Source: an uncultured archaeon
GTDB taxonomy: Archaea > Asgardarchaeota > Thorarchaeia > Thorarchaeales > Thorarchaeaceae
Length of the DNA: 41,410 nucleotides
Direction: 5' to 3'
NCBI GenBank assembly: GCA_964610875.1
Contig: CAZSWP010000033.1
Span: 1-41,410 of the forward strand
The position numbers and the translations under genes were made by a program. Below the pieces are notes generated by a model, which saw only the letters and a program-made list of their open reading frames with translations, was not told where the DNA came from and made no database searches. Shown here one piece after another: positions 1 to 41,410 of this stretch (position 1 is its first letter; every line of letters starts with the position of its first letter).

Positions 1-43
1 TCGCAATATTACTCGAGATTCTTCCTCATGGTGGTGAGATCAT

Positions 44-859
44 GTGATTTGCAAATCTACTGTTGGAATCAAATTACATAAAGGTTCTATACAAAGCAAT
101 AAGAAAAACGTCTTTCTGACAGGTTTACTTATTGGACTTGGAGTTTTAGCAAAGGAGTTTAATATCTCGTGCATCCTATTTGTATTTCTTTTGTTACTTT
201 CCCTCAAAAATAAGAATGTGACTGAATCTAATAGTCCTCTCTTAACTTTTGTTTTCCTAGTGGCAGCAAGTATTCCTATTTTACTTCTCCAAGCTTATAC
301 TGTAATGCAATTCAATTACTCTTATCTTGATTTTTTTCTTCTTGAAATAGTTGAGAGGACTGCTCAATCAGATAGGTATTTTCTAGATCATGTATTGAAT
401 TTGGTTTGGTCTTATTGGTTAGCATTTGGGATTTCTATATTTTTTGCAATTTTGGTTTTATTCTTCGATTCCATAAATAGAATCTTCAACGTTACTATGT
501 TGTTATCTTTCTCAATTCCAAATCTGTTGATTTTCCAAACAATTTTCTATGCTAGATTTGCAGCTCTAACACTCCCCGCGATAGTATTATTTGCACCAAG
601 AGGGATAAATATGCTTAGTGGAAGTATTGCATCTGGCGAAAAGGTAAAGAAGGTCGTTAACATTCTGATTGTTTTAGTAATAGTCGGTAATGTTTTTCTA
701 ACCAAGTACTTCATTTCAATACCTATTATCTTCAGTCTTGAAATTGGATTACTTCTAATGTGCTGCTTAATGCTATTTCCAGTAGCATATTTGATAATGA
801 AAAAACACGAAATAAACAATAATATACAACTATATACCCAAAATTCAGAATATGAATAG
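44..859 (+). CDS. C-terminal part of an ArnT/PMT-like (GT-C fold) membrane glycosyltransferase; 5' end truncated or disrupted
   Basis: Multi-TM ORF with GLLIGLGVLAKE and YARF motifs typical of ArnT/PMT-2-like proteins. In-frame TGA at 35-37 just upstream, so the N-terminal half is not contiguous in this frame. Confidence 0.5.
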   Translation: MICKSTVGIKLHKGSIQSNKKNVFLTGLLIGLGVLAKEFNISCILFVFLLLLSLKNKNVTESNSPLLTFVFLVAASIPILLLQAYTVMQFNYSYLDFFLLEIVERTAQSDRYFLDHVLNLVWSYWLAFGISIFFAILVLFFDSINRIFNVTMLLSFSIPNLLIFQTIFYARFAALTLPAIVLFAPRGINMLSGSIASGEKVKKVVNILIVLVIVGNVFLTKYFISIPIIFSLEIGLLLMCCLMLFPVAYLIMKKHEINNNIQLYTQNSEYE

Positions 860-901
860 GTAAAAAACACAGATGATGAAACCTATTCAAGAGGAGATAT
901 T

Positions 902-2083
902 GTGTCATCTACTAATGAGCAATCACTGCATATAGGCATCTTTACTGACTTATTTCATCCAAGAACAATTGGGGGCGGTGAAAATAGATTATTACATCTT
1001 GCTCGTGAAATGGTGCGGATTGGCAATCGAGTAACAATAGTAACAACAAAGGTGAAGGGTTCTCCAGAGGAGGAGATCCTTGAAACTGGACTAAGAGTAG
1101 TTAGAATAGGTCGTCCTCATCCATTAGATGGGACTAGTTTAATATCTTCAATTATTTTTGTTTTTATTGGGTTCTTTATGCTTCAAAGATGGAAGAATTT
1201 GGCATTTGATGTGATAGAGAGTAATACCTACCTTCCATGTTATTTAGCAGCAATCGTTTCCAAAATTCTAACAATCCCTCATATCATGACGATTCATGAT
1301 GTCTATCTAAGTGACTGGATTTATCGTCTTGGTATTCTATTAGTTCCCTTCGCATATGCTATTGAAAGGGGACTTCAAAAAATACATGCAAATCATATTG
1401 TTACTGTTAGTTCATCATCCAAGTACAAAATATGTAGTATTCTTGGTTTTGATTCCAATCAGGTCAGAGTGATTCATAATGGTATTCCCTTTGATGAAAT
1501 ATCTGATTATTACAATGAGAGTGAGAAGAAACAACAAATCATGTGTCTTGGCAGATTGGTACCACATAAACATGTAGACCATGTAATTGAGGCATTGAGA
1601 ATTTTGCATTCGGAAGGACGTTTCTTGAAACTAGTTGTTATTGGCACTGGGCCTGAAATGAAATACTTGGAAAATCTAGTGCACTCAATGAAACTTGACG
1701 AATTTGTGGAATTGACAGGATTTGTTGAAAACCCGTCTGCTGTATATTCTGAACTCTCATCTTCTCTACTTTTTGTGAATGCATCTACAATCGAAGGATT
1801 TGGAATTGTTCTTCTTGAAGCAATGGCCGCTGGTACGCCTGTTGTTGCATATTCACTTCCTGCGTATCGTGATTTTGTAAGATGTGGTTTCAATGCATTT
1901 TTAGTATCCCCTCCGAATCCTGAATCACTCTCAAATGAGATAATCAAATTAATCAAAAATCCTTCTTTGTTGCAATCACTGAGAGAAAACGGACTCGAAA
2001 CTGCAAGTAGATTTTCATGGAATCGTATTGCATTAGATGTATTGGAGGTATATCAACAAGTGATATTACTTGCTAGAAACTAG
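902..2083 (+). CDS. Glycosyltransferase family 4 (GT-B)
   Basis: N-terminal GGGE loop, GRLVPHK, EGFGIVLLEAMAAGTPVV (EX7E), FSW end; GTG start after GAGGAG. Confidence 0.93.
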   Translation: MSSTNEQSLHIGIFTDLFHPRTIGGGENRLLHLAREMVRIGNRVTIVTTKVKGSPEEEILETGLRVVRIGRPHPLDGTSLISSIIFVFIGFFMLQRWKNLAFDVIESNTYLPCYLAAIVSKILTIPHIMTIHDVYLSDWIYRLGILLVPFAYAIERGLQKIHANHIVTVSSSSKYKICSILGFDSNQVRVIHNGIPFDEISDYYNESEKKQQIMCLGRLVPHKHVDHVIEALRILHSEGRFLKLVVIGTGPEMKYLENLVHSMKLDEFVELTGFVENPSAVYSELSSSLLFVNASTIEGFGIVLLEAMAAGTPVVAYSLPAYRDFVRCGFNAFLVSPPNPESLSNEIIKLIKNPSLLQSLRENGLETASRFSWNRIALDVLEVYQQVILLARN

Positions 2084-2200
2084 TTTCATCACTCCGGATA
2101 AAGAGTTGTATTCTTTTCTTATTTTGAGTCATAAAATCGACCGAATATGATGCAGTGTATTTAAAATCGAGTTGTAAAGCATTTGTGACACTAGAATCTC

Positions 2201-4948
2201 TTACAATTCCAAGAAATACATATTCGATATGGAGTACTCAAATATACCTGGTCCATTCCAAGGTGTTTCTTCATTAAAAGTATCCACTATGATTTGGATT
2301 CTTTGCAGCGATTCCAAGTTCGTTGTATTGATGCTAATTTTGCTTGTGATATATTCCCTTGAGGGTTTCAAACACCGAACTACAAAAATTCTTGACCCAT
2401 TCGCGTAGTGGAATGCTACCTTCATGTATGGTGCTAGCTCAGAATGTTGTGATTTATATCTGATTAAAATGAAACCGTTTTCTAATGAATTGAATCCAGT
2501 AAAATTTCTATATGCTGAAACACTTTGGTAATGTCCTGTAAAATTTCCCCATATTGACAATCTCTCAGCTGAGCTATCACATCCATATTGCAATACGCCC
2601 ATTGCTGATTTACTCCATCCAGATAGAGGAATACTGACCGCATTTAGTAGGGTATCGTTAATTTTAATCACATACCCACTATCGCTGGTTTTGCATATCT
2701 CTCCCCATTTCTCAATATTATTTACATAAGGTCTTCCATCATACCATGAAGTTGATTTCTCTCCCTCATATCTTGTTAGGATCAATGCGTACACATTATC
2801 AACATGCGTTTCATTGAGTAGTTTTATCACATCAATTGGATTATCATTATACGCTAATTCCACAAATGCTTGAAGTCTCTCCTGTCCAAACGAATTGGAC
2901 CATATTGCTGGATAATCTTCATCATAATCATAATATGTTGGAGTTGTTGGAGGCCAATCCTGCATGATTGCCATCAAATGACGCCATGTGGAAAACTCTG
3001 TAATCACTACTGATCTGTTCAAATCAATTTCCATTAGGAATTCATACATGAAGTCATATTCCTTTCTTGTTGTTGTATCAAGGTTTAGAGCTTGATTCCT
3101 TGGATATGTAGTAGTGAGTAATGAAAGAGTAGTCAAGATCGTTATCAGCAAAAGTACTGCAGTCTTTCTTTCTCTTCGCGTTGGTAATTTTAGTAAGGAT
3201 GTTTTTTGATAGTTTATTTCAGATATCGCAAATGCTAGAGATATGATTGGAATAAGACATATGCCCATTAGAATAGGCCAGAGTCTCCATGCGGGAATAG
3301 TGGGTAACTGCACAAAGAAGTCAAGGATTACTACTTCAAATAAAATGATAATCCATATCTTTAGTAAGTGATGAAATGATTCATGTAATCTATCCTGTAA
3401 TAAGCTCCTTTGAAATATAGTGATAATTCCACCAAACAAGCATATTGGCAAAATAAACGCATAACGGCTGAAAAAATGAACTACCAGTGTAGAAGTCATA
3501 ACATAGATTCCAAACCGTAATTCAATTCTTGCTTCAGTACCTAGTATATCTGATAATGAGAGTAAATCTAATAGAATTTGAATGCTTTGGGAATTAAGTA
3601 CAATAATTATCGAAATCGCGGATATCAAAAGCAGCATAATATGAATTTCCTTCTTTGCAAGGATCACATATATATCATCTCTTCCGGTGATTTCCCAAAG
3701 AAAATAAAGAAATGCTGGCAAAATAATTGCTAATGAATAGAAATGTGTTGATAATAGGATTGCTGAAAGGAATATGAAAATGAGAAAACCTTCTTTTGTC
3801 TTTGGAGATACTAAAGCACATACCAAATATGGAAAAATCAAGATTTGAACTAGATTGTTCGGGTCGAACCTGAACTGCCACCAGAAGATTGGGCTGAGGA
3901 ATAATACTAATGCGAATGACACATATTTCATATCGAGTTCTTTTTTCAAAAGTGAATTACTAAGTAGAAACACGCCGAGTGTATATATCACACTTGAAAA
4001 CGTTATAGCAATCGCTCCCCCACACAAACTAGGACTCAATCCTGATATTGTAGTTACGAATGCCATATTTGAGTGAAAACACAGTGTCGCTAGAGATCCA
4101 TATCTCCAATTCCAGCCGTTCTCTGTCAAATCGATGAAAGGAGCTACTCCTCCTTCAGCTAGCCATTGTACAACAACCATATTGTCTCCATCATCACCAC
4201 CAAATCTAATGAACCCCTCTGCCAACATAATTCCCCTTGTGAATAATGCTAGAAGAAATAATGATGGGAGCCAATATTTCGAACCTGTTTGAATGAAGTA
4301 TACTTGAATTACTATGATTAAGAGTAATAGGATAACTATTGGGATATACACGGTTTCATAGATTGTGGTAAGCCACCTACTTGTATCAACTGTGGAAAGC
4401 ACAATTGCAAAAATTGAACAAAGTCCAATTTGTATGATAAAAAGAACTGTCGGTATCTTTTCTTTTAAGAGAATAGAATCTACTAACCCAGAGAAGCTTT
4501 TTACAATAGTTCTGAAAGGTTTAATCTTTTTTGGTGCGAGTGCAATTCCTATTACTGCGACTAGTGTTATTATTGGTGCATAACTAGAAAATGTAGCTGC
4601 GAGCATCCATGTTACATAAATAATACCTATACCAAAAATTGGAGCAGATGCTAGAATATAGTTTCTATCCCTCTCAAAATCAAAATATTCCACTACTGAT
4701 TCTGTTATTTTTATTCCTGAAAATAGAATCATACAAATAACTGACAGTGAAGCTATTATCCAAGAAATTGGATGATTGATTAAGATTGGTATTGTTTTGC
4801 CAAAAGTAGCTAATAGAAGCACGAATAGAAATGACTCTATATCAAAAAAAGACAAAGCACTTGAAAATGAACTATCTGTGTCACCTTTGTGCGAATCAAC
4901 TAAATCATTTCCTTGAGTCATTAGTGAATCTAATAATAACACTTCCAT
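2201..4948 (-). CDS. Large polytopic membrane protein, probable GT-C-fold glycosyltransferase/glycan polymerase with C-terminal extracellular domains
   Basis: 915 aa, many TM segments, acidic loop FGGDDGDN after a TM, WRLW motif, soluble C-terminal ~300 aa with N-x-S/T sequons; glycan-cluster context. Confidence 0.55.
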   Translation of the reverse strand: MEVLLLDSLMTQGNDLVDSHKGDTDSSFSSALSFFDIESFLFVLLLATFGKTIPILINHPISWIIASLSVICMILFSGIKITESVVEYFDFERDRNYILASAPIFGIGIIYVTWMLAATFSSYAPIITLVAVIGIALAPKKIKPFRTIVKSFSGLVDSILLKEKIPTVLFIIQIGLCSIFAIVLSTVDTSRWLTTIYETVYIPIVILLLLIIVIQVYFIQTGSKYWLPSLFLLALFTRGIMLAEGFIRFGGDDGDNMVVVQWLAEGGVAPFIDLTENGWNWRYGSLATLCFHSNMAFVTTISGLSPSLCGGAIAITFSSVIYTLGVFLLSNSLLKKELDMKYVSFALVLFLSPIFWWQFRFDPNNLVQILIFPYLVCALVSPKTKEGFLIFIFLSAILLSTHFYSLAIILPAFLYFLWEITGRDDIYVILAKKEIHIMLLLISAISIIIVLNSQSIQILLDLLSLSDILGTEARIELRFGIYVMTSTLVVHFFSRYAFILPICLFGGIITIFQRSLLQDRLHESFHHLLKIWIIILFEVVILDFFVQLPTIPAWRLWPILMGICLIPIISLAFAISEINYQKTSLLKLPTRRERKTAVLLLITILTTLSLLTTTYPRNQALNLDTTTRKEYDFMYEFLMEIDLNRSVVITEFSTWRHLMAIMQDWPPTTPTYYDYDEDYPAIWSNSFGQERLQAFVELAYNDNPIDVIKLLNETHVDNVYALILTRYEGEKSTSWYDGRPYVNNIEKWGEICKTSDSGYVIKINDTLLNAVSIPLSGWSKSAMGVLQYGCDSSAERLSIWGNFTGHYQSVSAYRNFTGFNSLENGFILIRYKSQHSELAPYMKVAFHYANGSRIFVVRCLKPSREYITSKISINTTNLESLQRIQIIVDTFNEETPWNGPGIFEYSISNMYFLEL

Positions 4949-5008
4949 TTATACATGAGCTCTCCATGATAATCTAGATAAGGCATCTATTGATTAGTCG
5001 AATCAACA

Positions 5009-5836
5009 ATGATTTCTTCAAATGAGAATCCAAAAATCCTTGTGTTAATTGCCACACTGGACAAGTATCCTGATAATACAATAAGAAGTCTTTTGAAACA
5101 AACTCTTCCTCCCACAAAAATTGTAGTAGTTTCTAGAACACCTGTAGATGATAAATCTGGGGAAGTTGAGAGAAGTAAGATAAGTTTGGTTGTGGACAAA
5201 GCTGATAAACGATTATGTTTGGGAAAGCGTGTTGCTCAAGCATTGAATTCTGCAATTGAAACTGTCATCTTGGATGACTATGATTTCATCTTGAAAGCTG
5301 ACATGGATATAGAATTTCCTGAAAAGTTCATTGAAGTGAATGTCAATAGTGGTTTTGACCTTCTCGGCAAAGGTGCTGGTATGTTGATTAATGTGTCACA
5401 TTTTAGGGAGTTGATGAATGGCAAATTTTTTGAAGCTTGTGCAGATGATGAGTATGTTCAAAGAGTTTTTTTAGTAAATTATTGTGAAGTTCTTCCTTGG
5501 GACTGGGTTCTTCCAGCTAGAATCAGAAGAGAAAAGAGTCAAAATTGCTGGAGACGATATCGTATTGGCAGGGATAATTATAGATGTGGTGATCCCTTAT
5601 TCTGGTCAATAGTTACCATTATTGCAGATGCACTAAAAAATAAACATCTTGTTTTCCTCTTCGATTTACTTGGTCATATTCGTGCACGATATCAAGATTT
5701 GAAGCATTATCCTATCTCTCAAAAGTGGTCAGTATTTGTTTTGCAAAAATGGATAAAATCTGGTGGTGTTAAAAGGGTTGTAGCTACCATAGACAAAATA
5801 GTATTGAAGCGAAAGCCACTTATTAGAACTAATTAG
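5009..5836 (+). CDS. Glycosyltransferase family 2 (GT-A)
   Basis: ILVLIAT start, SLLKQT, DxD motif (KADMD), ADDEY. Confidence 0.8.
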   Translation: MISSNENPKILVLIATLDKYPDNTIRSLLKQTLPPTKIVVVSRTPVDDKSGEVERSKISLVVDKADKRLCLGKRVAQALNSAIETVILDDYDFILKADMDIEFPEKFIEVNVNSGFDLLGKGAGMLINVSHFRELMNGKFFEACADDEYVQRVFLVNYCEVLPWDWVLPARIRREKSQNCWRRYRIGRDNYRCGDPLFWSIVTIIADALKNKHLVFLFDLLGHIRARYQDLKHYPISQKWSVFVLQKWIKSGGVKRVVATIDKIVLKRKPLIRTN

Positions 5837-5872
5837 TGAATTGTTGGCTGTAACTACCAAGGATTGAAGCTT

Positions 5873-6994
5873 ATGAAAGTTCACATAGTATTGCCTTCGA
5901 TAGGAAAACTGAATAATGTATTTGAGTTCAAAGATCAGTTTCTAAATTCCGAACATGATATCATAATTAATGTCATAGATGAAGGTGATGAAACCAATCG
6001 AAAAGAAAATGAAAAACTATTGGAAGAGCTGGAATTTGCTTTCTACGGTCCAAAGGAAAGAGCCGAATGGTTCAAAGCAAGATTCGGGAATGCTTACGAA
6101 GAGAAATTATCTGTGATTCCTGAAAGGTGTCATGCGGAAACCAGTTTTGGTTTCCTTCTGGCTATTGAAGACACACCTGATATAGTAATAGAGTTAGATG
6201 ATGATGTATTTCCAGTTGACAATCACGATTTAATCAACATGCACATTGAGAATCTATCTGAAACAAATGCTGAGTATGTTGAATCGGAGTCTGGATGGTA
6301 TAACACATTAGATGCACTCAGTTTAGTCAAAGAAACATCTCACCTTTATCCTAGAGGTCATCCATATACCAAAGAAACCCGCATTGATGATTATCAATAT
6401 TCAGAAACTAAGAGTAAATCAGTCGTAAATATGGGACATTGGATAGGTAATCTTGATTTTGATGCTCCAACCTTGCTTTACAACGGGGGATTAGATGGAA
6501 GATATATTGTTGAAGGTATGGATTTGGCAAAGGAAAGGGTTATTGTAGCACCTGGCGTTCTATTTGCAGTTTGCAGTATGAATACTTCTTTTGTGCCTGA
6601 AGTAATTCCTGGGTTCTATCAGCTTTATATGAACTACAATGGAATCGATCGATTTGACGACATTTGGTCTGGCCTTTTCGTTAAGAAGTGTGCTGATACA
6701 CTGGGTGATTCAATCTCTATAGGAAAACCCCTTGGATATCACAACAAACGACCTCGTAGTGTCTTCAAGGATTTACGAAGTGAGCTTGAGGGAATAGTAA
6801 TGAATGAGCATCTATGGACGATACTTTCATCGATTGATGTACATGGATCTGACTATACATCCTGTTACAGTTCACTTGTTGATGGTATTGAAAGCCATCT
6901 TGATGATTTCACTGATACGCGACATCATGATTTCATAAAGTTGCAGATACAGAAAATGCGGTTATGGTTAGATGTCATTGACAAAATATCCTAG
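5873..6994 (+). CDS. GT75 / reversibly glycosylated polypeptide (UDP-arabinopyranose mutase-like) protein
   Basis: LDDDV, YPRGHPY, GHWIGNLDFDAPT, VCSMNTSF, RFDDIWSG, HNK...FKDLRSELEG resemble the plant RGP/UAM motif series. ATG at 5873 preferred to TTG at 5864. Confidence 0.8.
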   Translation: MKVHIVLPSIGKLNNVFEFKDQFLNSEHDIIINVIDEGDETNRKENEKLLEELEFAFYGPKERAEWFKARFGNAYEEKLSVIPERCHAETSFGFLLAIEDTPDIVIELDDDVFPVDNHDLINMHIENLSETNAEYVESESGWYNTLDALSLVKETSHLYPRGHPYTKETRIDDYQYSETKSKSVVNMGHWIGNLDFDAPTLLYNGGLDGRYIVEGMDLAKERVIVAPGVLFAVCSMNTSFVPEVIPGFYQLYMNYNGIDRFDDIWSGLFVKKCADTLGDSISIGKPLGYHNKRPRSVFKDLRSELEGIVMNEHLWTILSSIDVHGSDYTSCYSSLVDGIESHLDDFTDTRHHDFIKLQIQKMRLWLDVIDKIS

Positions 6995-8538
6995 TGAAAT
7001 CTTACTTTGAGGGTATTGCCTTGACTAGTGAGGGAGTAGTAGTTGCAAAGAATGCAGGAATGACTATTACACAAACCCTTGTAGTTAACTTGGCTAATAT
7101 TTGGATATTTGTTATTGCAGCTAGACTGCTCCCCACTGTTGATGATTTGGGAATCTATTCAACACTGATAATGATATCAACCCTTTTCTATGTGCTATTT
7201 GGATTTGCATTACCTAGAGCTAATACTAGATTTATTGCTAATTATATAGGAGAAGGTAGAGAATATGATGCATATGCCATGGCTAAACTGGTTATGCGTT
7301 TTGGTCTAATATCGAGTAGTATTGCATCTATCATTATCTGGTTTTCTTCTGACCTTCTTTCAATAACCCTCTTCAGTGATACTAACTTATCTTGGGCACT
7401 CCAATCGCTAGCAGTGTATGTCTTTCTTCTAACCTTTCAACAATTTGTGCAAAGCACTCTTGGTGGTCTTCAAAAATTCAAGGCAATAGCTTGGATTCAA
7501 ATTATGCAGAGTACGGTGATAGCAACTCTTGGTACAATCTTGCTTTTCATTGGTTATGGTATCATCGGGATTATATTCGCATGGACTACTGGATATTTTT
7601 TTGGAGATATTGCCAATCTAATTGTTGTCAAAAAGGAGATTGATACCAATGTCTCACTTCATCCAATTAGTGATGCTGTCAAATTTGCGGCTCCATTATA
7701 TGGTACAGATATAGTAAATTATGTCGTTCAAAATGTCGACAAGTTTCTTGTTCTCCTGATTACCGGAATTGCAGTGTTAGGAATCTATAGCCCCGCTGTC
7801 ACGGTTGCTATGTTTGTTTCTATCGTTGCGGCTTCTTTGAATGCTGTACTTTTTCCAAAATTCTCAGAAATACATGGGAGGTCAGCAATTGATGATTTAG
7901 ATGTTGCAGTTAAGAAATCATCACGTTGGGTATTCTTAATCTGCACACCAATGTCTATCGGTCTAGCATCAATCAGCATCCCAATAACCAGAATTTTTGG
8001 TGAAGCCTTTCTATCGTCATCGGTCTTGATAATCATAATTTCTTTATCCATGGCTTTTACTGCTGGAAATGTTGTTGTAAGCGGTGTTCTAATGTCAACT
8101 GGACATACGCGTATCTTCCTTTTTTCTGCTTTCTTAGGAATTGTTATTGATATTGTACTTACAGTCGCTTTCATTACTCCCTTGGGAGGGATAGCTGCTG
8201 CAATAGGACGTGCTGGATTGCAATGTTCAGTATTCGCCATTTTAATAATATATATGGTGAAGAAAACACCATATCAGCTTGATAATCGTAGTATGGTTAC
8301 AACATTTATAGCTTCAAGTATTATGGTTCTGCCACTCTTTGTTATTCAATTATTTTCTACATCAATTATGGTGATTCCTGTTCTTCTCATTGTTGGAATT
8401 GGTACCTACGCGATGATGGTTAGAGTATTAGCGATATTCAAAGAGGAAGATGCCAAGCTTGTCAAAGATTTACTCCCATCGAGTCTGAATTGGGCGGCGC
8501 TGTTCATAGATTTCCTTGTTTCTTCAGATAAGGAATAG
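6994..8538 (+). CDS. Oligosaccharide flippase (Wzx/PST, MOP superfamily)
   Basis: About 14 TM segments; GIYS, RFIA, DKFLV...GIYS, LFPKFSE motifs; start overlaps the upstream stop (TAGTG). Confidence 0.88.
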   Translation: MKSYFEGIALTSEGVVVAKNAGMTITQTLVVNLANIWIFVIAARLLPTVDDLGIYSTLIMISTLFYVLFGFALPRANTRFIANYIGEGREYDAYAMAKLVMRFGLISSSIASIIIWFSSDLLSITLFSDTNLSWALQSLAVYVFLLTFQQFVQSTLGGLQKFKAIAWIQIMQSTVIATLGTILLFIGYGIIGIIFAWTTGYFFGDIANLIVVKKEIDTNVSLHPISDAVKFAAPLYGTDIVNYVVQNVDKFLVLLITGIAVLGIYSPAVTVAMFVSIVAASLNAVLFPKFSEIHGRSAIDDLDVAVKKSSRWVFLICTPMSIGLASISIPITRIFGEAFLSSSVLIIIISLSMAFTAGNVVVSGVLMSTGHTRIFLFSAFLGIVIDIVLTVAFITPLGGIAAAIGRAGLQCSVFAILIIYMVKKTPYQLDNRSMVTTFIASSIMVLPLFVIQLFSTSIMVIPVLLIVGIGTYAMMVRVLAIFKEEDAKLVKDLLPSSLNWAALFIDFLVSSDKE

Positions 8539-8607
8539 GTATTATGAACTTCCGAAAAACTAAACATCCGAAGTAGATGCATTAAGTAATTCAGGGTAAA
8601 CTGAACA

Positions 8608-9744
8608 ATGAAGGTCTTGTTTGTAACCAAGGGTGCTTACCATCCATCAGGAGGTGCACAAAGCGCTGCTTGGGATTGGTATCAACGAATAGCGAAGAGA
8701 GTAAATTGCAAACTACTGAGTAATCTGGACTCCCAAGGCATTAATCACACTAGGCCAAATATTGGAAAAGCTCCATTCATGTACCTAACAGATGCATTGT
8801 GGTTTTCAAAGAAAATTGCACAAGAATGTAAAACATTCAGACCAGATATCGTTCATTTACACTCCTATACAGGATTTGTTTCAATTCTGCCTAAAACTGT
8901 TCCCTCAGTAGTGACTTTTCATGATGAGCCATTATTTACTCCTTTTGATAACATATCTAATGGATTAAACCCCTATCTTCTTAGAATACTTTCTGAAAAT
9001 GAGAAAATACTTCGAAGAATGATGTTATTGCGAAATCCATGGATACAAGCTCTCAGCTCTACAATAAAGAATCAATTCACTGATATCGGTATAAGTGAAG
9101 ATAGAATTAGAGTCATTCCAAATGGATTTCCCAAAGAAACCAAATCGAATGACATTATATCAAAAGAGAATCTTATGAAAGAATTGGCGTTACCTTACGA
9201 TGCAAAACTCGTACTAACAATTGGTGCAATTAGTTTTCGTAAGGGCATTCACAGAATCCTTAGAACAGCTGCAGAACTACGTGAATATAATGTTCACTTT
9301 GTGTGTGCTGGTAGTACTTCGTTACATCTTGAGAAAGGATATTCGGAGAAATTGAGATATCTTTCTAGCAAACATAAAATCAGTAACTTACATTTAATAG
9401 GTCGTGTTTCATCAGAAATACTTGAATCATTACTGCATCACGCAGATCTTTACATCTCGCCATCATTGTCCGAAGCATGTAATTTATCTTTGATGGAGGC
9501 GGCATTACATTCTCTTCCAATCGTTACTACAGATGTAGGAGCAGCTCGAGATTTATTCGAAGGCCACGCCAAAATAGTAAATCGTAACCCATCCACAAAA
9601 AGTCTAGTAGAATCTGTTCTGGAACTATTGGAGGTCCCAAGCGTGAAATATCCTTCTGTAGGAACATATTCTTGGGAAAATGTTACTGAATCTGTGATTG
9701 AATTCTATTCAGATGTCCTTTCTCAATTCAAATTTCGAACTTGA
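8608..9744 (+). CDS. Glycosyltransferase family 4
   Basis: SGGAQ, PDIVHLH, VIPNG, RKG, EACNLSLMEA (EX7E), TTDVG, YSW. Confidence 0.9.
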   Translation: MKVLFVTKGAYHPSGGAQSAAWDWYQRIAKRVNCKLLSNLDSQGINHTRPNIGKAPFMYLTDALWFSKKIAQECKTFRPDIVHLHSYTGFVSILPKTVPSVVTFHDEPLFTPFDNISNGLNPYLLRILSENEKILRRMMLLRNPWIQALSSTIKNQFTDIGISEDRIRVIPNGFPKETKSNDIISKENLMKELALPYDAKLVLTIGAISFRKGIHRILRTAAELREYNVHFVCAGSTSLHLEKGYSEKLRYLSSKHKISNLHLIGRVSSEILESLLHHADLYISPSLSEACNLSLMEAALHSLPIVTTDVGAARDLFEGHAKIVNRNPSTKSLVESVLELLEVPSVKYPSVGTYSWENVTESVIEFYSDVLSQFKFRT

Positions 9745-9918
9745 TTTTGTTGAAATCCTTTAGACTTACAAAAAAGATTAGATAAACTAATAGATACAAT
9801 GGATTAATTAGAGAATTATTATCTGAATAGAATCCCTTAGTACTCAATAAGTTCGCATTACATAAACTCTAAATGTGAAATAATTACAGGCTTCGAGGGG
9901 CTCTCAAGAGTGGCCGTC

Positions 9919-10647
9919 ATGAATCAACCAGAAATCTCAGTTGTACTCCCTACCTTGGGTGTTGAACCTGCTTTAATACATACTATAGATGAGATACTTG
10001 ATGCTTTGCCACCTAGCAAAAAAGACATACTGGAAATAGTTGTCGTATACACTCCTCGAAGTGATGATACCTCAGATACCAAAAAGTTACTACAAGAGTA
10101 TCCTAAGAATGTTAGAGTTGTGGTTGAAAAGAAACGTGGCTATGGAGTCGCATACATTACTGGTTTTCATGCAGCTCGTGGTCCGATAATTATAACACTT
10201 GATGCCGACCTAACCTATCCTGCAGATGTAATTCTAAAATTATCTGAATTACTTGAAGAACGCAACCTCGATTTCATTAATACAAACAGATTGGTTAATT
10301 TTGAAATTGGAGCTTTTCATTGGTCTCATGGATTTGGCAATCGTTTTCTAACGATACTCATGAACATCCTATTCTATGCGCGCTTTCAAGATTCACAATC
10401 AGGAATGTGGATATTTAAGAAATCCATACTTGATCGTTTAGATTTAGACGGCCATCATTGGGAGTTCTCAGCTGAAATAAAAATTGAAGCAAGTCGTAGA
10501 AATCTGCGATGTGCTGAAATTCCAATAGAATACCGGCGTAGAACCCATGGTGCATCGACAAACAGCGTTGTGGAAGGTTTACGAATTGCGATATTTATGG
10601 TTATGAAAAAATTAAGACTTAGTAAGTATATACATGTCCCAAGATAG
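9919..10647 (+). CDS. GT2, dolichol/polyprenol-phosphate glycosyltransferase (DPM1-like)
   Basis: SVVLPT, KRGYG.A...G, TLDADLTYP, DSQSGM, EIPIEYRRR. Start ATG 9919 or GTG 9910. Confidence 0.88.
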   Translation: MNQPEISVVLPTLGVEPALIHTIDEILDALPPSKKDILEIVVVYTPRSDDTSDTKKLLQEYPKNVRVVVEKKRGYGVAYITGFHAARGPIIITLDADLTYPADVILKLSELLEERNLDFINTNRLVNFEIGAFHWSHGFGNRFLTILMNILFYARFQDSQSGMWIFKKSILDRLDLDGHHWEFSAEIKIEASRRNLRCAEIPIEYRRRTHGASTNSVVEGLRIAIFMVMKKLRLSKYIHVPR

Positions 10648-10654
10648 ACCAAAT

Positions 10655-11746
10655 CTATTTGGACTTTTGGCGAAAAATTGTTTCAATCTTCTCCGCAATA
10701 TTATCCCATGAATAATCATCTTTTGGAATATCTAATTTAATGTCATGTTTAAGTGCCTTTAGTATGTTATCATAATTATCTGGTCTTAACTCATGTAAAT
10801 TCGGGTGGTCAAAACATATCAATCTTGCAAATGTTGGAATATCTAATTCGCATGCTTCTAATGCAGCAATATTGAAACCTTCACGTTCTGACATTGAAAT
10901 GAATATCTGGCTCTTTGATATCTCTTCTAATACCTCTGTATGTGTTTCTAAGAATCCTAAGAAACTAATGTTCAATCCATCTGCCCGTTCTTCAAGTTTT
11001 GCTCTCTCTGGACCATCACCTATTAACCTAAGTGAAATGTCTGCATTGTTTTCACTTAGTTTCCGGAAAAGAAGAATCAGCAAATCAACCCTCTTTTCAA
11101 ATATTAATCGTCCCACAAATACGAATGAATTTGGAATTTTTTTGGTTACCTTTTTGATTTGCTCTATTGCCTGTTGATCTATTCCGTTCCAAACAACAAA
11201 TACTCCTTCTTCTCGCACATTTGTATAATTGATTAAATGGTCTCTAGTATAATTCGAAACCGCAATAATACCATCAGTTCTTCCAACTGACAGAACTTGA
11301 ATCGAATATCCAATAACTCCTCCCAAAACACCAAGATATCTTATCCAATATCCTACATTCCAATACTCGTGCCAAGTTGAAAATGTCAAGCAATTTGAAT
11401 GGATGCTCCCATAGAATCCGACGACGAAATTTGGGAAATAAGGGAATTCATTAGAATCCAAAACATCAAATTTCATTCTAAACAGGTTGAAGAACAACGC
11501 TATTGTAAAGTGCAAAGCAGGAAATATTTTTCTTCGGTCATTCACATAAAGACCTGATGGTGCATCACAAATTGCATGAATGATCATATTTCGAAATTTG
11601 AAATGTTTTGGCATTCCTGGATATCTCATTGTGAAATAATGTACTTCATGTTGCTTACCCATTCGTGTATAGATTTCATAATATCTCTTCTCAGCTCCCC
11701 CTTTCGACCAAGGATAGATCACATCGGATACAACGCCAATTCGCAA
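10655..11746 (-). CDS. Glycosyltransferase family 4
   Basis: YPWSKGGAEKR, TWHE, GRLIFEKR, EGFNIAALEA, YSWD. TTG at 11746 follows a purine-rich tract (ORF extends to 11770). Confidence 0.9.
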   Translation of the reverse strand: MRIGVVSDVIYPWSKGGAEKRYYEIYTRMGKQHEVHYFTMRYPGMPKHFKFRNMIIHAICDAPSGLYVNDRRKIFPALHFTIALFFNLFRMKFDVLDSNEFPYFPNFVVGFYGSIHSNCLTFSTWHEYWNVGYWIRYLGVLGGVIGYSIQVLSVGRTDGIIAVSNYTRDHLINYTNVREEGVFVVWNGIDQQAIEQIKKVTKKIPNSFVFVGRLIFEKRVDLLILLFRKLSENNADISLRLIGDGPERAKLEERADGLNISFLGFLETHTEVLEEISKSQIFISMSEREGFNIAALEACELDIPTFARLICFDHPNLHELRPDNYDNILKALKHDIKLDIPKDDYSWDNIAEKIETIFRQKSK

Positions 11747-11877
11747 ATCGATTTCCCTCTCTCGGTACAATAAGTTCTTTTACATGATACAGGTTTTCAA
11801 AGTATATGGACGCTGTATATAAGCTTCGTAGCTTCCAGTTCTACTGATATGGAACAAAACATGGAGGAAAACTAAAG

Positions 11878-14800
11878 GTGAACAAGCTCCTAAAGACTAT
11901 ATGTGGAGTTTTGAAAAGGGATGATGTTTTCCTCATTATTATAACATTCATTGGCACAGTATTCCGATTATTCATGTCTACAACCACGTGGGGATATCTT
12001 TCTCCTGATGAGGCGAGATATCTTAAGTTGGCTCTATCATTCATCGTTAAAGACCCTTCTGAAACCGCTGCGTTCCGTCCCGGTCTTCCTTTAATTCTGT
12101 TTGCAGTAATGATGATTGTTGGATCCAAAACATCTTTTGTAGGACATTTCGTTTCTCAAGTATTTGGTATTAGTCTAATACCATTATCATATTTTCTGGG
12201 TAAGAACCTGAGAACATCTCGTTCTGGAAAAATTGCCGCAATTTTATTTGCTACCTCTGGTATGTTCATACATCATAGTAGTAGAATTCTGACGGATGCT
12301 CCTGCCATATTCTTCTCACTTTTCGCCCTTCTTCTCTTCACAAAAGGATTCTCTCAAGAAAAAAAAATCCTGGGCTACTTCTATTCCTTTTTTGGAGGAA
12401 TAACGGTAATTCTGGCAATATCCATTAGAGTTTCTGCAATCATTTTCTTCCTTTGTTTGTTTGTATTTTTTTTATTGCGTTGCTATAATTCCAAGAATGA
12501 AGCACATCAATTACTTCCTCATTTTGTTTTAGGAATTGCTGCATTCATGATTATCTTTCTATATCTCACATTAATTCCTGGTCTACTTCAAGAGAGTATG
12601 CTCGCTATTCTCCTAAACTACTTTCTGGGTTTTATAAAAGGAGTATCACCTTCACAATTAGTCTGGAATATAGGTGTGTCTGGTTTGAGAATTTTAGGTA
12701 CCCTATCCCTTACAATTACGAGCTATTTTTTTGAAAATATCTTCTTTTTCTGTTTGGCAATTATTTCTTCCATTGCTATTCATGATTCATATAAAAGAAG
12801 GGGCAGATCCGATCAGATTCTCCTGATATGGATTGCATTGTATCTGATTATGTACATTTTCGCTGAAAATGTTGTACTCTGGGAGGATTGGAGATATCTA
12901 ATTCCGGTGATTTCACCTTCCCTTTTTCTGATTTCATTTTCTGTTGATTCGAGATATCCATCGTTAGAAAAACTGTATACCAGAATTCAGACGAATTGGC
13001 TGGCATTAAAAGAAAAAGTTGCGTCTATTAATTTAGGTTCTATGGGATGGTTGTTTCTCTGTATACTTATAGCATTACTAATAATCATACCACTAAACTG
13101 GATATTCGCATCAACATTAACTATCCTTTGTATTTGTCTTTATGATATCAAATCTAGAAAATCAATCTCTGTGTGGACACCTTTTTTGTTAATTGGTTTT
13201 CTGATTATGTCGTCCAATTTCACAATCATTACTTCAGCAAATGTTTTATCTCACGAGAACACAGTGGAGTATTGGGAAGTCTATCGCCCTAACACGATAA
13301 TACCAATTTCCAACAATACTGATGATATAAATACACTCTCTCTTGGAATAACTGAGTTTGCCTTACCCAAAATCAATTATCCCGGACCCAATGTTTTGTC
13401 AAAAGAATCCCTATTTATTTGGACCAAGTCGAACTCCTCATATGAGATTCTTGTTGTTGCTTGGAATAATACAGAAGAACAACTTACTGGACAAACCCGA
13501 ATTCGAGGTTATAATATTGTAGATATTCGAATGTCATCTCAATTTGGACACACAGAAAATAGTTCATTTTCGATACGTGAAACTGGCTATTTTAGTTTCA
13601 TAGATTTCAATATTGAAGCGACATCATCATTAATGGCTGCAGAAATCCTACTATTACCCATTAGAACATCAGATTCCCATCGCATTGAAATTGACGTATT
13701 CGAAACATCACTAAGAACACTTTGGAGTGGTTCTGTAGAATTTCAACTACCATATACATTGACAGCAAAATGGCTTGAATTGTATATGCTTTGGAACATA
13801 TCTATTCAATCGGAGATGGAAATTGATATTTCAATAAACAGTCTTGAGCTTGAATGTATCATAAATGAAAGTGAATTAACTGATTTGGATATCATATCAA
13901 TATCTGCATACTCCTCAAATATTCGTATACTCTCCAATATTACAAATGGGTTTGCCATTATCTACCTAAATCCAATCACAGAAGCGGTTCCTGATGTTGA
14001 TATTGCGTTCTCAGTTAATGGTGAGATTTCAAATATTCTTGTTGGGTCCGAGATTTATTCGGGTATTTTCAATCTAGAATTTCTCCATTTGGATAATCTA
14101 TATACTTCACTTTTGCCATATGTGGGTACTCTTGATATTCTCCTAATTACATTCTGTATTGGTGTGTCAGTATTTGTCTTCAAAATGAGTCTAAGGCGAA
14201 AAAATAACACTGCTCTATCTAGATGTATTATTTTATCTGCACTAATTTCAGGATTATCCATTTTCCTCAGTGGTTCCTTCCTAGATGCTACGGGAATTAT
14301 ATTCCTACAAGAAGAGTATGCACTTCTATTTATGGCTGCTATCTCAATCCGCATGACGATTTTATTTGGTGGTGCCATTACATTACTCATAATTTTGTAT
14401 CAAGACCTACTAGAGTCCTCTTATCAAATGCCATTAGAATACAACACGATATCATCAATAATTGAAAAGATAAAATCGTTACAATTTTTCTATAGGTCCA
14501 ATCATTTTCGTTCAAATCTCATATTACTTGTTCTACTAGTAATGATTTTTTCTGGGCCTGCTGCTGCATTTGAATTCTCGATGGAAACCAGAGAAACATA
14601 TGACAGTATGATGAAATGCGGATATTTTTTGGAATCTACATTCTCGGAGAAACTAAATGTGCTTACTAATGAAAATGGTCCATGGTACATTGAATGGTTT
14701 AGTCGCCACGAGCTCAATGTATCATCTATTCCCTTACATGTCATTGAGGAAACAACTAATCTGACATCATTAGTAGTTAACATGATTCTTGATAATAACA

Positions 14801-14955
14801 TTCATTTAGTAATAGTGTTTGAACGACTGAGCTACTCACTTACTGAAATTTACTTGATGCTTCATGAACTAGGATATTTGACTCTTATCCGAGATTATCA
14901 CGAACAAAATGGCTGGAATACTCTGATATATGAGGTTAATTCGTCATTTGTCTAG
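11878..14955 (+). CDS. ArnT/PMT-like (GT83/GT39, GT-C) membrane glycosyltransferase with a large inserted extracellular region
   Basis: LSPDEARY in the first loop, RPGLP, SSRILTDAP, WRYLIP; many TM segments; sequon-rich soluble region at about aa 460-740. Confidence 0.78.
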   Translation: MNKLLKTICGVLKRDDVFLIIITFIGTVFRLFMSTTTWGYLSPDEARYLKLALSFIVKDPSETAAFRPGLPLILFAVMMIVGSKTSFVGHFVSQVFGISLIPLSYFLGKNLRTSRSGKIAAILFATSGMFIHHSSRILTDAPAIFFSLFALLLFTKGFSQEKKILGYFYSFFGGITVILAISIRVSAIIFFLCLFVFFLLRCYNSKNEAHQLLPHFVLGIAAFMIIFLYLTLIPGLLQESMLAILLNYFLGFIKGVSPSQLVWNIGVSGLRILGTLSLTITSYFFENIFFFCLAIISSIAIHDSYKRRGRSDQILLIWIALYLIMYIFAENVVLWEDWRYLIPVISPSLFLISFSVDSRYPSLEKLYTRIQTNWLALKEKVASINLGSMGWLFLCILIALLIIIPLNWIFASTLTILCICLYDIKSRKSISVWTPFLLIGFLIMSSNFTIITSANVLSHENTVEYWEVYRPNTIIPISNNTDDINTLSLGITEFALPKINYPGPNVLSKESLFIWTKSNSSYEILVVAWNNTEEQLTGQTRIRGYNIVDIRMSSQFGHTENSSFSIRETGYFSFIDFNIEATSSLMAAEILLLPIRTSDSHRIEIDVFETSLRTLWSGSVEFQLPYTLTAKWLELYMLWNISIQSEMEIDISINSLELECIINESELTDLDIISISAYSSNIRILSNITNGFAIIYLNPITEAVPDVDIAFSVNGEISNILVGSEIYSGIFNLEFLHLDNLYTSLLPYVGTLDILLITFCIGVSVFVFKMSLRRKNNTALSRCIILSALISGLSIFLSGSFLDATGIIFLQEEYALLFMAAISIRMTILFGGAITLLIILYQDLLESSYQMPLEYNTISSIIEKIKSLQFFYRSNHFRSNLILLVLLVMIFSGPAAAFEFSMETRETYDSMMKCGYFLESTFSEKLNVLTNENGPWYIEWFSRHELNVSSIPLHVIEETTNLTSLVVNMILDNNIHLVIVFERLSYSLTEIYLMLHELGYLTLIRDYHEQNGWNTLIYEVNSSFV

Positions 14956-16299
14956 TCAGTATCTTATCCCTACTTTACCAATGCATCTATACTCAAATCC
15001 AGCTTGTTCTACTTCATCTTTATCAAATACATTCCGTCCATCCACAATTGTAGGCGTTCGCATTTTCTTTCTAATCTCGGGTAAATCAAGTTCGAAATAC
15101 ACTTTATGTTTAGTCACCAATGCCAAACAATCTGAGTTTTCTATTGCTTTTTGGAAATCCTTTTCAACATTATCTGGTCCTAGGTCCCAATCTCTTACAT
15201 AGGGGTCATGGAGAACTACTTCTGCTCCTTTAGCTTTCAGAGTAGCAATTAATGGAGATGCAGGACTGTTCCTAGTATCATCTGAATCTTCAAGATATGC
15301 AACTCCAAGAATTGTGATACTCGCATTTTGTACTGAAACATTCTTTGCTCTCAGTGCATTTTCTACAAGTTCTGCCATATGTATTGGCATATGGTTATTG
15401 ATTCTACGAGCAAGTGAGATAAATTCCGGTTCAATTTTCCATGTCCCATATTCATAGAGCCCATATCTAAGTAACCAAGGGTCTTTCGGAAGACAATGTC
15501 CTCCAACACCTGCACCAGGGATGTGCATATGACGATCATGTCTTGCATTGATGAGCTTGATTATTTCGAAAATATTGACTCCTAGGCTCTCACATACTAA
15601 TGCCATCTCATTTGCAAAAGCTATATTGATATCACGGTAGGCATTTTCAATTGTTTTCGAGAGTTCTGCTGACAATGTATCTGTCGTGTATATTTCATCT
15701 TTCACTATTTTAGAATACAAATCAAATGCCCTTTTAGTACTTTGAGATGTTATTCCTCCAACAACTCTTGGCATATTTACTATATATTCGAGAAGTTTTC
15801 CAGGCATCACTCTCTCATATGAGAATGCTAGGTCAAAATCCACACCTCCTTTGAAACCAGACTGGGTTTCAATTATTTCTTGTACAACATTCTGTGTGGT
15901 ACCTGGAGCCACAGTTGATTCAACAACAACTAATGCACCTTTTTTGATTCTTTCTCCAATATTCTTACTTACTTCTCTAAGTGAATCATACCTCGGCATG
16001 TTTTGCGCATCAGTTGGCGTTTGAACATCAATGAGAATAATGTCAGCATCTCGAATAATTTCAATATTGTCTGTAACACGAAATGTTCCCTTCTTGACGA
16101 CTCTCTCAATCATCTCATCTAATCCTGGTTCTATTCCTTCAAAGGGGGATTTGCCGCTATTTAGAACATCAATTTTCCATCCGGATCGTTTCGATCTTCT
16201 CTGAAGTCCAGTTACTTCAAACTCATCAACATCTGCCAATAACGCAGCTGCAGGAATACCAACATATCCCATTCCAATAACAACAATCTTAGTAGTCAT
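14956..16299 (-). CDS. UDP-sugar 6-dehydrogenase (WecC/WbpA-like), copy 1
   Basis: GMGYVG Rossmann motif, ESTVAPGTT, ERVMPG, KTIENAYRD, catalytic GGHCLPKDP, DTRNSP, DGRN. Confidence 0.93.
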   Translation of the reverse strand: MTTKIVVIGMGYVGIPAAALLADVDEFEVTGLQRRSKRSGWKIDVLNSGKSPFEGIEPGLDEMIERVVKKGTFRVTDNIEIIRDADIILIDVQTPTDAQNMPRYDSLREVSKNIGERIKKGALVVVESTVAPGTTQNVVQEIIETQSGFKGGVDFDLAFSYERVMPGKLLEYIVNMPRVVGGITSQSTKRAFDLYSKIVKDEIYTTDTLSAELSKTIENAYRDINIAFANEMALVCESLGVNIFEIIKLINARHDRHMHIPGAGVGGHCLPKDPWLLRYGLYEYGTWKIEPEFISLARRINNHMPIHMAELVENALRAKNVSVQNASITILGVAYLEDSDDTRNSPASPLIATLKAKGAEVVLHDPYVRDWDLGPDNVEKDFQKAIENSDCLALVTKHKVYFELDLPEIRKKMRTPTIVDGRNVFDKDEVEQAGFEYRCIGKVGIRY

Positions 16300-16485
16300 G
16301 TTCCTATCCTCTAATCAATATCTATCACTCTTGAATAGAACTTCGCAATTTATCAGCTTCAAAAAAGTTCCTATAGTAGAAATTCCGTCCTATATATTCA
16401 ATTATTGAGAAGCTTAACTTTATGTACGAGTAAAAATAAATCAAATACACTTCTATAGGAAATTTGTTGCAGTTTGGTTACTATT

Positions 16486-17661
16486 CTACCTTTTCCCTAC
16501 CAGCGCAGAAACCACTTGATACCATTCATTAGATGTTGGTTCGATACCAAAGTTTCCAATTACCAATTCTCTTGCATTACTTGCGAGGTCATGATACAAC
16601 TTATCATCCTTCAACAACGAACGAAGTCCCTCTTCCAATGCGGGTTGTGAGAAATCAGAGCATATGTATCCATTCTCTCTATGTTTAATAATTTCTTTTG
16701 CTCCAGCATGTGGGGTTGAAACCACTGGGGTTCCACATGCTAAACTTTCAAGAATATTCATCCCAAAAATCTCAACATCCATGGTAGATGAAACTGTTAA
16801 ATATGCTTTTGAATAAAAATATGGCATGATAGTATTAGGAACATTCCTCAGTAATGTTACTTCTCCTTTCAAACCTAGTATCGTTATCAATTTAATAATT
16901 CTGTGAAATTCGGGTCCTCCCTGTGAAATAATAAGTAAATTTGTTTTACGACATTCTCTCACATTCTGGAAAGCTCTCAGGAGTATGTCAATCTGTTTAA
17001 TCTTACTGAGTTGTCCTACAAATAGTATAGTCTTGCACTCAGATGGAAACCATCTCTCAATCTCCTTAACACTAGTTTCTTTTACTTTGAACAAATCCAT
17101 ATCAATACATGGTGGTATGACTTCAAGTTTGTCTACTGAGGTCCCTTGATTTCGTATGAATTTCAGTGCTTGTTTTGTTTTTAAAATCCAACAATCTGCA
17201 TTATCGTATACATATCTTCCGAATGTTTTTGTATACACAAAATGTGGAATCCCTTTGAATAATCCGAAGTAGAAATATGGACCATGCCAAACAATAGATT
17301 TTGTATGTTTAGATTTACAATATTTCACAACTCTTAGTGTTGATAAACTAAAATCTTCAGTACATACCACGACATCAGGTTTGTAGGCATCAAGGATTCT
17401 CTCTAATCCTACTAGATAGATTCCAATTGACCTACTAATTTCAAATAATCCGGGGATTTTGATATAGTCAAGTAATACTACATTTTTGAACTCGCTAATA
17501 TTCTTTGGTTGCTCAATGTTTCTCTCCCTTCTTGTTATTATGAGAATATCACAATATCTCTCTAAACCCTTTTTCAATACCATCATTTGAGTATTATAAT
17601 ACCGAAATGATTGATTTGGTGCAATTACAGGATTCACGAGAGCTATTCTCAATTTGGACAT
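16486..17661 (-). CDS. Glycosyltransferase family 4
   Basis: ILFVGQLSKIK, EIFGMNILESLACGTPVV (EX7E), ENGY. Confidence 0.9.
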   Translation of the reverse strand: MSKLRIALVNPVIAPNQSFRYYNTQMMVLKKGLERYCDILIITRRERNIEQPKNISEFKNVVLLDYIKIPGLFEISRSIGIYLVGLERILDAYKPDVVVCTEDFSLSTLRVVKYCKSKHTKSIVWHGPYFYFGLFKGIPHFVYTKTFGRYVYDNADCWILKTKQALKFIRNQGTSVDKLEVIPPCIDMDLFKVKETSVKEIERWFPSECKTILFVGQLSKIKQIDILLRAFQNVRECRKTNLLIISQGGPEFHRIIKLITILGLKGEVTLLRNVPNTIMPYFYSKAYLTVSSTMDVEIFGMNILESLACGTPVVSTPHAGAKEIIKHRENGYICSDFSQPALEEGLRSLLKDDKLYHDLASNARELVIGNFGIEPTSNEWYQVVSALVGKR

Positions 17662-17943
17662 CTAAGTTAGCATCTCCAATCAATTTAGATTATGCAGATG
17701 AAAGACCTTATCATTCACATATAATTTGCTAAGCAACTATCTGATCATCGCATAAAATAGTATGTTTCGAAGAAACTTGAGATGATCCAGAAACCTGGTG
17801 AACATTATTTAATCTAACTTTCACACCATCTACTGAAATTCATATTGTTAATGAATTAAAGTGTCATTCTCTTATGATACAAATGTTAGATAAATTGATA
17901 TATGGCATGAGAATCGAACAGCAATAGTAGGGATTGGTCAATA

Positions 17944-19215
17944 GTGGATAATCATTTTTTGTCATCTCAAACGATTGAAGAATTAGATCGTGTCTTTCAG
18001 AAAAGAACAACCAAAGAGCCAACAAGATACGATTTTCCTTTGGTTAAAATGCCTTTTGGATTTGAAGAGATATTGGAATCAATTGATACTTTGTTATCTG
18101 GCTATGTAACAATGGGTAAGAAGGTTGAATTATTCGAAGATGCATTTGCAAAATATTTGGGTGTGGAGCATGCCATTATGGTTAATTCTGGTAGTTCTGC
18201 AAACTTACTTGCTTTAGCTATAATAACCAATCCCAGTATTGAAAATCACGCAAAACCAAAATCTGGAATCATAGTACCCGCCTTGACTTGGTCCACTAGT
18301 GTATATCCCATTGTCGATGTGGATTCTTTGCCATACTTCGTCGATTCGAGTATCAACACACTCAACATTGATTCGGAATCAGTTATCAATGCTATCGATT
18401 CTGATGTAAAAGCAATAATGGCTGTACACCTTATTGGTAATCCTTGTGATATGGATCCATTACAAAAGATAGTAGAGGAAAATGATTTATTTCTAATTGA
18501 AGATTGTTGTGAAGCTCATGGTGCTGAGTATAAAGGAAATAAAGTAGGTACATTTGGTGACATTGGTACCTATAGTTTCTTCTTCTCACATCATATATCA
18601 ACAATCGAGGGTGGTATGGTCGTTACCAATAATTCTGAGTTTGCTGAATTAGCAAGAATACTCAGAGCACATGGTTGGACGAGAGACTTGAAGAATCGTC
18701 GACGAGTAGAAACCAAGTATGAAGAACGAGACCCTAGATTTCTATTCGTGAATCGTGGATACAACCTTAGACCTACAGAGATACAAGGAGCATTTGGAAT
18801 ACATCAGATAAAGAAATTGGATAAGTTTGTGATGAAAAGAAGACTTGTGGCGGACATCCTTTCAAATCGTATTCTTGATGCAAATATACCTATCAAAATT
18901 CAACACGAACAAGAATATGGAAAACACAGCTGGTTTGGATTCCCCCTAATACTTGAAGAAGGAGGTTGGGAAAAAAGAAAGATGGTCATAAAGGAGTTAG
19001 ACAACTTGGGAATTGAAACACGAGTTATTATGGGCGGGAATATGGCTGATCAACCAGCAAATTCGATGTTTGAATATCGACAACCTGTAGCACTGGATAA
19101 TGCACAATATATTGACCGATCTGGAATCCTAATTGGATTGCATGCTAATATGGATCAAGCAGATGCCATTGAACTCTCCGATAGAGTTATCGCAGCAGTG
19201 AAAAGAACATTATAA
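17944..19215 (+). CDS. DegT/DnrJ-family PLP enzyme with active-site His; ColD-like GDP-4-keto-6-deoxymannose 3-dehydratase
   Basis: MVNSGSSANLLA, EDCCEAHG, SFFFSHHISTIEGG (His where aminotransferases have Lys), RAHGWTR, GYNLRPTE. Confidence 0.82.
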   Translation: MDNHFLSSQTIEELDRVFQKRTTKEPTRYDFPLVKMPFGFEEILESIDTLLSGYVTMGKKVELFEDAFAKYLGVEHAIMVNSGSSANLLALAIITNPSIENHAKPKSGIIVPALTWSTSVYPIVDVDSLPYFVDSSINTLNIDSESVINAIDSDVKAIMAVHLIGNPCDMDPLQKIVEENDLFLIEDCCEAHGAEYKGNKVGTFGDIGTYSFFFSHHISTIEGGMVVTNNSEFAELARILRAHGWTRDLKNRRRVETKYEERDPRFLFVNRGYNLRPTEIQGAFGIHQIKKLDKFVMKRRLVADILSNRILDANIPIKIQHEQEYGKHSWFGFPLILEEGGWEKRKMVIKELDNLGIETRVIMGGNMADQPANSMFEYRQPVALDNAQYIDRSGILIGLHANMDQADAIELSDRVIAAVKRTL

Positions 19216-19233
19216 TATATCACGTGACAATGG

Positions 19234-20178
19234 GTGAGTAGAGTGAAAAATTCCGATAAAATATATGTGGCAGGACATGCCGGAATGGTTGGTAATGCCA
19301 TTCTGAATGAACTGAAATCTCGTGGATACTCTAATCTAATTACCGCCCCACATGCAAAGCTGGATTTGACTCGTCAGAATAATGTGGAGAAATGGTTTTC
19401 GGAAAACACTCCTGATTTTGTTTTTCTTTGTGCCGCACGTGTAGGTGGCATTGGTGCCAATGTATCTCAACCTGCTCAGTTCCTTTATGACAATATCATG
19501 ATTCAAAGTAATGTCATTCATTCATCATATCTCAATGGGGTAAAGAAACTACTATTTCTTGGTAGTTCGTGTATTTATCCCCGACTGTCAAAACAACCAA
19601 TGAAAGAGGAATATATGTTAACAGGCCACTTGGAACCCACAAATGAAGGCTATGCCGTTGCTAAGATTGCTGGACTCAAAATGTGCGAATACTATAGAAA
19701 ACAATATTCCTTCAATGCTATTACTATTGTTCCACCTAATCTATACGGTCCTGGAGATAATTTCTCATTAGAAGGTTCTCATGTCATTGCTGCATTATTG
19801 AGAAGATTCCATACTGCAAAAATGGAATCATCTGATAGTGTTACAATATGGGGGACTGGTAAGGCAAGAAGGGAATTCATGTTTGTATCGGATTTGGCAA
19901 CTGTTGCAGTAGATCTTGTAGATACATACAATGGGGAAGAGTTTTTGAATGTAGGGACAGGTATTGATTATACAATTCTAGAGCTTGCAGAGAAAATTCG
20001 TAATGTTGTTGGATATGATGGCGATATTGTGTTTGACACTTCGGAACCGGATGGGATGCCAAGAAAAGTTATGGATCTCTCGAAGTTGGAGGAATTCTAT
20101 GACTTGGAATCAATTAATTTAGAAGAGGGCCTAAAACTAACCTATGATTGGTTTTGTAAGAATATTGCTATAGAATAA
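19234..20178 (+). CDS. fcl: GDP-L-fucose synthase / ColC-like epimerase-reductase
   Basis: GHAGMVG, AARVGGI, GSSCIYP, LEPTNEGYAVAK, NLYGPGDNF, SHVIAAL, WGTG...REF, PDGMPRK. Confidence 0.93.
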   Translation: MSRVKNSDKIYVAGHAGMVGNAILNELKSRGYSNLITAPHAKLDLTRQNNVEKWFSENTPDFVFLCAARVGGIGANVSQPAQFLYDNIMIQSNVIHSSYLNGVKKLLFLGSSCIYPRLSKQPMKEEYMLTGHLEPTNEGYAVAKIAGLKMCEYYRKQYSFNAITIVPPNLYGPGDNFSLEGSHVIAALLRRFHTAKMESSDSVTIWGTGKARREFMFVSDLATVAVDLVDTYNGEEFLNVGTGIDYTILELAEKIRNVVGYDGDIVFDTSEPDGMPRKVMDLSKLEEFYDLESINLEEGLKLTYDWFCKNIAIE

Positions 20179-20324
20179 CTAATTGAATAAGAAATTGTGC
20201 TCCCTTTGCATCAAATTCAGCACAAGCACAACTAATAGAATTAGAAGTGCTATTTTATAATAAGGCAATATAACTCCAACCCAAAAGTGATTCTTAGAAA
20301 GATCATCTGCTTTAGCATGGTTGG

Positions 20325-21758
20325 CTACACATTCAATAGTAAATCTTTGACATGGAACACTCCTACTATGTTTGTCCGCCTTGGTATATGACGAATTCCT
20401 GATGTAAATACAATATCTTTCTTTTCGTCAATCAGGCCCTTTGAATGGACAGTTCTTACTGCTTCACGGATGAGGTCATCCACACTCTCAAGATTCTGGT
20501 CATATTTTACTGGTTCAACTCCCCAGAGTAATCGTAATCTTCGCATAACAGTCGGGTCACTTGTGACTGCATAGATGTGCGTTGGAGGTCTGAATTTGGA
20601 CAACCACCTCGCAGTGAATCCACTCCTTGTGGCTGTAATTATCCCATCTATCTTATCGGGAAGCAATGATACTGCGTTGTAGACAAGATTGCCAATGACC
20701 TCGACAATCATCTTACTGTCAGAGGTAAGATTGATAGCCTCAACCGGTGTAATCTTCTTCTCTGCATGACGAATGATTCGTTCCATCATTGCAACTGCAC
20801 GCGGAGGATTCTCTCCCATCGCAGTTTCTGCACTGAGCATGACGGCATCTGCTCTGTCAAATATGGCATGTGCTACATCACTCACTTCTGCCCGTGTTGG
20901 CATACGTTCAGTGGTCATTGATTCAAGCATGTGAGTTGCAACAATTGCTGGTCTGGCCCAGATGTTTGCTTTCCTGACCAGCTCTCTCTGAAGGACTGGT
21001 ACCTGCTCTATTGGGAGTTCAATTCCAAGGTCCCCTCGTGCAATCATTACTCCGTGAGATTCAATGAGAATCTCGTCATAGTTCTTAACTGCGAGGACAT
21101 GCTCAATCTTACTAATGACATCTACATTGGTCAAGCCATTCTCTCTGAGAATCTCGTTTACATTCTGAACATCGCATGCATCCATCACAAATGAAAGAGC
21201 GATGAGGTCTGGTTCTAATTCTACTGCTAAATCCAAATCATCGAGGTCCTTCTCAGTGGGTAGATGACATGAGAGTCGGATGCCTGGAACATTCACTCCC
21301 TTGCGGCTGGATATTGGCCCGCCATCCAACACCTTCGTATAGACCTCACTCCCCTCTACTTTTGTTACTTCCAGACGAACAATCCCATCGTTGATAGCAA
21401 TGATATCTCCTGGCTTTACATCCTCGGTCAATTCCTTGTGGGATATTGAAACCCTAGTGGCGTCACCTACAAAGTCTTCCACTGAAATGACAAACTCATC
21501 CCCCTCTTTTAGTTCAACAGGTTCTTTCATCTCTCCGATACGAATCTTTGGTCCCTGCAGGTCGAAGAGAATGGCTACAGTGTCATCCACAGATCTGATT
21601 GTTTCCATGGTCCGACGTGCTGATGGATGGTCTTCATGAGAGAGGTTGATTCGTGCAACATCCATTCCCGCATCAACCATTTTTGCTAGGACCTCCTTAT
21701 CCTTTGAAGCGGGTCCAATTGTACACACAATCTTTGATTTTGTTCTCTCGTCCGACAC
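20325..21758 (-). CDS. pyk: Pyruvate kinase
   Basis: KIVCTIGPAS, ARINLSH, DLQGPKIR, KGVNVPG, MIARGDLGIE, PTRAEVSDV, DAVMLSAET. GTG at 21758 follows GAGGTG (ORF extends to 21782). Confidence 0.97.
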   Translation of the reverse strand: MSDERTKSKIVCTIGPASKDKEVLAKMVDAGMDVARINLSHEDHPSARRTMETIRSVDDTVAILFDLQGPKIRIGEMKEPVELKEGDEFVISVEDFVGDATRVSISHKELTEDVKPGDIIAINDGIVRLEVTKVEGSEVYTKVLDGGPISSRKGVNVPGIRLSCHLPTEKDLDDLDLAVELEPDLIALSFVMDACDVQNVNEILRENGLTNVDVISKIEHVLAVKNYDEILIESHGVMIARGDLGIELPIEQVPVLQRELVRKANIWARPAIVATHMLESMTTERMPTRAEVSDVAHAIFDRADAVMLSAETAMGENPPRAVAMMERIIRHAEKKITPVEAINLTSDSKMIVEVIGNLVYNAVSLLPDKIDGIITATRSGFTARWLSKFRPPTHIYAVTSDPTVMRRLRLLWGVEPVKYDQNLESVDDLIREAVRTVHSKGLIDEKKDIVFTSGIRHIPRRTNIVGVFHVKDLLLNV

Positions 21759-21939
21759 ACAAAGCACCTCTTTGTTATACAAGCTTCTCAGTACACAGAT
21801 TACACTATAGAACCAAATATGGCTTCCTCATATGATTCAATTCTGGCTAACTGCTTGTGTCCATAGAGATGAGCATATATCTGATGACATACCTCAATGA
21901 GAACCGTAGGTCATTCCGTTTCAATGGACCGTGAAGATT

Positions 21940-23238
21940 ATGGTAGAGATTTCGAAGGTAATAGCAATAGAGATTCTGGATTCTAGGGGCAACCCCACAG
22001 TCATGACGAAAGTAGTTCTAAGTGATGATACTGTTGGAGTAGCAAAGGTACCCAGTGGTGCATCCACAGGAGTGAGAGAAGCGGTCGAGCTCCGTGATGG
22101 TGGCGACCGTTATATGGGGAAAGGAGTACAGCAAGCAGTAAAGAATGTGAATGATGTTCTTTCAAAAGCTGTGATTGGTAAAGACCCTCTCTCACAGTCA
22201 GACACAGACCGTATCCTGCTTGATACTGATGGGAGTAAAGGGAAGAGTAGACTTGGGGCAAACGCCATTCTATCCATCTCAATGGCCACAGCAGTCGCTG
22301 CTGCAAATCATCTTGAACTGGGACTCTACGAGTATCTTCGGACTAAGGTAATTGGCAAAGATACTAAATATCTTCAACCAGTTCCTATGTCCAATGTCAT
22401 CAATGGGGGGGCTCATGCTGGGAATGCGCTAGCTATTCAGGAGTTCATGATTCTTCCAGTTGGTGCTACTAACATCCTAGAAGGTGTCCAATGCATCAGT
22501 GAGGTATATCATACTCTTGGCAAGCAGATGATCAAGCGATATGGTCGAATGGCAAAGCATGTTGGCGATGAGGGTGGATTCTGCGGTTACGGTCTCAAAT
22601 CAACACATGACGCATTCGAAGAGATGATGAATGCTATAGATGCTGCAGGTTATACGCCTAAGAAGGATGTAGTATTAGGAATTGATGCAGCTGCAAGCGG
22701 ATTCTTTGAGGATGGAAAATACAAAGTTGATGAGAAGACGCTCAATGCTGGAGAGCTTCTTGACTTCTATATTGATCTTGAAAAGACATTTCCAATTCAG
22801 ATAGTAGAGGATCCTTTCGATGAAGAGGCCTTTGCTGATTTTGCAGAATACACGAAGAAGACAAAGGTACAGGTAGTTACAGATGATCTGACTGTTAGTG
22901 ATCCTGAGACCGTCAAGAAATGCATTGAGATGGGTGCTGGAAATGCACTACTCTTGAAAGTGAATCAGATTGGAAGTGTGAGTGAAGCTATTGAAGCTGC
23001 TAGCGTTGCCAATGCCGCTGACTGGCCAGTTGTAGTAAGTCATCGCAGTGGTGAGACCGGTGATACTTTCATAGCGGACCTTGCAGTGGCACTATCAACA
23101 GGGCAGATTAAGACTGGTGGTCCTGCAAGAAGTGACCGTGTAGAGAAATACAATCGACTCATGGAGATCCATCACCTTCTTGATGGCAAGTGTGGTTATC
23201 CTGGAGCTGACTTCAGGACCGCTTGGAGGAAATTCTAG
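21940..23238 (+). CDS. eno: Enolase
   Basis: EILDSRGNPT, PSGASTG, NVINGGAHA, QEFM, GDEGG, LLKVNQIG, SHRSGET, RSDRVEKYN. ATG at 21940. Confidence 0.98.
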   Translation: MVEISKVIAIEILDSRGNPTVMTKVVLSDDTVGVAKVPSGASTGVREAVELRDGGDRYMGKGVQQAVKNVNDVLSKAVIGKDPLSQSDTDRILLDTDGSKGKSRLGANAILSISMATAVAAANHLELGLYEYLRTKVIGKDTKYLQPVPMSNVINGGAHAGNALAIQEFMILPVGATNILEGVQCISEVYHTLGKQMIKRYGRMAKHVGDEGGFCGYGLKSTHDAFEEMMNAIDAAGYTPKKDVVLGIDAAASGFFEDGKYKVDEKTLNAGELLDFYIDLEKTFPIQIVEDPFDEEAFADFAEYTKKTKVQVVTDDLTVSDPETVKKCIEMGAGNALLLKVNQIGSVSEAIEAASVANAADWPVVVSHRSGETGDTFIADLAVALSTGQIKTGGPARSDRVEKYNRLMEIHHLLDGKCGYPGADFRTAWRKF

Positions 23239-23240
23239 GT

Positions 23241-24497
23241 ATGACTGACAAACTAAAAGCAGTTCTGTTCATCATGGATGGTCTTGGAGACCGTTCTGTA
23301 CCTGAACTAGATGGGATGACTCCCTTGCAAGCAGCAAAGACGCCCACTTTCGATAGACTAGCAAAAGAGGGACAAAGCGCATTAATGGATGTTCTAGGAC
23401 CCGGATTAACCCCTGGTAGTGATGCTGCTCATCTTGCCCTCTTTGGATATGATGCGATGGACATCTATCCCGGTCGTGGACCTCTCGAAGCCCTTGGAGC
23501 AGGATTATCATCTCGTCCCGGTGATGTCGCTTTTAGGTCGAACTTTGCTACAGTTGATGATGATCTCATCGTTCAAGACAGACGTGCTGGAAGGGACTTC
23601 ACTGATGCAGAGCACCGCGCACTTGAAAGTGCTCTTGAAGGAATCGAGATAGAAGGTGTAAAAGTGCACTTCACAGCAACAGTAGAACACCGTGGTGCCA
23701 TAGTTCTTGAGGGAAAAGATCTATCTGGAGAAATTACTGATGTGGATCCCCACGAGACCGGTGTAAGGATTCTAGAATCAAAACCTGTTCCTGATGCTAA
23801 CAACAAGGTAGCTGCAGCTAGGACTGCTCACATTGTCAACGAGCTGTTGAAAACTGCATACAAACGCATGAAAGGCCTGATAATCAACAAGGAACGAAGA
23901 GAACGTGGTCTGCCCCCTGCAAACATTCTCCTTCTCAGAGGCCCCGGACAACATCAAGAGATACCCACTCTTGATTCGATATATGGCATAAAGTCTGCTG
24001 TTATTGCTGGTGGGGCCTTGTATATTGGAACTGCTAGGTATGTTGGGATGGAGCATATCAAAGTGGAAGGACAGACTGGCCGGATTGATACTAATTTCTC
24101 AAATATAGCTGACAAAGTAATTGAGTGTATCCAATCCGATTATGATTTTGTCTTCATTCACATCAAAGCGACTGACAATGCAAGTCATGATGGCGATGCA
24201 CAGCAGAAGATAGAGGCAATAGAAAAGAGTGATGAGATGATTAGAAAAATAGTCGATGCTGTTGGTGACAAGATCGTATTGGCAATAACCGGTGACCACA
24301 CTACTCCTGTAGATATTGGTGAACATACTTGTGATCCAGTACCGATTGTCCTCTGGTCAAAAGTACTTCGTCCTGATGATGTAGAATGTTTCTCTGAGTT
24401 TGAGGCTTACAAAGGTGCTTTGAATAAGATATCTGGACATGATGTAATGTTTCTGTTACTTGGATATGCTGGCTGGGTTGAGAAGGTTGGAGCTTAG
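23241..24497 (+). CDS. apgM: 2,3-bisphosphoglycerate-independent phosphoglycerate mutase, archaeal type
   Basis: DGLGDR, TPL..A.TP, PGSDAAHL, GRGPLEA, DRRAGR, DNASHDG, TGDHTTP. ATG at 23241, 2 nt after the eno stop, with GGAGG upstream. Confidence 0.96.
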   Translation: MTDKLKAVLFIMDGLGDRSVPELDGMTPLQAAKTPTFDRLAKEGQSALMDVLGPGLTPGSDAAHLALFGYDAMDIYPGRGPLEALGAGLSSRPGDVAFRSNFATVDDDLIVQDRRAGRDFTDAEHRALESALEGIEIEGVKVHFTATVEHRGAIVLEGKDLSGEITDVDPHETGVRILESKPVPDANNKVAAARTAHIVNELLKTAYKRMKGLIINKERRERGLPPANILLLRGPGQHQEIPTLDSIYGIKSAVIAGGALYIGTARYVGMEHIKVEGQTGRIDTNFSNIADKVIECIQSDYDFVFIHIKATDNASHDGDAQQKIEAIEKSDEMIRKIVDAVGDKIVLAITGDHTTPVDIGEHTCDPVPIVLWSKVLRPDDVECFSEFEAYKGALNKISGHDVMFLLLGYAGWVEKVGA

Positions 24498-24561
24498 AAA
24501 TACTCGGCTTCCTTTTCCATACATGAAGATGAAACATTCTAAAGATGATGCATCACACAGA

Positions 24562-25509
24562 TTATCTATTGTGATAGATTGGGTTCTTTGAACTGCCAAT
24601 GATATTATTCCGAACATAATCTTGAATTGCCATTATTGTGTCATCAATCGAATACAGTGTTTCAAATCCTGTTCTCTTCAATTTTGAAAACGATACCTTG
24701 TATGACCTATCTATTTTCATTGGGATATGATTAATCGCTAAATTGGGAATCTTCTGTGTAACACTATGAGCAAGTTTTTCAATTTGATAATTTCCTTCAT
24801 TTGCTCCGATATTGAATATTTGGGGTACACGTGATTCCTCTTCTATCAGATGAAGTATTGCTCTAGCAGCATCCCTTACATCAAAGACTGGACGCCATTG
24901 GTCGCCTCCCTCAACAATAATCTCTCCTCTCTCTAACGCGTCGACAGTCATTTTATTCAGAACAAGATCGAACCGCATCCTGAGTGATGGCCCAGATAAT
25001 GTAGCCAGTCTAAGCACTACTCTTGTAATGCTGGAATCAAAATTCAGAATGTCTTCTTCTGCTAATATCTTTGAACGTGCATAGTGTGTTTTGGGAGAAG
25101 TCAAACTAGTTTCATCTAGTATTTCATCTTCGGAGTTCTCATAGACACTACAAGTTGAAGCATAGAATGCCTTTTCTATTCCCATCTCATCAGCAATTCC
25201 TAATAGCTTTAGACTAGCATCATAATTCACTCTCATGCAGAATTCGGGATTCTCATTGCATGCCACATTACCCACTATTGCTGCAAGATCAACTAATACA
25301 TCACAGTTTCTTAGTGCTTTTTTGCAGTCCTCATCTATTACTTTATTCCCCAAAATGAACTGGAAATTCGCATCATTCTCATACTGCTTCAGGCTGTTCA
25401 CACCATGCATTATGTTATCAAGAACACGTACTTTGTAGCCCACATCGAGGAGAGTACCAACTAAAACAGAGCCTAAATATCCCGCTCCACCTGTTACCAG
25501 AACTTTCAT
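24562..25509 (-). CDS. Extended SDR NAD-dependent nucleotide-sugar epimerase/dehydratase
   Basis: TGGAGYLGS, LAAIVG, ASTCSVY, YARSK, RMRFDLVLN, GGDQWRP. Confidence 0.9.
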   Translation of the reverse strand: MKVLVTGGAGYLGSVLVGTLLDVGYKVRVLDNIMHGVNSLKQYENDANFQFILGNKVIDEDCKKALRNCDVLVDLAAIVGNVACNENPEFCMRVNYDASLKLLGIADEMGIEKAFYASTCSVYENSEDEILDETSLTSPKTHYARSKILAEEDILNFDSSITRVVLRLATLSGPSLRMRFDLVLNKMTVDALERGEIIVEGGDQWRPVFDVRDAARAILHLIEEESRVPQIFNIGANEGNYQIEKLAHSVTQKIPNLAINHIPMKIDRSYKVSFSKLKRTGFETLYSIDDTIMAIQDYVRNNIIGSSKNPIYHNR

Positions 25510-25555
25510 CTATTTAGTTCTCCTCAACAAAAGGGACTTATCTTATTCAAGTTAC

Positions 25556-26899
25556 CTACCTGCGGATTCCCGCTTTCCCAATACATCTGTAAGTAAATCC
25601 TGCTTTCTCAACCGTTTTCTGGTCGAACACATTTCTTCCGTCGACAATTACTTTTGAACGCATTAGGGACATCAATTTATCAAGATCTATGTTGAGGTAC
25701 TCAGCATGCTTTGTTACTAGTGCGATACAATCTGAATCTCTAACAGCTTCTTCAAAATCCTTGATAATGCCATTTGGACCAAATTCCCATTCTCGAACAA
25801 ATGAATCATGTATTCTCACATCAGCACCTTTGGCTACTAACGATCCTACCAGTTTGGCAGCAGGTGCATTTCTTGTGTCATCTGAATCTTCAAGATATGC
25901 CGCTCCAAGTACAGTGACCGTCGATTCGGCAAGTGACATCCCTATATCTGCTAGTGCATTTTCAACTAGTAGGGACATATGAATTGGCATCTGATCATTA
26001 ATTCTTCTTGACAAGCTAATTATTTCTGGTTCTAATTTCCAACTGCCATAAGCATACAGTCCATGCCTCAGAAGCCATGGGTCTTTGGGAAGACAATGAC
26101 CTCCTACGCCGGCTCCTGGAATATGCATATTTCTACTAGGCAATTCATTCACAAGGTCTCTTACTTCATAAACATTAACGCCAAGACTCTCACAGACCAA
26201 TGCCATCTCATTAGCAAAAGCAATATTGACATCACGGTATGCGTTCTCTATGGTCTTGGAGATTTCAGCTGTAAGTACATCAGTAACTCGAATATTTGCT
26301 TTTACGATATGCGAATAAAGATTCTTTGCCCGTTCTGCACTCTTAGGTGTGACACCACCTATTACTCTTGGTACATTTACGATATTATTCAGCAGTTTGC
26401 CTGGCATAACTCGTTCATATGAAAAAACAAGGTCGAAATCCTCACCAGCTTTAAATCCTGATTCCCTTTCAACGATTTTCTGTACAACATTCTCTGTTGT
26501 TCCTGGGGCAACTGTGGATTCAACTACAACCATTGCCCCTTTTTTAATGAATTTTCCAATATTAGCACTGACCTCACGAAGTGATAGATATTGTGGCATG
26601 TGTTGTTCGTCTGTAGGTGTTTGGACATCAATGAGAATAACATCTGCTTCTTTGAGAGTTTCTATATTGTCTGTTACTCTAAAAGTTCCTTTTTTCACAA
26701 CCTTTGCTATCAGTTCATCCAGTCCTGGTTCATTACCCTCAAAGGGTGATTCACCTTCATTTAAAACCTCAATCTTCCAACCAGAACGTTTTGACCTCCT
26801 CTGGAGTCCTGTTACATCAAAACCTTCGACATCGGCTAACAGGGCAGCGCAAGGGATTCCGACATATCCCATGCCAATTACAACAATCTTCGTGGTCAA
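25556..26899 (-). CDS. UDP-sugar 6-dehydrogenase (WecC/WbpA-like), copy 2
   Basis: Same motifs as copy 1, including GGHCLPKDP. A TTG start at 26899 gives 1344 nt, identical in length to copy 1. Confidence 0.93.
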   Translation of the reverse strand: MTTKIVVIGMGYVGIPCAALLADVEGFDVTGLQRRSKRSGWKIEVLNEGESPFEGNEPGLDELIAKVVKKGTFRVTDNIETLKEADVILIDVQTPTDEQHMPQYLSLREVSANIGKFIKKGAMVVVESTVAPGTTENVVQKIVERESGFKAGEDFDLVFSYERVMPGKLLNNIVNVPRVIGGVTPKSAERAKNLYSHIVKANIRVTDVLTAEISKTIENAYRDVNIAFANEMALVCESLGVNVYEVRDLVNELPSRNMHIPGAGVGGHCLPKDPWLLRHGLYAYGSWKLEPEIISLSRRINDQMPIHMSLLVENALADIGMSLAESTVTVLGAAYLEDSDDTRNAPAAKLVGSLVAKGADVRIHDSFVREWEFGPNGIIKDFEEAVRDSDCIALVTKHAEYLNIDLDKLMSLMRSKVIVDGRNVFDQKTVEKAGFTYRCIGKAGIRR

Positions 26900-26978
26900 A
26901 GTATAACCCCATTCAATGCATATTACTGTCTGCACCGCAATTACACGTTTTAAAAAGATTGCTTAAGTATTTTCAATA

Positions 26979-27800
26979 TCACTTAACATCTACAACTCTA
27001 TCTAGACGCTCTGTCGACTCCTTCCGGAAATCATCTCTATCAATAGTGAGCTCAATTGCACCTTCGGGACAGACTGCAATACACCGACCACATCCTCGAC
27101 ACGCATCACTGATTCTGGCTTTTCCGCCAACAAGCTTGATCGCATCAACAAAGCAAATGCCTTCTGTGCAAGTTCCACACCCAACACAATCGTCAGTGAC
27201 TCTTACTTCAACACCCGCCATCTTGGTCACTTTTCTACCAATCTCTGGGTTGATGTCAGGCAGAACTCGCCAGAGGCAGCAGCAGGGACAACAGTTACAG
27301 ATGGTCAGCAGTCTCTCTCCCGGTCTTACATTGAGCCATGCAGAGTCCAGTTTGTTTCTTCCAATCAGGTGTACCAGCCCTGCCTCTCTACATTTTCTGA
27401 CATATTCATGGGCTTCTTCCTTGGAGACCAGTCTACCAAGGTTTGGGTTGATTCCCAGTACTGCCTCTCCTAGAAACAAGCATCCATAGTCCTTAGGATA
27501 GTCCTTACAGTCAGAAGAGTCTCGGCAGATACAGAAGTTCATTATCCAGTGATAATTTGCCTTTTCAATAAAATCATGGACTATCTGTGATGGTAGGGCA
27601 GTCTCAACGGGTCTGTCAAGTTTCTGACCGATGTTGATTGTGATAGAATCGTCCTTTGGAAGGTAGATGATGTCATCTCCTTCAAAGAGCATCTTGTCGA
27701 TGATTCTACCGATGATTGGGGCATTTGTCAGTTTTGCAATCAGACCCACGTTTGGAAAGGTCTGCTTGATCATCTGAACAAGCCAGAGAGGAGCGCCCAT
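26979..27800 (-). CDS. Cys-rich iron-sulfur protein with C-terminal 2x[4Fe-4S] ferredoxin domain
   Basis: CICRDSSDC, GC, ICNCCPCCC, then CVGCGTCTEGIC and CRGCGRCIAVCP. Confidence 0.88.
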   Translation of the reverse strand: MGAPLWLVQMIKQTFPNVGLIAKLTNAPIIGRIIDKMLFEGDDIIYLPKDDSITINIGQKLDRPVETALPSQIVHDFIEKANYHWIMNFCICRDSSDCKDYPKDYGCLFLGEAVLGINPNLGRLVSKEEAHEYVRKCREAGLVHLIGRNKLDSAWLNVRPGERLLTICNCCPCCCLWRVLPDINPEIGRKVTKMAGVEVRVTDDCVGCGTCTEGICFVDAIKLVGGKARISDACRGCGRCIAVCPEGAIELTIDRDDFRKESTERLDRVVDVK

Positions 27801-27943
27801 GATAGGCTTGCAGTAATTCCCGCCCTCTTATTGTTATCGAAACATGAAAATCCCAATTTCAGCAATCTAGTATCATGGTCTAGTGAGATGTCCAAAAGAA
27901 CTATCGATTGATGTGCAAAATGTTAGAATACAATGTCCAAACA

Positions 27944-28933
27944 TCAATAATCGGAGTTGATCAACGAGGGGATGACCTGCGGGAATGAGAGGAACACCCT
28001 GATGAATTTGTGTCCGATTTTATACGCAAGAGACTCATTATTGGGCAATATCCTATTTGCGAGACTTCCTCCTTTGAAGAAGTATCTCTGACCGGGGATG
28101 AGTCGTCCCTCGAGAATTGGTGCTGCGAATATCTCGGTCAAACGAAGAATTAGTGCACGAACTACTCCCTGTTTAATATTCCTTGCAAGCCGTCTAGCTC
28201 TAAGAAGCAAGGACATTATTCGTTTCGCTCGCAGTGTACTGTAGCCTGCCTCTAAGATACGTTTGAGGAAGTTCTTATCATCGGGTTCTAGATCCACGCC
28301 AAGTAGATCCATCTCTTCTTGAGTAACATTGACATATCCTGCTTGATAGTCATTTTTGATATCAAGCAAGTCATCGAGAATGCCGAGTCCCATGCCAAGC
28401 GTGTATGAGAGCTCATCTATGCAACCACCCAGATCAAAATCTGAAAGAAGAAAATACAACTTGAAGAAGGATCGGGCTTTCTTGTAGAGCAGTTGGTCCA
28501 TATCTTTCTGAGACATCACAACTCCTTTTCTGGCCACATCCTCCCATGCACTCTCATATAGGTCCTTTATGACACCAATGGCTTTTCCGCCATAGTACTT
28601 TCTCTCATTGTGAAAGAATTGCATAAGCCATCTGTGTCGATATGGTGCATTAGTATCAAGAGCATAGTCTCCTGCAAACCCGTGTTCTACAACCTCTCGC
28701 TCTGTCTGCATCAATGTCTTTGCTTCTTCTTTACTAAGACCTGGTGCATCAAGCATGTCATCAAAGAGTCGTATATAGCCCCATGATAAGGACCAGGTCT
28801 CTGAGCCTAGGGATTCAGGTACCAATTGTGAGGCATATGTCAGAAAATCGCGGTCTCTCAGGTAAGCTCTGGCAGAATTCACACTTGTAATGTAGCGAGA
28901 AGATTCACGAGCTGAGGGTACAAAAGCACACAT
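27944..28933 (-). CDS. Class I isoprenoid synthase-fold protein (squalene/phytoene synthase-like)
   Basis: WGYIRLFDDMLD (first Asp-rich motif) and GILDDLLDIKNDYQAGYVNVTQEEM (second motif); helical composition. Confidence 0.68.
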   Translation of the reverse strand: MCAFVPSARESSRYITSVNSARAYLRDRDFLTYASQLVPESLGSETWSLSWGYIRLFDDMLDAPGLSKEEAKTLMQTEREVVEHGFAGDYALDTNAPYRHRWLMQFFHNERKYYGGKAIGVIKDLYESAWEDVARKGVVMSQKDMDQLLYKKARSFFKLYFLLSDFDLGGCIDELSYTLGMGLGILDDLLDIKNDYQAGYVNVTQEEMDLLGVDLEPDDKNFLKRILEAGYSTLRAKRIMSLLLRARRLARNIKQGVVRALILRLTEIFAAPILEGRLIPGQRYFFKGGSLANRILPNNESLAYKIGHKFIRVFLSFPQVIPSLINSDY

Positions 28934-29100
28934 GATATATTTACAGTATGCAGGGGATGTTTTATTCTTTTTGAAAATATTATAGAAGGAAGGTAGTTAC
29001 ATCAACTTGTGGAAAGGTCTAGACATCAGGAATAATATGATATTACAAAGCTAATTAGGAGTGGTGTACTACCCAAAACAGGATGCAGTGAGGTCTATAG

Positions 29101-29904
29101 ATGAAGTGTTTTGCCCTACATAGTTACAAAGGTGGTACCGGGAAAACCACTCTGGGTGCCAATATCGCAGCTCTCCTAGCTCAAAAAGGTAAGAACGTCG
29201 CAATGTTGGACCTTGATTTTCAAGCGCCCAGTTTACATACTCTGTTCGGTGTGTCTCCCAAGACCAAGTATATCAACGATTTTCTTGCAGGTGAAGCCTC
29301 TCATAAGGACATTCTCCAAGAGCTCTCTACTACATTCGAACTAAAAGGGAAATTGTCTGTTGCGTTCTCGAATCCTAATGTTGAAGCAATTCGTTCTCAA
29401 CTAGGTAAAGACAGAAAATGGCACATGACAGCGCTCTCTCAGTTGTTAAATCTAAAGAAGACCCTAGAATCCGAAGGCTACCACTATCTAATAATTGATT
29501 CAGCTCCAGGAGTTCATTATTCTAGTGTAAACGCTATTGTTCTCTCCGATTTCACTGTAATTATAGTAAAAATGGACAACTTCGATTTTGATGGCACTTT
29601 GAACATGTTAGCGGGTCTCTATGACCAATTAGACAAACAGACTGTCATCCTCTTCAATAAAGTAGTACCTACAATGTTTGAGGAGCCCCACGAATCACAG
29701 ATGCGTGAGCTTGCTGAAGAGACCTTCGCGGAAAAATCACAGATCCTTGATTTCATAACTTGTTATTGCATGATTCCAATGGGTATGGGTAGCGAGATTC
29801 ATGCCCTGACGCAACCCAATATACCTTTTGTCAAGACTCTGAAAAAGGTGGTGACACAGCTAGCCAAAGTGAAGGTGCCTCCTAGTAAAGGTGGAAAGAA
29901 ATGA
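29101..29904 (+). CDS. MinD/ParA-family (SIMIBI) ATPase
   Basis: Deviant Walker A KGGTGKTT, switch I DLDFQAPSL, Walker B IIDSAPG, FNKV. Confidence 0.92.
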   Translation: MKCFALHSYKGGTGKTTLGANIAALLAQKGKNVAMLDLDFQAPSLHTLFGVSPKTKYINDFLAGEASHKDILQELSTTFELKGKLSVAFSNPNVEAIRSQLGKDRKWHMTALSQLLNLKKTLESEGYHYLIIDSAPGVHYSSVNAIVLSDFTVIIVKMDNFDFDGTLNMLAGLYDQLDKQTVILFNKVVPTMFEEPHESQMRELAEETFAEKSQILDFITCYCMIPMGMGSEIHALTQPNIPFVKTLKKVVTQLAKVKVPPSKGGKK

Positions 29905-30512
29905 TTCGAGCCGTGTATATCCTGATTGATGGGGGTATATGTATATACAGTAGAGCCTATGACAAAGCTCTTGCTGACCCCCTGCTCATTAGTAGTTTCA
30001 TCTCAGCGATATCCCAGTTCAGCAGGGAGGCTATGGGAAATGACCTGCGAGGTATCGAGGCTGAAGGGCGATTTGTCTACATCCTCGACAGTGATAGAAT
30101 TGTGGTAAGCGTGGTTGTAGACCACCCTGATGACATCAGTGCCAATATGATTGAATATATCGCATTGAACTTTCTCGGTAAATACTCCAACAAATTAGGA
30201 GGGGACACAGGAGACCCTGACCTATTTACAGGATTCGACAAGGTCCTTGACAAGGTTATTCCAATTCACCTCATCCGTGAAGACAAGATTGATCCTAAGG
30301 AACCCCTTGATGCCTTGACGCTGATTGAGATTCCTAGTGACCTGCGAGAGATTGCAATGGTTCTGATTCGTGAGCACTCGGTGACTGCACAACAGATTGC
30401 TGACGAGCTAAAGATGAAAGAAGAAAAGGCAATAGAACGTCTTGAAAAAATAGTAGAGTTGGGCAAGGCTGGAAGACGGGAAACCCGGACTGGTTCTGTA
30501 TACTTCGTCTAA
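29901..30512 (+). CDS. Longin-like domain protein with C-terminal winged helix-turn-helix
   Basis: N-terminal pattern VYILIDGGICIYSRAY / DPLLISSFISAISQFSREA / three strands / helix ending FLGKY / FTGFDKVLD fits longin topology. C-terminal TAQQIADELKM..EKAIERLEKIVELG plus a beta-wing. ATGA overlap with the ATPase. Confidence 0.65.
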   Translation: MIRAVYILIDGGICIYSRAYDKALADPLLISSFISAISQFSREAMGNDLRGIEAEGRFVYILDSDRIVVSVVVDHPDDISANMIEYIALNFLGKYSNKLGGDTGDPDLFTGFDKVLDKVIPIHLIREDKIDPKEPLDALTLIEIPSDLREIAMVLIREHSVTAQQIADELKMKEEKAIERLEKIVELGKAGRRETRTGSVYFV

Positions 30513-30525
30513 CTGTTTCCTGACT

Positions 30526-30541
30526 TGAAAACATTTATGCA
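30526..30541 (+). promoter_or_regulatory. Putative archaeal BRE/TATA promoter for a near-leaderless def transcript
   Basis: GAAAA-CA-TTTATGC, with the TATA-like element about 23-29 nt upstream of ATG 30563; no SD before the ATG. Confidence 0.4.
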
Positions 30542-30562
30542 ACTCTCAGCTTCTTTTGGAAC

Positions 30563-31063
30563 ATGGCAGTGCGAGAGATGCTTCTTCTTGGGAATCCTGC
30601 ACTCTACAAGGTATCAGAACCTGTATCGAACGAAGAGGTCTCTTCTTTGAGAAAGACTATTGATGACCTTCATGACACAATGATCGATTTCCGAGAACGT
30701 TATGGTGCTGGGAGAGCAATCGCTGCGCCGCAGATTGGTGTATTCAAGCGTCTCATCTACATGCACATCGACAGACCTGTCGTGTTCATCAATCCTGAAC
30801 TGACTGACAAGAGTAAAGAGATGATTGAGGTATTGGATGACTGCATGTGTTTTCCGGACCTACTGGTCAAAGTATTGCGACATAAGAGATGCGTGTTCAA
30901 GTATAAGGATGAGGAATGGAACATGTGTAGTATGAATCTGGAGGATGACCTCTCAGAACTTCTCCAACATGAATATGATCATCTCAATGGTATTTTAGCG
31001 GTTGAGCGTGCAATTGATGGTCATTCCTTTACACTCAGGAGCGAGAGGCACTTTCTGGAATAA
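30563..31063 (+). CDS. def: Peptide deformylase (variant motifs)
   Basis: LGNPAL, GAGRAIAAPQIG, FINPE, DDCMCFP (in place of EGCLS), QHEYDHLNG. Confidence 0.9.
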   Translation: MAVREMLLLGNPALYKVSEPVSNEEVSSLRKTIDDLHDTMIDFRERYGAGRAIAAPQIGVFKRLIYMHIDRPVVFINPELTDKSKEMIEVLDDCMCFPDLLVKVLRHKRCVFKYKDEEWNMCSMNLEDDLSELLQHEYDHLNGILAVERAIDGHSFTLRSERHFLE

Positions 31064-31147
31064 ATGGTAAATTGCGTTCAATTAACAAGCCTCATATGGT
31101 TTATTGTATATCTTCAGACTACCTTGTGACCAGAGGATGAGAGTCCA

Positions 31148-34100
31148 TTGAAATCCCTTCGAATCATACTTGTGCTCCTCATCGCAGTTGGAGCAATTGT
31201 AATGGCTGCCGCTGTCATCTACGGTTGGATTTTAGGTCAAGCTATTTACATCAGCGCATTTGAATCAAAAGCAGGAGTAAATTACTGGGACACTTGGACT
31301 CTAGAGAACAATGTATTCACCGCTTCCGTCTTGTTGGCCTTCCTCTCCAGTATCAATCTGCCACAGCGTTCATCATTCATTTCCTTCGTTTCTGCCATCT
31401 CACAGACCGGTTCACCAAACACTCGGTTAGAGTATCGAACTGGCATTTTATGGCGAATTTTAGTATTCCTCAGTTTCTTTGTGTTCTATGTAGGTACTGG
31501 CGGCTATTCTGTGACCGGTCAGAATGTTGCATTTCTCATGATGCTGATGGGTGATGGTTCAATCTCCATCTCACAGAGTCAAGTCGGGCTCCTGTTTGCT
31601 CTACCTTTTGCTCCCGGGGTGTCTGAAGAACGTATAGTTGAGCTGATTCCAGCAATGGAGGCTTACCAGTTATACCTGGGTCTCATTGCGACATTTCTAG
31701 TGGCAACTGCTGCAAGAATAATTCTCAGTCTGGTCACAGACCTGATGGCTCGAAGAAGAGATATCTATGTCATAATTGCTAAGGGTCTGTTTGCAGGGTC
31801 ATTCATCATTCTCGTAGAGATTCTAGCAGTGCCAATGTGGACCGTTAATGCAGGAACATGGATGACATATCTTGCACTTCTAGTGGCACTTGGTACCTGT
31901 ATTGTGGGCAGTATCGCGTTTCTTGCAATTAGGATACATTCTGGTGATTTCCAGACCCGACTAAAGACCAAGATCACTAAACTGGAAGAGGATTTTGCCC
32001 GACTACAGGGCGAGCTAGTTTCTGTAAGACAGGAGTACGAGGCTGGGTCTCTTGACATGGAGGACTATCGGCGCCGAGTGAACATGCTGATGGAGGACCG
32101 TGCTCACATAAGTAATGAGCTCAGGCGATTGAAACTTGAAAGGTTACTTCCACTTGGTGGTTCCCCTCGTCGGTTTGTGCTACTAGCTATAATTCTGATT
32201 ATTGCAGTCTCAATGCTTCCAGTCATTCAGGCCTTCTATTATGGTGTGCAGATGCAAGGCGACAAGTACATTGATTGGAAATTCAATTATGAGACAAAGA
32301 AGGAGATCGAGATCACTACCTGGGCATCAGGGATAGAGGATATGAATATCGTTGATCTGGACTCCTTGACTTCCAATGCCACCCCTGAGAGTGAAGTTGA
32401 ATTCTTACCATCTGTGAGACAGTGGGACCAAGAAGCGAGTTATCTGCGTATGAAAAACCAGATTGGTACAAATTGGATGACGTTAGCGGACTCTGATATC
32501 GTCTATCTTAAAGGTCATGAATATTGGATAGCCCCGCTGACCTTCGATTATGGTACCATCGCTACAGGTTTCATCAATCAGCACTTGATTTACACACATA
32601 CCGAGGGAATGGTCGTTCTTGATGCCTATAGTGGGGATATAATTGAACATGATAATCTGGTTGCATTGTTCAATCGATCTCAACCAATAGCTACCTATTA
32701 TGGTGAAGGTGCAGGATTCTCCGATGTGGTCTTCGTAAACGTCCCTTCAGCTGATGAGGTTGGGAATATGTCTTATCAGGGAGACCCGGATTATACGTTA
32801 GCTGGCTTCGAGTCTCTCTTCTATATGCTAAGTATGGGTCCTGAAGCCTGGTCCTTCATGGGGCAAGAACTGGATATGCTCATGGAACGTGATGTGGTAT
32901 CACGGGTAGAGTCTATCATGCTTCAGGGCATCACAGTTGACTCTGATCCATACATCGTTATCGGACCAACAGGAGATATCTATTATGCCGTTTCTACGTA
33001 TATAGACTACAGACTATCTACTGGATATGCCCATGAGAATTACATGCGATTTCTTGGTGTTGTGCTAGTGTCTATTGAAACTGGAGTCATGGAGTTCTAT
33101 AACACTCCAACCACAAATTCCACCTTTTTCATAGATAGAACATTCATAGACTATTATGATTGGGAACTCGCTCCTGATTGGCTTCAGAAACAGATGAAAT
33201 GGCCTGAGGACCTGTATGAAAGGCAACTTGAAATTGCGTATATCTATCATGTTGAGGATGGCTTCGTCTGGAAGGGCGGAAACGATTTCCATCAAGCACC
33301 CGAAGATTCTGATACAAGATACATCATCAACCGGATTGGCGGCGAAGACCGATTTATAGCAATGCATAATTCCGAGTTCTTGAACTCTGCTGGTAGAAAT
33401 CTTGCAGGCATTTATGTAATGGGGTGTGGTGACAAAGACTTTGGTCAACTGACCTTCTACAGTGCTGGGGTGCAGGGTTATTCCACCTTGCTGGGACCTA
33501 ACGCGGCTGTACAAGCCTTTGAAACAAATGATGAAGTGCGAACACAGCTGCAGTTATGGGGTGAACACCGTTATGGTAACCGTCTCATGTATCAACTTGG
33601 TGGCGACCTGTTCTTTGTAATTCCCGTCTTCCTCGTTGTCGAGACCTCTGTTGAAGGAGTGATTCAGAAACTAGGCGGTATTGGTCTGGTCGATGCACAG
33701 ACTGGTGAACGAGTCACTCTTGGCACAAATGTGGTAGAAGCCTACTACAAGATGTTCGGCTTATTGAATCAGACCACCGTTGAGGAAGGCGAGGTCGGAA
33801 TTGATAGTGCAGTCTTTGACCCACTCACAGTCGATTCAGATGAGTTCTCATCGCTGCTACTCCTCCTAAGGAATAAGGATAATGTATCTCACAATCTGAC
33901 TGTTGATATCACTGTTTCTGCTGGTGATTTTACGGTGAATTGGCATGGTAGCAATGTGATTCCAATAGTAAATCCAACGAACACAACCTATCGCCTTGAG
34001 ATCGGCACTGTTGGCCCAGGGGATGTATATGGCACAACACCTTTGGTTGCTGCAACCCTGCCCGTTGGCATAGTATCTGCACAGTATATTGTATTGGTCA

Positions 34101-34159
34101 CACTAAGGACCGAAGAGGGGGTTGTTGACCAGGTGAGTCTTATACTAACTGTGACATAA
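31148..34159 (+). CDS. UPF0182-family-like membrane protein with coiled-coil insert and C-terminal Ig-like domain
   Basis: N-terminal TM bundle; VRQWD, HLIYTH, DSDPYIV, WPEDLYERQ, LLGP, YGNRL...GDLFFVIPVFL match the UPF0182 motif order. Confidence 0.75.
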   Translation: MKSLRIILVLLIAVGAIVMAAAVIYGWILGQAIYISAFESKAGVNYWDTWTLENNVFTASVLLAFLSSINLPQRSSFISFVSAISQTGSPNTRLEYRTGILWRILVFLSFFVFYVGTGGYSVTGQNVAFLMMLMGDGSISISQSQVGLLFALPFAPGVSEERIVELIPAMEAYQLYLGLIATFLVATAARIILSLVTDLMARRRDIYVIIAKGLFAGSFIILVEILAVPMWTVNAGTWMTYLALLVALGTCIVGSIAFLAIRIHSGDFQTRLKTKITKLEEDFARLQGELVSVRQEYEAGSLDMEDYRRRVNMLMEDRAHISNELRRLKLERLLPLGGSPRRFVLLAIILIIAVSMLPVIQAFYYGVQMQGDKYIDWKFNYETKKEIEITTWASGIEDMNIVDLDSLTSNATPESEVEFLPSVRQWDQEASYLRMKNQIGTNWMTLADSDIVYLKGHEYWIAPLTFDYGTIATGFINQHLIYTHTEGMVVLDAYSGDIIEHDNLVALFNRSQPIATYYGEGAGFSDVVFVNVPSADEVGNMSYQGDPDYTLAGFESLFYMLSMGPEAWSFMGQELDMLMERDVVSRVESIMLQGITVDSDPYIVIGPTGDIYYAVSTYIDYRLSTGYAHENYMRFLGVVLVSIETGVMEFYNTPTTNSTFFIDRTFIDYYDWELAPDWLQKQMKWPEDLYERQLEIAYIYHVEDGFVWKGGNDFHQAPEDSDTRYIINRIGGEDRFIAMHNSEFLNSAGRNLAGIYVMGCGDKDFGQLTFYSAGVQGYSTLLGPNAAVQAFETNDEVRTQLQLWGEHRYGNRLMYQLGGDLFFVIPVFLVVETSVEGVIQKLGGIGLVDAQTGERVTLGTNVVEAYYKMFGLLNQTTVEEGEVGIDSAVFDPLTVDSDEFSSLLLLLRNKDNVSHNLTVDITVSAGDFTVNWHGSNVIPIVNPTNTTYRLEIGTVGPGDVYGTTPLVAATLPVGIVSAQYIVLVTLRTEEGVVDQVSLILTVT

Positions 34160-34162
34160 ACT

Positions 34163-35104
34163 CTAGTTGTGCTCTCTATACCACTCTAGAGTCTGTCGCA
34201 GTCCATCCTCTAAAGAAACATCTGCCGAGAATTCAAGAAGACGTTGAGCTTTAGCCATCATTCCCGTGCTCTCCTTCACATCACCGACTCGCGGTGCAAT
34301 ATGCTCTATTCCCAAATGAGTGTCACTTAGATCAATGATTTTTTTGGCCAGATTAAGAATACTAATTGACGTGGTCCCGCAGATATTGAATACTTCTCCA
34401 ACACCACTGTCTATTCTACCAGCTTTGATTGTTGCAGTGACTACATCTTTCACAAAAATGAAACTTCGTGTCTGCTCTCCGTTTCCTTCGATTTGTAGTG
34501 GTTTGTCATTGACTGCACGGTCTGCAAATATCGAAATAACACCACTATAAGCTGATGTAGCTTGTCGTGGGCCATATACGTTGAAATAACGAAGGATAAC
34601 ATAATCAAGGTCGAAGCTATGCTTGTATGATTCAACATATGCTTCTCCTGCCATCTTTGATGCAGCGTAGGGACTGAGGGGTGATAATGGTGTGTTTTCT
34701 GGAATTGGCATCGCTTTCGGATTCCCATAGACAGCTGCACTTGAAACATAGACGAACCGCCTTGCGTTTCCAATTCTTGCAAGTTCGAGAACATGCAATG
34801 TTCCAGTCGAGTTTATCTCATGGACCATAGCAGGATTTTCCGTAGACTCCTTGACTGAAGATACAGCTGCGAGATGATACACAGTATCCAAAGGTTTGTC
34901 AATTGTATCGTGAAGATTTCCTTTTGAAATATCAAGTTCCATGAAATGGAAATTTGGATTTTCTAGGAATTCACTCATATTTTCCATCTTTCCGGTTCTG
35001 AGGTTATCAACACCTATTACGAAGTTTCCCCGGTCGAGTAATTCTTCAACTAGATGACTTCCAATGAATCCCGCACACCCAGTTACCAGTATTCTATCAG
35101 CCAA
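34163..35104 (-). CDS. NAD-dependent UDP-hexose/HexNAc 4-epimerase (GalE/WbpP-like SDR)
   Basis: TGCAGFIGS, HLAA, SSAAVYG, SPYAASK, LRYFNVYGPRQ, YSGVI, GEQTRSF. Confidence 0.92.
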   Translation of the reverse strand: MADRILVTGCAGFIGSHLVEELLDRGNFVIGVDNLRTGKMENMSEFLENPNFHFMELDISKGNLHDTIDKPLDTVYHLAAVSSVKESTENPAMVHEINSTGTLHVLELARIGNARRFVYVSSAAVYGNPKAMPIPENTPLSPLSPYAASKMAGEAYVESYKHSFDLDYVILRYFNVYGPRQATSAYSGVISIFADRAVNDKPLQIEGNGEQTRSFIFVKDVVTATIKAGRIDSGVGEVFNICGTTSISILNLAKKIIDLSDTHLGIEHIAPRVGDVKESTGMMAKAQRLLEFSADVSLEDGLRQTLEWYREHN

Positions 35105-35274
35105 TAGAACTCACTGGGCTCTTTGAACTATTTCAGATGTTTAACTGTTTTCGTTTCGAGTATAATAGAAAACGCTTGAAGCAAAAATGTCCTGTGCCGT
35201 TAACCTTATGAACTGCGTAAGAGGCCCGAGAGCTTGTCGAACTGTACAGTCAACTGCACTAGCGAGGACTAGCG

Positions 35275-35571
35275 ATGATATCGGAACCATTTGAGTTTGC
35301 TCAACTGATAATCTTAGTTCTGGCAGTGGTCTTTCTACTTCTCGCAGTTGAATACCGAAAACTGTCCTTCGCAGTGATTGCTTTTGCTGTGGGAAACGTC
35401 TTCCTCAGCATGTTGATGTTCGCACTAGGGGCACCGTACGTTGCGGTATTCAATGCCAGCGTCTTCTCAGGTGCAGTAGCTATTCTATTTCTAGCTACTA
35501 TCAATCTTGAAGACCCCGGAGAGGAAGAAGATGAGACCACCGAGAACGATTCGGAGGTGACCGCACAATGA
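35275..35571 (+). CDS. Small membrane subunit, NuoJ N-half / MbhD-like
   Basis: Three TM segments, LGAPYVAVFNASVFSGAVAILFL resembles NuoJ TM3 / MbhD; acidic tail; first gene of the operon. Confidence 0.75.
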   Translation: MISEPFEFAQLIILVLAVVFLLLAVEYRKLSFAVIAFAVGNVFLSMLMFALGAPYVAVFNASVFSGAVAILFLATINLEDPGEEEDETTENDSEVTAQ

Positions 35572-35834
35572 AGTACAAGATATTTGCATTCATTCTTGCG
35601 GTAGTAATGATAGTGATCATTGGAAGTCAACTGATTGACTTCACTGCATTCATCCATGGCACCCCTGCAGGAACGCTATATGATGCAGGTGCTTGGGAAG
35701 AGATAGGAGCTGCTATTGCAGACATCCTCTGGTCTTATCGTGCCATTGATGTGCTGATTCAAGCCACGCTATTACTTGCTGCAGTCATGGGTGCTTCTGC
35801 AATGGTGCGAGCCTATCGTAGGGAGGATGAGTAA
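35568..35834 (+). CDS. Small membrane subunit, NuoJ C-half / MbhE-like
   Basis: Two TM segments with LWSYRAIDVLIQ..LL.AA..GA; ATGA overlap with the previous gene. Confidence 0.65.
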   Translation: MKYKIFAFILAVVMIVIIGSQLIDFTAFIHGTPAGTLYDAGAWEEIGAAIADILWSYRAIDVLIQATLLLAAVMGASAMVRAYRREDE

Positions 35835-35836
35835 TC

Positions 35837-36166
35837 ATGTTCGATATGTTACAGATCTACCTTATTTTCGCATTGATTCTCTATGCCATTGGCATCTATA
35901 CTCTGGCCAGTAACCGGAACATGGTGAAACTGGTCATTGGCATCGAGATTCTTGTAGCTGCAGTCAACCTAAACTTTCTTGCATTGGCTGCTTTTACTGG
36001 GGGTCCATCCATCTTGGGACCTGTTGATCCTGTTGCTCAAGTGTTTGTCATTCTGTCAATCTGTGTCGGTGGTGCCATTGCTGCGGTATCACTCAGTCTG
36101 ATTCGTGCCTCCTACCGTCACTATGGAACACTTGACATTCGTGAGTTGCGGAGGCTTAGAGGATGA
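35837..36166 (+). CDS. nuoK: NuoK / MrpC-like subunit
   Basis: IGIY.L..NRN.VK..IGIEIL...VNLN; DPVAQVFVI; YRHYGTLDIRELRRLRG. Confidence 0.85.
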   Translation: MFDMLQIYLIFALILYAIGIYTLASNRNMVKLVIGIEILVAAVNLNFLALAAFTGGPSILGPVDPVAQVFVILSICVGGAIAAVSLSLIRASYRHYGTLDIRELRRLRG

Positions 36167-38184
36167 TTCTCCCCCTCGAACTTGCTGGTTGGCTGGTATT
36201 TGTCGTACCAATCATTGGAGCCCTATTGACTCCTGTCTTCGCAAAGATACACGGTAATCTTAGGGACCTCATGGCTGTACTCTTCGGATTTGTGACTGCC
36301 TTCATTGCAGTTGATATGGTTCTCAGTATGATTCTTGCTCCTGTAGAGCTGGAAGTAGACTTACTCACATGGGTCATTGTAGGAAGTTTTGAGTTTGAGT
36401 TCGGTGTTCTCATCGACCCACTTAGTGTACTATTGGCAATCATTGCTGGTGGTATTGGGTCCCTCATCATTTTGTTTAGTGTTGGATATATGACTGGACA
36501 TGATGATGAGGGCAATCTTGTCAAAGACCCAAGCCTTACACGATACTATTTCCTCATGCAACTCTTCGTTGCTGGAATGATTCTCCTTGTTATGGCAAAC
36601 AATCTTTTGATGACTTTCATCGGTTGGGAGATTGTTGGTGTCTGTTCCTATGCTCTCATCGGGTTCTGGCACAAGTTAACGAGTCCTAGCCCTGTTCCTG
36701 AATACAAGACTGAAGGTGAGTACAATGCAGTCTGCGGAATGAAAGCCTTCATGGTCACACGTGTGGGTGACATCGGGTTACTGGCTGGTATTGTCCTGAT
36801 TTATTTCGTCACTGGGACATTCAATTATCATGAGATTCTCACAACTGCTCCAACTTGGATTGCTGCTATGACTACAGTGACCACTGCACTCCTTCCAATC
36901 ATCGCCATTCTCATCTTTGCTGGCCCAATTGGTAAGAGTGCTCAGTTTCCATTGCATGTGTGGCTTCCAGAAGCCATGGCAGGACCCACGACTGTTTCCG
37001 CCCTCATTCACGCTGCAGCAATGGTCAAGGCTGGAGTCTACCTTGTTGCTCGTCTTGTCCCGATCTTCCTTGAGATAATGGTGACAGTCGGTGGTGTACA
37101 GGTCTTCTTTGAAACCATCGCCTGGATTGGCGCAATCACTGCTTTCATGGCGGCAACGATGGCACTGGTCCAAGATGAGATTAAGAAGGTCTTAGCCTAT
37201 TCTACAATTTCACAACTTGGTTACATGTTCATGGCTCTTGGTTCAGTAGGGTTGGTTGCTGAGAGTGTGGCTGCTTACGCTGCAGGCACGTTTCATCTGC
37301 TTGCTCATGCTATCTTTAAAGCCCTCTTGTTCCTTGCAGCAGGTTCAGTTCTGCACGCAGTTCAGAGCAAGTCAATGAATGATATGGGTGGTCTGAGTAA
37401 AGAGATGAAGATCACCAGTGCGACATTTGTAATTGGTGGTTTATCATTAGCTGGAGTGCCACCATTCATCGGTTTCTGGTCTAAGGAGCTCATCTTTGAG
37501 GCTCTGTTCCACGGTGGACAATATCTCATCTTCTTCATTGCTTTTGTGACAGCAATCATCACTGCATTCTACACCTTTAGGATGGTCGGAAAGACCTTCT
37601 TTGGTGAGAAGTCTGCACATGTGAAAGAACTAGAATCACATGGCCATCACATTCATGAAGCTCCTCCAACGATGACAATCCCGTTGATTATTCTTGCAGT
37701 CTTTGCTGCCGGTGGATTTCTCTTGGAGGGAGTTTTCTTCAACACTTTTGCTCCAATCGGTGAAACCCTCACCTATGCCTTTGAATGGAGTCACCTTCAT
37801 CCATGGGCCATCGGGTTTACCCTTCTCTTCTCCATAATTGTCTGGGTGGTGGGAATTATTCCCGCCTATTTTGTCTATTTCAAGGGAAGGGAATTTGGAT
37901 TTATCACTTCAATCAGTCAGAGTTCCATCAGAGGGTTCCTTGAGAATCGTTGGTACATCAACGAACTCTGGAATCGCCTCTTTGTTGACGGGTATCTCTG
38001 GATGAGCAATGCACTTCGAACACGACTGGAGGCGTTCCTCCTCTCACTTGACAACGCCGTTGCAGGTGGCATGGAGGGAGTGTCCAAGGGATGGAGACGT
38101 ACCATGACTGGTGTGCTCAATACCAATGTATTGGGCATGATGCTTGGGATCATCGCGTTTCTGCTGATACTCATCTTCCTCTAG
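36163..38184 (+). CDS. nuoL: NADH-quinone oxidoreductase subunit L-like antiporter subunit
   Basis: GWEIVGVCSYALIGFW, KAFMVTRVGD, GKSAQFPLHVWLPEAMAGPTTVSALIHAA, KKVLAYSTISQLG, HAIFKALLFL, FWSKE; C-terminal lateral helix plus a TM. Confidence 0.92.
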   Translation: MILPLELAGWLVFVVPIIGALLTPVFAKIHGNLRDLMAVLFGFVTAFIAVDMVLSMILAPVELEVDLLTWVIVGSFEFEFGVLIDPLSVLLAIIAGGIGSLIILFSVGYMTGHDDEGNLVKDPSLTRYYFLMQLFVAGMILLVMANNLLMTFIGWEIVGVCSYALIGFWHKLTSPSPVPEYKTEGEYNAVCGMKAFMVTRVGDIGLLAGIVLIYFVTGTFNYHEILTTAPTWIAAMTTVTTALLPIIAILIFAGPIGKSAQFPLHVWLPEAMAGPTTVSALIHAAAMVKAGVYLVARLVPIFLEIMVTVGGVQVFFETIAWIGAITAFMAATMALVQDEIKKVLAYSTISQLGYMFMALGSVGLVAESVAAYAAGTFHLLAHAIFKALLFLAAGSVLHAVQSKSMNDMGGLSKEMKITSATFVIGGLSLAGVPPFIGFWSKELIFEALFHGGQYLIFFIAFVTAIITAFYTFRMVGKTFFGEKSAHVKELESHGHHIHEAPPTMTIPLIILAVFAAGGFLLEGVFFNTFAPIGETLTYAFEWSHLHPWAIGFTLLFSIIVWVVGIIPAYFVYFKGREFGFITSISQSSIRGFLENRWYINELWNRLFVDGYLWMSNALRTRLEAFLLSLDNAVAGGMEGVSKGWRRTMTGVLNTNVLGMMLGIIAFLLILIFL

Positions 38185-38196
38185 GAGGTCAATGAT

Positions 38197-39720
38197 ATGC
38201 AAGGACTACTCTTCATCCCAATTCTCTCGGAATATCCAATGATCCTCACCCTCCTAGGCCTCATCGTTGGAGGACTGCTAACACTCATAGCAGGCAATAG
38301 GTCTGAGAAGGCAGGATTTGTAATAGCCACGCTGTCTATGTTGGGAGCACTGTTCCTCAATATACTCCTGATGCTGGATATCTGGAATGGCGGTTCAGTC
38401 TTCCATGATATTGTCTGGCTTGGCAGTGAGACCAATCCGATCATGACTCTTGGTTTCCTTGGAGACGGTCTGAGCGGACCGGTAGCTATTCTCATCATTG
38501 GACTTGGACTCTTCTCAATCATCTTCTCATCAGTCTACATGAAGGGCCTGAAGAATCCTGGACTCTACTACTCCCTCATGGTCTGGTTCATTGCGGCCAT
38601 GGTTGGTGTAGTTTACGCGACCAACTTGATGCAGTTCTTCATCTTCTATGAGCTGATGTTGATTCCAGCCTTCGTGCTGGTCTACTTGTACGGAGTTTCT
38701 GAGGACCCACAAGAGCGTTCAAGAAATGCACTGCAGTTTTGGGTGTGGACTTCAGTGGGTGGGTTGATTTCACTATTCGCTGTCTTCCTACTCTTTGGAT
38801 TCACCGGTACTATGGACATAGCCTCGCTCTATTCTGCATCAATTGCTGTTGACCTAGCACGAACCATTGGTGTAATATTCCTACTCGGATTTGGTATCAA
38901 GCTTGGTCTTGTACCATTGCATGTGTGGGCACCAAAGGTCTATCGTGAAGCACCAATACCTGTACTTGTCTTACTCAGTGGGGCCATGACAAAGACAGCA
39001 GCGTATGGTGTCATCAGGATTGTGATTCCGATCTTCTATGATGTCCTCTCTGTCTATTCGACAGGGCTTCTCGTGATTGCTCTCATAACCATGTTCTATG
39101 GTGCCATGCTGGCAATCGCGCAGAAAGACCTCAAGATGATGCTGGCTTACTCAAGCATCAGCCAACTAGGATACCTCATGTTCGGCTACTCGAGCATGAC
39201 CTTGATTGGACTCAGTGGAGCTGCATTCCACCTGTTCAATCACGGAATTCTTGCCAGCCTGATGTTCTTCTGTGCAGGAGCAATCAAGATGAAGACAGGA
39301 ACCATGGAGTTTGACAAGCTTGGTGGTCTTGGACCAAAGATGCCCATCTTTTCAACCGTGTTCGTTATCGGTGGTCTTGCTCTAGCCGGTACTCCTCCAC
39401 TATCTGCATTTGCAGGTGAGTGGATGATATTTGCAGGAGCTGCACAATTAGCCACTGGAGCTACAACCTTCACCTATGCAATACTAACTGTGCTAGGTGT
39501 TGTCGCCACAGGTCTTACAGCAGGCTACTATCTCTGGGCTATTCGACGAGTAATATACGGACAGGTGCCCGAGGAACTCGGTGAACTGGACGAACCTCCA
39601 AAGACAATCCTCTTGATTGTCGTGCTGTTGGTCATTCCAGTCATGGTTCTTGGTGTCTGGCCGTGGATACTATGGAGATTCGTAAACCCCGTTCTAGCGG
39701 GACTCTTGGGAGGAGGTTGA
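38197..39720 (+). CDS. nuoM: NADH-quinone oxidoreductase subunit M-like antiporter subunit
   Basis: FFIFYELMLIP, GIKLGLVPLHVW, KTAAYG, QKDLK...AYSSISQLG, NHG, FAGEW (terminal Glu typical of NuoM); GGAGG SD. Confidence 0.88.
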   Translation: MQGLLFIPILSEYPMILTLLGLIVGGLLTLIAGNRSEKAGFVIATLSMLGALFLNILLMLDIWNGGSVFHDIVWLGSETNPIMTLGFLGDGLSGPVAILIIGLGLFSIIFSSVYMKGLKNPGLYYSLMVWFIAAMVGVVYATNLMQFFIFYELMLIPAFVLVYLYGVSEDPQERSRNALQFWVWTSVGGLISLFAVFLLFGFTGTMDIASLYSASIAVDLARTIGVIFLLGFGIKLGLVPLHVWAPKVYREAPIPVLVLLSGAMTKTAAYGVIRIVIPIFYDVLSVYSTGLLVIALITMFYGAMLAIAQKDLKMMLAYSSISQLGYLMFGYSSMTLIGLSGAAFHLFNHGILASLMFFCAGAIKMKTGTMEFDKLGGLGPKMPIFSTVFVIGGLALAGTPPLSAFAGEWMIFAGAAQLATGATTFTYAILTVLGVVATGLTAGYYLWAIRRVIYGQVPEELGELDEPPKTILLIVVLLVIPVMVLGVWPWILWRFVNPVLAGLLGGG

Positions 39721-39725
39721 ACATC

Positions 39726-41288
39726 ATGCAGTTAGAACTACTATTTCCATCTGAGTACTCAGTTGTCATGCCAATACTCCTACCCATTGCATTCGCCATG
39801 CTGGCTGCAGCATTATCATCGCTATCCTTTGTTGGTCTGAAAAGAATACCAAAAGGACTTCCAGATCTCATTGCAGTGTTTGGATTTGGACTCACCTTTG
39901 TCTACATCTACATGCTTGCTCTCGATGTCTGGGCAGCTGGCCCACAGACCTTTGTCTGGTCCTCATTTGGTGGGCCCTTAGGGTCAGTCATGGTTGTGGA
40001 TCAATTCTCCATCATGTTGCAGGGACTCTTCGTCTTCATGGGCCTCGTTGTCGCCCTCTATTCCATTGGATACATGAGTCATGACACAGGCTTGACACAA
40101 TACTATGTCCTCCTCCTCATCATGGTGGGAGCAATGAATGGTGTTGTTGCCTCTGGTGACATGTTCACACTCTTCCTCTTCTATGAGACCATGGGTCTCT
40201 CAAGCTTCATACTAGTTGCGTTCAGAAGGACTTGGGAAGGCATCGAGGCAGCTATCAAGTATTTGATGATGTCAGCCGTTGGGTCAACTCTCGTCCTGTT
40301 CTCAGCGAGCTATCTCTATGGTATGACAGGTACCCTGAACTTGGGTGCAATGTCCGTTGCTCTTACGAGTGCAGGGTCTGACCCGCTTTTGCCAATCCTT
40401 GTAGCTCTCATGACTGCAGGCTTTGGTGTCAAGGGTGCAGTTGTACCCTTTGCCGCTTGGCTTGCAGATGCTCATCCAGCAGCACCTAGCGGTATCAGTG
40501 CTATGCTTTCTGGTGTTGTCATCAAAGTGGGTGTCTATGGTATAGTGCGGATGAATGCTACTCTCTTTCCAGTTGCTGTAGCTACTGTCAATTGGCCACT
40601 ACTCCTCGCAATATTTGCGATAGTGACCATGACAGCAGGCAACTTCTGGGCCCTTACCCAGACCGATCTCAAGAGAATGCTTGCCTACAGTTCAATAACA
40701 CAGATTGGATTCATTCTCTTTGCCTTCGGGACGGCTACAGAGTTTGGTTTCCAGACTGGGAGTTTCTACATAATAAGCCACGCCTTAACAAAGGGTCTGT
40801 TGTTCCTTTGCGCAGGAGCATTCCTGCATGCAATTGGTTCAAGAGACCTCGGAGACCTAGAAGGCATAGGAAAGAAGATGCCCATTGCTGGCGGTTTCTT
40901 TGCCATCGGTGTGTTGTCCTTGATGGGAATGCCACCGTTCGCAGGCTTCTATGCCAAGTTCTTGGTCCTCGCGGCTGGTGCTGATGCTGGTATCAGCGGT
41001 GGATACTACCTCTTGTTCACTTTCATAGCCATCTTCAATGCAATACTTGGACTTGGCTACTATCTGAAGATGTTACAGGTGGTCTGGTTCAAGGAGCCCT
41101 CAGCGGCGGTACAGAGTGCGCATCGTTCTGGAATCTCTATGATCGTAGGAATGAGCCTGCTTGCTATCGCTCTGATTGCGATAGGTATCTATCCTGGACC
41201 AATCTACAGTATTGCCGAGTCTGCGGGTAGTGCGCTCTACAATTTTGGTGATTATGTATCAAAGATTCTAAATGTTGGAGTTCCCTGA
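39726..41288 (+). CDS. MrpD/MbhH/NuoN-like antiporter subunit
   Basis: FYETM, EAAIKY, GVKGA.VPF..WLADAHPAAPSGISAMLSG, IKVG.YG, DLKRMLAYSS, SHALTKG, FYAKF. ATG at 39726 follows GGAGG (ORF track start 39663 overlaps nuoM). Confidence 0.88.
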   Translation: MQLELLFPSEYSVVMPILLPIAFAMLAAALSSLSFVGLKRIPKGLPDLIAVFGFGLTFVYIYMLALDVWAAGPQTFVWSSFGGPLGSVMVVDQFSIMLQGLFVFMGLVVALYSIGYMSHDTGLTQYYVLLLIMVGAMNGVVASGDMFTLFLFYETMGLSSFILVAFRRTWEGIEAAIKYLMMSAVGSTLVLFSASYLYGMTGTLNLGAMSVALTSAGSDPLLPILVALMTAGFGVKGAVVPFAAWLADAHPAAPSGISAMLSGVVIKVGVYGIVRMNATLFPVAVATVNWPLLLAIFAIVTMTAGNFWALTQTDLKRMLAYSSITQIGFILFAFGTATEFGFQTGSFYIISHALTKGLLFLCAGAFLHAIGSRDLGDLEGIGKKMPIAGGFFAIGVLSLMGMPPFAGFYAKFLVLAAGADAGISGGYYLLFTFIAIFNAILGLGYYLKMLQVVWFKEPSAAVQSAHRSGISMIVGMSLLAIALIAIGIYPGPIYSIAESAGSALYNFGDYVSKILNVGVP

Positions 41289-41315
41289 TCAGGAACTCCA
41301 TCCATTGTTTTTATT
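41276..41315 (+). terminator. Hairpin plus T-tract at the end of the membrane-arm operon
   Basis: TGGAGTTCC (41276-41284) / GGAACTCCA (41292-41300) 9-bp inverted repeat spanning the stop codon, followed by TTGTTTTTATT. Confidence 0.55.
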
Positions 41316-41410
41316 CAGTAAAATTACAGTATGACTTCATTTTTTGCAGAACTGGAGGTTTTCCAGATCAGCTCTCTGTAGCGACCCGCATAAGGCTTAT
41401 TTTGACAAAA

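Follow-up and report, generated by a model that had tools for sequence, protein, structure and literature searches.

An ATPase gene of the ParA/MinD type overlapping a gene for a predicted longin-winged-helix protein in an Asgard archaeon

Introduction

The locus described here raises the question of what a longin domain does when it is encoded next to an ATPase of the ParA/MinD type. Among the eukaryotic signature proteins (ESPs) of Asgard archaea are longin domains, which are usually treated as small-GTPase regulators acting in membrane traffic. In the window (the whole 41,410-nt stretch of DNA that was analyzed, from an uncultured archaeon of the Thorarchaeales), the gene for a deviant-Walker-A ATPase overlaps the gene for a small partner protein that appears to join an N-terminal longin domain to a C-terminal winged helix (wHTH). 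A preliminary description of this DNA treated the pair as a candidate undescribed system, in which the longin may activate or adapt the ATPase and the wHTH may tether it to DNA or to a protein cargo. The gene pair is real and old. However, its general type has already been predicted, as ParA-wHTH systems, some of them with a profilin/longin-like fusion, are defined in a preprint by Li, Burroughs and Aravind (October 2026; 10.64898/2026.10.19.760177), and Thorarchaeota proteins with a longin and a C-terminal domain are reported by Liu et al. (10.1101/2020.10.19.343400). The questions addressed here are which domain of the partner defines the partnership and what the pair may do.

Results

Locus organization

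The ATPase gene (P0001; 29101–29904; 267 amino acids) and the partner gene (P0002; 29901–30512; 203 amino acids), together with all features of their products given below, lie on the forward strand. The stop codon of the ATPase gene overlaps the start codon of the partner gene in an ATGA at 29901–29904, an arrangement that allows translational coupling and was already recognized in the preliminary description; an overlap or abutment of the two genes is also present in orthologues. Upstream, an intergenic region of 167 nt (28934–29100, forward strand), presumed to hold the promoter, separates the ATPase gene from a divergent SQS/PSY-like gene. Within it, TGATATTAC can be read at 29038–29046. 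Furthermore, GATATTAC occurs upstream of five of ten orthologous operons and may be a plain TATA-like promoter element. A repeat search of the flanking intergenic DNA gave short two-copy repeats only and no iterated centromere-like array. The sequencing runs listed for the source are DNA runs from one microbial-mat study.

The genes around the pair in the window include, besides the SQS/PSY-like gene, those for peptide deformylase (def) and a UPF0182 protein. In close relatives, def and UPF0182 run in the same direction as the pair, whose synteny with UPF0182 is confined to these relatives. Orthologous pairs sit in a sugar-metabolism neighborhood. As first reported, no gene for MinC, MinE, or ParB adjoins the pair within the window. 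Defense and mobile-element genes are likewise absent near it in the window. The setting is chromosomal, and the neighborhood has no replication, integrase, or virus genes. The UPF0182 gene and an LdpA-like Fe-S gene were considered as system components and rejected, given that the two remain next to each other in genomes lacking the pair and that only close relatives show the synteny.

The ATPase

The ATPase contains the motifs KGGTGKT (residues 10–16; 29128–29148), DLD (residues 37–39; 29209–29217), DSAPG (residues 133–137; 29497–29511), and NK (29656–29661, within FNK at residues 185–187), and it passes the Pfam cut-offs for AAA_31 (73.5 bits; cut-off 27), CbiA (62.7; 25.4), and ParA (52.1; 27.1). 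These scores, with the signature lysine, D37/D39, D133, and N186, place it among the ParA/MinD (SIMIBI, deviant Walker A) ATPases and bear out the reading of an intact SIMIBI enzyme. Among solved structures, Soj and MinD come closest to it (E 1e-10 to 1e-7). In the alignment of its clade (36 sequences), S8, G11, G12, G14, D39, D133, P136, and N186 are invariant, and the Walker A lysine K15 is present in 35 sequences, with arginine in one (L031) only. Judged from these residues, the ATPase holds everything that ATP-dependent sandwich dimerization and hydrolysis would require.

More specific profiles are not reached. The ATPase scores 56.1 against a cut-off of 201.75 for TIGR01969 (minD_arch) and 46.9 against 212.9 for TIGR01968, both for MinD proper, and 55.8 against 180 for the plasmid ParA profile NF041546 (ParA_partition); its best NCBIfam match, AAA_KGGVGR (70 bits), is also below the cut-off of 90. 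Among PHROGs, the best match is a generic 'ParA-like partition protein' (5e-31), and nothing was found for the longin-wHTH partner. The PADLOC matches for the pair (PDC-M28B and RmrA) reflect generic P-loop and wHTH similarity only.

Two features that the preliminary description had singled out are present but differ in how far they extend to relatives. A CYC (residues 221–223; 29761–29769) corresponds to a CxC that roughly two thirds of the clade conserve, but this CxC is missing from other longin-coupled branches and is not a general trait. The basic tail KVKVPPSKGGKK (residues 256–267; 29866–29901) is absent from orthologues, and for this lack of conservation the idea that it anchors the protein to membrane or DNA was rejected. 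No conserved membrane-targeting helix was found at the C terminus among orthologues. The ATPase as a whole is basic (pI 8.3).

The partner protein

A single-sequence AlphaFold2 model of the partner was unusable (pLDDT 39), and a model based on a 63-sequence alignment was used instead (pLDDT 92.6). In this model, residues 1–125 (29901–30275) have the longin topology beta-beta-alpha-beta-beta-beta-alpha-alpha. Among the matches listed for this domain by a structure search are Fuzzy (Z 13.4), Bet5 (13.3), VAMP7 (12.6), Sec22 (12.2), and AP-4 mu (12.0), which align over about 120 residues at an rmsd of 2.3–3.6, as well as Mon1 (11–12), SRX (10.6–11.3), and MglB (about 11). Foldseek matches include AP2 mu/sigma, TRAPP, and MON1. 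No GATOR1 chain is among the 50 structure matches listed, beyond which a similarity to GATOR1 may lie. At the sequence level, Pfam gives no match for the partner itself, Fuz_longin_1 matches 11 of 63 relatives (best E 2.7e-6), and a search of the PDB with the family profile finds Bet5 (E 1.6e-5) and MON1 (2e-4). The N-terminal domain is thus predicted to be a true longin fold. Its beta1 and alpha1, which are platform elements, are the best-conserved parts, and the least conserved stretch of the protein is the segment 120–139 (mean information content 1.40), within which lies the linker to the winged helix (residues 126–136; 30276–30308).

The C-terminal domain (residues 137–203; 30309–30512 with the stop codon) matches the winged helix of TFE-alpha over 66–67 residues (Z 9.9–10.0, rmsd 1.3–1.5). 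Profile searches with this region match TFE, ArsR, MarR, and, weakly, AspA (E 6e-4), and its winged helix is of the TrmB/MarR/ArsR/TFE type. The architecture first proposed from the sequence, a longin followed by a wHTH, is therefore upheld by the model and by both structure searches. The wing reads KAGRRETR, and the exposed positions of the recognition helix are the most variable in the partner family. The domain is acidic in the window's protein (pI 5.4, net charge about -2) and in most longin-fused ATPase-coupled orthologues, whereas its pI is about 10–11 in most non-longin relatives; the charge reversal is one from about +7 to about -2. Since the domain is acidic, DNA binding is a doubtful candidate property of it, and the earlier suggestion that it tethers the complex to DNA is weakened.

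Pairing across relatives

A neighborhood survey indicates that relatives keep the pairing. The ATPase gene lies directly upstream in 15 of the 16 best partner loci, all of them Asgard (GTDB families f1, f2, f14, and f22). The genome that contains the window has four ParA/MinD-like ORFs and 30 longin ORFs, and its two most similar ATPases are both coupled by a 4-nt overlap to longin-wHTH genes, the second such operon being located on contig C22. From these comparisons, the two genes appear to be translationally coupled and co-inherited in several Asgard families.

The winged helix extends further than the longin. Of the loci retrieved around related ATPases, 16 of 20 from Asgard archaea and all three from Bathyarchaeia have neighbors that match the window's wHTH profile. 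Non-longin partners from other Asgard families and Bathyarchaeia match it at E 1e-5 to 1e-19; for partners that join a coiled coil to the wHTH, the values are E 1e-15 to 1e-19. In Bathyarchaeia, the partners have an N-terminal coiled coil (a long helix) and no longin; across these and the other Asgard families, what precedes the shared wHTH is a coiled coil or some other N-terminal region that is not a longin. The ATPases coupled to longin and to non-longin partners form one clade (support 85/97), in which longin-bearing partners are found in three separate subclades. At the level of sequence, the wHTH, not the longin, appears to be the constant companion domain of this clade. Because the pairing with the wHTH is kept where the longin is absent, as it is from many relatives, the longin is probably not needed for the basic partnership, and the view of it as the ATPase-regulating element is not supported. 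A complex prediction for an ATPase dimer with two ATP and one partner scored 0.58 (control 0.40), which counts neither way on binding.

Distribution and divergence of the pair

Orthologues of the ATPase (E <= 1e-77) are present in seven of the 26 sampled genomes of the family and, within two genera, in one of three and one of two genomes. In three genomes without the pair, the same flanking genes are adjacent (FeS-[def]-UPF0182), which represents a clean absence. There is no conserved cargo gene in these comparisons, the UPF0182 and FeS neighbors staying in place without the pair. Such a distribution marks the pair as an apparently optional, dispensable chromosomal cassette. A C22-like ATPase paralogue is near-universal, being found in 24 of 26 genomes of the family, and a housekeeping role would fit this version of the module. 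One relative from Bathyarchaeia has HepT/MNT toxin-antitoxin genes and a lone terminase as neighbors. The ATPase orthologues are 67% identical (neighboring genes 65–70%) and the partner 51–54% (adjacent epimerase 48–53%), its orthologues reaching 51–61% overall; by these values, neither protein appears to be fast-evolving.

Discussion

The reading that we favor, and to which we give about an even chance, is that the locus is an archaeal two-gene ParA-wHTH module in its longin-fused version, which is present as an optional chromosomal cassette and acts as an ATP-controlled assembly switch with an accessory- or foreign-DNA role. The partner would dimerize or multimerize through its longin domain, where conservation is highest, and would engage the ATP-bound ATPase dimer, so that the nucleotide cycle switches a higher-order assembly between on (ATP binding) and off (hydrolysis). 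This assembly would be put on DNA by the strongly basic wHTH of the simple relatives. In the window's orthologue group, the wHTH is acidic, and the target may be recognized through the basic wing together with the variable recognition helix, through the ATPase, which is basic, or by way of a protein target. The role would be the handling of accessory or foreign DNA, by exclusion or maintenance, and not cell division, chromosome segregation, or membrane traffic; it is placed there because the cassette is dispensable and relatives occur in accessory islands. Several observations count against this reading, namely the acidic wHTH, the apparent lack of fast evolution, the lack of nearby defense or mobile genes and the generic nature of the PADLOC similarity, the retained Walker A lysine, and the near-universal C22-type module.

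The fold of the partner also suggests a longin-regulated SIMIBI switch, as the preliminary description had it. The longin would act on the ATPase as longin/roadblock platforms act on small GTPases, in a GAP-, GEF-, or scaffold-like manner, and the winged helix would tether the complex to protein cargo or DNA, making the pair a positioning or signaling device unrelated to mobile DNA. The predicted true longin fold with its conserved platform elements, the longin-bearing partners in separate ATPase subclades, the second operon and the widespread C22-like ATPase, and an acidic wHTH that suits protein binding are all consistent with this possibility, as is the presence of ParA in place of MglA beside MglB in other systems (10.64898/2026.10.19.760177). 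However, the ATPase-wHTH pairing persists without the longin, the cassette is dispensable within genera, and neither a membrane-targeting helix nor a cargo gene is conserved, which makes such a switch unlikely. A bolder idea, less likely still, is that the longin was recruited in Asgard archaea as the regulatory platform of a SIMIBI ATPase while the winged helix turned from a DNA reader into a protein adaptor, as the charge reversal would suggest. If true, prokaryotes would have a longin-NTPase switch that does not belong to the Ras superfamily, with parallels in the SRP receptor, where a longin (SRX) is combined with a SIMIBI protein, and in the longin and winged-helix build of NPRL2/3.

Alternatively, the pair may be a DNA partition module, with the wHTH protein binding a centromere and the ATPase as the ParA motor, either derived from a plasmid or provirus or serving the chromosome, like type Ib ParA-ParG, Sulfolobus SegAB, and pNOB8 ParA-AspA-ParB. 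The best PHROG match, the Soj/ParA structures among the closest solved relatives, the match of AspA and other DNA-binding wHTH proteins to the C-terminal profile, and the basic wHTH partners and nearby terminase in Bathyarchaeia point in this direction. Nonetheless, such a module is improbable for a chromosomal locus that has an acidic wHTH and whose operon is not flanked by a centromere-like array, be it iterated or palindromic, and a cassette that is absent from most family genomes cannot be the chromosome segregation system. Local transcription control appears very unlikely. Here, the wHTH protein would repress or activate its own operon or def and UPF0182, modulated by the ATPase as in FleN-FleQ or P1 ParA autorepression. 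Although the type of winged helix, the recurrent upstream GATATTAC, and the co-directional def and UPF0182 genes of close relatives would agree with such control, these neighbors do not depend on the pair, since they stay adjacent where it is missing, the synteny with UPF0182 does not reach beyond close relatives, and the upstream element is perhaps only TATA-like.

The locus also bears on the interpretation of Asgard longins. In two operons of one genome, longins are tied genetically to ATPases of the ParA/MinD type and to a winged helix that simpler archaeal ParA-wHTH modules also have. The expansion of longins in Asgard archaea may thus, at least in part, belong to an ATPase system that is prokaryotic and possibly related to mobile DNA, and not to proto-trafficking. 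If Asgard longins partly serve such a system, the reading of ESP counts is affected. To our knowledge, no ParA-wHTH module has been experimentally tested. The compact, well-folding pair is convenient for such experiments, and the reversed charge that the wHTH has in the longin-fused branch provides a concrete hypothesis of changed function.

Comparison with known systems

The mainly archaeal ParA-wHTH systems of Li, Burroughs and Aravind (10.64898/2026.10.19.760177), a computational prediction only, combine a ParA-clade ATPase with at least one gene for a distinctive wHTH (PwHTH1), sometimes fused to a profilin/longin-like domain. Judged by this published description, the locus resembles them in its main trait, the two-gene module of a ParA ATPase and a wHTH protein, and the serine at the start of its Walker A motif fits the PriB2 branch. 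Unlike the ConB2 assemblage, which is marked by an arginine replacing the second Walker A lysine, the window's clade keeps this lysine in all but one sequence. Further differences are the predicted full longin as opposed to a 'profilin-like' domain, the locus order (ATPase, then partner), the sugar-metabolism neighborhood, the acidic wHTH, and orthologues that do not appear to be fast-evolving. The wHTH of the published systems is described as rapidly evolving; in the partner family, the exposed recognition-helix positions vary most, and overall identity is close to that of the neighboring epimerase.

Among the longin and C-terminal-domain proteins of Thorarchaeota, Liu et al. (10.1101/2020.10.19.343400) report an 'NPRL2-like' family that most Thor genomes and a few of those from Loki encode. 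The partner shares with NPRL2/NPRL3 of GATOR1 only the general architecture of a longin and a C-terminal winged-helix-type domain. It is far shorter (203 amino acids), has a single winged helix, and is paired with a ParA-type ATPase and not with a Rag GTPase. A search of the genome with Pfam NPR2 (PF06218) gave nothing significant for the partner, the best match (E 0.16) lying elsewhere.

MglA-MglB, TRAPP Bet5-Trs23, Mon1-Ccz1, and SR-alpha SRX/SR-beta all have a longin/roadblock fold paired genetically or physically with a P-loop NTPase switch, as the locus does at the level of genes and models. In contrast to MglA-MglB and the longin/roadblock platforms, the NTPase here is a SIMIBI ParA/MinD protein and not a Ras-like GTPase, and the longin is dispensable in related modules. 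Finally, although the locus is without MinE, MinC, ParB, a conserved membrane-targeting helix, and centromere-like repeats, it has in common with MinD/MinE, ParABS, SegAB, and pNOB8 ParA-AspA-ParB that a deviant-Walker-A ATPase is combined with a small, in the present case presumably co-transcribed, partner, which in the case of AspA is itself a wHTH protein.

The gene pair and its domains

The ATPase gene P0001 (267 aa; 29101-29904, forward strand) and its partner gene P0002 (203 aa; 29901-30512, forward strand) are co-directional and have the four bases ATGA in common; the coordinates of both ORFs and this stop/start overlap are exactly those of the preliminary description. The P0001 product carries the motifs KGGTGKT (residues 10-16), DLD (37-39), DSAPG (133-137), NK (186-187), and CYC (221-223), together with the tail KVKVPPSKGGKK. 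These motifs and scores above the cut-offs of Pfam AAA_31, CbiA, and ParA bear out its earlier assignment as a SIMIBI ATPase. Its scores against the NCBIfam equivalogs of MinD, partition ParA, and other named families are far under the cut-offs, and the top NCBIfam match (a KGGVGR-variant family) reaches 70 bits, where the cut-off is 90. The closest solved structures are Soj and MinD, and close homologues carry Thorarchaeota labels. The CYC pointed out previously as unusual is kept as P-C-x-C, in the strand that follows the NK motif, in about two-thirds of the ATPase clade, Bathyarchaeia members included (window 29761-29769; ATPase alignment A3), but is missing from the longin-coupled branch of families f14/f22 and from the ATPases of the C22 type (see below). 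The motif may form a metal or redox site on a partner- or dimer-facing surface. The basic tail, also singled out before, is not conserved among relatives.

A Pfam search of the P0002 product gave no family of its own. A profile search against 1.8 billion representatives returned 474 relatives, of which about 50 are full-length (200-220 aa). The AlphaFold2 model, built on an alignment of 63 relatives (pLDDT 92.6), has in residues 1-125 the element order of a longin domain (beta-beta-alpha-beta-beta-beta-alpha-alpha). In an exhaustive structural comparison, with which Foldseek is in accord, this region matches Fuzzy (Z 13.4), Bet5 (13.3), VAMP7 (12.6), Sec22 (12.2), Mon1 and AP mu/sigma (11-12), and SRX (10.6-11.3), with Roadblock/MglB somewhat lower. 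By sequence, the family profile matches Bet5 (1.6e-5) and MON1 (2e-4), and Pfam Fuz_longin_1 is found in 11 of the 63 relatives. Residues 137-203 form a winged helix nearest to TFE-alpha (Z 10, rmsd 1.3-1.5), with TFE, AspA, ArsR, and MarR among its profile matches. The original reading of a longin fused to a winged helix-turn-helix (wHTH) is therefore correct. Within the family, longin beta1 and alpha1 are most conserved and the exposed recognition-helix positions least conserved.

Conservation of the pairing

The longin-wHTH family is almost universal among 151 Asgard genomes and has many paralogues. At 15 of its 16 best-scoring loci, which come from four GTDB families, a P0001 homologue lies immediately upstream, with identity to P0001 down to 27%; at the lone exception a TPR gene takes this place. 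This gene-neighbourhood survey shows that the pairing is kept in relatives. A second tier of the family has no adjoining ATPase. Its representative in the window's own genome, on contig C5 (C5:79978-80592; L008 1501-2115), encodes a 204-aa protein 35% identical to P0002, and its orthologues are likewise solo in at least a dozen other sampled genomes of the family. The wHTH of these solo orthologues is basic in most (pI 8-9.7).

The same genome has four ParA/MinD-like ORFs detectable with P0001, versus 30 ORFs that match the longin N-domain profile; many of the latter have the longin at the N- or C-terminus of 300-1300-aa proteins. Of these ATPases, the two most similar each overlap a longin-wHTH gene by 4 nt, and two such adjacencies in one genome are unlikely to have arisen by chance. 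The second operon, on contig C22 (C22:20617-23689; L078 6618-9690; also L010), encodes 308-aa and 429-aa proteins; after a 4-nt overlap come the genes for a ParA/MinD-like ATPase of 254 aa and a protein of 148 aa without assigned function. Both leading proteins have a longin domain and several wHTH-like domains, and two longin genes precede the C22-like ATPase in two fetched genomes. This type of module appears to be core rather than optional, because 24 of the 26 family genomes sampled have such an ATPase paralogue.

Genomic setting and optional distribution

The neighbours of the pair in the window are a divergent SQS/PSY-like gene and genes for an LdpA-like Fe-S protein, a peptide deformylase (def; 30563-31063, between the partner gene and UPF0182; Pfam E 2e-37), UPF0182, and sugar-nucleotide enzymes. 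Their annotation includes no MinC, MinE, or ParB, as had been noted. The archaeal def gene lies beside the pair in only some orthologous loci. At a threshold of E <= 1e-77, orthologues of the cassette ATPase were found in only 7 of 26 sampled genomes of the same family and in one sister-family genome. Within two genera they occur in one of three and one of two genomes, and most of these genomes are 93-99% complete. In three genomes without the cassette, the UGDH, Fe-S, (def), and UPF0182 genes are contiguous, which makes the pair a cassette that is either present or cleanly absent at one fixed position. In Thorarchaeia, what lies between the LdpA-like Fe-S gene and def/UPF0182 varies (window 26979-31147 versus L004-L006 and L067-L070): the pair and the SQS/PSY-like gene here, and a 1187-1217-aa fn3 protein with the pair, or nothing, elsewhere. 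The cassette is not fast-evolving: the ATPase is 67% identical versus 65-70% for neighbours, and the partner 51-54% versus 48-53% for the adjoining epimerase.

At a distance of 60-175 nt before the ATPase start, 5 of 10 orthologous operons share the sequence (T)GATATTAC (window 29038-29046; L004, L021, L024, and L031), a candidate operator or TATA-like promoter element.

The wHTH as the constant partner

All compared ATPases fall in one clade (support 85/97), in which the longin-coupled members form three subclades whose mutual branching is not fixed by the tree. Among 20 loci fetched around more distant P0001 relatives, most ATPases of families f10, f12, f13, f16, f22, f27, and f5 are adjoined by a match to the P0002-type wHTH (E 1e-5 to 1e-16), most often immediately upstream, and at some loci downstream too; none of these neighbours has a longin domain, and 4 of the 20 loci have no wHTH-profile neighbour. 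Bathyarchaeia ATPases (39-41% identical to P0001) follow, with overlapping stop and start, a 119-136-aa protein consisting of a long N-terminal helix and a P0002-type wHTH (E 1e-15 to 1e-19). Because relatives keep the wHTH without a longin, the wHTH is the constant partner of the ATPase, and the longin is an N-terminal elaboration in place of a coiled coil or other non-longin region. In one Bathyarchaeia contig (L079 3587-14203), a module of coiled-coil-wHTH, ATPase, and PadR-like genes lies in a small island with HepT/MNT toxin-antitoxin genes, a UPF0175 antitoxin, a lone large-terminase gene, and small ORFs of no assigned function. PADLOC and PHROGs searches of the pair gave nothing specific.

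We read the locus as a longin-fused member of an archaeal ParA-wHTH module, in which the ATPase would dimerize in an ATP-dependent manner and a dimeric longin-winged-helix adaptor would control its assembly and target it. That the cassette is optional, and that relatives lie in an island setting, speaks for a putative role in accessory or foreign DNA rather than in division or trafficking. Alternatively, and less probably, the longin branch may have turned into a protein-directed longin/ATPase switch, as the acidic wHTH of P0002 (pI 5.4, net charge about -2, with K/R still in the wing) would allow. Most longin-fused orthologues that are coupled to an ATPase have an acidic or neutral wHTH; partners that lack a longin mostly have a strongly basic one (pI about 10-11, net +5 to +12).

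Comparison with published systems

Asgard longin genes are seldom in operons with small GTPases (Tran et al., PMC10933270). Proteins with a longin and a C-terminal domain ("NPRL2-like") occur in most Thor genomes (Liu et al., 10.1101/2020.10.19.343400); the Pfam NPR2 model gives no match to P0002. Compared by published description, the pair corresponds to the ParA-wHTH system that Li, Burroughs and Aravind describe (bioRxiv 10.64898/2026.10.19.760177). That system is mainly archaeal and couples ParA to at least one gene for a distinctive wHTH, whose N-terminal helix is elongated and which at times carries a V4R or profilin/longin-like fusion. Its predicted function, according to these authors, is to intercept invader DNA and coat it. 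From ConB2, a ParA assemblage named in the same preprint, the P0001 clade differs in one stated signature, as the Walker A lysine is kept in 35 of its 36 sequences.
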